A stretch of DNA of 64,000 nucleotides from the NCBI GenBank assembly GCA_963714705.1, contig CAVQPJ010000006.1:109845-173844 (forward strand), given 5' to 3'. The notes beneath the pieces are model-generated. The model was not told the origin of the DNA. It saw nothing but the letters and a program-made list of their open reading frames with translations, and did not search any database. Positions within the stretch are counted from its first letter, which is position 1; every line of letters starts with the position of its first letter. The stretch is from an uncultured Gammaproteobacteria bacterium (GTDB taxonomy: Bacteria; Pseudomonadota; Gammaproteobacteria; Steroidobacterales; Rariloculaceae). The translations under genes were made by a program, and so were the position numbers. Positions 1-64,000 of the stretch are shown piece by piece.

Positions 1-326
1 CCGCGCTCGCGGACGCTACCCGGCGCGGCGTTCTCGAGCAGCTCGCGCGCGGCAACGCCTCGATCACCGACCTTGCCGACAAGTTCGACATGACCCTCAC
101 CGGCATGAAGAAACACGTCGGCGTGCTCGAACAGGCCGGGCTCGTCACGACCGAAAAGGTCGGCCGCGTACGCAACTGCAAGATCGGCCCCTGCCGGCTC
201 GAAGAGGAAATTGAGTGGATCTCGCGATACCGCCGGGTCTGGGACGCCCGCTTCGAAGCGCTAGACCGCGTAATCGAGCAGCTCAAGTCCCGTGACAAAC
301 CCGATGTCCGCAAGAAAAGAAAGTGA
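1..326 (+). CDS. ArsR/SmtB-family transcriptional regulator (5' end outside the window)
   Basis: Frame is open from base 3: ALADATRRGVLEQLARGNASITDLADKFDMTLTGMKKHVGVLEQAGLVTTEKVGRVR, a typical ArsR winged helix; followed by an SRPBCC gene, a common pairing. Confidence 0.9.
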   Translation, partial: ALADATRRGVLEQLARGNASITDLADKFDMTLTGMKKHVGVLEQAGLVTTEKVGRVRNCKIGPCRLEEEIEWISRYRRVWDARFEALDRVIEQLKSRDKPDVRKKRK

Positions 327-333
327 GGCCCGC

Positions 334-837
334 ATGAATCGCACGACCGTTGAACGCAAGTCCGATCGCGAAGTCGTCGTCACCCGCGCGTTCGACGCGC
401 CCGCGCGCCTCGTGTTCGAGGCGTGGACTAATCCTAAGCTGTTCAAGCAATGGTGGGTGCCGCGGTCGATGGGCATGACGCTGCGTTCGTGCGAGCTGGA
501 TGTGCGCATCGGCGGCAAATACCGCCTCGTGTTCGGCGACGACCCCGCGAACCCGGTGGCCTTCTTCGGCAAGTACCTCGACGTGGTGCCGGACCAGCGC
601 ATCGTCTGGACGAATGAGGAAAGCGGCGCCGACGGTTCCGTCACCACCGTCACCTTCGAAGAGAAGAACGGCAAGACGACGCTCGTGATGAGCGAGCTCT
701 ACCCGACGAAGGAAGCGCTCGACGCCGCCGGCACCGGCGCGCAGGAAGCCATGAACGAGACGTTCGGGCAGCTCGACGAGCTGCTCGCCTCGCTCGCCGC
801 CAATCCTCGAGCAACGGCACGGCCTGCAGCCCGATAG
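334..837 (+). CDS. SRPBCC/AHSA1 (START-like) domain protein
   Basis: REVVVTRAFDAPARLVFEAWTNPKLFKQWW...DVRIGGKYRL motif; ATG at 334 chosen, the ORF track starts at 292. Confidence 0.9.
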   Translation: MNRTTVERKSDREVVVTRAFDAPARLVFEAWTNPKLFKQWWVPRSMGMTLRSCELDVRIGGKYRLVFGDDPANPVAFFGKYLDVVPDQRIVWTNEESGADGSVTTVTFEEKNGKTTLVMSELYPTKEALDAAGTGAQEAMNETFGQLDELLASLAANPRATARPAAR

Positions 838-910
838 TGGCTTCCGTGTGCCATCTTTGCCCACATGCGGCCAATTACATGCGCGCCCACCGTTAGCCCT
901 CTCCCTCCGA

Positions 911-931
911 TTGGTGTATGCTTGGTGTATG
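911..931 (+). promoter_or_regulatory. Tandem direct repeat TTGGTGTATG-C-TTGGTGTATG over the vapB start; candidate operator and -10 box
   Basis: 10-mer at 911-920 and 922-931; TATGCT (917-922) lies 6 nt before ATG 929; no Shine-Dalgarno seen. Confidence 0.6.
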
Positions 932-1132
932 GCTCGCACAAACATTGACATCGACGAGAAGGCCTGCGCCTCAGTTATGCGACGCTACCGGCTAAAAACG
1001 AAACGCGAAGCGATTAACTTCGCATTGCGCGCTATGGCGGCGGAACCGCTAACCGTGAAATCTGCCCGCGAGCTGCGAGGCACCGGCTGGAGCGGTGATT
1101 TAGACGCGATGCGCACCGATCGAGCGTCTTGA
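929..1132 (+). CDS. vapB: Type II toxin-antitoxin antitoxin, VapB family
   Basis: MARTNIDIDE...VMRRYRLKTKREAINFALR...GWSGDLDAMR; stop overlaps the start of the PIN gene. Confidence 0.9.
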   Translation: MARTNIDIDEKACASVMRRYRLKTKREAINFALRAMAAEPLTVKSARELRGTGWSGDLDAMRTDRAS

Positions 1133-1530
1133 TTCTCATTGACACCTCAGCGTGGATCGAGTTTCTGCGCGACACGCGCTCGTCGGTTTGCGAGCGCGTC
1201 GACAAACTACTTGGATCGAAGATTGCGACGTGCGATGCCGTTCGGATGGAAGTCCTCGCGGGCGCGCGCGATCAGCAGCACTTGGAGCAGCTCCGGCGGC
1301 TGCTTGCGCGGGCCACGCTCCTTCCAACCGAGTCGATCGACTTCGACACGGCGGCCGCGGTTTATCGTAGTTGTCGCAGTCAAGGCAAAACTGTTCGCAA
1401 GCTTATCGACTGTTTGATTGCCGCAGTCGCGATGCGCGCAAACGTTCCACTCCTGCATCTGGACCACGACTTCACGGCTATTGCTGCGGCCACTGACCTT
1501 CGCGTCGATCACGCGAAAAAAACGTCTTGA
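1129..1530 (+). CDS. vapC: PIN-domain ribonuclease toxin, VapC family
   Basis: MILIDTSAWIEF, EVLAG, IDCLIAAVA and LHLDHDF carry the PIN acidic residues. Confidence 0.93.
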   Translation: MILIDTSAWIEFLRDTRSSVCERVDKLLGSKIATCDAVRMEVLAGARDQQHLEQLRRLLARATLLPTESIDFDTAAAVYRSCRSQGKTVRKLIDCLIAAVAMRANVPLLHLDHDFTAIAAATDLRVDHAKKTS

Positions 1531-1738
1531 GCGGCTCACCAACCGGCGGAATCCTACACCCCCGATGAAGGTACCGACTCAAACCTCCCTCGGTTTGCGT
1601 CGAATCGCCCGGCGCGAAAGCGGTCCGGTAACGGCTGCCACATTTTCTAGCGCGGCGCCTCGCCGTGGCGGACCAGATAAAGCAGCAGTCCCAAGCTGCG
1701 CAACGACCCAAGCCTCAAGGGAAATCGTGCGTAAATCC

Positions 1739-1867
1739 TCACGGCCGCCGACCCGCGTTCATCAGGTCGAGCAACGGCAAGTAGCTCAGCGGCGTACTCG
1801 TCTCGGGGAATGCCTTGAAAACATCGAGCAGGCTCGCGCCGGCCCGTAACGAGCGCAGATACGGCAA
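1739..1867 (-). pseudogene. Internally deleted remnant of a peroxidase-related/CMD-family gene
   Basis: GGAGG SD then TTG start, 42 aa: LPYLRSLRAGASLLDVFKAFPETSTPL-SYLPLLDLMNAGRRP*; N-terminus resembles peroxidase-related AhpD-like proteins, the core is missing. Confidence 0.5.
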
Positions 1868-1876
1868 TGTCGCCTC

Positions 1877-2553
1877 CTATCCCCGCGGGGCGCCGTCAAC
1901 GAGCGACGGCGAACGACCTAAGCGCCACCGAAAGACGAGGTGTCCGGTCAAAGCCGCAAGAGCCACCATGGCCACAACCACACCGCCATGCCACGCGAAC
2001 GTAATCGCACTGTTCGCATGCGGCAGCGACAGACACGCACCGACATTGGCCAAGGCTCCCACGGCCAGCGCCGCGAGCGCGGCCGTCGCTCCCGGGCGGA
2101 GCGGAGCCCCACGACGGAGCATCACCGTCAGCGCCAGCATGAGCGGCGCGCCACCGATAACGATGAAGCCGACGCATAGCCACTCATGGCTCGCGGCCAT
2201 CACTGTTGCCCAGTCGAAGTTCCACGGTGACGAGACGACGAGCGTTCCAAGCCAAACAAGCGCCGCCAACCCCGCCCACACGCGCGAGTGTTTCGGGAAA
2301 CCGGGAACCACCGACGCGAAGGCCGCTCGGCTTGCAGTGAGCCCCATCACGACGGCAGCGAGCTGCGACACCCAGAAATCCCGTGCCGACGCGGTCAGCA
2401 TCCGGTCCGACTGCGCTCATCATTACCACCAGGAGACCGACGTAGAACAACGCGCCAACGGACCACGCCACCGCTCGCCGAGCCGGGCCGCCACAGCGGG
2501 GCAACGGGCGTGAGCCCTCGAGCCAAGTTTTCGATCAAATCGTTCGTGTTCAT
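1877..2553 (-). CDS. nrsF: NrsF-family (DUF1109) membrane anti-sigma factor, frameshifted
   Basis: Starts MNTNDLIENLARGLTPVAPL with ATGA overlap to the sigma gene; C-terminal part MLRRGAPLRPG...LSLPH...FAWH with several TM helices; frame breaks near 2400-2490. Confidence 0.8.
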
Positions 2554-3124
2554 TCGCGTCTCTTGCCGAGCGTGCGCCGTAACGTTGCCATCGCGCGGTG
2601 CGTCGCCACCTTGAGTGCACCCACACTGGTGCCCGACAGCTCTGCCGCTTCCTTGAGCGACAGCTCCTTGAGCTTCAAGAGCTCGATCGCCTGCCGCTGC
2701 CCCTCCGGCAGCGCACGCACGGCCGCATGCAGACGCCGCCGCGTCGCCCAGCTCACTGATATCGTCATTCGTTTCGGGCACGGAAAAGGTTACGTCTTCC
2801 TCATCCACGTGAATCTCGCGCCGCGCGATTCGCGCGTACCGCCGCGCGCCATCGACCAGCCGATGGCGCACGATCGCGAGCAGCCACGGCACGAACGGCC
2901 GCGCCGGATCGTAGGTCGCACGCACCGTGTGCACGGACAGCAACACGTCTTGCACGAGATCCTCCACCTCGGCGATTCCGGCAAAGCCGCGCTGCCGCTT
3001 GATGATCTGGCGAATTCGCGGCGTGATCACACGCAGCAGCTCGAGATACGACGCGCCGTCGCCCTGCTGCGCCGCGCGCATCAGCTCACCCAGCGAATCG
3101 ATGGCGGAGCGTTGATTCAGTCAT
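2550..3124 (-). CDS. ECF sigma-70 factor (SigF/ECF16-like), frameshifted
   Basis: Region 2: MRAAQQGDGASY...VEDLVQDVLLSVH...YDPARPFVPWLLAIVRHRLVD; region 4: LPEGQRQAIELLKLKELSLKEAA...KVATHRA; frame break near 2745; start uncertain. Confidence 0.88.
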
Positions 3125-3150
3125 GGCACGAGAACCAGTTTACGGCACGC

Positions 3151-3176
3151 GTAACCTTTTTGCGGACTGCGGCGAA
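3151..3176 (+). promoter_or_regulatory. SigF-type ECF promoter GTAACC-N16-CGAA for the bufferin operon
   Basis: GTAACC (3151-3156), 16 nt, CGAA (3173-3176); matches the consensus known for Caulobacter sigma-F; cognate sigma gene is adjacent. Confidence 0.8.
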
Positions 3177-3253
3177 TCAACAGGCACTGGTCAAACGGAC
3201 CAGCAACCACGGCGCAACGACGCCGACTCGTCCAAATCGTAAGGAGCTTTTCA

Positions 3254-3520
3254 ATGAACAAACGCGTACTCATCGCATCGGCGCTCGCAGCGGCCATCGC
3301 CGGCCCGTCACTCCTCTCCGCGCAACCGGCGGCCGAGCCGACCTTCAAGGCGGAGAAGTGTTACGGAATCGCCAAGGCCGGCAAGAACGACTGCGCCTCC
3401 ACGGGCAACAACTCGTGCGCCGGCACTGCCAAAGCGAATGCCGACCCGCGCGCGTGGATCTTCGTGCCCGCGGGCTACTGCGAGCGCATCGTCAGCGGCA
3501 GCCTGACGCCGAAGGCTTAA
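3254..3520 (+). CDS. bufA: DUF2282 / BufA1-type bufferin precursor (secreted Cys-rich metal-binding RiPP)
   Basis: Signal peptide then EKCYGIAKAGKNDC...SCAGT...WIFVPAGYCERI (4 Cys); AAGGAG SD. Confidence 0.9.
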   Translation: MNKRVLIASALAAAIAGPSLLSAQPAAEPTFKAEKCYGIAKAGKNDCASTGNNSCAGTAKANADPRAWIFVPAGYCERIVSGSLTPKA

Positions 3521-3522
3521 CC

Positions 3523-4423
3523 GTGCAGGGCGCGGTCGCCACTCGCACCGAGCGCGGCGCCGGCGATGCTCGCGGAGCGGGCGTCGGCTTGCGACTACCG
3601 CATTTGGCCGAAGTGGCGGCCGGCGTCCCCACGGCTAGCTTGGCTCGAGGTTCATCCGGAGAACTTCCTCGCGAACCCCCACGCGAGGGAGTTACTCCTC
3701 GAGATCGCGCAGCGACACTTCATCTCGCTGCACAGCGTTGGGTTGTCCGTCGGCAGCGTCGACGGCGTGGACCGCGAGCATCTAAAGCGCATTGGCCGGC
3801 TCGTCGACGAAGTCGAGCCGATCCTGGTGTCAGGCCACCTCGCTTGGTCCACGCATCGCGGCGTGTATCTCAACGATCTCCTGCCGCTTCCGTACGACGA
3901 CGAGACGTTGGGCATCGTCGCCGCGCACGTCCACGAGGTGCAGGACGCTCTCGCCCGACCTTACGTCGTCGAAAATCCCGCGAGCTACGTGGGCTTCGAC
4001 ACGTCTACGCGCACAGAGGCGGACTTTCTCGCGGAGCTCGTGACACGCACGGGCTGTCAATTGCTCTGCGACGTGAGCAACGTGTTCTTGAGCGCGGCCA
4101 ATATGGGCTACGACGCCTACGCGTACATCGATGCGTTCCCCGCGCACGCCGTCGCCGAGATTCATCTCGGCGGCTTCACCCGCGAGGCCGACGAGGCCAC
4201 ACCTGGCGGCGAGATCCTCATCGATACGCACGCGGGCGCGATCGCGGAGCCGGTATGGGATCTTTATGCACATGCGCTTCGCCGCTTCGGCCCGCGACCG
4301 ACGTTGATCGAATGGGACAACGACCTCCCGTCCTTCACGCAATTGTTGGCCGAAGCCGCGCGCGCCGACGCCGTCGCAGCCGCCGCCCTCGATCATGGAC
4401 ACTCGCGTGCCTTCGCTGGCTGA
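3523..4423 (+). CDS. bufB: DUF692 / MNIO multinuclear non-heme iron oxidative enzyme (bufferin maturase), frameshift near 3620
   Basis: GVGLRLPH (upstream frame), WLEVHPENF, HSVGLSVG, SGHLAW, ENPASY, LLCDVSN, EIHLGG, IDTH, LIEWD. Confidence 0.9.
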
Positions 4424-5193
4424 TCTGCAAGGCAGCGTCGCCCGCGCCATGACGACGGGCGAACGTCAGCCCATCGCCGCGCAGCTCGTGGGCGGCACCG
4501 ATCCGACCAGGCGCCTCGACATCCACCTGCGTCACTACGAAGCGAGCTTGGTCGCCGCGCTGCGCGACAAGTTCGCGGCCTGCGCGTGGCTCGCGGGCGC
4601 GGATCTCGTGCGCGCTGCCGCGCGTGCGTACGTGCACGCGCATCCGCCGCGGCAGCCTTGCATCGCGGAATACGGCGAGCGAGTTTCCGCGCTTCCTCGC
4701 GAACTTCGGGCACGCGCCGGCGGTGCCGTATCTCGAGTCGTTCGCCGCGCTCGAGTGGGCCGTGGGCCGGGTGTCCATCGCGATCGACCATCCGCCCCTC
4801 TCGTGGCAGGACCTCGCGCAGATCGGACCGGAGCGCCTGATCGACTCCTCTCTCACGTTGCAGCCGGGCGTGCGCTATTTGCGCTCAGCCTGGCGCGTGG
4901 ACCGGCTCATGATTTTGTACCTGAGCGGCACCGAGCCCCAGCGCTTTGAATTGCCGGAAGCGGATACCTTCATCGAGGTCCGGGGCGCGCGCGGCGCCAT
5001 GCACGTCGCACCCCTCGGTGGCGCGACCTTCGCGTTTCGCACGGAGCTCGCGACTGGCAGCTCGATCAGCATCGCGGCCGATCGTGCGCTCGAGTTCGAC
5101 GCGAACTTCGATCCGGGTGAAGCACTTCGCCTGCTTGCGAGCATCGGCCTCGTCGCGGGAACGACCTTCACCGAAAAGGCGCACGCACCGTGA
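4395..5193 (+). CDS. bufC: DUF2063 / HvfC-BufC-type MNIO partner protein, frameshift near 4685
   Basis: LADLQ...RRLDIH...SLVAALRDKF...HPP...EYGE joined to FPRFL...PYLESFAALEWA; position in the operon. Confidence 0.8.
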
Positions 5194-5621
5194 CCCAACT
5201 TACCGCCCTCAGGGAACACCTCGAGCGTTTCCCGTTGTCGATCCTTCAACTCGCCATGCGGATCAGCGTAGGTGCCGTGTTCTTTCGCTCCGGGCTTCTG
5301 AAGCTCGACTCCTGGGAGTTCACGATTCAGCTGTTTCGCGATGAGTACAAGGTGCCGCTGCTCGATCCGCTGCTTGCCGCTCAAGCCGCCACGATCGTAG
5401 AGCTCGGCGTCCCACCGCTGCTGTTCGCCGGGCTCGCCACTCGGTTTGCGACGCTGCCGCTCCTCGGCATGATCGCCGTGATTCAGGTGTTCGTGTATCC
5501 GAACGCTTGGAGCGATCACTTGATGTGGGCCTCGGCTCTACTACTCGTTCTGACCCGCGGACCCGGTTTCCTTTCACTCGACCACGTGATCGCGAGAATG
5601 AAAGCGGCGCGAACGCCGTAG
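5190..5621 (+). CDS. DoxX-family membrane protein
   Basis: FFRSGLLK...LFRDEY...ELGVPPLLFAGLATR...HLMW...GPGFLSLD; usual fourth gene of bufferin loci. Confidence 0.9.
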   Translation: MTQLTALREHLERFPLSILQLAMRISVGAVFFRSGLLKLDSWEFTIQLFRDEYKVPLLDPLLAAQAATIVELGVPPLLFAGLATRFATLPLLGMIAVIQVFVYPNAWSDHLMWASALLLVLTRGPGFLSLDHVIARMKAARTP

Positions 5622-5667
5622 TGGCCGCACGGCTCGAAATAGTTGGAAAACTTGACGATCGGAACGA

Positions 5668-7176
5668 TCACTGGGGCGCCGGAACCGCCACGCCCCGCTG
5701 CGCGGCCACCGCTTTGTAAGCCGAGTAGTACTTATAGACGTTGCCCACGTAATCGACGGTCTCCCGGCCGATCACGCGTGCCGCAATGATCTCGACGTTA
5801 CCGAACCACTGGTTCGGGTCGAGACCGACGGCGGCGGCCTTCTGCCGCAGCTCCGCCACGCGCGCGGGCCCGGCGTTGTAAGCAGCGAGCGTCAAGAGGC
5901 CCTGGTCGAGGGTATCGATGGCGGGATCCCGGAAATAGCGATCGCGGAGGAAGTTCATGTACTTGATGCTGGCGTGAATGTTGTTCTCGAGGACTTCCAC
6001 GTTGGCGATGCCGACGTTGCGATCGGCCGCCGTGGAAGGCTTGATCTGCATGACGCCGACTGCGCCGGCTTCGCTGCGCTTCGAGTGGTCGAGCTGCGAT
6101 TCCTGATAGCCCTGCGCAACCGCGAGGAGCCAGTCGGAGCCATATTGGTCGGCGTACTCGCGGAAATGCTCCGCCATGGATCGATATCTCGCGAGGTCGG
6201 CGGCGCTTGTCGGATTGTTGAGCCGCCGGGTAGTGCCGAGATAGCGCTGGAGCAAGACGTTGCCGAACAGCGTGCCGGCACGGTGCTTGACGACGAAACC
6301 GTCGATGATCTTCTTGATCTGCGGCGTGTCTTTGCGCAAGGCCCAGGCAATCTGCCCGTCGGAGCGCAACGCCACTTGCGAGTGCACGACTAGCTGGTCG
6401 TACAGCTGCGCCCAGAATTCCGCGATCGGGCGCTTGCTGACCGTCGCCGGAATGATGCCGGCGTCGACCATCTGCAACACGTCCTCTTCCTCGAGCCGCG
6501 CATCGACTTCCTGGATCGAGACCGGACGCAGTCCCGCGTTCGACAAACGCTCGTTCAGCGCGACGAGATCCTCGTAATAGCTGCTCGCGCGCTGCACGTG
6601 AATCTCGCTCCCGGCGAGATCGGCTTCCGTCAGCACGGCGGGCGCATCCTTGCTCGTGACGACGACATTCTCGATCCCACGCATCGTCGGCGCGGAGAAG
6701 TCGACGATTTCGCGGCGCAAGTCGGTGACGGTGAACGCGCCGATCGCGACGTCGCCGTAGCCTTCGGCCAGAGCCGGCAGCAGACGGTCGCGCGTCGTCG
6801 GAATGATCACGATCTTCGGCCGCACGCGCGAGCCGGGGATCAGCGGCAGCTGGCTCTCGAGCTCACGCAGAGATTCGTAGGCAATGCCTTTCTGCAAGGG
6901 GCCGTCCAGGTAATAGAGCGTGCGGCTATACGGCACGAGCACCCGCAGGAAGCGGCGCTCGGCAAGGTCGTCGTAGTCCCCGGCCCAACGCTGGTTCATA
7001 TTGAGGATGTCAGCTGCGTCGAGGTCCTGAAACGGCCGGGGATCCGTGGCCGGGTCCGTGGCGGTCGACGCGCCCGGCTCGGCGTTCGGCGCCGCTTGCT
7101 CGGCAGTGGCGGTTGGCTGCGCGTCCACATGAAACGCCGTCAGGACGACGGCAATGCCGAGAGCAAAGCATCGCAT
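5668..7176 (-). CDS. MltF-like lytic transglycosylase (periplasmic-binding domain plus SLT domain)
   Basis: AQGYQESQL, GAVGVMQIKPST and LAAYNAGP SLT motifs; N-terminal solute-binding domain; signal peptide. Confidence 0.9.
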   Translation of the reverse strand: MRCFALGIAVVLTAFHVDAQPTATAEQAAPNAEPGASTATDPATDPRPFQDLDAADILNMNQRWAGDYDDLAERRFLRVLVPYSRTLYYLDGPLQKGIAYESLRELESQLPLIPGSRVRPKIVIIPTTRDRLLPALAEGYGDVAIGAFTVTDLRREIVDFSAPTMRGIENVVVTSKDAPAVLTEADLAGSEIHVQRASSYYEDLVALNERLSNAGLRPVSIQEVDARLEEEDVLQMVDAGIIPATVSKRPIAEFWAQLYDQLVVHSQVALRSDGQIAWALRKDTPQIKKIIDGFVVKHRAGTLFGNVLLQRYLGTTRRLNNPTSAADLARYRSMAEHFREYADQYGSDWLLAVAQGYQESQLDHSKRSEAGAVGVMQIKPSTAADRNVGIANVEVLENNIHASIKYMNFLRDRYFRDPAIDTLDQGLLTLAAYNAGPARVAELRQKAAAVGLDPNQWFGNVEIIAARVIGRETVDYVGNVYKYYSAYKAVAAQRGVAVPAPQ

Positions 7177-7299
7177 GGCGGAGACCGTCGTCGTGCGTTC
7201 GCGCGAACGGGATCTGTTAGTCACACACGCCCATGGAGTGCGATTCCCTCGAATCAGTCTCGCATCAATAGCCCGCGATCGCCACAGGGGAAATGGGAC

Positions 7300-7587
7300 C
7301 TAGTGCGCAGTCTCGGCTGCGGCCTTCTCATCGCCAAGGAGAGCCCACTCGGTGTACCGAGACGTGGGGGCCTTGATCTCTTTGCGATCCCTCAGCCGCT
7401 GGATTGCTTGCTCCACTTTCTTCGCAGCGTCGGGTTCGGTGAGCCGTGCGCGACTCTTCCGCGACAGGAGTAGCCGCGCCTCGGGCGGAACGCTGCGGCT
7501 GTCAGCACGTTTACCGTTCGCCACCAACTGCTGGATGGCTTCCTTCACCGACGCTTCGGCGAGTCTGTCGAAGTGGTCCAATGCCAT
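7300..7587 (-). CDS. Hypothetical protein (95 aa)
   Basis: AGGAG SD before ATG, plausible composition, no family recognised. Confidence 0.6.
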   Translation of the reverse strand: MALDHFDRLAEASVKEAIQQLVANGKRADSRSVPPEARLLLSRKSRARLTEPDAAKKVEQAIQRLRDRKEIKAPTSRYTEWALLGDEKAAAETAH

Positions 7588-7733
7588 AGCTTCTCCTCAA
7601 CGCCGATCACAGCCTGAATGGGTTCACGGGAAGGTTCAAGGATCTAGACGACCGCCGCGACGCCCGACCTGTCTTACGGCACCTCGCGGTTCACAGTAGA
7701 CTGCCGCGACCGCAAGCTGCGGCGACGACGGCG

Positions 7734-8216
7734 GTGAGGGGAATGCGAGGACGAAGCGCGATACGTCGGTGCTTGCTGACCGTGCTGCTGGCCTTCGCGG
7801 GCGTCGCGCTCGCACAGGACTCGGGAGTTTTCGGCGCGCGGCTCGACTGGGTGCCGATCAGCGGCGCCGAGCGCAACGACGTCTCCGGGAGCGGCTCGAT
7901 CCGCGCGACGTTGACGCGCTCCCGCCTCGAGATCACCGGTTGCTTCGAGGGCCTTCCAGCCGCCGCAACTCGTGCGAGTCTTCATCGAGGCGTCGCGACG
8001 GGCGCGCGCGGACCTGCGATCGCCGAGCTCACGATCACGGCGAACGCCGCCGGCACGTTGTCCGGCAACGTCGACTTGAGCCGCGAGCAACGCGACGCGC
8101 TGCTCGCGGGACACCTCTATATACAGCTGCACGCGCAGCGCGGGGTTGCACCGGATAACGCCGTGCTCTGGGGTTGGCTGCTGGCGAGCCAAGCGACCTC
8201 GAGCTGCACGGCATGA
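7734..8216 (+). CDS. Secreted CHRD-domain protein
   Basis: Signal peptide; GSGSIRATL...FEGL...ATRASLHRG...[15 protein letters not shown] pattern; stop overlaps the next start. Confidence 0.8.
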
Positions 8217-10300
8217 AATCCATGCTTCGCACAGCCGTGCTTCTCGCGCCCGTCGCGTTATCCGCGGCACCGGCGTTCGCGTTCACCGCCGAGCAAGCCG
8301 CCGCCGGCCGCGCGGCCTACGATCAGACCTGCGTCACCTGCCACGGCCCGAGCCTGCGCCAGCTGCCAAACGCACTGCTCGCCGGCGACGAGTTCCTCGG
8401 CCGCTGGGGCAATCGCCCGACGAGCGATCTCATTGCGCAGGCACGCTCGACGATGCCGCCGGACAACCCGGGCGGCCTTCCGGCGGAAACCTATGCGAAC
8501 GTCGTCGCGTACTTGCTGCAAGCGAACGGTGGCGCGCCGAGCGAGAACGCGATCGACGCGGGCACGACGGCGCGCGTCGGCCAAGGCCTCACGGGTCGAG
8601 CTCCCGCAGCGCTCGCAGCCGCGGCAGCGCCGAGCGCGGCGGCAGCGCCGACGGGCGTCATCGTCGCGGGCACGGTGCCGAGCTTCACGCCGGTCACGGA
8701 CGCGATGCTGCGCAGTCCCGCCGCCGAAGACTGGCTCATGCTGCGCCGCGACTACAGCGCCACGAGCTACAGCCCGCTGACCGAGATCACGCCTGAGAAC
8801 GCGCGTCAGCTTCGGCTCGCATGGATCTGGCCGATGCGCGACGGCGGGACGAACCAACCCGCGCCGCTCGTGTACGACGGCACGCTGTATCTCGCGAACA
8901 CGGGCGGAATCATCCAGGCGCTCGACGCGAAGACGGGCGACCTGATCTGGGAGCACCACGTCGGCGCCGAGATCGCGCCGCGCGGCATCACGCTGTACCG
9001 GAACATGCTGATCTTCCAGAGCGCCGGCGAGTGGGCCGTCCGGCCGCAGGCCGCGCGCCTCGTCGCGCTCGACGCACGCACGGGCGAGCCCGTCTGGAGC
9101 GTCGAGATGCCGAACGTCTACGCGACGAACAGCGGCCCGATCGTCGCGAACGGCCTGCTGATCCAAGGCGGGGGCACGTGCACGGTCTACGAGGAGACGA
9201 AGTGCTCCATCAGCGCGTACGACGCCGCGACTGGCGAGCAGCGCTGGCTCTTCCGCACGATCGCGCTCGAAGGCGAGCCCGCCGGCGATAGCTGGGGCGG
9301 GCTGCCGGATCTCTACCGCGCCGGCGGTGAAGCGTGGATCACCGGCAGCTACGACCCCGACTTGAATCTCACGTACTGGGGCACGGCGCAGGCGAAGCCG
9401 TGGATGCCCGCGAGCCGCGGCATGCACACGAGCGACGTCGCGCTATACACGAGCTCGACGCTGGCGCTGAACGCGACGACGGGCGAGCTGAAGTGGCACT
9501 ACGCGCACGCGCCCGGCGAGGCGTTCGATCTCGACGTCGTCTTCGAGCGCGTGCTCGTCGACGCCGGCGCGCAGAAGCTCGTGTTTTCCGTCGGCAAGGA
9601 CGGCGTGCTGTGGAAGCACGATCGCCGCACCGGCGAGTACCTCGGCCATAAGGAAACCGTGTTCCAGAACGTCTGGGCGAGCTTCGACCGCGAGACGGGC
9701 CGGCCGCGGTATCGCGCCGACATTCTCGAGAGCAAGGTCGGCGAATGGATCGACGCCTGCCCGAGCACGGCCGGCGGCAAGAACTGGCACGCGATGAGCT
9801 TCCACGCCCCGACGCGGCAACTGATCATTCCCTTGAGCCAGAGCTGCGTCTCGCTGCGCGCACAGGCCATCGAGCAAGTGCCGGGCGGCGGCAGCGGCGG
9901 CGGCGCCGATCGGCGCTTCTATACGATGCCGGGCACGAACGGCAACGTCGGCAAGCTCGCCGCGTTCAACGTCGACACGCTCGAGCAGACGTGGTCGCTC
10001 GAGCAGCGAGCGTCGTTCATGACGTCCGTGCTGTCGACGGCCGGCGGCGTCGCATTCGCCGGCGATCTCGACCGCAGCTTCAAAGGCGTCGACGTGCGCG
10101 ACGGCAGTGTCGTCTTCGAGACGCGGCTCGCGACTTCGGTGCAAGGCTTCCCGATCAGCTTTGCCGTGGACGGCAAGCAGTACATCGCCGTGGCGACGGG
10201 TTTGGGCGGCGGCAGCCCGCGCGGCGTGCCGGCGACGATCACGCCCGAGCTGCGCCCGCCAAATCGCGGCCAAGCGCTGTACGTGTTCGCGCTGCCCTGA
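8213..10300 (+). CDS. PQQ-dependent dehydrogenase with N-terminal cytochrome c
   Basis: Signal peptide, CVTCH heme motif, PQQ propeller repeats ([32 protein letters not shown]). Confidence 0.92.
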
Positions 10301-10375
10301 ACGACCCGGCGCGAGTTGCGCAACGGCCGTTGATCGTGTGGCACACTTCAACTCACGACTACGTGGGGAAAACCG

Positions 10376-10777
10376 ATGGCCAAAGGCAGCTGTTTGTGCG
10401 GGAAGATCACTTACGAGGCGGCGGAGATCGGGACAAGAATCACGAAGTGCCACTGCACGTTCTGTCGAAAACTGAGCGGCTCTGCCTACGGCGACTACAC
10501 GACCGCGCCGCTCGGCAGCTTCAAGTGGACCAGCGGCGAGACGCTTCTCAAAAAGTTCGAAAGCTCGCCCGGTAACTTTCGTAACTTCTGTTCCGTCTGC
10601 GGCACTCACATGCCGACGGGCCACCCATCGATGGGCATCTATTTCATTCAGCCCGGTACGCTCGATAGCGACGAGACGCTAGTCGAGTCCGCACATATGT
10701 TCCTGCGGTCGAGCGCCCCTTGGCACAAGCGTCAGCAGGGGCTCGCGGAATTTCAGGAGTATCCCTCGAGCGTTTAG
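10376..10777 (+). CDS. GFA (glutathione-dependent formaldehyde-activating)/CENP-V family protein
   Basis: GSCLCG, CHCTFCRK and FCSVCGT zinc motifs. Confidence 0.93.
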   Translation: MAKGSCLCGKITYEAAEIGTRITKCHCTFCRKLSGSAYGDYTTAPLGSFKWTSGETLLKKFESSPGNFRNFCSVCGTHMPTGHPSMGIYFIQPGTLDSDETLVESAHMFLRSSAPWHKRQQGLAEFQEYPSSV

Positions 10778-10809
10778 CGCGCTGCGACTGTCGGGCGGTT
10801 CGTTATCGG

Positions 10810-10911
10810 CTCCCACTCCGCGTAGCCCACGCGGGCGAACAAGTCGGCGAGCGGCAGCGCGAGGAGACCGACGGCCGACACGGAGATAGCCTCCGAATCG
10901 ATCTGCGCCTC
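10810..10911 (-). pseudogene. 102-bp fragment of an outer-membrane beta-barrel gene, diverged copy of 14002-14103
   Basis: Manual alignment gives about 91/102 identical bases; reads EAQIDSEAISVSAVGLLALPLADLFARVGYAEWE. Confidence 0.85.
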
Positions 10912-10927
10912 CTCTGCCGCGACCGCG

Positions 10928-12838
10928 TTACTGCGAACCGTAGGTCGCTGCCGAGCTCACGCGCTGCAATGCGCGGTTGTCGTCGATCTTTTTCTCGAGC
11001 TGCTCGACGAGCCGCTGAAACCGCGCGTTTCCTTGCAGCGGCACCGTGAAAAGCGGCTCGCGCGCGATGCGCACAGGGCCGGCATTCACCAAATCGATCG
11101 TCGCCGTTTGCTCGAGCAGCTCGACGGCCTCTTCTTGCTCACCTACCCACGCAAGCGTCATCGCCGCCAAGTAGCGCCGGTGGGCTTCGACTTGTGCCAA
11201 CAGCGGCGCCACGCGCAGTGACTCGCGAACCGCATCGACGGCTGCAGCGCGGTCGCCCATAAACGCGTGGCCTTCTGCTCGCAGCATGTGAAGGACCCAC
11301 GCGTTCGACTTCATCTCACGTTGCTTCGCCACGAAAGCGAGGACAGCGCGGCCGTGCTCCGCCGCTGCGGGAGCATTGCGGAGGAGTAGCTCGTTCCACC
11401 CACGCAGCTCGGCGACGGGCCGTTGCCCCAAGCCCGGGGATGCGCCGATGAACGACCCAAAACGCAAGCGCTCGGCCGGAGTCGCCGAGAGGATTCGCTG
11501 CACGTCCGCGTAGCGATGCTGGTGCCGGAGAAACGTCAGATCGTTCGACAGCGCGAACAGCTGCTCACCGGTCGCGTCCTCGGCAGCCGCAGCCGACATC
11601 GCGTCTACGTCGAGCGCAGAACCATCGGCCTCGCCGGTGAAGAGGTAGGTCCATGCGCGATAGTCGGCCTCCGGCGAGCCGATGTCGCGCAGCTGGGCGA
11701 CGAGTCGAAACAGCTCCCGTGGGTCGTTCTGCGAGAACACATTCGACACTCGCATTCTGAACAGCAGCTGATTCACGGGCTCGCTGACAAGCAACTGACG
11801 CAGCAGGTCGTCGCTCTCGCTGAATCGGCCCATCGACGTGAGAACGCGCGCCTGACTCAACAGTGCCGCGCTATCAGCGGACGCCTCCCCGTAACCGAGC
11901 ACGCGCAGTCCTCGCTCAGGGTCGACGTCGACGAATGCCGCGTAGAGTCCGCGCAGGTCGTCGCCGATCGATTCGTCGTTGGCGAGCTGGCGCGCGCGCT
12001 CGAGATCGGCTCGCACCGCCACGAGCCGCTCCTCGCTGACGTCTAGGTTGGCGATGAAGTGGTCGAGGTGCACGCGGGCGCGCAACACATGGCCGAGGGC
12101 GAAGGACGGGTCGAGGCGCAACACCTCATCGAGCCACGAGAGAACCTGCTCGCGCGGCGCGATCGCGTCGCCGCGTGGAAGCTCCGGCTGGTTCGGCATG
12201 ATTTGCGAGATCCGCTCCTCGGCTCGAAGGTAGAGATCGAACGCCTCGGCGTTCGTCGTGAGCGGCACACGGTCCAGCCCAATCCTGGCCGCGCGCCCGC
12301 TTTCCGCGGCCGGCGGTGCCAGCCACGCCCCGGCAACGACCCCGACCAAGAGGACGGCGGCGATTGCCCACCGGATTGACCGAAAACGCGGCCGGGCCGG
12401 CACTGCTTCGGTATGCCCTGGTGCTCGAGGCGGCGTAGACCGCGGCGCAGACGGTGCAACGGGCGCATGGATGCGGCCCACGAACCGATAGCCTTTCCGG
12501 GGAACCGTTTCGATATAGCGCGGGCGTTCCGGATCGTCGCCGAGCGCGGCGCGCAACTTGCGAACGGCGGTATTGAGGCTCGTGTCGAACTCAACGATCC
12601 CCTTGGGCCACAAACGATGAATAAGGCGCTGGCGCGTGACGACCTCACCCGGCGTCGCGAGCAGCTCGTCGAGAATCCGCAACGGCTGTTCCTGAAGCCG
12701 TACGCGCATGTCGTTACGGAAGAGCTCGCCCGTTCCGCGCCGCAGCACCCAACCGTCGAAGCGGACGTCCGTCGCGGCAGGCGACTCCGCGTGTCGAATC
12801 TCCTCTCGCTGCAACCCGGAGCTGTCCGTGGAAATCAT
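10928..12838 (-). CDS. CadC/ToxR-like membrane-anchored regulator (OmpR-type winged helix, TM, TPR-like periplasmic region)
   Basis: LQEQPLRIL...PGEVVTR...LNTAVRKLRAALGDDPERPRYIETVPRKGYRF, one TM helix, helical repeats. Confidence 0.88.
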   Translation of the reverse strand: MISTDSSGLQREEIRHAESPAATDVRFDGWVLRRGTGELFRNDMRVRLQEQPLRILDELLATPGEVVTRQRLIHRLWPKGIVEFDTSLNTAVRKLRAALGDDPERPRYIETVPRKGYRFVGRIHAPVAPSAPRSTPPRAPGHTEAVPARPRFRSIRWAIAAVLLVGVVAGAWLAPPAAESGRAARIGLDRVPLTTNAEAFDLYLRAEERISQIMPNQPELPRGDAIAPREQVLSWLDEVLRLDPSFALGHVLRARVHLDHFIANLDVSEERLVAVRADLERARQLANDESIGDDLRGLYAAFVDVDPERGLRVLGYGEASADSAALLSQARVLTSMGRFSESDDLLRQLLVSEPVNQLLFRMRVSNVFSQNDPRELFRLVAQLRDIGSPEADYRAWTYLFTGEADGSALDVDAMSAAAAEDATGEQLFALSNDLTFLRHQHRYADVQRILSATPAERLRFGSFIGASPGLGQRPVAELRGWNELLLRNAPAAAEHGRAVLAFVAKQREMKSNAWVLHMLRAEGHAFMGDRAAAVDAVRESLRVAPLLAQVEAHRRYLAAMTLAWVGEQEEAVELLEQTATIDLVNAGPVRIAREPLFTVPLQGNARFQRLVEQLEKKIDDNRALQRVSSAATYGSQ

Positions 12839-12850
12839 ACGTCGCGTCGG

Positions 12851-12877
12851 TTCAGAAACTGATCAGGTAGAGTTCAG
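12851..12877 (+). promoter_or_regulatory. Three 11-bp-spaced (T/A)TCAG direct repeats; candidate winged-helix operator
   Basis: TTCAG 12851, ATCAG 12862, TTCAG 12873, between the divergent regulator and secreted-protein genes. Confidence 0.55.
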
Positions 12878-12984
12878 AGCGTCGGCATTGCGTCGCGCGC
12901 ACGGTTGGCGCCAACTGGCGGCGCAGCGTTCTGCAGTGCTGCGCTAGCTTACCCCGCGGGAAGCCCGCTGCTCAGGAGCATCGC

Positions 12985-13812
12985 ATGAAAGGTGTATCGC
13001 CGGCTCTGGCGCTCGGCTTGTTCGTGCATGGCAGCGCCACCGCGCAATGGCCCGACCAACCCCGAGCCGGCGTTCCGCGTCTCGAGAATGGGCAAGTGAA
13101 TCTCTCCGCGCCCGCGCCGCGACTGGCGGACGGCACGCCCGATCTCTCGGGCATCTGGGTCCTGAGACCGACGGTGGACCCCGGACTGATCGGCCTCCCC
13201 TACGGCCCGGAGTTCGGCAACATCGGCAGCTCGCTGGCCGACGGCCTGCCCTACCAAGCATGGGCCGCGGGGCGTTTTGCGCAGCAGCGGGAAAATTCCC
13301 GCGCTCAGGATCCCCTCAGCCACTGCTTGCCGATAGGCCCCATCCGAATCCACACGATTCCCTTCTATCGCGAGCTCGTGCAACTGCCCGACAGAATCCT
13401 GCTCCTCAGCGAATACAACCAGACCTACCGCCCACTCTTCACGGACGGGCGCCCGCTGCCGAAGGACCCCGTTCCGACCCTGACCGGCTACTCCGCGGGC
13501 CATTGGGACGGCGACACGCTCGTGATCGAGACCCAGGGGTTTCGCGATGCTTCGGTCTGGCTCGACGCGCTCGGAAGCCCCCTGACCGACGCGGCCAAGC
13601 TCACCGAGCGCTTTCGCCGAGTAAGCTTCGGGGAATTGCGCATCGAGCTGACCGTCGACGATTCGAAAGCCTATACGAGCCCCTGGACCGTGACGCTCGT
13701 GCAAGAGCTCAGACCGGACCTCGAGCTCAACGAGGCGTTTTGCGCGGAGGAAGCGCTCAGGGCACTCGATGCGTCAGCGGCCCGCGAAGCCGCGTTACGA
13801 GCCGAGCCATGA
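12985..13812 (+). CDS. Uncharacterised secreted protein, 'PDLSGIW...GHWDGDTLVIET' family
   Basis: Signal peptide; DPLSHCLPIGP, GYSAGHWDGDTLVIETQGF, TERFRR, DDSKAYTSPW, EAFCAE. Confidence 0.8.
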   Translation: MKGVSPALALGLFVHGSATAQWPDQPRAGVPRLENGQVNLSAPAPRLADGTPDLSGIWVLRPTVDPGLIGLPYGPEFGNIGSSLADGLPYQAWAAGRFAQQRENSRAQDPLSHCLPIGPIRIHTIPFYRELVQLPDRILLLSEYNQTYRPLFTDGRPLPKDPVPTLTGYSAGHWDGDTLVIETQGFRDASVWLDALGSPLTDAAKLTERFRRVSFGELRIELTVDDSKAYTSPWTVTLVQELRPDLELNEAFCAEEALRALDASAAREAALRAEP

Positions 13813-13827
13813 AACGCCGGCGAGCGC

Positions 13828-14406
13828 TCAGAGAAACGTGTAGGTGAAGCCCACCGACACGAGGTCCGCGTTGTCGTCGTCGAATTCGAATCGTTCGTAT
13901 TCGAAGCGCAACGCGAAGCTACCGACGCGAAACTGGGCGCCGGCGCCGTAGGTGGGGTCGCTGCCCTCCCGTTGCTGCGGCGAGAACGACGACTGCTCGG
14001 ACTCCCAGCGCGCGTAGCCCACGCGGGCGAACAGGTCGACGAGCGGCAGCGCGAGGAGACCGACGGCCGACACGGACACGGCCTGCGAATCGATCGACGC
14101 CTCGGTCGGGCAAGGCGTCGTGATGCACGCCAACGACAAGGGCACCACCGTTTCGCCGAGGTCGACGTAGTTTGCCTCGATCGCGAACGAGTCGAGCGGG
14201 CGGAAGCCGACGAGCCCCTTGAAGCCGCGATCGTCGTCCGCGTCGCCACCGGCGAACGCACCGAGATCGTAATCGGAGGAAACGTCCGAGGCAGCCAGGC
14301 CCAGGTAGAACCCGTTGTCTGCGGCCAGCGCGGCGCCGGGCGCGAGCAACGAGGCCGATAGCAGCAGGCTGCGCCAATAGGCGCGGTTGCGAAGCGAGCA
14401 TTCCAT
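13828..14406 (-). CDS. OmpA-like outer-membrane beta-barrel protein
   Basis: Signal peptide, GFYLG, AIEANYVDLG, YGAGAQF, C-terminal YTF. Confidence 0.88.
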   Translation of the reverse strand: MECSLRNRAYWRSLLLSASLLAPGAALAADNGFYLGLAASDVSSDYDLGAFAGGDADDDRGFKGLVGFRPLDSFAIEANYVDLGETVVPLSLACITTPCPTEASIDSQAVSVSAVGLLALPLVDLFARVGYARWESEQSSFSPQQREGSDPTYGAGAQFRVGSFALRFEYERFEFDDDNADLVSVGFTYTFL

Positions 14407-14552
14407 TGCCAGCACCTCTGTTGAGTGAGGATGACCCTAGTTTAGGCCACCGCGGGCGCCGCCGGGAGGGAGATCTCGTGCAAGAAAATGTGAACTCGTT
14501 CTCGGCGCCACAGCCGGTACAATCGGCGCGGAACCTCCACGGCGAGACCGCA

Positions 14553-16657
14553 ATGTCAAATAAGCTCGGGTACGGCGGCATCCTGCTCGTCGCGCTGCTT
14601 TACGCACCCGCTTCAGCGCAGGAAGTCGCGCTCTCGTTCACCGCTGCGCAGGTCGAGCAGGGCCGCGCCGTCTACGAGACGACGTGCGTCGATGTGCCAC
14701 GGCGCCAACCTCGACGACGGCCCGCTCGCGGCGCCGCTCAAAGGCGATGCGTTCATGCGCAAGTACGGCGGCAAGCCGGCGCGCGCGCTGTTCGACGTGC
14801 TACGCACGACGATGCCGACGGGCAATCCGGGCTCGCTATCGGCCGACACGTACGCCGCGCTGGCGGCGTTGATCCTCGCGCAGAACGCCATCGTCGCCCG
14901 GCGCGACGCCGCTGCCTGCCGACCCGCAAGCGCTCGCCGCGATGCAGGTGCCGGCCGGCGGCTTCAGCTTCATGTCGTTCTCGCCGTACACGGCGCGCCC
15001 CGCCGTGGACCGGCCGACGCCGCTCGCCGGCTTCAACGCCGTCACCGACGACGCGATCGCGGCGCCGCCGGCCGGCGACTGGCTCGGTTGGCGCCGCAGC
15101 TACGACGCGCAAGGCTTCAGCCCGTTGCGCGAGATCGACACACGCAACGTCGAGAACTTGCGCCTCGCGTGGAGCTGGACGTTGCCCGCGGGCTCCGCCG
15201 AGAGCGTGCCGCTCGTACGCGACGGCACGATCTTCGTGCAGGCGTACGGCGACATCGTGCAGGCGCTCGACGCGAAGTCCGGGGATCTGATCTGGCAGTA
15301 CACCCACGCGCTCGAGCAAGGTGCGTCGCCGTTTCACAAGCGCGGCCTCGCGCTGCACGGCAATCGCCTGTATCTCGGCACGTCGGACGTGCACGTCGTC
15401 GCGCTCGACGTCGCGACCGGCGCAGTCGTTTGGGACACGACCGTCGGCGACTTTCGCCGCCGCGAAGGCTTGAACGGCGGGCCGCTCGTCGCACGCGGCA
15501 AGGTCATGATCGGGACAACCGGCACGGGCGTTGCGGCGAAGTTCGGCGGGCCACAAATCGTCGGGCTCGACGCCGAAACCGGCGCCGAAGCGTGGCGGCT
15601 CGGCACGATCGCGAAACCCGGCGAGCCCGGCGGCGAGAGCTGGAACGGAATTCCGTTCGAGCAGCGCAGCGGCGCCTCGATCTGGACCCCCGGCAGCTAC
15701 GACCCCGCGACAGGCCTCGCCTACTTCGGCACGGGCAACACGTACGACACGGGCCCGCTGCTGAAGCCGAACGCGCCGGGCACGACGAGCGACGCGCTGT
15801 ACACGAACTCGACCCTCGCCGTGAATCCCGACACCGGCGCGCTCGTCTGGCACTTCCAGCATTTTCCGAACGACCAGTGGGATCTCGACTGGGCGTTCGA
15901 GCGGCAGATCATGGATTTGCCCGTGGACGGCACGACGCGCCGCGTCGTGCTGACAGCCGGCAAGATCGGCATCTACGACGCCGTCGACGCGCGCACGGGC
16001 GAGTTCGTGTTCTCGATCGACCTCGGCTTGAACAACATCGTGACCGAGATCGACACGCGGACCGGCGAGAAGCGCGTCGACCGCAGCCTCTATCCCGACG
16101 GCACCGTGCAGCTCGTGTGCCCGCACGGCGCGGGCGCGAAGAATTTCCTCCCCGGCGCGTACATCGCCTCGCGTCGAGTCGTCGTCGTGCCGCTGAACGA
16201 AGCCTGCATGGATCTCTTTCCGGTGCCCGGCGGCGGCACGGGCGGGCTCTCGTCCGGCGTGAACTGGGGCATCCGGCCGCGGCCCGGCGACGACGGCAAC
16301 TACGGCCGCTTGCAGGCCATCGATCTCGCGACGCGCGAGACGGTATGGACGACACGGCAACGCGCGCCGCAAACCTCGGGCGTGCTCGCAACGGCCGGCG
16401 AGCTCGTGTTCGCGGCCGCGTTCGATCGCGGGTTCCGCGCTTACGACGCGCGCGACGGACGGCAACTGTGGGAGACGCGTTTGAACGACGTCTCGAGCTC
16501 GAGCCCGATCAGCTATGCCGTCGGCGGCAAGCAGTACGTCGCGATTGTCGTCGGCGAAGGCGGCTTCCACGCGCGCAGCTTCGCGCCGCTCGTGCCGGAA
16601 TTCCGCAGCCCGCCGAATCGCGGCGCGACGCTGTGGGTGTTCGCACTTCCCGAGTAG
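14553..16657 (+). CDS. PQQ-dependent dehydrogenase with N-terminal cytochrome c, frameshifts near 14690 and 14900-14920
   Basis: Signal peptide from ATG 14553; removing one base at about 14691 restores TCxMCH; PQQ repeats continue in 14942-16657. Confidence 0.85.
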
Positions 16658-16660
16658 GCA

Positions 16661-16750
16661 CTCGGTCGATTCGCGATAGGGAGTCTTCAGCTGCAACTGA
16701 ATGTCGCCGCGCTCCGTGAGCGCGAGCCGCTCCTCGGTGCCCGCTGGACG
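16661..16750 (-). mobile_element. Short remnant of an IS91/ISCR-family (Y2 rolling-circle) transposase
   Basis: Reads RPAGTEERLALTERGDIQLQLKTPYRE, resembling the conserved RP...ERL.L...G...Y.LKTPYRDGT block of IS91 transposases (recognition from memory). Confidence 0.6.
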
Positions 16751-16778
16751 TCGAAGTCCCGAAAACGGTCGTCCCAGA

Positions 16779-17705
16779 TCAGGGACCCCCAACCAAGGAT
16801 CGCAATTTGCGGCCTTGGAGGCCTAGCGTTCTTTGGCGGTTTGCTCTGAGTTGCTGCTCATGTCGGCGCGCCAGCTCGAGCGCCCGCTCGGCGCTGTCGG
16901 CTTCGGCAGTTGCTTCGCTCGCGCCAGCCGCTGCCTTGCGCGCGCGCTCGGCAGCCTCAGCGGCAGCCTGGGCGGCAAGGTCGGCCTTGCGTTCGAGCTG
17001 CACACGCTGCGCCTCGAGCGATTTTGCGCGAGCAGCCGTCAAGTCGAGCTCGGTAGCGGCGCGCTCGGCTTGTCTTCGCGCGCGGTCGAGTGTGCGTTCC
17101 GCCTCGCGCACAGCCGCCTTGCCTGCAGCGAGCAACCGCTTGCCCTCGCCGTCGTCGCGCTGCTTCGGGGCATTGGCTTTATCCGTGCGACGCGGCGGTT
17201 TCGCCGCAGGCGCCAGAAGTCCCGCCACCGCGTCGAAACCGGGCGGCTCGACGTCGTCGATGAGCCTTCCGGCGACAGGGGCGTTAGGCAGCGAGTGATA
17301 GCTAGCAAGCGCCTCGAGCGTGGCCGTGACGCGTCGCAGTAGGTCGCGTGTGGCGCCGCAATTTCCGCCGAGCAGCAAGGCTTCGGCGATTCCGGCGAGC
17401 TCCGCCCCCACTGCGCGGCGCGCGTCGATGGGCTCACGCGTCGAGCCACCCGTGAGTTGAGCGCGACGCACACGTTCGCCCGCGTCGAGCAACCGATCGA
17501 ACAGCTTGCGATGTCGCCAATAGAGCTGATTCACGGCCCACGCCGAGACCGAAGGCTTGGTCAGCCCTTTCACCTCGGCGGCCTCTTGTTGACGGCCGGC
17601 TTTCTTGAGTTGCGCGCTGAGAGCGTTGCGCGCGGCGGTGAATTCGCCCAGCGGCAACTTGAACAGAGCGTCAACGTCGCCCGGGTCGCTCACGGCTAGC
17701 GCCAC
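16779..17705 (-). CDS. Conserved hypothetical protein with C-terminal coiled coil
   Basis: LPLGEFTAARNAL...KPSVSAWAVNQL N-terminal motif; Ala/Arg-rich helical tail. Confidence 0.75.
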   Translation of the reverse strand: MALAVSDPGDVDALFKLPLGEFTAARNALSAQLKKAGRQQEAAEVKGLTKPSVSAWAVNQLYWRHRKLFDRLLDAGERVRRAQLTGGSTREPIDARRAVGAELAGIAEALLLGGNCGATRDLLRRVTATLEALASYHSLPNAPVAGRLIDDVEPPGFDAVAGLLAPAAKPPRRTDKANAPKQRDDGEGKRLLAAGKAAVREAERTLDRARRQAERAATELDLTAARAKSLEAQRVQLERKADLAAQAAAEAAERARKAAAGASEATAEADSAERALELARRHEQQLRANRQRTLGLQGRKLRSLVGGP

Positions 17706-19042
17706 TCCGCCCCGACAGGCGCCCCCGCGCGATGCGGCAGCGTCGCCGACTGATCAGCGCGCAGCCGCATGCCGAGCGCGTTGTACATCGTCGTTACCCA
17801 CAAGTAGTCACCGATCAGCGCAGCCATCTCGACGGTGCCGCGAACCCCGAGTAGCTCCACGGCCGTCGCGAACGTCTCCCGTCGAACCCGCTCCTCGCGA
17901 AAGATCTCGCGCGTGAACGCGATTGCGACGACGTCGCGCTCGTCGAGTCCCGCGACGGTGCGTCATCGCGGATCGCGTCGAGCACGGCCTGCCCCGCGCC
18001 GGCGCGTTGCGGCCGCGGCGCCGTGGACGACCCACTGATATTGGCTGTTCATCTCGCGGCCCGTCGCTGCGACGACGATTTCGGCGAGACGCGAACCGAG
18101 CACGCCGTTCGTCCGCAGGGCGGTGTTGATGTCTTGCACGGGCTCGACGAGCGTCGCGCTCAGGAAGGTCATGCCGACGGGGCCGCGCGGCGTCGTGGCC
18201 CGATCAGCGCCGACGACTCGATCGAAGAGCTCTCGGCTCCGCGCGTCGAGCTCCTGCCGCGCGAGCAGCGGGAAGCGATAGTACGAGTCCTCGTGAACGT
18301 CGCTCGGCAGCGGCGGCCGCTCCGCGACCGCGCACGAAGTCTCCCGGCCGGCCGGTCGGCGTACCGACGCCAGCGCGCGCGGCAGCCGAGCGGCGTCCCA
18401 GTCCGCCGGCGGTTGCTGGTCGACGGCGCGCTCGAGGACACCTGCCATCGCGGGATACGTGAGCAGCATGATCGCGTCGAACGCACCCTGCCGGCCCAGT
18501 CGCTCGACGAGCGCCGCAAACGTCTCGCTGCGCACGTGGCGATTGCGGTAGAGCTGCCGGCCGAAATCGACGAACAACGCATCGTCAGCTGACAGACCAT
18601 CGAAAGAGCTGTTGCTTCGGATCACGTCGATGACCGCAGGCTCGAGGCCCGCCGAACGCGCCGCGTCCTCGCGGACGCTCCACTGGTACGCGAGATTCAT
18701 CTCCCGAGCCGCGACCAGCGTCAGGAGCCCGGCGAGCCGCCCGCTCAAGGCGCTCTCCTTGGAGAGGTACCGTTCGATGCGGCCGAAGCCCGCCGCGGTC
18801 GCCGGACTGTGGAGCAGCACTCCAAGTGCGCCCCGCGGCGACTCGCCGTTAGGGCGGGCGAACTCGTCGTAAATTCGCTTGCTTGCGTCGTCGGGCATCT
18901 GCGCGCGCGAAAGTAGCGGTAGACGGGAGCCAGACTCGGAATCGATAGAGCCCGCTGGCGGAGGCGCGCCCTGCCCCCACGCGGCGCCACACCACCCGAG
19001 AAAGACGAGCGAAAACACAGTCGCCATTCGCACAGTTTTCAT
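17696..19042 (-). CDS. Secreted protein with two carboxymuconolactone-decarboxylase-like (AhpD-fold) domains, frameshifted
   Basis: Signal peptide; repeated RLPLL / L..AREMN..YQW units; C-terminal frame LIGDYLWVTTMYNALG ends at TAG 17696. Confidence 0.75.
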
Positions 19043-19094
19043 GCGGCGACTCTAGTCGCCGGCCACGGCGATCGCCACCCGTCGTCGCGTCGGC

Positions 19095-19283
19095 GAGCAG
19101 CAGGCCAGGCAGGCCGCCGGAGTCATCGATGCCGGAGTCGTACGGATACGAGACATAGACCTGAAGGCCGGCTGCATTCACGGGTCCGGCCATGGCGCGC
19201 GATAGCGCCTCCGCCTTGTTTGGGGCGAGGCACTGGCTACCCGGCGACGAGGTCGGGCAAGCGAGCGCCGTCGGGTCGCCGTG
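19095..19283 (-). pseudogene. Internal fragment of a tannase/feruloyl-esterase-family gene
   Basis: DPTALAC...QCLAPNKAEALSRAMAGPVNAAGLQVYVSYPYDSGI resembles the DP..L.C...CL...GP....G...Y region of that family; no start or catalytic motif. Confidence 0.5.
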
Positions 19284-19331
19284 TTTGCACCGTGCCTCCC
19301 ACATCGATCATGACGAGCGACCCTGGCAGCC

Positions 19332-19604
19332 CTACTGCCCGGGACCTTGGCGCGAATCGAGGGAGAGACCATACGTCGGCTCGCAGTCATAGGGAAAGAG
19401 ATGATCGTCGCCCCGACGGAACGACATGATTCGGGCGGCCGTGCCTTCGAAAGAGCTTGGATCCTCGAACTGTTGCGTGACCATCAACGTATTGGCATCG
19501 GCGAGGCGGAACCGTTCGAGAAGACGCACGTCTTCCGTGTAATCGACGCCGCTATTGAACAGCGTGTCGGGTAGCAGCCGACCATCCAGGACGCGTTCCG
19601 CCAC
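19332..19604 (-). pseudogene. C-terminal fragment of a 'WxGDTLV'-family secreted protein
   Basis: LLERFRL...TL.VT..FEDP...FPYDC matches the C-termini of paralogs in this window; no N-terminal half upstream. Confidence 0.55.
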
Positions 19605-19698
19605 ACGCTCGGGCTGTCGGGCGGGTTGGGCAACTCGGACGTAAGAGACCTCGTCTCATGATTGCGCGTCGGCCTTCGTCGAGCTTCCTTGCTGCGCG

Positions 19699-20808
19699 TC
19701 AGAATGGGCGCGACGCGATCACCTCGCTCAAGATGCCGAGCGCCTCTCGATAACGCGGCATTGCGAGGCCGAAGCCGATTCGAAAATGCGCCGGCGCAGC
19801 AAACGCTTCGCCGAGCGCTAGCAGCACGCCCCGCTCGGCGGCCGCGACGCAAAACGGCCGGGCATCGGCTACGCCGCGCAAGCGCGGGAACGCCGTCATC
19901 GAGCCGTGCGGCCGCATCCACTCGAGCTGCTCCTCGTGCGCCGTGCACCACTCTCCGAGCACGGCGAGATTCTGCGTGCTGACGGTGCGAGCGCGATTCC
20001 AGATCGTCTCGCGATGACGCACGGCGGTCTCGGCCAGCAGCTCGCCGAGTATGCCCGTCGAAGTGGTGAAGTAGCCGTGCGCGTTCTCCAGCTCGTGGCG
20101 CCGCCTCGCGTCTCGCTCGAGCAGCCAACCGATCCGCAAGCCCGGCAGGCTGAACGACTTCGAGAAATCGCCGAGCACGGTGGCGCGCGAGTACTCGCCG
20201 GCGGACCGCACCGGCGTGCCGTGATAGATCGGGTGATAGACCTCGTCGACGACGAGCGGAATGCCGCGGCGCTGCGCGAAGTCGTCGAGCTCACGGACGG
20301 CGTCCTCGCCCACGACGGCGCCGGTCGGGTTGTGTGGCGTGTTCAGGAGGATCAGCTTCGTGCGCGCGTCGGTGAGCCGTTTGATCTCGTCGACGTCCGG
20401 CGCGAAGCCGTTCTCTAGGCGCAGCTCGTAGCGCCGGGTCTCGACGCCGAGCGCTGTCGGAACCTCCATGAACGGCGCGAACGACGGCGTCGGCACGACG
20501 ACGTTCGACTTGGGCTCGCCGGCGACGAAGAACAGCGCGAGCAAGGCCTCCGCGCCGCCGTTGAAGACGAGGATCTCGTCGGGATCGGCGCCGTACATCG
20601 AAGCGAGCGCCACGCGCAACGGCTCGCGGCCCTTCGTCGGGCAATACGTGAGCGCGGCACCGTCGAACCCCGCGCGCTCCGGGTCCGTCATCAGCGCGCG
20701 GATCTCGGCCAAGGTCCACTTCGGCCCCGTGCTCATCCCGAGATGGTGGTCGACCGAATCTCGATATTTCGCAAGCCATTCTTCGAGTAGAAAGGGCACC
20801 AGTCTCAT
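19699..20808 (-). CDS. PLP-dependent aminotransferase class I/II
   Basis: NTPHNPTG, VVDEVY, DFSKSFSLPGLRIGW. Confidence 0.93.
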   Translation of the reverse strand: MRLVPFLLEEWLAKYRDSVDHHLGMSTGPKWTLAEIRALMTDPERAGFDGAALTYCPTKGREPLRVALASMYGADPDEILVFNGGAEALLALFFVAGEPKSNVVVPTPSFAPFMEVPTALGVETRRYELRLENGFAPDVDEIKRLTDARTKLILLNTPHNPTGAVVGEDAVRELDDFAQRRGIPLVVDEVYHPIYHGTPVRSAGEYSRATVLGDFSKSFSLPGLRIGWLLERDARRRHELENAHGYFTTSTGILGELLAETAVRHRETIWNRARTVSTQNLAVLGEWCTAHEEQLEWMRPHGSMTAFPRLRGVADARPFCVAAAERGVLLALGEAFAAPAHFRIGFGLAMPRYREALGILSEVIASRPF

Positions 20809-20890
20809 CGCACCCCCAAGCTAGGCGCGCCGCCGCGGATTCGGGCATTATTCGGCTGAGCCGTGACCGAAGAATAGAGGGGGGAGCGCC

Positions 20891-21303
20891 GTGCGACTTC
20901 TGACGCTGGTTGTGCCTGGCATGGCATGCCTGCTGGCGCACGGCGGCGCGCACGCGCACCACGCGTTTGCCACCGAGTTCGACGTGAACCGCCAGATCGA
21001 CGCTCGAAGGCAAGGTCGTCAAAGTCGAGCTCATCAATCCGCACTCGTGGATTCACGTCGAGGTCATCCAGGACGGCAAGCCCGTCACGTGGATGGTCGA
21101 AGGCGGCAGCCCGAACGCGCTCGTGCGGCGCGGCATCACGAAGAACTCGATTCCGATCGGCTCGGAGCTCGTGATCCGCGGCTACGGCACACGCGACGGC
21201 ACGAACAAAGCCGTCGGCCGCGACATGACGTTCGCCGACGGGCGCGCGCTGTTCTTCGGCGGCACGGCGGCGCCCGGCGAAGACGACCGGCGCTCCGCAA
21301 TGA
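20891..21303 (+). CDS. DUF6152-family secreted protein, frameshifted
   Basis: AHA-HHAFATEFD, then after a break near 21003 LEGKVVKVELINPHSWIH...WMVEGGSPNAL; end approximate. Confidence 0.75.
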
Positions 21304-22116
21304 AACGACATTCGCTGACCGGCTCGCGCTGCTCGGCTGCAGCGGCCAGCGCACGCGCAAGTCCTGACCGAGATTCCGCGCGCGGCGAACGGCCGCCCCG
21401 ACCTCTGCGGCGTGTGGCAAGCGCTGAACACGGCGCACTGGAACCTCGAGCCGCACGTCTCCGGCCTACCCGGTCGCTGCTCGAGCTCGGCGCGCAGTTC
21501 GCCGTGCCGCCGGGCAACGGCGTCGTCGACGGCGGCGCGATTCCCGTATCTGCCCGAGGCGCGCGCCGAGCGCGACCGGCGCTTCGAGAATCGCTTGATC
21601 GACGACCCCGAAGGCAAGTGCTACATGGGCGGCGTGCCGCGCTCGACGTACATGCCGTATCCGTTCCAGATCCTGCAGAGCGAGCGCGACGTCGTCATCT
21701 ACTATCAGTTCGCGACGGCGTTCCGCCGCATCTTCGTCGACGGCAAGGAAGAAGCGCCGCTCGATAGCTGGATGGGCTGGTCGAACGGCCACTGGGACGG
21801 CAACACGTTCGTCGTCGACGTCACGGGCTTGAACGGCCTCACGTGGCTCGACCGCGCCGGCAACTACGCGAGCGGCAGCGCGCACATCACGGAGCGCTAC
21901 ACGCCGCTCGGCCCGAACCACTTGCAGTACGAAGCGACGATCGACGACGCGACCGTGTTCTCGCGGCCGTGGACGATCCGCATGCCGCTCTATCGCGTCG
22001 TCGACGAGGACTTCCGCATGCTCGAGTTCAAGTGCGAGCCGTACGCGGAAGAGAAGATCTACGGGCATTTGCGCAAGCCGGGCACCGAGCCACCGGCAGG
22101 AGCATCGAGCCAATGA
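21300..22116 (+). CDS. Uncharacterised secreted 'GHWDGNTFVV' family protein, frameshifted
   Basis: DPEGKCYMGGVPR, PFQILQ, GWSNGHWDGNTFVVD, TERYT, IDDATVFSRPW, EFKCE. Confidence 0.75.
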
Positions 22117-23079
22117 AACATCACACCGTATCTGCCGTCGCGCGCGTTGGCTCGCCGCGATCGCGCCGCTCTGCGCGCAAGCGCAGAAAGCAGCCGCGCA
22201 CGTCGTGGGGCGATCCCGACCTCACGGGCGCGTACAGCCGAGTTCACGACGGCGCCGCTCGAGCGCGACGCGAAGAATACGGCGACAAGGAGTTCCTCGC
22301 GCGCGAGGAGTACGAGGAGTTCGCGAAGCGCCGGCTCGATCAGCAGCTTCGACGACGACGACACGGAGCCCGGCACGCAGGCAGACGTCCACTACAGCAT
22401 GGGCCAGTTCCAGTTGAGCGAGAACGAAGGCGTGCATTCGCTGAACCTGCGCACGTCGATCGTCACGCAGCCGAAGAACGGCCGCATCCCGCCGCTGACG
22501 ACCGCGGCCGCCGCGCGCCGCGACGAACGCGCGGCGGCGCGCAGAGGCAAGGAGTTCGACGGCCCCGAGATGCGCTCGTTGACCGAGCGCTGCGTCATCT
22601 GGTCGAGCACGCAGCCGCCGATCCTGCCGCGCGGCTACAACAGCAACCTGCAAATCTTCCAGAGCCCCGGCTACGTGATCGTCCAGGGCGAGATGGGCGA
22701 TCCGCGCGTGATCCCGACCGACGGCCGCCGCTGCCCGACAAGCTGCTGCCGCAGTGGAACGGCACGTCGGTCGGCCGCTGGGACGGCGACACGTTCGTCA
22801 TCGAGACGGCGGGCTTCCATCCGGAGATCCGCGTGGCGCAACGCGAGCGAGAAGATGCGCGTCACGGAGCGCATCACGCGCGTCGACGAGGACACGCTCG
22901 AGTACGCGTTCACGGTCGTCGATCCCGACACGTGGGCCGAGCCCTGGGGCGGCGTCTATCCGCTGACGAAGCTCGACGGCCTGCTCTACGAGTACGCCTG
23001 CACGGAAGGCAACTACGGCATGGCGAACATCCTCTCGGGCGCACGCGTCGGCGAGAAGGAAGCCGCCGCGAAGCCGTAG
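22113..23079 (+). CDS. Uncharacterised secreted 'GRWDGDTFVI' family protein, frameshifted
   Basis: PRTSWGDPDLTG, SLTERC, YNSNLQIFQ, GRWDGDTFVIET, TERITR, EYACTEGNY, spread over three frames. Confidence 0.75.
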
Positions 23080-23086
23080 CGCCGCG

Positions 23087-24169
23087 CTAACGCGGTAGGT
23101 GTCCGACGTAGACGCTCTGCGGGCGAATCAGGCGCCCGACCGCGCGCTGCTCGAAGCAATGCGCGGTCCAGCCCGCGACGCGGCCGATCGCGAACGTCGG
23201 CGTGAAGAACGCGGCCTCTATCCCAAGGCCATGCAGCAGCAACGCGGTGTAGAACTCGACGTTCGTCTTGAGGCGCCGCCCCGGTTTGTGCTCCTCGAGG
23301 ACGCGCAGCGCCGTGGCCTCGACGGCGCGCGCGAGCTCGTAGAGGCGCAGGTCCCCTGCGCGCTCGAACATCCGCGCCGCGGCGGCCGCGAGCACGTCGG
23401 CGCGCGGGTCACGGACCTTGTAGATGCGGTGTCCGAAGCCCATCAGTCGCTCGCCGCGAGCGATTTTCCCGCGCAGCACGGCTTCGGCGCGCTCAGCCGA
23501 GCCGATCTCGAACACCGTGTCGAGCGCCGGCCCCGGCGCACCGCCGTGCAGCGGCCCTTTCAGCGCGCCGACGGCGCCCGTGACCGCCGACACGAAGTCG
23601 GAGCCCGTCGACGTGATGACGCGCGCCGCGAACGTCGAGGCGTTCAAGCCGTGATCCGCCACGGTCGTCAGATAGACGTTTAGGCCGCGCACGAGCTCGG
23701 CGTGCGGCTGCGAGCCCGTCAGCATGTGCAGGTAGTTACCGGCGAGACTCGAGCCGGCGCGCGGAGCAATCGGCTCCACGCCGCGCAGCAGACGCGCGTA
23801 CGCGGCGACGATGGTCGGAAACGAGCCGACGAGCACGTGCGCCGCTGCGACGTCGTCCTCGGCCGCGAGCGTGCCGGCCGCCATGCGCAGCGCGTCCATC
23901 GGCGGCACGCCGCGCTCCGCCGCGGCACGCAGCAGCGCCAGCGTCGAGGCCGGCAGCGGCAGCGCGACGACGCGACCCTGCCGGGGGACGCCCGCGGCTT
24001 CCCACAGCTCCGCGACGACGTCCTCGTAGTCGTGCCGCACGAGGTCTTCGAGCCGGTGACCCGCGACGATGAGCTCACCGCGCTCGCCGTCGACGTGGCT
24101 CAGGTGCGTCTCGGCGGCGATGACACCTTCGAGGCCTGGATTCGCTCGCATCGAGATTTGCGTCGCCAT
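23087..24169 (-). CDS. Citrate synthase / methylcitrate synthase family protein
   Basis: GLEGVIAAET, DHGLNASTF, GPLHGGA, GFGHRIY, DPR, NVEFY. Confidence 0.93.
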   Translation of the reverse strand: MATQISMRANPGLEGVIAAETHLSHVDGERGELIVAGHRLEDLVRHDYEDVVAELWEAAGVPRQGRVVALPLPASTLALLRAAAERGVPPMDALRMAAGTLAAEDDVAAAHVLVGSFPTIVAAYARLLRGVEPIAPRAGSSLAGNYLHMLTGSQPHAELVRGLNVYLTTVADHGLNASTFAARVITSTGSDFVSAVTGAVGALKGPLHGGAPGPALDTVFEIGSAERAEAVLRGKIARGERLMGFGHRIYKVRDPRADVLAAAAARMFERAGDLRLYELARAVEATALRVLEEHKPGRRLKTNVEFYTALLLHGLGIEAAFFTPTFAIGRVAGWTAHCFEQRAVGRLIRPQSVYVGHLPR

Positions 24170-24201
24170 GCCAGCCAACGTATGGTCCGTGCACGTACTA
24201 G

Positions 24202-24223
24202 TCAATATTGATTCAACAATCAA
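24202..24223. promoter_or_regulatory. Overlapping palindromes in the divergent intergenic region; candidate operator
   Basis: TCAATATTGA (24202-24211) and TTGATT-N4-AATCAA (24208-24223) in an AT-rich 55-bp gap. Confidence 0.6.
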
Positions 24224-24224
24224 C

Positions 24225-25415
24225 ATGGCCAAACCGAAAGCTGCCTGGCTGGATGCCGACGAGGCCGTCGAAGCCCTCGGCGTCAGCCGCGCGACGTTGT
24301 ATGCGTACGTGAGCCGCGGGCGGATCCGTTCCGAGGCCGCCCCGGGCGGCGAGCGGCGCAGTCGCTACGCGCGTGACGACATCGAGCGGCTGCTCGCGCG
24401 CTCGCGCGAGCGACGCAACCCCGAGAAAGCCGCCGAGCAGGCGCTGCACTGGGGCCTGCCGATCCTCGAGTCCGCGATCACGCTGATCGCCGACGGGCAC
24501 ATCTACTACCGCGGCCATGACGCCGGCACGCTCGCGCGCGAGCGCTCCATCGCCGACGTCGCGGCGCTGCTCTGGACCGGCACCGCCGACGGCCGCGTGC
24601 TCGGGCCGCCGCCGCGTACGCCCGCGGCACCGCGCACGCGCGACGGCGTGCCGTTCATCGCGGCGGCGCAGTCGGCGCTCGCGCTCGCTTCGGCCGGCGA
24701 TCCCCTCGCGTACGATCTGCGGCCGCGCACGGTGGCACAAACCGGTTGGAGGATCCTCTGGCTGCTGACGAGGCTCGCGGCCGGCAGCGGCCGCGCCGGA
24801 GAAACCGTCGATGCGACGCTAGCCTCCGCCTGGGGCGCCCCGCGGTCGGCCGAGCTGATCCGCGCCGCGCTGATCGCCTGCGCCGATCACGAGCTCAACG
24901 TATCGGCGTTCACGGCGCGATGCGTCGCTTCCGCGGGAGCGTCCCCGTACAACGTCGTCATCGCCGGCTTGGCGGCGCTCGAAGGAACGAAGCACGGCGG
25001 CGCGACGGCGCGCTTCGATGCCTTTTGGGACACGCTGCCGCGCAAGGCCGACCTGCGCGCCGCGTTCACGGAACGTTTGCGCCGCGGCGAGATCATCGAA
25101 GGTTTCGGCCACCCGCTGTATCCCGGCGGCGACCCGCGTGCCGCGCTGCTGCTCGCGATGCTGCCGAAGGGCAAGACCGCCACGTTCGCGCGCGAGCTCG
25201 CCGCGGCGGCTAAGGCCGTCATCGGCGAGGCGCCGACCGTAGACTTCGCGCTCGTCGCCGTCGCGCGTGCACTCAAGCTGCCGAACGGCGCCGCGCTGAC
25301 GTTGTTCGCGATCGGCCGCACGATCGGCTGGATCGGCCACGCAGTCGAGCAGTACGAGGCGGACGCGATCATCCGGCCGCGCGCCAAGTACGTTGGCGCT
25401 ACGCCATTGACCTAG
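24225..25415 (+). CDS. Citrate-synthase-family protein with N-terminal excisionase/MerR-like HTH
   Basis: EAVEALGVSRATLYAYVSRG HTH followed by DHELNVSAF, HGGA, GFGHPLY, DPRA, TVDFAL. Confidence 0.9.
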   Translation: MAKPKAAWLDADEAVEALGVSRATLYAYVSRGRIRSEAAPGGERRSRYARDDIERLLARSRERRNPEKAAEQALHWGLPILESAITLIADGHIYYRGHDAGTLARERSIADVAALLWTGTADGRVLGPPPRTPAAPRTRDGVPFIAAAQSALALASAGDPLAYDLRPRTVAQTGWRILWLLTRLAAGSGRAGETVDATLASAWGAPRSAELIRAALIACADHELNVSAFTARCVASAGASPYNVVIAGLAALEGTKHGGATARFDAFWDTLPRKADLRAAFTERLRRGEIIEGFGHPLYPGGDPRAALLLAMLPKGKTATFARELAAAAKAVIGEAPTVDFALVAVARALKLPNGAALTLFAIGRTIGWIGHAVEQYEADAIIRPRAKYVGATPLT

Positions 25416-25467
25416 CGCCGGGAATGGGCAGGCACTAGCATCGGTACCGCAAGACGGAGGACTAGAA

Positions 25468-25983
25468 GTGTCAGGGGACTCTGTGAACATATCGCGCGGA
25501 CTGCTAGTCGCAATACTCGTTGTTGCCGTTCTCAACCTGGTTCTTGCCGCCGTGCAGACGGGGATCGCGTTGAGAACCCCGCCCGTGGTCGCCGCGGAAA
25601 GCGGGGAAACATCGACGGCTCGCCGATGGTCACCCGCTGAAACGGATGCCTTGGCCGCTCGCGTGATCGAGCCGTTCAACCGCGGCGACCTGAACGCTCT
25701 TTATGAACTGTTCGATCCTCTGGCGCGCAACCAGTTTTCCCGCGAAGACTTCGAGAAGCAGTTCAAACCGCTGTCGGAGCTCATCGGTCAAATCGACTCA
25801 GCTTCGTTCGCTGGGAGCCAAACACTTCAAAACCAGGGCTCACTTGACGTCTACCAGTTGAACTACGTCGTGCGGTTGTCCGGAGGGCAGGTTCCGACTG
25901 GTGCAATGAATATCAACGTCGTCGATCGCGACGGCCAACTTGGGATTGTCGGAGTGTTTATCAACGGGCGAACAGGCCGGTAG
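25468..25983 (+). CDS. Hypothetical membrane-anchored protein (possible NTF2-like domain)
   Basis: GGAGG SD, N-terminal TM helix, no family securely recognised. Confidence 0.6.
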   Translation: MSGDSVNISRGLLVAILVVAVLNLVLAAVQTGIALRTPPVVAAESGETSTARRWSPAETDALAARVIEPFNRGDLNALYELFDPLARNQFSREDFEKQFKPLSELIGQIDSASFAGSQTLQNQGSLDVYQLNYVVRLSGGQVPTGAMNINVVDRDGQLGIVGVFINGRTGR

Positions 25984-25996
25984 CTATCCCTCGAGA

Positions 25997-26533
25997 ATGG
26001 AATTGGAAGGCGACAGAGTCACGTTGCGGGAGTTCTGCTCCGACGACGTCGCGGACCTCGAGAGGTATCACGGCGATCCCCGCTACCTCGAGTTCTACGC
26101 GCCGGAGGTCAGCGAGCCGGCGTTTCCGAAGATGCTCGTGGAGCTGTTCATCCGGACGGCACAGACGAAGCCCAGGCACGACTACACCCTCGCAATCGTC
26201 GAGCGCGACTCCTCGCAGTTGATCGGCTGCTGTAGCCTGCGTACTGCCGGCCAGAAGGCCGGCTACGCGGAGTTTGGCATGGAAGTGTCACCGAACTTCT
26301 GGGGCCGCGGCTTGGCGGCCGAAGCCGCGCGCGAGATGATCCGGTTCGGTTTCGAAGCGCTCAGCCTCGACGAAATACGCGGCGTATCCGTGACCGCAAA
26401 CCGACGCGTCGAGCGGCTGGTTACACGGCTTGGATTCGTGAATCTCGGTGAGCACGACGGCGCTCCTTGGATGACAGCCCGAGGCTGGACGCATACCGTA
26501 TGGGCTCTGACCAAAGCAACCTGGGTGCCATGA
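25997..26533 (+). CDS. GNAT acetyltransferase, RimJ/RimL type
   Basis: RVTLREF, LIG, AEFG, FWGRGLAAEAA, N...RLGF. Confidence 0.9.
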   Translation: MELEGDRVTLREFCSDDVADLERYHGDPRYLEFYAPEVSEPAFPKMLVELFIRTAQTKPRHDYTLAIVERDSSQLIGCCSLRTAGQKAGYAEFGMEVSPNFWGRGLAAEAAREMIRFGFEALSLDEIRGVSVTANRRVERLVTRLGFVNLGEHDGAPWMTARGWTHTVWALTKATWVP

Positions 26534-26560
26534 CATTGCAGCGAGGCTGAAGGGGAACTC

Positions 26561-28138
26561 ATGGCAACACCACCGGGAATTTCCGAACGCGATTTCGCAC
26601 GCGCGCTCGCCGAGCTGCGCAACGCCGTCGGCACCGAATGGGTGTTCACGTCGGACGCCGACATGAACCTCTATCGCGACGCGTACTCGCCGTTCAAAGG
26701 CGAAGCCGAGGATCGAGTCCCCTCCGCAGCCGTCGCACCCGACACCGTCGAGCAGGTGCAAGCCGTCGTGAGGATCGCCAACGCGCACCGTATTCCGCTC
26801 TGGACGATCTCGACGGGGCGCAACCTGGGCTACGGCGGCTCGGCGCCCGCCTATTCCGGCAGCGTCGTCGTCGATCTGAAGCGCATGAACCGCATCCTCG
26901 AGGTCAACGACAAGACGCACTACGCCGTCGTCGAACCCGGCGTCAGCTACTTCGATCTCTACCGCTACATTCAGGAACGCGGGCTGAAGGTCTGGATCGA
27001 TCCCGCGGATCCCGGCTGGGGTTCGCCGGTCGGCAACGCGCTCGAGCGCGGCGGCGGCCGCACGCCGATGCGCGATCACTGGAACGCCGTCTGCGGGCTC
27101 GAGGTCGTGCTCGCGAACGGCGAGGTGCTGCGCACCGGCATGGGCGCCATGGCGAATTCCGAGGTCTGGCATCAGTACAAGTACGGCTTCGGCCCGCTCG
27201 TCGACGGCCTCTTCTCGCAATCGAACTTCGGCATCGTGACGCGCATGGGCCTCTGGCTCATGCCTTCACCGGAGGGTTATCGCGACGGGCGAATCAACGT
27301 TGCGCAGCACGACGACCTCGTGCCGTTCATGGAGACGTACGCGTATCTCATGAACTCCGACATCCTGCGCGGCACGATGCTGCTCGAGAGCCCGCTCCTG
27401 AGCTATCACGTCTCGCAAGGCGGCTCGTTCTTCGAGATGCCCAGCGGCCCTTCGATCGCAGAGCTCGACGGCTTGGCGCGCGAGCGCAACCTGCCCTACT
27501 GGAGCGCCGAGCTCCGGTTCTGGGGACCGCCGACGCTCATCGACGCGCAATGGAACTACGTCAAGGAAAAATTCGGCGCGATCCCGGGCTCGACGTTCGC
27601 CGACGGCCGCCGCTACGTGTTCCCGGCCGACGTCGACCAGAACGACCCCACGCTCGCCGTCGCGCTCGGCACCCCGTCGCTCGGCGTGTTCGGGCTGCTG
27701 CAAGGCGGCGGCCACCTCGGCTTCTCGCCGATCATCCCGATGACGGGCGAGGCGGTCTTCAAAGCGCAGCGCGCGTTCGGGGAGCTCTACGCCGAGCTCG
27801 CCCTGCCCGCTGCGAATCAGTTCGCGGCGCTGCCGTGGTCGTACAACCCGCGCGCGCTCGTGCTGTTGTTCGGTTTGCCGATGTCGCGCGACACGGAACA
27901 GAACCGCCAGAGCCGTGAGATCTTCGAGCGCCTGGTCGAGGTCTCGGCCGAGAACGGCTGGGCCGAGTATCGAACGCACATCGCGTTCATGGACCAGGTC
28001 GCCGAGATGTACTCCTTCAACGATCACGCGATGCGGCGCTTCCACGAGCTGTTGAAGGACGCCGTCGATCCGAACGGCATTCTCTCGCCGGGCAAGTCCG
28101 GCATTTGGCCGCAACGTTTGCGCCGCAACCGGGCCTGA
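26561..28138 (+). CDS. VAO/PCMH-family FAD-linked oxidase (vanillyl-alcohol/eugenol oxidase-like)
   Basis: STGRNLGYGG, VEPGVSY, GP.VDGLFSQSNFGIVT, GGHLGFSP, EYRTH, DPNGILSPGKSGIW. Confidence 0.92.
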   Translation: MATPPGISERDFARALAELRNAVGTEWVFTSDADMNLYRDAYSPFKGEAEDRVPSAAVAPDTVEQVQAVVRIANAHRIPLWTISTGRNLGYGGSAPAYSGSVVVDLKRMNRILEVNDKTHYAVVEPGVSYFDLYRYIQERGLKVWIDPADPGWGSPVGNALERGGGRTPMRDHWNAVCGLEVVLANGEVLRTGMGAMANSEVWHQYKYGFGPLVDGLFSQSNFGIVTRMGLWLMPSPEGYRDGRINVAQHDDLVPFMETYAYLMNSDILRGTMLLESPLLSYHVSQGGSFFEMPSGPSIAELDGLARERNLPYWSAELRFWGPPTLIDAQWNYVKEKFGAIPGSTFADGRRYVFPADVDQNDPTLAVALGTPSLGVFGLLQGGGHLGFSPIIPMTGEAVFKAQRAFGELYAELALPAANQFAALPWSYNPRALVLLFGLPMSRDTEQNRQSREIFERLVEVSAENGWAEYRTHIAFMDQVAEMYSFNDHAMRRFHELLKDAVDPNGILSPGKSGIWPQRLRRNRA

Positions 28139-28155
28139 TCGAGGCCGTTAGGCGG

Positions 28156-28185
28156 TTGACACCGCGCCGTTCGATCTTCGAGACT
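28156..28185 (+). promoter_or_regulatory. Candidate sigma-70 promoter for the ankyrin gene
   Basis: TTGACA (28156-28161), 18 nt, GAGACT (28180-28185); the -10 is imperfect. Confidence 0.45.
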
Positions 28186-28320
28186 AGCGCCAGCGCGCTC
28201 TGGGGCGCCTCCTGTCCGCGGCAAGGGAATTTTCCCACCCACCTCGTCCGAAGGGGCTTTATCTAAACCTCTTTCCGGCCTGCATTCAGCGGACGCCAGG
28301 CGATAACGGAAGGTGGTGTT
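28186..28320 (+). ncRNA. Putative structured cis-regulatory 5' leader RNA
   Basis: GCGCC 28187-91 pairs GGCGC 28204-08; long stem ACCTCTTTCCG 28267-77 with CGGAAGGTGGT 28307-17 and inner GCCTG 28278-82 with CAGGC 28297-301 buries the RBS just before ATG 28321. Confidence 0.55.
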
Positions 28321-30009
28321 ATGTCGACGCAATCCGCTGGCCGCACGCTCGGTGCCGCCGCAACCCTCGAATCCCTGAAGAAAGAAGCGAAGCGCTGGCT
28401 GAAGGCGCTGCGCGAAGGCGATGCTGCGGCGCGCGAGCGCTTGCGGCGCGTGCTGCCGAGCGCCGGCGCCGATGCCGGGCTGCGTGAGGTGCAGCACGCA
28501 CTCGCGCTCGAGCACGGCCTGCCGGGCTGGGCGGCGTTGAAGGAAGCACTCGCCGACCGCGCGCTCGCGAAACGCAGCGCCGGCGAGCGCGCCGACGACC
28601 TCCTGCATCACGCGATCGATCGCGCGGGCGGGCCGCTCGCGGCGCATATTTTGCGTAAGCATCCCGACGTTGCACGGTTCAGTGTGCACACGGCCGTCGT
28701 CGGCGGCGATCTCGCCGAAGTGCAGCGCCGGCTGGCACACGACAGCTCAGCCGCTTCGGCCACCGGCGGCCCGAAGAATTGGCAACCGTTGCAGTACCTC
28801 TGCTACGCGCGACTGCCGCTCGCGGAGCCGAGCGAGCACGCCGTTGCGATCGCGCGCGCGTTGCTCGACGCCGGCGCCGACCCCAACGCCAAGTGGAACG
28901 ACGACTGGGAGAATCCGTTCACGCTGCTCACGGGTGTCATCGGCGACGGCGAGCAACGCCATGCTCCCCATCCGAGCGCCGTCGAGCTCGCCGGGCTGCT
29001 GATCGAGCGGGGCGCTCAACCGTACGACACGCAAAGTCTCTACAACACGTCGTTGAGCGCGGACGATACGTTCTGGCTCGACTTCTTGTACTCGCGCTCC
29101 GAGGCAGCGGGCACAGCCGAACGTTGGCGCAGCAAGGAGGCGTGGCCCGCAAGCGGCATGCTCGACTATCTCCTCGGCAACGCCGTCTCGCGCAATCACG
29201 TGAAGCGGGTGCGCTGGCTGCTCGAGCGCGGCGCGCACGCCACCGCGCCGCACTCGTACAGCAAGCGCAATCTGCACACGGAAGCGCTGCTTGGCGGTTT
29301 CGCGGAGCTCGCGCAGCTGCTACTCGACTTCGGCGCGCAACCCGAACACCTCGATGACGTTCACGCGTTCCAAGCGGCGTGCATGAGCGGCGATCGCGCG
29401 ACGGCACTGCGCCTGCTCGCAGCGCATCCCGAGTACCGCCGTTTCCCGGGGCCCATGTATCAAGCGGGGGATCGCGACCGTGTCGACGTCGCGGAGATGT
29501 TGCTCCAGCTCGGCGTGTCGCCCGACGTCGAGCACGGCGGCTGGACCGCGCTGCACTCGGCTGCGCACAACAACGCCGTGCGCGTCGCGAAGCTACTCAT
29601 CGAGCACGGCGCGACGGTCGACGTCCGCGAGGCGAAGTACAAGTCGACGCCGCTCGGCCATGCGGTATGGGCGGGTCAAGCCGCGATGGTCGACCTGCTG
29701 AGCGGCGTCAGCCGCGACGTCATCGCGCTCGTGCGGGCCGGCAAGCTCGAGCGGCTGCGCGCCGTGCTCGACGCGGAGCCGGCGCTCGTTCAGGCGACTC
29801 GCGAAGGCCGGACGCCGCTCTATTTCCTGTCGCCGCCCGAGGAACGCGCGCTCGAGATCGCGGAGCTCTTAGTCGCCCGCGGCGCAGATCCCAAGTTCGT
29901 CGATGCCGACGGGCTCACGGCCGCCGACGCCGCCGCGAAGTCCGGTCTCGAAGAGCTCGCCGAACTACTGCGCGACGCACAATCCCCGGGCAAGGGGGTG
30001 CACACATGA
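28321..30009 (+). CDS. Ankyrin-repeat protein with small basic N-terminal helical domain
   Basis: N-terminal LESLKKEAKRWLKAL...VQHALALEHGLPGWAAL; ankyrin repeats LLDAGADPN, TALHSAA...LLIEHGA, TPLGHA, RTPL. Confidence 0.9.
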   Translation: MSTQSAGRTLGAAATLESLKKEAKRWLKALREGDAAARERLRRVLPSAGADAGLREVQHALALEHGLPGWAALKEALADRALAKRSAGERADDLLHHAIDRAGGPLAAHILRKHPDVARFSVHTAVVGGDLAEVQRRLAHDSSAASATGGPKNWQPLQYLCYARLPLAEPSEHAVAIARALLDAGADPNAKWNDDWENPFTLLTGVIGDGEQRHAPHPSAVELAGLLIERGAQPYDTQSLYNTSLSADDTFWLDFLYSRSEAAGTAERWRSKEAWPASGMLDYLLGNAVSRNHVKRVRWLLERGAHATAPHSYSKRNLHTEALLGGFAELAQLLLDFGAQPEHLDDVHAFQAACMSGDRATALRLLAAHPEYRRFPGPMYQAGDRDRVDVAEMLLQLGVSPDVEHGGWTALHSAAHNNAVRVAKLLIEHGATVDVREAKYKSTPLGHAVWAGQAAMVDLLSGVSRDVIALVRAGKLERLRAVLDAEPALVQATREGRTPLYFLSPPEERALEIAELLVARGADPKFVDADGLTAADAAAKSGLEELAELLRDAQSPGKGVHT

Positions 30010-30125
30010 CGCCCGCTCTGAGCGCTCGAAATCCCTCCATCGCGTTAACGGCGTGTAACCCGACGCCCACGTTGCGGCACGGTCCGGGGGCGCAATCTTG
30101 GGTCTTCGACCGGAGGGAGATCGAG

Positions 30126-30683
30126 ATGAGCCGCAAGTCCAGAGTCTGGTTGCCGCTGCTTGCGGCTGGTGGCGTCGCCCTCAGCGCGACGAGCGCGAGT
30201 AGCTCCGCCGCGGAAGCCGATAAGACGGGCTTCATCCCGGACATCACGATCATCGAGATCATGGAATCGATCGTCATGCCGTCGGCGCAGGCGATCTGGG
30301 ATGCGGTCAGCGTCGACGTGACGGCGCAAGGCCAAATCGAGAAGAAACCCGAAACCGACGAGCAATGGGCCACGCTACGGGCTGCGGCCGTGACGTTGGC
30401 CGAAGCGACCAACGCGTTGGTCATCCCGGGCCGGCACGCGGCACCGCCCGGCACCCAGTCCGCGAACCCGGACTCCGAGCTCGGCCCTGCCCAGATCGAG
30501 GCCCTGCTCGCCAAGGACCGGCCGGCGTGGGTGGCGCATGCGGCGGTGCTGCATGCGACGGCGATACAAGCCATCGGCGCCATCGACGCCCGCAACATCG
30601 ACGCAATCACCGAGGTCGGCGGCTCGATCGACGAGGCCTGCGAGTCGTGCCACTTGCAGTTCTGGTATCCCAACCAGAAATAG
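30126..30683 (+). CDS. Secreted class II (cytochrome c'-like) four-helix heme protein
   Basis: GGAGGGAG SD, signal peptide, single CESCH near the C-terminus. Confidence 0.8.
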   Translation: MSRKSRVWLPLLAAGGVALSATSASSSAAEADKTGFIPDITIIEIMESIVMPSAQAIWDAVSVDVTAQGQIEKKPETDEQWATLRAAAVTLAEATNALVIPGRHAAPPGTQSANPDSELGPAQIEALLAKDRPAWVAHAAVLHATAIQAIGAIDARNIDAITEVGGSIDEACESCHLQFWYPNQK

Positions 30684-30740
30684 CGCGCAAGGAGCCCCAT
30701 TCCCGAGCGACCGCCCCTCAGCGGAGGGGTGACAGTCGCC

Positions 30741-30794
30741 CGAAATCCCTCACGTGAGGGGTCCTCGAAATCACTTTAAGTACGTTCAGCTTCG
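30741..30794. repeat. 54-bp dispersed repeat, copy 1
   Basis: CGAAATCCCTCACGTGAGGGGTCCTCGAAATCACTTTAAGTACGTTCAGCTTCG; 52/54 identical to 50074-50127. Confidence 0.95.
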
Positions 30795-30846
30795 CCCGAG
30801 TCGGCCTAGGGATCGGCGGTCGTCCCCGCATCCGCGCATCAGCACA

Positions 30847-32592
30847 TCAGCGCCCGCCCCCGCCGCCACCACCGCCGCCGCCACCGGACGAACCCCCGCC
30901 GCCACGGCCCGAGGAACTGCCGGGCGGCGTCGCGGCGGAGGCGATCGAGGAGCTCAGACCGCTGCTGACCGCCTTGACGAGACCGCCGAGGTCGCCTGGG
31001 CGGGCGCCGTGATACCAAGCCATGCGGGCGGTCGCTGCGGCGGCCGCGGCGGCACCCACAGCCACCGTGAATTTCTGCGTCCACGCCTCCTCGACGTCGA
31101 GCGCGACGGCGTAAGGCAGCAGCGCCTCATAGCGTTCGGCGTCGAGCGGCGGCGGCGCGCCCGGACCTTGCATGCTCGCGAGCTCGTCGCGCTCGGCAAC
31201 GCTCAAGTACAGCTTCAGCCCTTCGATCTCGTCGAGGAGCTTGCGCCCGTCGAGCGTCGGCGCTTGCACGAGATAAGCGAACAGCACGACGACCAGCACC
31301 ATGAGCACGACAACCGCGATGATGAGCGGCGCGCCGCCGCTGCCGGAGATCGCGAACGCGACGACGGCCGTCGCGACGCCGATAGCGACAGCAATGACGA
31401 CGCTGCCAACATTGCGCTTGAAGTGGCTTCCCTGCAGCCGCTTGCTCAAGGATTTGGCGTGCGCTTGGCATGCTCCCATCAGCCGCGTCGCGTTCTTTTT
31501 GGTGAGCTCCACGGCGTCGGCGCCCTTGGAGAACAAGGGCTCGAGCAACGCCGTCACGGACGGAAAGCGCCCCTCTCCACTACCCGCGGTGCGCTGGATC
31601 TGCCAACGATCCCCGAGCAAGAACCGCTCCTCGCGCTCGATACTCACGCCGCCGTCGACGGCCGCCGTCAGAAGATCGGACGTGAAACAGCGCATGTCGT
31701 AGCGGCGGCGCGTCAAGTACCTGAGCTCCGCCGGCGAGCGCCCTTCCGGCGGCTCGTACCGCGCTATGACGACGCCGCGTTGCGGATCGCGGCCGACCTG
31801 CCGCCAACGACGCACGACGTACACGAGCAAGAGCGCGAACCCGGCCAGAGCCGCGAGCACGCCGCGGTTGTCGGCGAGCAGCCAGCCCATGCGCTCGGTT
31901 TGCGTGGGCTCCGCGATGATGCCCTTCGGAAAGCTCAAGACGATCGTGAGGCCTTCGTGCGGCGAGAGCGGCGCGTTCAACCCCCACCGCGCAACGCCCG
32001 GCCCGGTCACGCTTGCCGTGTAATTCGAGCCCTGCGCACCCTGCGGGCCCGTGTAGCCTTCGGCATCGATACGCTCGATGGGCACGGGCTCGGGCAGACG
32101 GACCTCGACGCGGGCGCGCTCGATCGCAAAGTTCCAGCCCGTGCCGATCGCGTTGAAGTAGAGCTCGTCGTGATCGGCAAAAAAGCCGACCTGCCTCGTC
32201 GTGCGATAGCGCAGCGTATAGCGATACTCTGCGGGCAACCTCGGCAGATAGTTGTCGTTGCCGGTGTTGACTCGCACGCCGTTCGGGCGCCGCTCCGTGA
32301 ACCACGGCTCGGCCACGCCATCGCGCTGCACACTTTGCACATCGAACCCGACGACGACGTTGTTCCCGTAGCGGTCGCGATAGCGCGTCGGAAAGTCGCG
32401 AAAGATGCCGCGGCGGATTTGGTCGCCTTCGGCGCGGACCGAGATCTGCTCCGCGACGTCGAGCGCACCGCTTGCGTTCAGGTTCAATTCGACCACGTAC
32501 TCGAGGATGCGCTCGCCCTCCTGGGCGAGCGCGGCGGACCCGGCCGCGATCAGGCAAAGCGCGATGGACGATGCTCGCAGCGTGCGCCTCAC
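30847..32592 (-). CDS. DUF2207 membrane protein
   Basis: RRGIFRDFP, DELYFNAIG, YEALLPYAVAL, Gly/Ser-rich tail; downstream of lemA. Confidence 0.9.
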   Translation of the reverse strand: MRRTLRASSIALCLIAAGSAALAQEGERILEYVVELNLNASGALDVAEQISVRAEGDQIRRGIFRDFPTRYRDRYGNNVVVGFDVQSVQRDGVAEPWFTERRPNGVRVNTGNDNYLPRLPAEYRYTLRYRTTRQVGFFADHDELYFNAIGTGWNFAIERARVEVRLPEPVPIERIDAEGYTGPQGAQGSNYTASVTGPGVARWGLNAPLSPHEGLTIVLSFPKGIIAEPTQTERMGWLLADNRGVLAALAGFALLLVYVVRRWRQVGRDPQRGVVIARYEPPEGRSPAELRYLTRRRYDMRCFTSDLLTAAVDGGVSIEREERFLLGDRWQIQRTAGSGEGRFPSVTALLEPLFSKGADAVELTKKNATRLMGACQAHAKSLSKRLQGSHFKRNVGSVVIAVAIGVATAVVAFAISGSGGAPLIIAVVVLMVLVVVLFAYLVQAPTLDGRKLLDEIEGLKLYLSVAERDELASMQGPGAPPPLDAERYEALLPYAVALDVEEAWTQKFTVAVGAAAAAAATARMAWYHGARPGDLGGLVKAVSSGLSSSIASAATPPGSSSGRGGGGSSGGGGGGGGGGGR

Positions 32593-33140
32593 GGCAGCTT
32601 CACCGCCACGCCCGAGCGTTGCTCGGTCTCGGCCTGGTAAAACTCAGCCGTGGCAAACGCGAACGTGCGCGCGACGGCGAGGTCGGGCACGCGCTGGACG
32701 GCATTGTTGTAGTCACGTACCGCACCGTTGTAGAAGCGGCGCGCATACTGCAGATGATTCTCGACCTCGACGAGGTCGCGCTGCAGAGCGAGGAAGTTGG
32801 CGCTGGCTTTGAGGTCCGGATAGGCCTCTTGAAGCGCTAGAAGCCGGCTCGTCGCCTGCTCGAGCGCCGACTCGACCTCACCGAGCCGAGCCGGGCTCTT
32901 CTCCGCAACCGCCTGGGCGCGAAGTTGCGTCACGCCCTCGAGCAGCGCTTTCTCGTGGCCCGCGTAGCCTTTCACGGCGGCCACGAGCTGCGGCACGAGG
33001 TCGTGCCGACGAACGAGCTGGACGTCGATATCGGCCCACGCCGTGCGCGCTTGATTGCGCAATCTCACGAGCCGGTTGTAGACGATCACCGCCCACACCG
33101 GAAGCGCCACGACGAGAGCCGTCACGAGCCAGAGAGTCAC
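32589..33140 (-). CDS. lemA: LemA-family protein
   Basis: YNRLV...AWADIDVQL.RRHDLVP...EAYPDLKAS.NF..LQ...RRFYN. Confidence 0.93.
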   Translation of the reverse strand: MTLWLVTALVVALPVWAVIVYNRLVRLRNQARTAWADIDVQLVRRHDLVPQLVAAVKGYAGHEKALLEGVTQLRAQAVAEKSPARLGEVESALEQATSRLLALQEAYPDLKASANFLALQRDLVEVENHLQYARRFYNGAVRDYNNAVQRVPDLAVARTFAFATAEFYQAETEQRSGVAVKLP

Positions 33141-33166
33141 GCTTGTCCGCGTCGCATGCTGCGCTG

Positions 33167-35099
33167 CTATGGCAACGCGAGCGCGACGAGCTCCGCGGGA
33201 TAATCCGTGCTGCCGACCGCCACGACGACGTACTGCTTGCCGTCGTGCAGGTACGTCATCGGCGTTCCGTTCTGGCCCACGCCGAGATCGATCGACCACA
33301 GCGTCTCGCCGGTCGCCTTATCGAGCGCCATGAACTTCGTGCCGCCGACGTTGGCCGGCGAGCGCGGCGTGCTCTTGTCGGCCTGCGTGACGAACAGCAG
33401 CGTCTTCGTCGCGATGACGGCCGACGGCGTCGCGTCGCCGAGCGGCGGCAGGTTCAAGCCCGCGAGCGCCGGATGATTTCGCGGGCCGTCGGCGTTCGGC
33501 ACCATCCAAACCTGGTTGCCCTTGCTCAAGTCATAGGCCGTGATGCGACCGTACGGCGGCTTCATGAGCGGGAGCCCGCGCGGCCCGTTCATGATCTCGC
33601 GCATGCCGGCGCGGTAGCGCAAATCCGAGCGCGCGGGATCCGGCGCGAAGAGATCGGCGACGAACGCGACCGAGCGCGAGCCGACGTAGAACATGCCGGT
33701 CTCCGGGTCGAACGCGCCGCCGTTCCAGTTCGCTCCGCCGGACGCGCCCGGGAACTGGATCGTGCCGACTTTCGCGTTCGGCCCTTCGCCGATGACGGAT
33801 GGCGGCGTGAACGGCGGCCCGATCACGTACCGCTTCACGATCTCGAGCGCTTCGGCGCGCAGCTCCGGCGTGAAATCGATGAGGTCGTTCTCGGTGAGCC
33901 CTTGATGCTCGTACGGCGGCGGCTTCGTCGGATGAGGCTGCGTCGGCGACGCGACCTCGCCGGGCACCGTCGACTTCGGCACGGGCCGTTCTTCGATCGG
34001 CCATACCGGCGCGCCCGTGGTGCGATCGAGCACGAACAGGAAGCCGTGCTTCGTGACTTGCGCGAGCGCTTTGATGGCGCGTCCGTCGACCGTGATGTCG
34101 ATCAAGATCGGCGCGGCCGGCAAGTCGTAGTCGAATAGATCGTGATGCACAGTCTGGAAGTGCCACACGCGCTCGCCGGTCTTTGCATTTAGCGCGACGA
34201 CGGAGCTGCCGTAGAGGTGATTGCCGAGTCGGTGGCCGCCGTACATGTCGTTCGTGACGCCGCGTCGTCGGCACGTAGACGAGACCGAGCTCATCGTCAG
34301 TGCTGAACGTCGACCAGACGTTGCCGGCGCCCGTGTAGCGCCAGGCCTCGTCAGCCCAAGTCGCCGTCGCAGGATCGCCCTCACGCGGCACGGGGCTCCA
34401 CGTCCAGCGCTCCTTGCCCGTGCGCACGTCGAACGCGCGCACGTAGCCGGGCGGCCCATCCTTGTAGACGGCAGAGTCCTGCTCGAGCATCGACGAGCCG
34501 AGCACCACGACGTCGCCGGCGACGACGGGCACGCCATTCCACTTGTAGCGGAACTCCTCCGTCGAGAGATCGACCTTGCCGCCGTCGCCAAAGCTCGCGA
34601 TGGGCTCGCCCGTCTTCGGGTTCAGCGCGAACAAATGCTGTTGGCGAACGTGCAGGATGCGCGCCTCGTCGCCGCGGCCCCAATACGCGACGCCCTTGCT
34701 GATCATCAACGACGGCAGCCCTTCGGGAGCGGCGATCAACGGCTTCTGCGTCCACGCCGTGCGGCCGGTCTTCGGGTCGATGGCCTCCGCGAGCCCGAAG
34801 CCGTTCGGCACGTACAGCAGCCCGCCGACGTAGATCGGCGTGACCATGTAGCGGTTGGATAACGCAAAGTCCGGGTTCGCCGTGAGGATGGCGGGGTCGG
34901 CTTGCTTGTGGCGCCACGCGACGCGCAGCCGCCCGACGTTCGACTCGTCGATCTGCGCGAGCGGCGAGTAGCGCGTCGCATGCGGGTTGGCCGAGTAGTA
35001 GCCCCACTGGGCCAGGTCTTGGGCCCGCAACGGCGTTGCCCAAGCCGCCGCCAACAGTACGGCCGGCAATGTTGCGGTTAGTCCAGAGCTCTGGCGCAT
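33167..35099 (-). CDS. PQQ-dependent dehydrogenase (glucose/quinate dehydrogenase-like), frameshift near 34262
   Basis: RYSPLAQID, PGYVRAFDVRTG, FQTVHHDLFDYD, GGANWNG, KPPYG, TPMTY..DGKQY. Confidence 0.88.
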
Positions 35100-35159
35100 G
35101 CGTCGAAACCCCCTTGCGCTTGCGGCGTGCGGCGAGCGTAGCATGGGCCGGTCCCCGTT

Positions 35160-35185
35160 CCTGAACGTGTTCAGGTTGAGTTCAG
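35160..35185 (+). promoter_or_regulatory. Candidate operator: palindrome CCTGAAC-GT-GTTCAGG and 11-bp-spaced TTCAG repeats
   Basis: 35169-35185 GTTCAGGTTGAGTTCAG is 15/17 identical to 12861-12877. Confidence 0.55.
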
Positions 35186-35239
35186 TCCCCGAGCGTAGAC
35201 TTCGGATCCGAGCCATCCAAGACGCTGGGGGAGCGCACG

Positions 35240-35584
35240 ATGAAACGGCCGATCGTTCTAGTCGCAGTCGCCATGCTCGCTGCCTGCTCGAGCGGAACGC
35301 ACATCAAAGTCTCCGACACCGACGCCCGCATCTACGTGAACGGCGAGTACGTCGGCACCGGCGACGGCTACTACTCCGACTACAAACCGGCGTTCACGAA
35401 GCAAGAAGTGACGGTGCGCAAGGACGGCTGCCCCGAGCAGAGCTACACCATGCGCCGCAACGAGCGCCCCGACTTGGGCGCCATCATCAGCGCCTACTAC
35501 CTCGTTCTGCCGATCCTCTGGGTCACGCAGTACAAGGACCGCCACACCTACGAGTTCGACTGCCTGCAAGCGGCCGCCGACTGA
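35240..35584 (+). CDS. PEGA-domain lipoprotein
   Basis: LAAC lipobox; DARIYVNGEYVG and VTVRKDG PEGA pattern. Confidence 0.8.
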   Translation: MKRPIVLVAVAMLAACSSGTHIKVSDTDARIYVNGEYVGTGDGYYSDYKPAFTKQEVTVRKDGCPEQSYTMRRNERPDLGAIISAYYLVLPILWVTQYKDRHTYEFDCLQAAAD

Positions 35585-35689
35585 TCGCGACAATTGGTCA
35601 GTGCTGGTCCGCGCCGCCAGTGGGCGCAGCTTCGCCTTCGGCAATGAGCCGCGGTGCGCACGCGGTCGCGCACGGCGCAATCACGGTCG

Positions 35690-35747
35690 AAAAGGGGACG
35701 GATTTATTTTCCTGATTTTCCTGAGGAAAATAGATCCGTCCCCTTTT
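35690..35747. repeat. REP-like inverted repeat
   Basis: AAAAGGGGACGGATTTATTTTCCT (35690-35713) and AGGAAAATAGATCCGTCCCCTTTT (35724-35747), one mismatch, between convergent genes. Confidence 0.9.
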
Positions 35748-37209
35748 ACGGTACTGCCGCGCGGACGAGCGCTTTGACGGCGTCGCTGCCGCGCGCTTCG
35801 GCCATCGAAAGCGGTGTTTGCTGCCGGCCGTTCGGCACCAGTGGATCCGCACCGCGTTCCAGCAAGAACCGCACGATGGCTTCGGAGCCGCGGCCGCCGA
35901 CAGCCGCGTGCAGGGCCGTGTCGCCGGCCTCGTTCGCTGCCTGAAGGTCGAGCCCGAGAGAGAGCAGCAACTCGAGCGTCTCGACGGCTTCCGCGTCGCT
36001 GCCCTGATCGTAGGACGGCGCGAGCGGGCTGCCGTTGCGCCAACCCATGCCCGCCGCGAGCATCAGCGCCGTCGTGCCGTTCGGCAGAGTCCGTTTCGCA
36101 TCCGCACCCGCCGCGAGCAGCATGCGCACGACCTCGATGTCACCCGATTTGGCGGCGCGCATCAGCGGCGTCGCACCCGCGCCTAGCGTGCCATCGCCGA
36201 ACGTGTGCTGGCGCTGCAGGATCGGTTTCTTGAGCGCCGCGTTCGGATCCGCTCCCTGGTCGAGCAGCAGCCGAACGACGTCGACGGCGTCGAGCAATCC
36301 AACCGGCACCGGGTTGCCGCGGCCGTGGCCGACGGCGAGCCGATGCATGTCGATGGCGGCGTACAGCGGCCCCATGCCGGCTTCGAGGTCGACGATGTTG
36401 GGATCCGCGCCCGCACGCAGCAAGAGCTCGGCGAACTCGTAGTGCGCATTGATGATCGCGATGACGAGCGCCGTGGCGCCGTCAGGGTCGACCGCGTCGC
36501 GGTTCGCACCGACTGCGACGAGCGCCTCTCCCGCCGCGAGCGCGTTCTCGCGCGCGGCGTACATCAGCGGCGTCCAAGACCCCAGCGGGAGGATCGACTG
36601 GCCCGCACGCCGCTGCCGCGGCTCGAGCGTGAGCAGCGCCGACCGGCCGTCGACGTCGGCGCCGTGCTCGGCGAGCAAGCGGACGGCGTCGGCGTGGTTT
36701 TCGGCCGCGGCCCAGATCAACGCGCTCTCGCCGTGGAACCGGTCGCGCGCCTCGGTCTCCGCGCCGTGCGCGAGGAGCGCGCGCAAGGCCTCCGGCGAGC
36801 CGGTTCGCGCTGCTGTCATCAGCACGGTTTCGCCTTCGGGTAATGCGACGTTCACGTCGGCGCCCGCGGCCAGCAGGGCGTCGATGACGGCAGGATCGCC
36901 TTCCACGGCCGCGGCCTGCAGCGGCGTCATGCCGTAGCGGTTCGCCGCCGTCGCGTCGGCGCCCGCGGCGAGCAGCGCGCGGACGAGCTCCGCGTCACCG
37001 AAGTGCGCGGCCCAGTGCAGCGCCGACGTGCCGTCAGCCTCGACGGTGCCGACGTCGACGTGATCGCGCACGAGCGCCATGGCCGCTTCGTGATCCGCGC
37101 TGCGCGCCGCCGCGAGCAGCGGCGGCAGATCGTCCCGAGCGTGTGCAGCCAGCATCGGCCATGCGCACAGCAGCGCGGTCAGCAAACGGCTGCGACGCGC
37201 AGGCCTCAC
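35746..37209 (-). CDS. Secreted ankyrin-repeat protein
   Basis: Signal peptide; many repeats (GTSALHWAA, GMTPL, GATPLMRAA, GDTALHAA); follows DUF1552. Confidence 0.9.
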   Translation of the reverse strand: MRPARRSRLLTALLCAWPMLAAHARDDLPPLLAAARSADHEAAMALVRDHVDVGTVEADGTSALHWAAHFGDAELVRALLAAGADATAANRYGMTPLQAAAVEGDPAVIDALLAAGADVNVALPEGETVLMTAARTGSPEALRALLAHGAETEARDRFHGESALIWAAAENHADAVRLLAEHGADVDGRSALLTLEPRQRRAGQSILPLGSWTPLMYAARENALAAGEALVAVGANRDAVDPDGATALVIAIINAHYEFAELLLRAGADPNIVDLEAGMGPLYAAIDMHRLAVGHGRGNPVPVGLLDAVDVVRLLLDQGADPNAALKKPILQRQHTFGDGTLGAGATPLMRAAKSGDIEVVRMLLAAGADAKRTLPNGTTALMLAAGMGWRNGSPLAPSYDQGSDAEAVETLELLLSLGLDLQAANEAGDTALHAAVGGRGSEAIVRFLLERGADPLVPNGRQQTPLSMAEARGSDAVKALVRAAVP

Positions 37210-37213
37210 GGCG

Positions 37214-38542
37214 TCAGATCTCGAACCGTCCCGTGCTCTCGCCGAAGCTCTCGAGCGGAGTGCCGAACATGTCGGCCACACTGACCCAGAGATTCGCGAT
37301 CGACGTCCACTCGGGCGCGATGAGATAGCGATTGCCGCGCATCTGCCCACCCGCACCGCCGACGAGCGCGAACGGCAGCGGATACGAGTTGTGCGCCTGG
37401 CCGTCGCTCATGCCGGTGCCGTAGGCGATCAACGAATGATCGAGCACCGAGCCCTCGCCTTCGGGCGCGGCGCGCAGCCGCTCGAGAAACGACGCGAACA
37501 GCACCGTGAAATAGGTGTTGACCTTCGCGTGCTGCGCCATCTTGTCGGGTTGCTGGCCGTGGTGCGACGTGTCGTGGTGAGTCTGGCTCATACCCAAGCC
37601 CGGGTACGTGCGCTGGCTCGCTTCGCGCCCCGTCATGAACGTGAACACGCGCGTGAGATCGGCCTGATACGCGATCGCGAGCAGGTCGAACATCACTCCC
37701 ATGTGCTCTTCGAAATCCTCGGGAATGCCGACCGGCGCCGCGAGCGCAAGCTCCGTCGAGTTGCGCGTCTCGGTCCGCTCGATGCGCCGCTCGATCTCGC
37801 GCACGTTCTCGAGGTAGTCGTCGAGCCGCCTCTTGTCCGAGGCGCTGACGACCTGCTGCAACGCGCCGGCCTCCTCGACGATGGAATCGAGAATGCTGCC
37901 GTCCTCGTGTAAGCGGCGACGCCGGTCGTCGGCGGAGCCCGCGCGACCGAACAGCCGCTCGAACGCGACACGCGGATTGATCTCCATCGGCAGTGGCGCG
38001 GCCTCGCCCGCCCACGCGATCGTGTTCATGTACGTGCAGCTATAGCCGGGGACGCAGCCGCCGATGTAGCCCGTGAAGTCCTCGGTGGCGTACTCGAGCG
38101 ACGGGAACGGCGTCTCCTGGCCGATGTGCTTCGCGAGCACCTGATCGATCCCCACGCCGACGCGAATGTCCTCGGCTTCCGTTTGCTTCGCGACGGCGCC
38201 CGTCAGCCAGCCCGCCGAGCTCACGGCGTGATCCGTGACACCCGCACCGCCGGCGCGCGAGAGCTGATTGATGACGGTGAGCTGGCCGCGATACGGCTCG
38301 AGCGGCTGCAGGATCGGCGTCAGCGTCAATGCGCCGGCGTCGCCCTTCGGCATCCAATACGGGATCGGGCAACCATTCGGCACGTAGACGGCGCCGAAGC
38401 GCAACGGCGGCCGCGCCGGCGTCTGCGCGAGCGCCGTCATGGCCGGCACCATCGACTCGAGGAACGGCAGCGCGACGGTGGTGCCGAGCCCACGCAGCAG
38501 GGTTCGTCTCGAGAGCGATCGACGCGTGATGAACACTGCCAC
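37214..38542 (-). CDS. DUF1552 (HXXSHH-domain) protein with twin-arginine-like N-terminus
   Basis: SRRTLLRG, YVPNG, CVPGYSC, NPRVAFERLF, HDTSHH. Confidence 0.92.
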   Translation of the reverse strand: MAVFITRRSLSRRTLLRGLGTTVALPFLESMVPAMTALAQTPARPPLRFGAVYVPNGCPIPYWMPKGDAGALTLTPILQPLEPYRGQLTVINQLSRAGGAGVTDHAVSSAGWLTGAVAKQTEAEDIRVGVGIDQVLAKHIGQETPFPSLEYATEDFTGYIGGCVPGYSCTYMNTIAWAGEAAPLPMEINPRVAFERLFGRAGSADDRRRRLHEDGSILDSIVEEAGALQQVVSASDKRRLDDYLENVREIERRIERTETRNSTELALAAPVGIPEDFEEHMGVMFDLLAIAYQADLTRVFTFMTGREASQRTYPGLGMSQTHHDTSHHGQQPDKMAQHAKVNTYFTVLFASFLERLRAAPEGEGSVLDHSLIAYGTGMSDGQAHNSYPLPFALVGGAGGQMRGNRYLIAPEWTSIANLWVSVADMFGTPLESFGESTGRFEI

Positions 38543-38561
38543 TGGCTGACGCCCTTCCTTG

Positions 38562-40958
38562 TCAGTCGGCGCGTGACGCCACCGTGGCTGCGTCCTCGCC
38601 GGCCTTCGTTCTCATCCGAAATCCCGGGCTCTCGACGACGCCCATCACGATCGACTCGAACCGATATTCGTCGTCTTCGGCTTCACGAAGTATCCCACGC
38701 ACGACGGGCATGTCGTAAGCGGTGAGCCCACGGCCGAGCGCGTAAGTCATCATTTTCTCGACGAAGGTGGTAGTGAAAACTCCTGGATCGGCGACCAACG
38801 CAGCGCGCAGATCTCCGACGCTGCCCAAAGCCGTGCCGTCGGGCAACCGGCCGCTCGCGTCGACGGCGCCACCGGCGTCGAAGTTGCGCCAGGCGCCGAC
38901 GGCGTCGAAGTTCTCGAGCGCGAAGCCGAGCGGATCGATCAGCGCATGGCAACCGGCGCAGGAGGGGTTCGCTCGGTGCACGTCGAGCCGCTCACGCATC
39001 GTCTTCGGCGCGGCGCCGGGCTCGGTCTGAAGCGGCGGGACGTTGGCCGGCGGCGCCGGCGGCGGGACCCCAAGCAAGTTCTCGAGCAGCCACTTGCCGC
39101 GCAGCGACGGCGCCGTGCGGTCGGCATGCGACGTCGCCATCAGCACGCCGCCCTTGCCGAGCAACCCGCGGCGCGCGTCGAGCTCGGGCGGCAGCGCGAC
39201 GCGGCGGAACCGGCCGCCGTAGACGTTCGCAATGCCGTAGTGGCGCGCGAGGCGCTCGTCGACGAACGTGTAATCGGCCGTCAGCAGATCGAGGATGCTG
39301 CGGTTCTCCTCGACGATGCTCGCGAAGAAGAGCTCCGTCTCGCGCTTGAAGGCTTGGCGCAAGTTGTCGTCGAAGTCGGGAAAGAAGTCCGTGTTCGGCT
39401 TGATCGTCTCGAGATTGCGCAGGTGCAGCCATTGGCCCGCGAAGTTCTCGCCGAGCTCCGCAGCGCGCGGATCGTGCAGCATGCGGTGCACTTGTTCCGC
39501 GAGCATGCCGGGCTCGTGCAGCCGGTTCGCCGCAGCCAGCGCGAGCAACTCCTCGTCGGGTGGCCCGCTCCAGAGGAAGAACGAGAGCCGCGAGGCGAGC
39601 TCGACGTCGCTGACCGCAAACACGGTCCCCGGCGCCGCGTCGCCCGGGTCTTGCTCGACGCGAAATACGAAGGCGGGGCTCGCAAGCAACCGGCGCAACG
39701 CGAGCTGGATGCCGGCGTCGAACGAGCCCTGTGCCCTACCGTCGCGGTAGAACGGCATCAGGCGCGCAAGGTCCGCTTCTCCGGCGGGCCGCCGATAGGC
39801 GCGCCGCGCGAGATCCGACAAGATCTCTTCCGCGCACGGCTCTTCCTCTGCTGCGCTTGCCGGCGTGCAGCCGAAGATGCGCCGCCGGCTCGCCGTCGAG
39901 CCGACGCCCGCCGGCGCGAACGGCCCTACGATCGTCAACGTCTCGACGTGTGGGCGACCCGTCGAATCGTAGGTGCCGGCATTGCTGCGGTCGAACGGCC
40001 GCAGGCGATTCGCGCCCTCCCCGACCTTGCGAATGAATGCCGCGGTGACCGTGTGCGCTCCGGCGCCGACGGGCGCGCGAATTTTGAGCCGCGCATCGGT
40101 CGCATCGGAGCGCACCGTGATGATCGTGTCGGGCGGAAACTCGGGCTCGTGCTCGCCGCCTACGCCCACGAGCAGCACGCGCACGCCGTCGACGGCGATC
40201 TCGACGTCGTGCTCGTGCTCGAGGCCGCGGATGGCGTCGAGGTTGGTGCGAAACAGCCCGACCTGGAATTCGTATTCCGCCTCGAGCGGAAAATCGTGCT
40301 CCACAGCTATGCCACCCACGGTTCCGAGGGGTAGGCCGTCGAGATGCAGTCCCTGAGAGTGATCGCCGGGAACGGTGTACGTTTTCGCACCGATCACCGT
40401 TCGTGGATCGCCGACTGCCAGCGCGCTGACGCGATCCGCCGCGCCGAGGTAGCGCTCGAGCAGTGCCGGCGAGACGACGAGCAGATCCGCGTTGTTGTCG
40501 AAGCCGTACGCGGCATCGTCGGGCGGCAGCAATGCGGCAACGTCGACGTCGAGATCGAGCAGCTCGCGAATCGCGTTCGCGTACTCGGCGCGATTCAAGC
40601 GCCGCAGCGCGGAGCGGCCGGGGCTCGCGACGGCCTTCGAGTCGAGCTCCCGCTCGAGCCACGTCGCGAGCCGTTCGTACGTCTCGGCGTCGGGCCGCCG
40701 CTCGGCCGCCTGCGGCGGCATCGTGCGCGTGCGCAGCTTGCGGACGACGGCTTCCCAAGTGTCGGCGTGCGTGTCGACGCGAGCCGCATCGAGGTCCGCG
40801 AACGCAAAGCCACCGTCGAGGTCGGTCGGGTTATGACAACCCGCGCAGTGCTCGTCGAGCGCCGCCGCGACGTCGTCCGGCGCCATGCGGCCGCAGCCGG
40901 CGAGCAGCAGGCCGGCCCAGAGGACGCCCGCCCCGCGAGCGATGGAAGCCCGGTTCAT
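38562..40958 (-). CDS. DUF1592/DUF1588/DUF1587/DUF1595/DUF1585 multidomain protein with two c-heme motifs
   Basis: LAGC lipobox, CAGCH twice, LRRLNRAEY, ELASRLSFFLW, GFALENFDAVG. Confidence 0.92.
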   Translation of the reverse strand: MNRASIARGAGVLWAGLLLAGCGRMAPDDVAAALDEHCAGCHNPTDLDGGFAFADLDAARVDTHADTWEAVVRKLRTRTMPPQAAERRPDAETYERLATWLERELDSKAVASPGRSALRRLNRAEYANAIRELLDLDVDVAALLPPDDAAYGFDNNADLLVVSPALLERYLGAADRVSALAVGDPRTVIGAKTYTVPGDHSQGLHLDGLPLGTVGGIAVEHDFPLEAEYEFQVGLFRTNLDAIRGLEHEHDVEIAVDGVRVLLVGVGGEHEPEFPPDTIITVRSDATDARLKIRAPVGAGAHTVTAAFIRKVGEGANRLRPFDRSNAGTYDSTGRPHVETLTIVGPFAPAGVGSTASRRRIFGCTPASAAEEEPCAEEILSDLARRAYRRPAGEADLARLMPFYRDGRAQGSFDAGIQLALRRLLASPAFVFRVEQDPGDAAPGTVFAVSDVELASRLSFFLWSGPPDEELLALAAANRLHEPGMLAEQVHRMLHDPRAAELGENFAGQWLHLRNLETIKPNTDFFPDFDDNLRQAFKRETELFFASIVEENRSILDLLTADYTFVDERLARHYGIANVYGGRFRRVALPPELDARRGLLGKGGVLMATSHADRTAPSLRGKWLLENLLGVPPPAPPANVPPLQTEPGAAPKTMRERLDVHRANPSCAGCHALIDPLGFALENFDAVGAWRNFDAGGAVDASGRLPDGTALGSVGDLRAALVADPGVFTTTFVEKMMTYALGRGLTAYDMPVVRGILREAEDDEYRFESIVMGVVESPGFRMRTKAGEDAATVASRAD

Positions 40959-40977
40959 GGGTGCTCAGGATAACGGG

Positions 40978-43125
40978 TTACGCGAGCCCGTGCCGTGACA
41001 GCGGCAGCGAGCGCAGCCGCCGCCCCGTCGCCGCGTAAATCGCGTTGTACAGAGCGGGCGCGACGAGTGCCGTCGTCGGCTCGCCGATGCCGCCCGGCGC
41101 CGCGCCGTTTGCGATGATCTCGACGTCGACCTCGGGCGCCTCGTTGATGCGCAGCAAGCGGTACGTGTCGAAGCTCTTCTGCTGCACGACGCCGTTCTCG
41201 ATCGTGATCTCGCCCCACAGCGTCTGCGACAAGCCGAAAATGATGCCGCTACGAATCTGCGAGTCGACGATCGACGGATTCACCATTTGGCCAATGTCGA
41301 CGGCGCCGCTGATCTTGTGCACGCGCACCTTGTCGTTCTCGAGCGAGATCTCGGCGAACAGCGCGAGATACGTGCCGTAGCCCTCCATGAGGGCCACGCC
41401 TTGAGACCGCCCCGCCGGCGCGCGGCCCCAACCCGCGCGCGCGGCACCGCGCTCGAGCACTTGGCGCCAGCGCGGCTCGGCTTGGCCTTGAAGCCGCGCC
41501 AAGCGGAACGCGACGGGATCCTGCCCCGCCGCGTGCGCGAGCTCATCCATGAAGCACTCGGCGGGAAAGCAGTTCGTCGCGTGGCTCACGGAGCGCAGAT
41601 ATCCCACGTCGATACCGATCTCGTGCTGCAAGTACGTCACGAGCACGTTGCCGGCGTCGTAGGGATAGTTGACCGCGGCCTCGAGCACGAACGGATCGAT
41701 CTGGTTGGCGACGAACGGCGGCGCCCAGCGGCTCGTGACCGACGGACCGCAGATCTCGAATTTCCACGCGCCAATGGTCCCATCGTCCCCTAGTCCTGCG
41801 GAGCACCGGTGCCGGTACGGCGGGCGGTAATAGTCGTGCGTCGTATCGTCTTCGCGCGTCCACAATAGCTTCACGGGCGCGTTCGCGGCGCGCGCGGCCT
41901 CGACGGCCGCCGGAATGAAGTCGACCTCGAGCCGGCGGCCGAAGCCGCCGCCGAGCAGCGTCGTGTGCACGACCACGCGCTCGGGCGGGATACCCGCAGC
42001 CGCCGCCGCCGCGGCTTGCGCGGACTGCTGCACCTGTGTCGGCGCATAGACGTGCAGCGTGTCGCCGTCCGGCACGACGGTGCAGTTCTGCGGCTCGAGC
42101 GTGGCGTGCGGCAGCAGCGGCAGCTCGTAGACGGCTTCGACTTTGCGCGAAGCGGCGGCCAGCGCCGCGTCGGCGTCGCCGTCGCCGCGCGCGACCTTGG
42201 CTTCGCCGCTGCGCGTCGCAAGCGCATTCGCGAGGCCGGCCGAGATCGTCGCGTTGGTAACTCGCGCGCTGGGGCCCGGATCCCATTCGATGTCGAGCGC
42301 GTCGCGCGCTTGGCGCGCCTGCCACCACGAGTCGGCCAGCACGACGACGCCGCTTTGCGTCTGCACGATCTGACGCACTCCGGGCATCGCGCGAGCACGC
42401 TCATCGGTGAATGCCTGGACTCGGCCGCCGAGCACGGGGCACTGCGCGAGCGCGCCGAACAGCATGTTCGGGAAGCGTTGATCGATGCCGTATTCGGCCG
42501 TGCCGTTGATTTTGGCCGCCGTATCGAGACGCGTGCGCGCCTTGCCGATCTGCGAAAAACCGCTCGCGGGCTTCAACGGCACGTCGGCCGGTATCGGCAA
42601 CGCCGCTGCGGCCGTCGCGAGCTGGCCGTACGTGAGCCGCGTGCCGTCGCTGCGCACGACGGCGCCGTTCTCGGCTCTGAGCTCGGTCGCGGCGACATCC
42701 CAATGCGCCGCGGCGGCCGCGAGCAGACGCTGCCGCGCCTCGGCGCCGGCGCGGCGCAACTTGTCCCAGCCTTCGCGCACACTCGTGCTGCCGCCCGTGA
42801 CTTGCACGCCGAGCAGCGTGTTCGCGTACTCGGCGCCCGCCGGCGCCGCTTCGACGCGGATCGACTCGACGGGCACCTCGAGCTCCTCGGCGATCAGCGT
42901 CGTCAGCGAGGTGTAGACGCCCTGCCCCATCTCCGACTTGTCGGAAAGGAACGTGATACCGCCGTCCGTGCCGATGCGCAGCCACGCGTTCGGCTGCACG
43001 GGTGCGGCCGGCAAGCCGAGCGCCGCGGGCTCGGGCCGCTGCGCGCAGCCCGGCAGCTGGAGCGCGATCAGCAACCCGCCGCTTGCCGCAGCGGACGTCG
43101 TCAGAAACTCGCGTCGCGTGCTCAT
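40978..43125 (-). CDS. Xanthine-dehydrogenase-family molybdopterin-binding subunit (isoquinoline oxidoreductase beta-like)
   Basis: Tat motif [32 protein letters not shown]. Confidence 0.93.
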
Positions 43126-43586
43126 GCCCGGCCTCCCGCGAGCTCGGCCGCCCGCTTGATGGCCGCACGGATGCGATCGTAGGTGCCGCAGCGGCAGATG
43201 TTGCCGCTCATCGCGGCGTCGATGTCTGCGTCGGTCGGAGCGCGGTTGTTCGCGACGAGCGCCGCCGCCGACATGATCTGCCCCGATTGGCAGTAGCCGC
43301 ATTGCGGCACGTCGAATTGCAGCCAAGCCCGCTGCACGGGATGACTGCCGTCGGCCGACAAGCCTTCGATCGTGGTCATCTCGTAATCGCCGACGGCGCT
43401 GACGGGCGTCTGACACGAGCGCACGGGCGCGCCGGCGACGTGCACGGTGCACGCGCCGCAAAGACCGAGGCCGCAGCCGAACTTCGTGCCTTGCAGGCCG
43501 AGAGTATCGCGCAGCACCCAGAGCAGCGGAGTGTCCGGCGCGACGTCGACCTCGACGGGATTTCCGTTGATGCGGAGCATGACCAT
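43122..43586 (-). CDS. (2Fe-2S)-binding subunit of a molybdo-hydroxylase
   Basis: [28 protein letters not shown]. Confidence 0.95.
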
Positions 43587-43715
43587 GGTCTGCCTCCCCT
43601 AAGGTGCGCCGCGAACGGGTGCACGCGACCCGTGAGCCTAGATCGCGGCCGGGTGTTGTCAATAGCCGGCGCCGGGTTTGACCTACAATGCCCTCGAGCA
43701 TTGGAGCCGAAGACC

Positions 43716-44114
43716 ATGACGACGACCTTCGTGGATCCCCGCGACGTGCACACCCCCCTCGGCCCGTACTCGCACACGGCTGTCGTCCAGGCCGGCAGCG
43801 ACCTGGTGTTCGTCTCGGGACAGGTCGGCTTGCGCCCCGACGGGTCGGTTCCGCCGAGCTTCGCCGATCAAGTAGAGCTGACGTTCCTGAATCTTGGCGC
43901 CTGCCTGGCCGCGCACGGCCTCGGGCTCGACGCCGTCGTCAAGCTCGGCGTGTTCGTCGTGCCGGGCCAGGACTTTCACGTCGTGCGGGCGGCCCGCGAG
44001 CGACACTTCGGCGCGCATCACCCGACGTCCACGAGCCTGTACGTGCCGCAGCTCGCGAGCCCTAAATTCCTGATCGAGATCGAGGCGATCGCGGCCAAGC
44101 GCTCGAGCGTCTGA
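43716..44114 (+). CDS. RidA/YjgF (Rid) family protein
   Basis: GPYSH, VFVSGQVG, LIEIEAIAA. Confidence 0.9.
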   Translation: MTTTFVDPRDVHTPLGPYSHTAVVQAGSDLVFVSGQVGLRPDGSVPPSFADQVELTFLNLGACLAAHGLGLDAVVKLGVFVVPGQDFHVVRAARERHFGAHHPTSTSLYVPQLASPKFLIEIEAIAAKRSSV

Positions 44115-44197
44115 GGACGGCTGACGAGGTTCTTTGACGCGCCTCGCTCCGTGGCCGAGAATTGCTAGCATCGCTACGGAACGTCGAAAGGACTGCC

Positions 44198-46039
44198 ATG
44201 ACCCGCCCACCGTACGCTCTCGCGCGAATCTTCGTCACCGCATCGTTGTGCGCGGCGCTCGCAGCCTGTGCACCGCCACCCGCGACAACGGAGTCGCAAG
44301 CCGGCCCGACGTCGGCCAGCGCGCTCGCGTTTCTCGCCGACGTCGAGAAGCAGTACGACGCGCTCAGCGAGGAATACGCGCGCATCGGCTGGGTCAACGA
44401 GACCTACATCAATTTCGACACGGACTGGCTCGCCTCGAACATCGGCGCACGCGCCACCGAGCTCGGCGTCAAATACGCGAAGCAGGCGGCAACCTTCGAC
44501 GGAATCGACGTACCGGCCGACGCGCGCCGCAAGCTCGAGCTTTTGAAGCTCGGCCTCACGCTGCCGGCGCCCGAAACACCCGGTGCCGCGCAGGAGTTGG
44601 CCGACATCACGACGCGCCTCGGAAGCACCTACAGCGTCGGCAAGATCGAGTTCGAGGGACGCACGGTGCCGCAATCCGAGACCGAGGTGCTCATGCGCCA
44701 GCTTCGCGATCCCGCGAAGCTCGAGGAAGTCTGGACGAAGTGGCACGACTACGCGAAAGGCATGAAGGCCGACTACGCGCGCATGGTCGGGATCGCCAAC
44801 GAGGGCGCCCGCGAGCTCGGGTTCGCCGACGTCGGCGCGATGTGGCGCGCAGGCTACGACATGCCGCCCGACGACGTTCACCGCGGAGGTGGACCGGCTG
44901 TGGGGCCAGGTGAAGCCGCTCTACGACGATCTGCATTGCTACGTGCGCGGCAAGCTCAACGAACGCTACGGCGACGCCGTCGTGCCGCTCGACGAGCCGA
45001 TTCGCGCCGACTTGCTCGGCAACATGTGGGCGCAGAGCTGGGGCGTCGCTCTACGATCTGACGTCGCACCGGCGAGCGGCGAGCCGGGGATCGACCTGAC
45101 AACGCCTGCTCGTCGACGAAGGGCTACGACCCGATCAAGATGGTGAAGACGGGCGAGGCGTTCTTCTCGTCGCTCGGCTTCGAGCCGTTGCCGGAGACGT
45201 TCTGGGAGCGCTCGCAGATCGTGAAGCCCGAGGGCCGCGAGGTCGTGTGCCACGCCTCGGCCTGGGACCTCGACGCGCGCGACGACCTGCGCATCAAGAT
45301 GTGCATCGACAGTCGGCGCCGAGGACTTCCGCACGATCCATCACGAGCTCGGCCACAACTATTATCAGCGCGCCTACAAGGACCAGCCGAACCTGTTCCG
45401 CGGCGGCGCCAACGACGGCTTTCACGAGGCGATCGGCGACACGATCATGCTGTCGATCACGCCCGAGTACTCTGCAGCCAGATCGGGCTCATCGACACGG
45501 TGCCGGACGCGTCGAAGGACATCGGCCTGTTGCTGCAGCAAGCGCTCGACGGCGTGGCGTTTCTGCCGTTCGGGCTGCTCATCGACAAATGGCGCTGGCA
45601 GGTGTTCTCGGGCGAGCTGACGCCGGAGACGTACAACTCGGGCTGGTGGGCGCTGCGAACGCAGTACCAGGGCGTGCGGCCCCCGAACGAGCGGCCGCGC
45701 GGACGCGTTCGATCCCGGCGCCAAGTACCACATCCCCGGCAACACGCCGTACATGCGCTACTTCCTCGCGCGCATCCTCCAGTACCAGTTCTACAAAGCG
45801 GCCTGCGACGCGGCGGGCTGGGAAGGGCCGCTGCATCGCTGCTCGTTCTACGGCTCGAAGGAAGTCGGCGCTCGCCTGAACGCGATGCTCGAGCTCGGCC
45901 AGTCGAAGCCCTGGCAAGACGCGCTCGAAGCCTTCACGGGCGAGCGCGAGATGGATGGCGTCGGCGATCCTCGCCTACTACGAGCCGCTTGTCCGCGTGG
46001 CTCAAGGAGCAGAACGCGGGCAAGACTTGCGGCTGGTGA
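44198..46039 (+). CDS. M2-family peptidyl-dipeptidase A (ACE-like) lipoprotein, multiple frameshifts
   Basis: LAAC lipobox; [42 protein letters not shown] and PYMRYF across frames. Confidence 0.9.
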
Positions 46040-46057
46040 TCCGCGAGCGGCAGTTGC

Positions 46058-46720
46058 TCAAGCGCGTTTGCGCAGCAACGTCAGGCCTTCGCCGATCGTC
46101 AGCATCGCCACGTCCACGCGCTGGTCGCCGCGCAGGGCTTCGTTGAGCGTGCGCAGAGCCTTCGCACTGCCCGTTTGCAGCTCGATGATCGGCTCGCCGG
46201 CGAGCGCCAGCGTATTGTCGACGGCGATCAAGCCGCCCGTGCGTAGTAGCTCGAGCAGCTTCTCGTAGTAGGCGGCGTAGCTCGTCTTGTCGGCGTCGAG
46301 GAACGCGAAGTCGAACGTTCCCTTACCGCCGTTCGCGAGGAGCTCGTCGAGCGTCTCGAGCGCGGGCTTTATGCGGAGGTCGATGCGCGACTCGACTCCG
46401 GCCTCGCGCCAGAAAGGTCGCCCGATGCTCGTCCACTCCTCGCTGACGTCGCACGCGACGAGCAAACCGTCGGCCGGCAACGCGAGCGCGACGGCGAGCG
46501 CCGAATAGCCCGTGTAGGTTCCGATCTCGATGCAGCGGCGCGCGCCGATCGACTTCACGAGCAACGCGAGCAGCTGACCCTGATCCGCGCCGATCTGCAT
46601 CTCGCTGTGCGGCACGGAGACCGTCGCTTGTCGCAGCCGTGCAAGCACGTCGGGCTCGCGCGACGACCGCAGCACGTATTCGGAGACTCGCGGTGTGATC
46701 AGCTGCGTCCGTTTTCCCAT
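46058..46720 (-). CDS. Cation-dependent SAM O-methyltransferase (caffeoyl-CoA/catechol type)
   Basis: [29 protein letters not shown]. Confidence 0.93.
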
Positions 46721-46758
46721 GGCGCGACTCTAGCAAACGCACGCAGCAGGACGCGCAC

Positions 46759-47181
46759 TCAATGAGCCATCACGGGTGAGCTCGACGGCACGGATCGGCC
46801 GGCCAGCTTGCCGCCTAGCAGCACGGCCGGCGCCGCAGGCAAGACTACACCGAGGTTGTACCACCACGGATAGGTCGACCACTCCAAGAGGAGATGGATC
46901 ACACCGAGATATGCCGCCAACACGGCGGCCAACGCCCACACGGCCTCGCGCCGCCGAGCGACGGCGGCCGCAACCCAGCCGGCGAGCACCGCGGCCAAGG
47001 CCCAGCAGACGACGTTGAAGGCGGCCATCTGCGGCTCGAACGTGAAGACGCCGCTCTCGAACCAGGTGCGGCCGTGCACCGCATACGCCGGCCAGAGGAA
47101 CGCGACCCCGAAGGTCATCACGGCGAACGCGGCCATCCAAACGAGCGCGCCGACCACGAACCCCATCACTCCGCGTACCAT
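46759..47181 (-). CDS. Hypothetical four-TM membrane protein
   Basis: Four hydrophobic segments, YPWWY motif; purine-rich SD before ATG 47181. Confidence 0.65.
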   Translation of the reverse strand: MVRGVMGFVVGALVWMAAFAVMTFGVAFLWPAYAVHGRTWFESGVFTFEPQMAAFNVVCWALAAVLAGWVAAAVARRREAVWALAAVLAAYLGVIHLLLEWSTYPWWYNLGVVLPAAPAVLLGGKLAGRSVPSSSPVMAH

Positions 47182-47200
47182 GCTTCGCCCCCTTTTTGAG

Positions 47201-47656
47201 TCAGCTCGAGTAATTCGACGGCGGCACGCCGAAGCATTGCTTGAACGCCGTGCTGAACGCAGCCGGACTATCGTAGCCGACGGCGTGCGCGACCTCACCG
47301 ATGCTCTTGCCCTCGGTGAGCAACGATACCGACGCGAGCATGCGGCTCTGCCTGCGCCAAGCCGCGAGGCTCAAGCCCGTCTCGTCCACGAACAGCCGCT
47401 CGAACGTGCGCAAGCTCGCGCCGCCGACCTCTGCGGCGACGATCTCGAGCGCGCGTCCGTCCTCGGGATGACTCGTGAAATGCTCGGCGAGCTTGCGCGC
47501 CCGGTCGCTGACCGCCGCCGACTGCGAAATCAACGCGAGCTGATCGACGTCGTGCGAATGCGACGGGACGCGGCCGCCTTGCGGATAACGCTCGACGAAA
47601 GCGCGCAGCGCTTCGAGTGAGACGGCTTGGCGCTCTGCGCTCACGGAAAACGTCAC
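47201..47656 (-). pseudogene. AraC-family regulator with internal deletion of the cupin domain
   Basis: HSHDVDQL cupin start joined directly to the HTH (RTFERLF..ETGLS..AWR, GYDSPAAFSTAFK); only 151 aa. Confidence 0.7.
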
Positions 47657-47817
47657 TTCGCCGCGAGCGGATGCCCCGGGACGTACTCGAGCATGCTAAC
47701 GACGAAGTCCGGCGGCCCCGCAGCCTCGAATCGCCAGCCGAACGCACGCTCGTAGAACTTGCGCGCGCGCTCGACGTTGCTCGCGAAGATCTCGAAGTGA
47801 ACGACCGAATTCGCCAT
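47653..47817 (-). pseudogene. Truncated VOC/glyoxalase-family gene
   Basis: MANSVVHFEIFASNVERARKFYERAFGWRF...GPPDF then an unrelated tail; 54 aa. Confidence 0.7.
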
Positions 47818-47890
47818 GCGCAGCCCTCGTTCGACTGCGCGAAAGCGTAGCACTGTCGGCTACGCGAAAACCCGACAACTTCTTGCGTCA

Positions 47891-47931
47891 GTCCGACAGG
47901 CGGGGACCGGCCTGCGGTCCCCGCCACGGAC
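47891..47931. terminator. GC-rich hairpin downstream of the dienelactone hydrolase gene
   Basis: GGCGGGGACCG (47899-47909) pairs CGGTCCCCGCC (47915-47925); no clear U-tract on the minus strand. Confidence 0.45.
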
Positions 47932-47940
47932 AAAAACAGA

Positions 47941-48787
47941 CTAGGCGAGTGCCTTGTCGAACATCGCGAGCATGCGGCTCCAGGCTCGCTCCGACTCCGC
48001 ACGGTCGTAGACCGTCGTGTCGGGCGGGCACCAGCCGTGCGCGGCCTTGTAGACCTCGACCTCGGCGTCGATCTTCGCCGCCGCGAACGCTTCCCTGAGG
48101 ATCGTCTTCGACTCCGGCTGGCGCATGTCGTCACCCTCGGCGATCGCGATCAGGTACTGCGCCTTCGTTTGCGGGATCAACAAATGCGGGCTGTCGGCAG
48201 CCATCGTGGTCAGACCGCCGCCGTGGAACGAACCAACGGCGCCGACACGATTCGGGCACGGCCGCGGCCGTGCGTATGACGATCGGGCCGCCCATGCAGT
48301 AGCCGATCGTGCCGATCTTCCTGCCCTTGTCGACCTCGCTACGCGCATCGAGCCACGAGATGAACGCCTTCGCGTCCGTCGTGTGCGTCGTCGCGGTCAG
48401 CGCTTGCATCATGGGCACCAATTGCGGAATCGGTGTCTGCGCGCCCTGCGGCGCCGTCGGCGCCTTCTGCTGACGGTAGAACGGATTCACGACGAGCACG
48501 CTGTAGCCGTCCTCGGCCAAGCGCTTGCCCATCTGCTGCATCGCCGGGCGCAGCCCGAAGATGTCCGGCCATACGAGCACGGCCGCGTGCGCGCCCGTCG
48601 TCGGCGCGACGAAGTATGCGTCGCATTCGCCGTCCGGCGTCTTGATCGTGACGTTGCTTTCTTTGACGTCGACGGCAAACGCCGAGCGCGGCAGGATTGC
48701 AGCGATGCCCACGGCGGCGGCCAGCGTGCCGACGTCGCGGCGCGAGTATTTCTTCACATCTTCTAGAAAGTGGTCTTGATCGCACAT
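47941..48787 (-). CDS. Dienelactone hydrolase family protein, frameshift near 48260
   Basis: PDIFGLRP, GYCMGG, SFHGG, AHGWC. Confidence 0.9.
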
Positions 48788-48951
48788 GGCGTGCTTCCCC
48801 TCTGGTGTTGTTGCGGCGCCGGTTTCGTGGCGGCCTGCCGCCGAATATACGGGAAGGCGGCCGTGCCATGCACGCTCGGCGCGCAGCCGGGGCTTCAATC
48901 CTGGCGCTGGGCTAGAATCGCGGCATCGACCCGTCCAAAGGGGGAGCGCAC

Positions 48952-50032
48952 ATGAAGCACGCCCGGCGACTGTCCGGCTTGGCTGTAGCCATCGCTGCGA
49001 GCCTGCTCAGCCCGCCGCTTTCGGCGCACCATTCGACGGCCGAGTACGACGCCGCGACGATCGTCGAAGGCCGCGGCGAGGTCGTCAGCGTCATCTGGCG
49101 CAACCCGCACGTCCGCTTCCAGGTCAGCACGAAGGCCGTCGACGGCAACGAGCAGCTCTGGGACATCGAGAGCGCGGACCTGACGCGGCTCGACCGCGCG
49201 GGGCTGCCGCGCGACTTGCTCAAGGTCGGCGACACGGTCTCGTTCGCCGGGAATCCGTCGACGCGCACGGCGCGGCGCATGTACGTGACGAACCTCTTGG
49301 TCTCCGACGGCCGCGAGATCCTGCTGCGCGGTAACGTGCCGCCGCGCTGGCCCTCGAGCAGCGCCGTCAGCACCGAGGTGAATTTCGCAGCGCGCGACTG
49401 CAGCGGCTCCGGCCGCCGGCGGCAGCTTCTTCGGCAAGGTGCTCGTCCCGACCCGCGAAGGCCGCGCACCCGCATGGGTTCGCGAGCCGCCGCTGACGCC
49501 GGCCGCACGAGCGGGCAAAGCCGCCTACGACGAGGTCGTCGACGACCCGGTCCTCGGTTGCGTGTCGCCCGGCATGCCGCGCGTGATGTGGCGCAGCGGA
49601 CCGTACGCGGTCCGCTTCCTGGAACGCGGCGCGGACCTCGTGCTGCAAAACGAATGGTTCGAGATCGACCGCCTCATCCACATGGACGGCCGCGAGCCGC
49701 CGGCCGAACAGGCGTACACGCCGCTGGGCTACTCTGCGGGCACGTGGGACGGCGACGCGCTCGTCGTCACGACGACGCACATCGACTGGCCATACTTCGA
49801 GCTCTACGGACTCGTCGGCGTGCCGCAAACCCGCGCGCTGCGCATCGTCGAGCGCTTCACGCCGCGCGACGGCGGCGCGACGGTGCAGTACGACTTCACG
49901 GCGACCGACCCCGGCGCGTTCACCGAGCCCGTGACGTACGAGAATTACGTGACGTTCCGCTGGCAGCCGTCGCTCGAGTTCCTGCCGTACGACTGCGTCG
50001 AGGACGAGCGGCGCGCGCGCAACGCACGTTGA
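48952..50032 (+). CDS. DUF6152 domain fused to a 'GTWDGDALVV' domain, frameshift near 49390
   Basis: LSA-HHSTAEYD...WRNPH, then DDPVLGCVSPGMPR, GYSAGTWDGDALVVTT, VERFT, DPGAFTEP, PYDC. Confidence 0.78.
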
Positions 50033-50073
50033 TTCCTATGCGACCTTCCAGGCAGTAGCGCACCATCGCGGTG

Positions 50074-50127
50074 CGAAATCCCTCACGTGAGGGGGCCTCG
50101 AAATCACTTTAGGTACGTTCAGCTTCG
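50074..50127. repeat. 54-bp dispersed repeat, copy 2
   Basis: 52/54 identical to 30741-30794, same orientation. Confidence 0.95.
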
Positions 50128-50214
50128 AAAAGGGGACGGATTTATTTAACGCTGCGCAGCGCTCATCAACGTAGTCCTTTGTCATCAGCGTTAAATAAAT
50201 CCGTCCCCTTTTCG
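50126..50214. repeat. REP-like perfect 29-bp inverted repeat
   Basis: CGAAAAGGGGACGGATTTATTTAACGCTG (50126-50154) and its complement (50186-50214); same core as 35690-35747. Confidence 0.92.
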
Positions 50215-50215
50215 C

Positions 50216-51064
50216 TCAACGGTCGCCGGCGGCCGCCTGAGTGTCGACGGGCACCTTCATCGTGCGGCCGATGAACTCGAGCGCGGTGTCGAAGCCGCCG
50301 TTGTCGAAGATGTCGCCGTGGCCAAGCCCGCGCGGCCAGAACCCTTCCTTTGGAAGGTTCGCTGCATCGAATAGCTGCCGCCCGAAGTGCTGGGGAATCA
50401 CGGAGTCGCGATCGCCGTGCATGACGAGCAGCGGCTCCGTGATCGCGCCGATACGCGCCAAAGACTCGAAGCGGTCCTCCATGAGCAATCCAACGGGGAC
50501 GATCGGGAAGCGCCACGCGGCAACGTCGACCGTCGACGTGTACGGTGACTCGAGCACGACGGCCGCAAACTCTCGCTCCGCCGCCATCTTCGTCGCGACG
50601 CCGGTACCGAGCGAGATCCCGTACAGCACGATCGACGTGCTCGCGACCCCGTTTTGTTCCAGCCAATCGAGCGCCGCGCGCGCGTCGGCGTAGAGACCCT
50701 CCTCGTTCGGCACGCCTGTGTTTCCTGAATAACCGCGATAGGCGAGCAGCAGCACACCCATCTCTGCGTCCTTGAAACGCTTCAAGCGATAGCGCTCGCC
50801 GCGCAGCGAGCCACCGTTGCCGTGGAACATGACGACCGTCGGCCGACTCGACGGCGCGGGCGCGTACCACGCCACGAGCTTTAGGCCGTCGGCTGTCGTG
50901 AACGACACTTCCTGTACGCCGGCAAGCATCTCGTAGAACGAAGGCGCAACGCGCGGCGCTCCGTCCGGGAAGTACATGAGGTCGCGTTGGAACGCCCAGA
51001 GCACCGTGATGCCAGCCGCGTACAGAGCGACCGCCGCGATCAGTGCAATTTTCAGATGCCGCAT
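50216..51064 (-). CDS. Alpha/beta hydrolase (ABHD13/17, BEM46-like)
   Basis: FHGNGG, YRGYSG, GISLG, HGDRDSVIP, GH. Confidence 0.9.
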   Translation of the reverse strand: MRHLKIALIAAVALYAAGITVLWAFQRDLMYFPDGAPRVAPSFYEMLAGVQEVSFTTADGLKLVAWYAPAPSSRPTVVMFHGNGGSLRGERYRLKRFKDAEMGVLLLAYRGYSGNTGVPNEEGLYADARAALDWLEQNGVASTSIVLYGISLGTGVATKMAAEREFAAVVLESPYTSTVDVAAWRFPIVPVGLLMEDRFESLARIGAITEPLLVMHGDRDSVIPQHFGRQLFDAANLPKEGFWPRGLGHGDIFDNGGFDTALEFIGRTMKVPVDTQAAAGDR

Positions 51065-51184
51065 ACGCTCTCCGCTTCGCGAATTCCTTTCGCGAACGCA
51101 GAGCATTGTCGCCGAACAATGTGGCGGCGGGGCCGTCGAATTCTGACGAAATCTGCCGCGCGCTCGGGCTGGCTCAGCAGCGTC

Positions 51185-51262
51185 CTAGACGAACACTCCG
51201 GCCGGGACGATCAACAGCAAAGCAGCGAACGAGCTCACGCGAATGATGCGGTGCAGGGTCAT
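51185..51262 (-). pseudogene. Orphan signal-peptide-like mini-ORF, possible gene remnant
   Basis: GGAAGG SD then MTLHRIIRVSSFAALLLIVPAGVFV*; stop falls where a mature protein would begin. Confidence 0.3.
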
Positions 51263-51329
51263 GGGCCTTCCCTTCGTATTCTTATTACCCATCGACTGCT
51301 CGCACTTGCGCGGCGAGCTTGCGCCCATA

Positions 51330-51977
51330 CTACCGCTGGCGGTCGAGCGGCGGCAACAGGGCCGGCCGCGACGGCGGCTGCTGCTGGTTCACGGCGTTCA
51401 ACATGATGCCGACGCGCAGGTAGTCCCCCATGATTCCGAGGAGGTCGATCGTGTGCTGGCGCCCGAAGAGCCGCACCATGTCGGCCCAGACCTCGCTGCT
51501 GACCTTGTTGTCGCGCAGCAGGGTGCGGCCGAAGGTGATCAGCGTCGCGTCCTTTTCAGCCAGCCCGGTCACGGGGCGATCATGCTTGACGACGTCGATG
51601 ACCGACTGCTCGAGCCCCTGCCGTAGGCCCGCCGGCTCGTGGGCAGACCACTCGAACTGCTGGTCGATCTCGCGGGCGGCGATCAGCACGGCGAGTTGAA
51701 AGAAGCGCGGCCCTACGGGGCTGTTCTCGCCCGTCGGGACGCCGAGGCTCCGCTCGCGCGGGATGTACACCGTGACATGCGTCGGCCCCGGCCCGGCCGT
51801 GAAGTTTTGGCGCTCGTTGAATAGGCGCCGCGCCTCGTCGTCAAGGTCCTCCGGCGTCACGGGCGGCAGCCGCGACAGCGTGACGGGGTGAATGTCGGCC
51901 GGCAGCGGCGCCTGACTCTGGGCTTGCACGGCCAACGGCACGCCTACGACCAACAGCGCCAACGATCGAATCCGCAT
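51330..51977 (-). CDS. Secreted carboxymuconolactone-decarboxylase-like protein (single domain)
   Basis: Signal peptide; SRLP, LIAAREIDQQFEWSAHE, GLEQSVIDVV; paralog of 17696-19042. Confidence 0.8.
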   Translation of the reverse strand: MRIRSLALLVVGVPLAVQAQSQAPLPADIHPVTLSRLPPVTPEDLDDEARRLFNERQNFTAGPGPTHVTVYIPRERSLGVPTGENSPVGPRFFQLAVLIAAREIDQQFEWSAHEPAGLRQGLEQSVIDVVKHDRPVTGLAEKDATLITFGRTLLRDNKVSSEVWADMVRLFGRQHTIDLLGIMGDYLRVGIMLNAVNQQQPPSRPALLPPLDRQR

Positions 51978-52146
51978 GAGCCTTCCCCCCGCCATGGCGA
52001 CAGCGTCGTCGCCTCGGGAATCTATACCTCGCCGGCCGGGCTGTCACGAATGCCGCGCGCCCGGAGATTTCTTTTCCGCCCTTGCGGCCGCAGCGACGCC
52101 TGGGCGACGATCGTAGCTACACCGAGTCGTTTGGGGAGACGGCATC

Positions 52147-53064
52147 ATGTCCAAGACAGCCATGGTTTGCGCGGCAACAGCGCTGATTGCGCTCGCGAGC
52201 GCCTCGTTCGCACAACCGGCGGGCATCACGCCGGAGATGATCAACACGACTCTGCCCGTCGAAGGTGCGCCGCTCGCGGTGCCGGGCCCCTATCAAACCG
52301 CCTCGGGACCGGCGTTCGGCTCGCCGGGGCTCATGGTCTTTCACCCGGCCAGCCTCGACGCGTTCCCGTCGCGCGACACGCTGCCCGTGCTCGTCTGGGG
52401 CAACGGCGGCTGCGGGATCGACACCACGCGCTACAGCGCCTTCCTGTCGACCATCGCATCGCACGGCTTCCTCATTCTCGGCACGGCCGCGCAAGAAGGC
52501 GCGCCGCGCCGCCAGGCGACGGCCGACGATATGAAAGCGGCCGTCGATTGGGCGTTCGCCGAGAACGGCCGCGACGGCTCGCCGCTGCGCGGCAAGATCG
52601 ACACGGACCACGTCGCGGTGATGGGCCAATCCTGCGGCGGCTTCCTGTCGCTCAGTCTCGGCGCCGATCCGCGCGTCGACACGATCGGCATGTTCAACTC
52701 GGGCGTGCAACCCCCGAATCCAAACGCACCGGCAGGGCGTTTCCCGAGCACGGACGCAATCAAGGACCTTCACGGGCCGGTGCTCTTGATCAACGGTGCC
52801 GAGCGCGATTTCCTCACACCGGCGTCGCACGCGACGTACGAAGCGATCACGCACGTGCCCGCGTTCTACGGCGCGCGCGCGGGCGCGGGCCATACGGCGA
52901 CGGTGTTCCATCCCGGCGGCGGCGAGTACGCGAACGTCGCGTCGAATTGGCTGCGCTGGACGTTCAAGAAGAACGCCGACGCCGCCAAGATGTTCGTCGG
53001 CGACGACTGCTCGCTGTGCACACTGCCGACCTGGGAAGTGGAGTCGAAGGGCTTCGCCAAATAA
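52147..53064 (+). CDS. Secreted alpha/beta hydrolase
   Basis: Signal peptide; WGNGGC, IASHGF, GQSCGG nucleophile elbow, candidate Asp (ERD) and His (GH). Confidence 0.85.
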   Translation: MSKTAMVCAATALIALASASFAQPAGITPEMINTTLPVEGAPLAVPGPYQTASGPAFGSPGLMVFHPASLDAFPSRDTLPVLVWGNGGCGIDTTRYSAFLSTIASHGFLILGTAAQEGAPRRQATADDMKAAVDWAFAENGRDGSPLRGKIDTDHVAVMGQSCGGFLSLSLGADPRVDTIGMFNSGVQPPNPNAPAGRFPSTDAIKDLHGPVLLINGAERDFLTPASHATYEAITHVPAFYGARAGAGHTATVFHPGGGEYANVASNWLRWTFKKNADAAKMFVGDDCSLCTLPTWEVESKGFAK

Positions 53065-53081
53065 CGGCGGAGCTCGGCTCG

Positions 53082-53291
53082 TTACTTGCGCGCGCCGAGC
53101 CGCGCGAGCATCTGCGACAAGTCCTCCGGGCTCAAGTAGAAGTGCTCGCAGACGCGGCCCCAGAGCATCGCGGTCGGAACGTCGCGGCCGCCGCGCTCCT
53201 TCTGCGTCTCATGTAGCACGTACAAGACGACGCGCTCCTCGCGCGTGAGGCCGTCGCGGACGTCGGGCAGCACTTCCTCTGGAACCTTCAA
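53082..53291 (-). CDS. Small protein resembling the N-terminal winged-helix segment of GyrA/ParC
   Basis: LPDVRDGLTREERVVLYVL versus GyrA LPDVRDGLKPVHRRVLYAM; 69 aa. Confidence 0.7.
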   Translation of the reverse strand: MKVPEEVLPDVRDGLTREERVVLYVLHETQKERGGRDVPTAMLWGRVCEHFYLSPEDLSQMLARLGARK

Positions 53292-53303
53292 CGGAGCACG
53301 CGC

Positions 53304-53795
<492 letters not shown>

Positions 53796-53819
53796 CTACT
53801 TCAAGCGTCGGGGGTCACG

Positions 53820-54908
53820 ATGAAATCAGCACTCGCTCTCGCCGTCCTCGTCGGCTGCATGGCAGCCGCCGCCTCTGCACAAAGCCCTTCGTCCGCGTTC
53901 AACCGCGGCAACAGCCAGCAAGCCTGGCAGAGCCCGGGCCTCGCCGCCGTGACCGCGCGCTGCGCGACCCCGCCGCCGGTATTCCGGATCGGCGGCGGCC
54001 AGCCTTCGCCGGCCGACTTGCAGCCGCCGCCGGATCCGCCCGCTCCGCCGCCGTCCACCGCGATCCCCGGCGTCATCGCCGCGGGCCAGACGTGGAAGGT
54101 CGTTTGGCACTGGGAAGGCAACAACGCCGACGGCCCGATCGCGGGCGACGACGGCAAGATGCTGTTCGCGAACAACGACGCGAGCAACGTCATGGAAGTC
54201 GATCCGGCGACGGGCCTCGCGAGAATCGTCCATGACGACGTCAACACGGGCGGCGCGGTCTCGCGCAGCAAGAACGGCGCCCTCTTCGTCCTTTCGAGAG
54301 GCCTGGGCGGCGGCATCTTCCAGCTCGAGCCGCAGCGCAAGGCGCTCGCGAGCTCGTTCAACGGCGAGCCGTTCGAGTGCATCGGCGGCGTGCCGAACGA
54401 CATCAGCGCCGACGCGCGCGGCGGCGTCTATTTCACGGTGACGGGTGTAGGCGTGTACTACGCAAATCCGCAGGGCGTCGTCTCGCGCTACGGCGGGTCG
54501 ATCCCAGGAGCGAACGGCGTGGTCCTGAGCCCCGACGAGCGCACGCTCTACGTCTCGAGCGGCCCCTTCGTGGGCGCGTTCGACGTGCAGGCCGACGGCT
54601 CGCTGACGAACCCGCGCGGCGAGTGGGCGCGGCTACGCGGCGGCGAAGGCGGCGACGGCGCAGCCGTCGACTCCGAAGGGCGCCTCTACGTCAGCACGGG
54701 CCGCTCGATCGACGTGTTCTCGCCGGCCGGCGAGTTCTTGGGATCGATCGCGGCGCCGCAAGGGACGCACGGCACGGCATTCGGCGGCCGCGACAAGAAG
54801 ACGCTTTTCGGCATCGTGTTCTACGGCGGCTGGGGCACGCCGAGCGCGCGCAACCGCCTCGTCGCGATCCCGACGATCGCGCAGGGCTATACGGGCCGCG
54901 CGAAGTAG
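53820..54908 (+). CDS. Secreted SMP-30/gluconolactonase/LRE-family beta-propeller
   Basis: PNDI...GGVYFT, ANGVVLSPDERTLYV, DGAAVDSEGRLYV, AFGG.DKKTLF. Confidence 0.9.
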   Translation: MKSALALAVLVGCMAAAASAQSPSSAFNRGNSQQAWQSPGLAAVTARCATPPPVFRIGGGQPSPADLQPPPDPPAPPPSTAIPGVIAAGQTWKVVWHWEGNNADGPIAGDDGKMLFANNDASNVMEVDPATGLARIVHDDVNTGGAVSRSKNGALFVLSRGLGGGIFQLEPQRKALASSFNGEPFECIGGVPNDISADARGGVYFTVTGVGVYYANPQGVVSRYGGSIPGANGVVLSPDERTLYVSSGPFVGAFDVQADGSLTNPRGEWARLRGGEGGDGAAVDSEGRLYVSTGRSIDVFSPAGEFLGSIAAPQGTHGTAFGGRDKKTLFGIVFYGGWGTPSARNRLVAIPTIAQGYTGRAK

Positions 54909-54971
54909 AAAAAAACTCGGCGGCCATTGGCCGCCGATTGGAAAGAGGGGACGGACTTGAAGTCCGTCCCC
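54909..54971. terminator. Two hairpins between convergent genes; the first is a likely intrinsic terminator for the minus-strand gene
   Basis: A-run 54909-54915 next to TCGGCGGCCA-T-TGGCCGCCGA (54917-54937); GGGGACGGACT-TGA-AGTCCGTCCCC (54947-54971). Confidence 0.7.
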
Positions 54972-54985
54972 ATGCCACGCGGGCT

Positions 54986-56483
54986 CTATCGAGCGTTCAT
55001 CGCCGCCGTGACGTCCGCCTTCGTCTGCGGAGCCGCGGAAGCATGCACGTTGATGTAGCGGTTGTAGTCCAACCCAAGCTTCGCGAGCGCCGGCACGAGC
55101 GCGCGCACGTGGTCGTTCGCGGGTTGCATACCCGCGCCGCCCTGGACCGGATTCACCGAGAAATCGCCCTGGAATACGATCTTCTGCTGCGGCAGATACG
55201 CGATGAGCAGGGCGTTCGAATGCGGCGCCGGGAAGATGTGATAGAACTCGACCGTGTGCGTGCCGTCCGTGTAGACGCGCTTGTCGGCGACCGTCTCGAC
55301 CTTCGCGCGCTTCGGAGCCTTGGCGAGCGTGTCATCGAGCAACGTGCGCGGCGTGTTCAGCGCACGCTCGAAGAACTCGGCCGCATTCTCCTGCGCGATG
55401 ATCGTCGCGCCTTCCGCGACGAGCACCGGTAGGCCGCCCGTGTGGTCGGAGTGCGGGTGCGTATTCATCACGTAACGGATCGGCTTGCCCGGGAACTGGC
55501 GCTTGATCTCGTCGACGTAGAGCTGCGCGCGCACCTGGCTCTGCCCAGCCTCGAGCATCATGATGTAGTTGTTGAACTCGATGACGAGCGAGTCGTAGCT
55601 GCCCCCACCCGTCGTGTACCGCCAGACACCCTGGCCGAGATCCTCCTTCGTGAGCGTCAGCGCCGGCGGCGCGCCGCCGGGGGGGCCACCACCACCGCCC
55701 GGAGGCGCACCGGCCGGCGGTGCCGGCGGCGGCGCCAGCGCCGCGAGGTTCTGCGGGTTGCCCGTCGCGTTCGTGACGTCAACCTCGAAGAACGGCCAAC
55801 CGCCCCGCGTCTGGACGATCTTCGTCGGCACGACGGCGGTGCCGAAGTTTCGGTAGCCCGAGTAGTCGGCGACGATGTGCATGTCGCCCATGATGTTCTC
55901 GCCGACCCACGTCTCCACGCGCTCGACGAGGTTCTCGCCGTTCACGTAGCCATTCACGACGTACGACGCACCCGAGGGCGCTTTGACGGACGGGCTCCAG
56001 GTCAGCACCGTGTAGTCCTTGCCGTCAACCTTACGGCGCGCTGCAGTCGCGTTGTTGTCCGCGGCGCCCTTCAAGAAGCCCCACGGCGTGATGTACAGCT
56101 CTAGCGCCTGACCCCAATTCGATGCCCGCCGCTTGCTGCGCCGTCACCTGCTGGAAGAACGTTCCCGGAGTGATCGTCGTCGAGCCGCCGGCACCGAGGT
56201 TCTGCGTCGCGCCCGTGTGGCGCGACGTCGGCGCCGCGAGGTCGATGACGCGGACGTAGCTCGTGATCGGCCGCATCGGATCGTGCGTGCCGTAGCAGAT
56301 CAGCGCGGCCGCGTTCGCTCCGCACTGCTGGAACGCGACGTCGCGGGCCGATCCCGAGTACGTGACGGATTGAACATTACCCAACGCGCGTTGCGCGTTG
56401 GTGATCGTAGTCCTCGCGTCCTGCGCCATCGCAGATCCGCATAGGAATGCCGCGCCGATGGCGGCGAGCGCCAGTTTCTTCAT
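54986..56483 (-). CDS. Secreted MBL-fold metallo-hydrolase, frameshifts near 56100-56125
   Basis: Signal peptide from ATG 56483; NTHPHSDHTGG, APHS, FQGD in the C-terminal frame. Confidence 0.82.
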
Positions 56484-56601
56484 GATTGTTCCCCCAGGTT
56501 CGAGTTATTGCTAGAGCACCATGCTCTTGGGCCCGATTCTACACGCGGCGCCGCCGCGGGCGCCTGTGCCCATATTTCTTGATGTCGCACCCGCGGCGGG
56601 C

Positions 56602-57618
<1,017 letters not shown>

Positions 57619-57665
57619 TCACGATACGACGAGCTAGCGACTCCGTCGAGCCAAGAACAACAACG

Positions 57666-59265
57666 ATGAGCCTGCTCACCACCGCCGACTGGCTCGTCAT
57701 CGCCGCCTATTTCGCGGTGCTCTACGCCGTCGTGTTCCGCCATAGCGCAGCGAACCGCGCGAACCCGACCGAGTTCTTCCTGGCCGGCCGCAACGCCGGC
57801 TGGTTCATCGTCGGCGCCTCGATCTTCGCGACGAACATCGGCTCCGAGCACCTCGTCGGGCTCGCCGGCAACGGCGCCTCAGGCGCGTTTCCGGCCGCGC
57901 AGTTCGAGCTGATCGCTGTCTTCGCGCTGCTGCTGCTCGGCTGGCTATTCGTCCCCTTCTATCTGCGCTCGGGCGTGTTCACGATGCCGGAGTTCCTCGA
58001 GGCGCGGTATTCGTCGGGCGTGCGCTTCTATCTCGCCGCGATCTCGATCGTCGGTTACGTGCTGACGAAGATCTCCGTGACGATCGCGGCCGGCGGCATC
58101 GTGTTCGAGGCGCTGATGGGCATCGACTTTTGGACGGGCGCCGTCATCGTCGTGCTCGCGACGGGCGTCTACACCGTGATCGGAGGCATGCGCGCAGTGC
58201 TCGTGTCCGACATGTTCCAGATGTTCGTCATGGTCGGCGGCGCCGTCGTCGTCACCGTCGTTGGCCTCGAAGCCGTCGGGCTGGGGCGAGCTGCGCGCGG
58301 CCGCGCCGCCGGAGTTCATGAGCCTGTGGCGCGCGACGTCGGACCCCGATTTCCCGTGGACCGGCATCTTGTTCGGCGCCCCGATTCTCGCCGTGTGGTA
58401 CTGGTGCACGGATCAATACATCGTGCAGCGGACGCTCGCGGCGAAGTCGATTGGCGAGGCGCGGCGCGCGACGTTCTTCGCGGCATCCTTGAAGCTGCTC
58501 CCGCTTTTCATTTTCGTCGTGCCGGGTGTCATAGCGTACGTGCTCGCGCAACGCGGCCAGCTCGCGCTCGCCGATCCCGATAGCGCGTTGCCGACGCTGA
58601 TCGGCTCGCTGTTGCCGGCGGGCCTGCGAGGCCTCGTCGTCGCGGGGCTGCTCGCCGCGCTCATGAGCTCGCTGTCGTCGGTGTTCAACTCGTGCGCGAC
58701 GCTCGTAACGATGGACGTCTACAAGCGCCTCGCGCCGCACCACTCCGAGCGCCGGCTCGTGCTAGTCGGTCAAGCCGCCACCGTCGTCATGGTGCTGTTC
58801 GGCCTCGCGTGGATCCCGCTGATGGACGTGATCTCCGGTCAGCTCTACGTCTATCTGCAAAGCGTGCAAGCCTACATCTCGCCGCCGATCGCGGCCGTGT
58901 TCCTGATCGGCGTGCTGTGGCCGCGCGCGAACGCGCGCGGCGCGCTGGCCGCTCTGTTGACGGGGCTCGTGCTGGGCTCGGCCAGGCTCGTCCTCGAGCT
59001 GAACCGCGAGTCGCTATCGGGCTGGGCGGAGCGGCTTGCGTCGATCAACTTCCTGCATTTCGCGATCCTGCTGTTCGTGCTCTGCGCCGCCGTGCTCGTG
59101 GTCGTCAGCCTCTTGACGCGGCCGCCCGACGCCGCCCGCGTCGAGCCGCTGACGATCCGGCGCTATCGCGACAGTGCCGAACCGCAACCGTCGCGCGCAG
59201 GGGATGTCGCGTTCAGCGCGGCCCTCGTCGCGCTCGTCGTGGCAGCCTGGATCTTCTTCTCCTGA
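57666..59265 (+). CDS. Sodium:solute symporter (SLC5/SGLT-like), frameshift near 58278
   Basis: FFLAGR, NIGSEHLVGLAG, TMPEFLEARY, WYWCTDQYIVQR, LAALMSS. Confidence 0.92.
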
Positions 59266-59757
59266 CTATTTTTGCGCGAGCACCACGAGCTCGCGGTAGT
59301 TGCCCTGCATCTCCCACGTGCCGGTGTAGCCGATCGGCAGCACGAGCGAATCGCCGGGCAGGTACTCGTGGCGCGTGCCGTTCGGCTCCGTGAGGATCAG
59401 CTTGCCGGAAAGCACGTAGACGAACTCGTCGACGTCGGTCGGCCGCGTGCGGTGGTCCGTCTTCGCCGGCGTCGATTCGAACATCGAGACGCGCAGCTCC
59501 TTGCCTTCGAACAGCGTTGCGACGCGCATGTTGAGCTCGCCGCCGACCAGGATCTCCTGGTACGCATCGGGGGGGATCGCCGTGAGATTCAGGCCTGCGA
59601 TCTTGTCGCGGTCGAGCCGCACGGGCGCCGGGCTGCCGCCCTGCGGAATGGCGCTGCCGACCCAGACGCTGGCCGCAATCGTCAACGCGCCGAGCCAATT
59701 CTTCGATTGTTTCATGACGGAGGAGAACCCCTGTTGGTTGGTTGTGAAAACGCTCAT
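59266..59757 (-). CDS. Secreted cupin (DUF861/EutQ-like)
   Basis: DEFVYVLSGKL, PGDSLVLP.GYTGTW; hydrophobic leader; start overlaps the STAS stop. Confidence 0.8.
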   Translation of the reverse strand: MSVFTTNQQGFSSVMKQSKNWLGALTIAASVWVGSAIPQGGSPAPVRLDRDKIAGLNLTAIPPDAYQEILVGGELNMRVATLFEGKELRVSMFESTPAKTDHRTRPTDVDEFVYVLSGKLILTEPNGTRHEYLPGDSLVLPIGYTGTWEMQGNYRELVVLAQK

Positions 59758-60122
59758 TGATCCCGCACTTGCTGCTGGATCGCGTCGAGATACTCGTCGA
59801 GCTCGGCCACGCTCGCGAAGATACCTTTGGCCGGTATCGCCTTCACGATGTCGAGCACTTTGCGCACGCCGGCTTGAGGATTCAAGATCGCAACCGTGCC
59901 GCCGCCGGGCTCGATGGCTTTCCGAGCGCGAACGAAGCAGCGAATCCCGGCGCTACTCACATAGGCGAGCCCGCTCAGGTCGAAGACGAGGCGCTTGATC
60001 CCCTTTTGCGCGAGCACTTTGTTCAACTCGCTATCGAGCTCCGGGGCCGTGTCCGTGTCGAGGCGACCCACGAGCTTCAGCGTCGGCGTTGGCGACTTCT
60101 CCACGACGATCTTTAGAGCCAT
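59754..60122 (-). CDS. STAS-domain anti-sigma-factor antagonist
   Basis: GRLDT.TA, DLSGLAYVSSAGIR containing the phosphoacceptor Ser. Confidence 0.92.
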   Translation of the reverse strand: MALKIVVEKSPTPTLKLVGRLDTDTAPELDSELNKVLAQKGIKRLVFDLSGLAYVSSAGIRCFVRARKAIEPGGGTVAILNPQAGVRKVLDIVKAIPAKGIFASVAELDEYLDAIQQQVRDQ

Positions 60123-60137
60123 GCAGCGTACTCCCGG

Positions 60138-62552
60138 CTAAGCGGTCATTCGATTCAAGCGGATCGTCAGGACGTTACAGTCGTCGACGCGAGCATAGCG
60201 GCAATCCTCGGCGAGCTCGCGAACGAGGTGAATGCCCAAGCCGCCGACGTCGCGGTCCGCAAGCTCGGCGTCGAGGTTCGGCGGCGCGCGCGAGAGCGGA
60301 TCGAACTCGGGGCCGTTGTCACGGATCGTCATCAGGATTTCGGCAGGCGTCAACTCGAGCTCCAACGACACGCGCGACGTGGCGTCACCTGCGCCCGCCG
60401 CTCGGACGATATTCGTCAGCAACTCCTCCGCAATCAGCTCGGTGTCGTCGATGCGGCTCGCAGCGACGCGACGAGCGGCGAGAATCGCACGGAGCCGTTG
60501 CCGCGCCTCGCGGACTCCGGCCGCCGAAATGTCGGGCTCGATGAGCCAGTGCTCGCCATCGGCGCGCCGGCTCGCGGTCACGCCGCGCGGCGCGAACGTG
60601 ACGGCGAGGACGGTCAAGTCATCGGTGGCATGGAAGTCGGCTGCGTGAGCCGTGACGGCCTCCACGAGGCGGCGTACGAGCGCCTCCGGCCCGTCGTCCT
60701 CTGCGCGGCCTTCCAATAGAGCGCTCAGGCGCTCGATCCCATACAGGGAGCCGTCGGCTGCCGCGGCCTCCGTGACGCCGTCCGTGAACAGCAAGACGGT
60801 ATCGCCCGGCGCCACGTAGCGCTCGGTCATCGGATACACCGCCGGCGTGTCGATCGCGAGCGCGGGGCCGTTGTCCGTGATCAGCAGCTCGACCCTGCCC
60901 CCGACCTCGAGCAGCAGCGGCGGCTCGTGACCGGCGCTCGCGTAGCGCAGCAATCCCGTGCCGACATCCAAGAAGCCGCAACCCATCGTCGCGAACATGC
61001 ACGCGTCGTTGCTCGCGGCGAGGCGCTCGTTGACTCGCGTAAGCACGCGCTCGGGAAGCTCGCCGGCCGAGCCCAAGACCTTGAACAGCCCCGACACGCT
61101 CGCCATGAAGAGCGCCGCGGGAATCCCTTTGTCCGAAACGTCCGCTACGGCAAACAGCAGGCCGCCCTCGCGCTCGAAGTAGTCGTAGAGGTCGCCGCCG
61201 ACCTGCCGCGCCGGCAACAAAGTAGCCGCGACTCGCGCGCCGACGGGATGCGCGTCCACAGCCCAATGCGGCAACATCGACTGCTGGATGCTCGCCGCGA
61301 TCTTGAGCTCGTTCTCGAGCCGCGCTCGCGCCGCAAGATCTTCCGCGCGCAGCGCGACGTGACGCTGCAGCGAATCGCGCATCCTGCGCAGCGCCTCCGT
61401 CAGCACTCCGACCTCGTCGTGTCGCTGGCCTTCCGGCAATCGAAAATCGAGATCGCCGTCGCGAGCTCCGTCGACGGCGCTCGCCAGCGCATGAATGGGG
61501 CGCGAGATGCCGGCCGCGACGAACGATATCGCGGCGATCAGGAGAACGAGCCCCGCAACCCCGAGCAGCAACTGCCGCTCGAGCAACGCGCGCGCTTCGG
61601 CGAGCAGCTCGGCGCGCGGAAGGACGAGGAGCAAGCGCCAATCGAGTGTCTTTAGCGCGCGCACGGCGAGATACGCGGGCTCTGCTGCGGCACCGTCGGG
61701 CAAGAGCCCGAACGTGACGTTGCTCGCGAGCATTCGTTCGCCGATGTCGCGAAACGCTTGACCGTCGATCGATGCGTCGAACCTCGCGGCGCGCTGCGTC
61801 GTAGCGCCGATCGGCGCGACGAACGACTCCGGGTCCGGCGGCGACATGAGCCAACCCATGCCGATCGCTCCCAACGGGGCGCTCTCGGCGGCCGCTCGAA
61901 CCCAGTTCAGATCGAGATCCGCCGTGACGACGCCGGCGAGCACGCGTTCGCTGTCCGCGGGGCGGCGAAAAAACGGCACCGAATACGTCACCATCCAGAT
62001 CTCGCCGCCGCCGGCGTCGAAATACGGCGGCGACCATACGGGCTCGAGCCCATCGGCCGCGCGGCGATACCAGGGCAGGCTTCGGTACGCATAGCTGTCG
62101 AGTGCGAGATCCGAGAACGCGATGGCTCCGTCGCGGCGAAAAAAGTACGGCGCGAACGGCCGAGCGCTCGAGTGTGCGCTGCCCGTTTCGACGGCGATCG
62201 TCGAGCCATACACCTCGGGCCACGCCGCCAGAATGCCGCGGATGTGCGGCTCGTACTGCTCGAGCGGCGGATCGATCTCCTCGAACTGCGCTGCCACGGT
62301 GCGAATGCCGCCCTCGATGGGGCGGATCACCGCATCGAGCTCGGCCGCGAGCTGCGAGGCGAGTTGGTCGGCATCGCGCTCGGCGCCGCCCTCGAGCCGC
62401 TCGGCCGCCGAACGATAAGATGTGTACATCGCAGCCGCGTAGATCGGCACGGCCACCGCGAGAATCGAAACGAGCATCCGGCCGCGAACGGTACGAAAGA
62501 CTGCAGGTGACGTTCGCGGCGCGCTACTCACTGGCGCCAATGCTGCTCTCAC
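60138..62552 (-). CDS. Membrane sensor: Cache, HAMP, SpoIIE/PP2C phosphatase and RsbW-type kinase domains
   Basis: PWY...WSPPYFD (dCache), DEVGVL (HAMP), VGGDLYD, DVSDKG, TDGVTEA, DDLT (PP2C), EELLTNIV, DNG.EFDP, GGLGIHLV (HATPase). Confidence 0.92.
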   Translation of the reverse strand: MRAALAPVSSAPRTSPAVFRTVRGRMLVSILAVAVPIYAAAMYTSYRSAAERLEGGAERDADQLASQLAAELDAVIRPIEGGIRTVAAQFEEIDPPLEQYEPHIRGILAAWPEVYGSTIAVETGSAHSSARPFAPYFFRRDGAIAFSDLALDSYAYRSLPWYRRAADGLEPVWSPPYFDAGGGEIWMVTYSVPFFRRPADSERVLAGVVTADLDLNWVRAAAESAPLGAIGMGWLMSPPDPESFVAPIGATTQRAARFDASIDGQAFRDIGERMLASNVTFGLLPDGAAAEPAYLAVRALKTLDWRLLLVLPRAELLAEARALLERQLLLGVAGLVLLIAAISFVAAGISRPIHALASAVDGARDGDLDFRLPEGQRHDEVGVLTEALRRMRDSLQRHVALRAEDLAARARLENELKIAASIQQSMLPHWAVDAHPVGARVAATLLPARQVGGDLYDYFEREGGLLFAVADVSDKGIPAALFMASVSGLFKVLGSAGELPERVLTRVNERLAASNDACMFATMGCGFLDVGTGLLRYASAGHEPPLLLEVGGRVELLITDNGPALAIDTPAVYPMTERYVAPGDTVLLFTDGVTEAAAADGSLYGIERLSALLEGRAEDDGPEALVRRLVEAVTAHAADFHATDDLTVLAVTFAPRGVTASRRADGEHWLIEPDISAAGVREARQRLRAILAARRVAASRIDDTELIAEELLTNIVRAAGAGDATSRVSLELELTPAEILMTIRDNGPEFDPLSRAPPNLDAELADRDVGGLGIHLVRELAEDCRYARVDDCNVLTIRLNRMTA

Positions 62553-62565
62553 GCGCAGCGTGAGT

Positions 62566-63390
62566 CTATGCGCGGCTCGACGTTTCCTTTGCGCCGCGCG
62601 ACAGCAGGGTCCCGTAACCGGGGGCTGCCCCGCTCATGCCGACGAGTCGCGCGCCGGCCCACAAGCCGTGCGGCATGCTCGAGATGACGGGGACGCCAAT
62701 GCGCGCCTCGAGCGGCGCGAGCAGCTCGAGCGTCCGGAAGCCGCCGCACGACAACAGCAGCGAGTCGGCATCGGGCGCCGTCGCGTGCACGCGTGCGCCG
62801 AACTCGAGCAAGTCGTTCTGCGTGACGCTGTCGACAGCCCCGATCGCCTCGAGGCCCATGCCCGTCACGACGATCGGCTCGAGATCGTGCTCGATCAGAA
62901 ACGCGCGCAAGCGCTCGTTGACGACGTCGTTGTAGGCCGTCGCGACAGCGACGCGCTTCGCGCCGAGCTCTTTCAGACCTTCGATGACGCCGTTGCTCAT
63001 CGTCGTCGCACGCAAGCCGGACGCGTCGACGACGGCCTGGCGCAACTTCTGGTTGAAGGCCTCGCCTTGATAGAAGGTCAGCGACGTGCCCGTGAGCTCG
63101 ATGGCTTCAGCGCCCGCCGCCGCAAGCTTCTCGGCTGCCGCGGGAATCCGCTCGATGACGGCGTTGAAGCCCTCCGGCGTCATCGCCTCGACGCCGAGGC
63201 CCGTGTAGACGTACCGCAAACGGTCGCCGTACATAGCGATTCCCTCTTCGGGAAGGCCGCGATTGAGTGGCGGCCAGATCAGCCCGAGCACCGGCACTTT
63301 GGCTTGCGCCATGGCTCCGCGGTCTCGCACTGCGGCCGCAGCCGCTACCGCTGCCAAGCCCCCGAGAACGGTTCGGCGTTTCGTCGTCAT
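62566..63390 (-). CDS. Arylmalonate decarboxylase-like protein (Asp/Glu racemase superfamily) with twin-arginine leader
   Basis: LTGTSLTFYQG and LLSCGG match the two active-site segments of AMDase (Gly at the first, Cys at the second); KRRTVL leader. Confidence 0.85.
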   Translation of the reverse strand: MTTKRRTVLGGLAAVAAAAAVRDRGAMAQAKVPVLGLIWPPLNRGLPEEGIAMYGDRLRYVYTGLGVEAMTPEGFNAVIERIPAAAEKLAAAGAEAIELTGTSLTFYQGEAFNQKLRQAVVDASGLRATTMSNGVIEGLKELGAKRVAVATAYNDVVNERLRAFLIEHDLEPIVVTGMGLEAIGAVDSVTQNDLLEFGARVHATAPDADSLLLSCGGFRTLELLAPLEARIGVPVISSMPHGLWAGARLVGMSGAAPGYGTLLSRGAKETSSRA

Positions 63391-63509
63391 CAGTCAGCCC
63401 CTCGGCGCAACCCAACTCTTGAGCACAAGGATAACCATGCCGGCCCGGCGAGACTAGCGACGCGGCACTTCAAGGGCTACCGTAGGCGCTGCCGATCTGG
63501 AGAAGTCTT

Positions 63510-64000
63510 ATGTCGCCAGGACCGTTCCGGTTCTACGGCCTCGCGCTCGCCGCGGTTTGCTTCGACGCGCATGCGCACCACTCGTACGCCGAGTACGACG
63601 ACTCTCGGATGGTCGAGATCGAAGGAACGCTCGTGCGGGCGGCGATGCAGAACCCTCACGCGCGCTTCTACGTGGAGGGTGTCGACGCCAACGGTCGCGC
63701 GATCACGTGGAATCTAGAGTCCACGAGCCTGAACTGGCTGCAACGCTTGCAGGTGCCGCCCGAGTCGTTCGGCGAAGGAAGCCGAGTCAAGTTCGCCGGC
63801 TGGCCCTCGAAGCGCTCGTCCGAACGCATTTACGCGCTGAACATGCTTGCGGCCGACGGTCAGGAGATTCTGCTGTTTCGCACGGCGGAGCCGCGCTGGC
63901 GCAAAAAGACGATGGGCTTCGGCGCCGAGAACGCGCAGTCGTTCTACTCGCAAGGCGTCGCCAGCGACACGGTCTCGCTGTTTCGCGTGTGGGCAGCCGT
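63510..64000 (+). CDS. DUF6152-domain secreted protein, probably a fusion like 48952 (runs off the window)
   Basis: Manual translation: MSPGPFRFYGLALAAVCFDAHA-HHSYAEYD...MQNPHARF...ILLFRTAEPRW...SLFRVW; open to the window end. Confidence 0.85.
   Translation, partial: MSPGPFRFYGLALAAVCFDAHAHHSYAEYDDSRMVEIEGTLVRAAMQNPHARFYVEGVDANGRAITWNLESTSLNWLQRLQVPPESFGEGSRVKFAGWPSKRSSERIYALNMLAADGQEILLFRTAEPRWRKKTMGFGAENAQSFYSQGVASDTVSLFRVWAA

Follow-up and report, generated by a model that had tools for sequence, protein, structure and literature searches.

Among the described systems that come closest to the RNA treated here are leaders of ribosomal protein operons. In E. coli, the leader of the alpha operon is bound by S4 and that of rpsO by S15; both serve autogenous translational repression, and the S4 leader is a double pseudoknot (PMC3616713). 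They share with our RNA the pseudoknotted 5′ leader before the regulated protein's own gene, yet they differ from it in that, according to the accessible part of PMC3616713, the bound protein is ribosomal, the ribosome is entrapped and coding sequence is included in the structure. In the leader described here, by contrast, the fold ends before the AUG and the Shine-Dalgarno sequence (SD) is paired directly; as partner we presume a small domain that is fused to unrelated proteins. Kissing loops tied to the control of a ribosome-binding site are also known from the ZTP (pfl) and cobalamin riboswitches, in which the loop of a 3′ hairpin docks on a 5′ domain. The docking across a linker is common to these riboswitches and our leader; the latter, however, has no Rfam match, shows another topology and consensus and is tied to a protein domain instead of a pathway. 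Type III toxin-antitoxin RNAs, finally, are built from tandem pseudoknot repeats that are followed by a terminator before the gene. This layout is not seen in the window, i.e., the whole stretch of 64,000 nucleotides from an uncultured gammaproteobacterium that was analysed: the RNA model matches there once, without repeats between the RNA and the gene and without a terminator-like site between promoter and gene.

More recently, COMPASS cluster #630,527, an unannotated covarying motif immediately upstream of glyoxalase, flavin monooxygenase or NmrA-like genes, was read as a shared 5′ leader (bioRxiv 10.64898/2026.10.21.760802). The available portion of that text mentions neither ankyrin nor kissing loops nor autoregulation, and it names no shared N-terminal domain for the cluster. 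Compared by text only, the cluster may be a short or sister class of our leader family, or unrelated. Rfam 15 yields no match in the window at the gathering threshold; one match below it lies on the opposite strand (E 1.9; 13.1 of 36 bits), and the leaders of 20 homologous loci remain without any match at E up to 1. A first note made from the letters of this DNA, the sequence-only reading, had been unable to assign the leader to a named Rfam family, and this holds. A description of the leader-domain module was not found in the literature searched, where the supplement of PMC11109978, with its 107 protein-binding candidates, may hold the motif. The supplements of PMC8632094 and PMC6429828 make no mention of module-related terms, and the main text of PMC5737381 is without glyoxalase, ankyrin or DUF1835. 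The leader RNA class is apparently undescribed so far.

The leader (about 28192-28320, ~130 nt; like all features below on the forward strand) stands in front of an ankyrin gene (28321-30009, ATG at 28321, 562 aa) and represents a conserved RNA family. It is predicted to fold as two pseudoknotted domains that hide the ribosome-binding site. A conserved promoter of the sigma70 type is predicted to precede it. The TTGACA to which the sequence-only reading had pointed is present at 28156-28161 as the −35 hexamer, and the motif is kept in homologues; the predicted −10 hexamer GAGACT (28180-28185, spacer 18 nt) is weak, and a strict promoter scan of the window makes no call at this pair. Of 97 homologues, 47 have TTG[AC][CA] in the matching 16-nt window, with a peak 35-41 nt before P1, versus counts of 1-5 in six control windows; TAnnnT is present in 68 of the 97, with a peak 12-15 nt before P1, versus 0-7 in control windows. 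From this spacing we infer that transcription starts near 28192, 1-3 nt before P1. The start predicted from the conserved promoter thus lies upstream of the stems, whereas a start downstream of them had been named as an objection to the leader. With a start at P1, the conserved RNA motif is likely the entire 5′ UTR, and GCGCC at 28187-28191 likely lies upstream of the start, outside the transcript. The 5′ stem for which GCGCC had been claimed does exist, at 28195-28198 with 28205-28208, but the GCGCC register, being at or before the predicted start, had to be given up. Linkage to the upstream FAD-oxidase gene did not turn up at any other of 331 loci, the flanks of which are short.

The 5′ domain opens with this hairpin, P1, whose loop holds the 5′ strand of pseudoknot PK1 (28201-28204 with 28238-28241), so that the P1 loop pairs with the segment after P3. 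Three columns of P1 in its conserved register are paired in 95, 98 and 86%; over the alignment of 59 leaders P1 is 86.9% paired, with compensatory changes in one of three counted pairs, and on a model-fitted alignment its pair 28197-28206 reaches E 0.025 against a tree-aware null. PK1 supplies the top covarying pair of an all-pairs scan; aligned to a model that lacks the PK1 pairs, it is 92.9% paired and shows compensatory changes in all four. P2, a stem of 2 bp (28211-28212 with 28220-28221), closes the kissing loop; it is 95.8% paired in the 59-leader alignment with both pairs compensated, and against the tree null P2 alone is not significant (E 0.3-2.9). The kissing helix PK2 (28214-28219 with 28289-28294) links the loop of P2 with that of the 3′ hairpin. 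It is the sole helix recovered by RNAalifold (compensatory changes in 6/6 pairs), is 99.5% paired when aligned to a model without pseudoknot pairs and attains a best tree-null E of 0.05-0.075, the upper value on the model-fitted alignment. The stretch 28222-28237 comprises J2/3 with a conserved AA (28223-28224), P3 (28225-28228 with 28233-28236) and A28237. P3 is 91.9% paired with 4/4 pairs compensated in the 59-leader alignment, and the inverted repeat GGGAA (28225-28229) / TTCCC (28232-28236) seen earlier is present there. A28223 is conserved in 91%, A28224 in 98% and A28237 in 87/98; the first two are the only nucleotides both unpaired and at least 90% conserved. The kiss core of PK2 and the AA are near-invariant across homologues. 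Both pseudoknot helices were missing from the structure that had been drawn from the single sequence.

A variable linker without conserved structure follows (28242-28266; 12-50 nt among homologues). A conserved hairpin within it was rejected, the folding energy being that of shuffled sequences (difference −0.01 ± 0.18 kcal/mol, n = 96). The 3′ hairpin consists of P5a (28267-28277 with 28307-28317), in which an anti-SD pairs with the SD, and of P5b (28278-28282 with 28297-28301), which closes the 3′ loop. As had been noticed from the letters, a long bulged 3′ stem (28267-28282 / 28297-28317) covers the site before the start codon: in the window it has a 5-nt bulge and one U-U mismatch, amounts to −20.6 kcal/mol when folded alone and buries GGAAGGTGG ahead of ATG 28321. 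Across homologues the 3′ hairpin alone averages −23 kcal/mol, and release of the SD costs 6.5 ± 3.5 kcal/mol. P5a is the weakest helix, with many G-U pairs and register shifts (79.1% paired in the 59-leader alignment; P5b 89.5%). Judged by duplex energies, the anti-SD is co-adapted to its own SD: −10.3 kcal/mol with its own partner versus −7.1 kcal/mol with mismatched ones. The seven helices are mutually compatible, and no nucleotide is used twice.

The window's leader alone is not unusually stable (z = 0.73), and 150 of 200 shuffles fold equally well, so that the evidence beyond chance is comparative. Its folds without and with P5b are about equal in energy (−43.6 vs −42.8 kcal/mol). The nested minimum over 98 homologues contains P5b in 49 cases and paired kiss strands in 29, neither being formed in 20. 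The comparative evidence comes from a MAFFT alignment of the 59 leaders, which were selected by their protein and have a mean identity of ~50%. Complementary pairs from five helices are found among the top 13 of 5,926 pairs in the all-pairs scan. Over 31 pairs, 88.9% of the cells are paired on the same alignment on which the structure had been chosen, and 27 of the pairs show compensatory changes; these levels are reached by 0 of 500 shuffles, and pairing falls to 41-47% when the registers are slid. When 100 rows are aligned to a pseudoknot-free model, PK1 and PK2 together are paired in 96.9% of cells; compensatory cells number 146, compared with 30 in shuffles. A home-made tree-aware null (40 replicates) is stricter than shuffling. 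On the structure-blind alignment it leaves four pairs at E ≤0.05 (two from PK1, one each from P3 and PK2), with none from P5a, P5b, P1 or P2; on a model-fitted alignment of 99 rows, one half copy having been dropped, it leaves eight. The search for conservation and covariation upstream of homologues, proposed with the sequence-only reading, thus came out in favour of the leader. Taken together, the helices that covary amount to a single closed state in which the SD is paired.

The protein begins with a four-helix domain (28321-28560; AlphaFold2 model with mean pLDDT 78.9), with helices predicted at residues 16-31, 35-44, 54-64 and 70-78; the full-length model (pLDDT 92.1, pTM 0.85) likewise shows it as a well-formed unit. 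The remainder (28561-30009) consists of ankyrin repeats (Pfam Ank_2, E 6.6e-26), as had been proposed; the Foldseek matches listed for this part are ankyrin and DARPin chains. The N-terminal domain was also rightly described as basic and not ankyrin: the pI of residues 1-80 is 10.1, that of the rest 5.8, and residues 1-90 match no Pfam family. A Foldseek search with the domain gives no match at E ≤0.001, and the best VIA-align Z is 4.1, values that do not decide on the novelty of the fold. By sequence, no natural relative is found in the PDB; the ESM Atlas, searched with a homologue, returns nothing but unnamed clusters or the domain itself attached to other partners, and in NCBIfam 3 of 16 members match PRK05973 weakly. 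Measured against the S4/S15 type of system, a covarying 5′ UTR structure is present and P5a covers the region of the translation start; on the protein's side there is a domain with a basic face and without family or clear fold assignment.

This face is made up of K20, K21, K24, K28, R31 and K74, the first five being spaced as a helix on helix 1. Many proteins contain two copies of the domain. K or R stands at positions 20 and 24 in 98% and 95% of first copies versus 22% and 35% of internal ones, while the structural residues A23, A62, G66 and W70 persist in the copies (85-97%). In 50 tandem proteins of the library in which neither copy is truncated, the first copy is the more basic one in 47, equal in 1 and less basic in 2. 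This difference has to be read with the facts that the profiles were built from first copies, which biases the comparison, and that library proteins come without DNA context. Among genes lacking a leader, L035, L038 and L203 have lost most of the basic face; L204 retains it in full, with five basic positions of five, and L040 and L042 retain three of them.

What follows the domain varies widely. In a survey that scanned 101 of 150 listed proteins in one set, the C-terminal partners comprise ankyrin, LRR, DUF1835, LCM methyltransferase, VOC glyoxalase, beta-lactamase-like and APH-like domains, Clp_N, zf-C4_ClpX, FliG_C, FliM and HTH_34. The idea that ankyrin repeats act as sensor or adaptor therefore finds no support as a general principle, since the same leader and domain occur on many proteins without ankyrin.

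Searched with residues 1-90, 10 of 61 related genomes yielded 17 matches, among them a paralogue from the genome to which the window belongs. The upstream regions of 16 of these are evidently similar; the remaining one (L010) has a short version. With a profile of 16 sequences, more genes turned up across three phyla and in five single genomes, and 10,117 protein clusters at 50% identity match it. Across GTDB, an RNA-only pattern has at least 121 matches, which include kin that are not independent; the pattern is derived from the window's subfamily. The record titles of its matches name Acidobacteriota, Gemmatimonadota, Actinomycetota, Alpha- and Gammaproteobacteria, Deltaproteobacteria, Planctomycetota, Fimbriimonadaceae and Eisenbacteria; the leader RNA family is seen in at least eight phylum-level groups. 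Cultured carriers include Bosea sp. CRIB-10 (L110) and Rudaea cellulosilytica (L086). Plasmids account for three records, and the RNA model matches six times in one genome, G006. A phage-borne element was considered and rejected: a protein search retrieved no relative, and out of 66 loose-pattern matches on viral contigs one matches the model at full length, the only one with the domain behind it.

How strictly RNA and domain go together was counted from both sides. Starting from the RNA, the domain is found within 600 nt downstream in 115 of 121 pattern matches listed; of the six misses, three are loci cut at their end and three are deletions or breaks (L069, L118, L119). All 60 pattern loci with long flanks, none of them in the training set, match the model at full length. 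A whole-genome model search of the 61 relatives gave 35 matches in 14 genomes: 16 known ones, one half copy and 18 new ones, 17 of which are followed by the domain, the eighteenth (L241) keeping only its first ~18 residues. In Gemmatimonadota the domain stands behind 11 of 11 new model matches, which brings the combined count to 28 of 29. Starting from the protein, 66 of 78 distinct genes have a full leader, four a short or decayed one (L010, L031, L197, L211) and eight none (L035, L038, L040, L042, L203, L204, L208, L214); this tally excludes duplicates, five loci found by RNA first, three PF20066-type genes and three spurious matches. Of the 66 full leaders, 59 belong to the model's training set; the remaining seven score 27.5-87.7 bits, and L039 was judged by eye. 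An intact leader before an intact unrelated gene without the domain was not seen among the pattern and model matches. The 5′ domain survives alone in the short variants L010 and L031. By these counts, the RNA goes with the N-terminal domain of ~70 residues, not with the ankyrin part. Of course, physical linkage of promoter, leader and N-terminus inflates co-occurrence by itself. The comparative data describe a structured RNA class that is real, widespread and tightly tied to an unnamed domain.

The sequence-only reading had also likened the domain to the so-called glyoxalase superfamily's N-terminal domain. The link is real, as hhalign aligns the domain with the N-terminal part of PF20066 (Glyoxalase_8) at a probability of 98.1% over 59 columns, in a comparison set of four sequences that included the bridging L213; it is remote, the window protein itself having no match to PF20066 at E up to 1 (cut-off 23.7 bits). 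Weak PF20066 matches occur in 8 of 16 aligned homologues (best E 4e-4), L213 scores 25.2 bits against the same cut-off and is preceded by a double-pseudoknot leader, and the domain profile in turn retrieved PF20066 proteins. Common to both is a pattern of helix 1 plus AxxxG..W within the N-terminal ~55 positions of PF20066, whereas an inserted helix sets our domain apart. By profile comparison it is remotely related to the N-terminal part of PF20066 without being a member. Genes of the PF20066 type have a sister leader with complementary kiss strands and compensatory changes in register in 11 of 12 aligned leaders, the twelfth (L265) being misaligned; the search with our leader model did not match these sister leaders. 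No paper on PF20066 was found in the literature searched.

We consider it probable, though with considerable reserve, that the basic domain binds the leader and autogenously represses translation. Transcription would start at P1 from the conserved promoter, and the 5′ domain of P1, PK1, P2 and P3, whose helices are supported by covariation, would fold. After the linker, the P5 hairpin would cover the SD while its loop kisses the P2 loop; we infer that P5 and the kiss coexist because they share no nucleotide and the loop sizes fit a kissing geometry. The first copy of the domain would then bind the docked fold via K20, K21, K24 and K28 and keep it shut. The weakest step is the last one, in which unbound RNA would have to undock or breathe enough for initiation. 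Promoter, leader and domain together would make up a portable cassette that provides a concentration set-point for any protein fused behind it. For repression speaks that the C-terminal partner varies while leader and domain stay, and that relatives of the PF20066 type are preceded by a sister RNA in which the kiss recurs. Binding itself has indirect support from the joint distribution of RNA and domain and from a basic face that is retained selectively. Against it, promoter, leader and N-terminus are physically linked, and gene fusions move all of them whatever the mechanism. Linkage accounts for the joint movement, though not for the two pseudoknots kept across phyla or for a basic face specific to one copy. 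Given the stability of the 3′ hairpin by itself, the RNA may stay closed even without protein.

Two candidate helices of an open state were examined and rejected. Pairing of the anti-SD with J2/3-P3 shows no co-adaptation (own −5.83, mismatched −5.78), and neither does that of the P1 3′ strand with the P5b 3′ strand (−7.57 vs −7.60).

An architecture of 5′ domain, variable linker, docking 3′ hairpin and SD in the last helix is what is generally known from riboswitches. The leader might be a riboswitch that senses a small molecule or ion and acts on translation, the domain being a co-inherited sensor or tag for the same signal that does not bind the RNA; the leader's position upstream of varied enzymes and the near-invariance of kiss core and AA would fit. 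An SD-pairing helix is present as in an expression platform; a co-adapted alternative helix was not found. We regard a riboswitch as unlikely. The downstream genes share the domain, not a pathway, and the cases in which the RNA is found without the domain are deletions. With two conserved unpaired nucleotides, the leader has few for a pocket that would hold a small molecule. Why internal copies lose the basic face would also be left unexplained.

That the fold is single and compatible, without a co-adapted alternative state, would equally suit a lasting ribonucleoprotein, in which the whole or processed RNA serves the domain-bearing protein as cofactor or as inhibitor of the type III antitoxin kind and the pairing of the SD is secondary. 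The one-to-one coupling with the domain and the solitary 5′ domains of L010 and L031 point the same way. Co-adaptation of the anti-SD to the SD does not, nor does the lack of repeats or a terminator between RNA and gene, and the partners have no common catalytic activity; we thus hold a ribonucleoprotein to be distinctly unlikely. Still less credit can be given to the idea that the protein binds the leader with the other sign, opening the SD hairpin in positive feedback, or that another factor reads the fold. The 3′ hairpin is indeed closed by default, and the near-equal energy of the window's fold without P5b and the presence of P5b in only half of the nested minima leave room for an opening. 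All covarying helices, however, fit one closed state, and the known protein-bound pseudoknot leaders repress, at least as far as the accessible part of PMC3616713 covers them. A static element without any switch, carried along with promoter and N-terminus as a dampener of translation or for RNA stability, although in keeping with the physical linkage, the stable SD hairpin and the lack of an open-state helix, is scarcely credible, since a dampener needs P5 only, while two covarying pseudoknots and a 2-bp stem are kept over eight phylum-level groups and the copy-specific basic face would go unexplained.

Beyond repression of the single gene, and more doubtfully, we tentatively see a superfamily of portable RNA-protein feedback cassettes, which may have been grafted on unrelated proteins to set their concentration; engagement of a target by the partner would draw the protein off its own mRNA, and more of it would be made. 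Such a superfamily would take in PF20066 and a new four-helix RNA-binding domain, which at 50% identity forms more than 10,000 clusters; to these would be matched three leader classes or more, namely the full double pseudoknot, the short 5′ domain and the PF20066 sister. Ankyrin, LRR, Clp_N, the ClpX zinc finger, the Lon substrate domain and FliG/FliM would be its target-engaging partners.

Provided that the domain does bind the leader, PF20066 and an unnamed domain family of very large size would obtain a function, and a widespread double-pseudoknot RNA class that is missing from Rfam would be gained. Should the leader be a riboswitch instead, it would be a common orphan class. The several diverged leader/domain pairs within one genome, such as G006 with its six model matches or G463, are possible compact orthogonal feedback parts. 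Each of the protein-bound leaders known so far belongs to a single RNA-binding protein; if the domain binds its leader, bacteria, in contrast, would autoregulate arbitrary proteins by a detachable unit of RNA plus tag.

A separate class of RNA, sister to the full leader, is found 5' of genes for PF20066 (Glyoxalase_8) proteins, at loci L044, L045, L047 and L252-L265. It has a hairpin at its 5' end, kissing strands of the form GCYYGC and GCRRGC that vary in a compensatory manner, and the conserved motifs YGGYGAA and GCA. Our model of the full leader does not match these RNAs, nor did any Rfam family at the three loci scanned.

The basic N-terminal domain itself has adopted diverse company. Several such partners occur in P0006, P0011, P0019, P0022, P0014 and P0030 (observed at the protein level) and at L260. 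They include Clp_N, zf-C4_ClpX and LON_substr_bdg, which are substrate-recognition or adaptor domains of proteases, and FliG_C and FliM of the flagellar switch.

In the window, the ankyrin gene is flanked by an FAD-linked oxidase gene (26561-28138, + strand; FAD_binding_4, FAD-oxidase_C) and by a 185-residue reading frame (30126-30683, + strand). The latter has no Pfam match and ends with a CxxCH motif; it is likely a cytochrome c. At another locus, away from the leader, a sub-threshold Rfam match to malK-III was seen (L004:2591-2680, − strand; 32.4 of 50 bits).

The window's own genome harbours a second leader (G000:C2:124354-124485; L013/L219), and the gene behind it, which resembles DUF1835-type homologues, is interrupted around residue 177 by a frameshift, either a sequencing error or the mark of a pseudogene. 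An intact leader (L241; L015:814-940) lies 540 nt 5' of another copy; the reading frame behind it has kept no more than some 18 domain residues before it runs on into unrelated sequence. A half copy comprising the 5' domain only (L006:1218-1318, − strand) adjoins an intact leader on the opposite strand, the two facing away from each other, and has no matching gene behind it.

A short variant precedes genes for the domain fused to VOC (L010:1720-1804 and L031:1723-1805, both − strand). It retains P1, PK1 and P3, has a closed hairpin in place of the kissing loop and lacks the 3' domain. This composition points to the 5' domain as the minimal unit.
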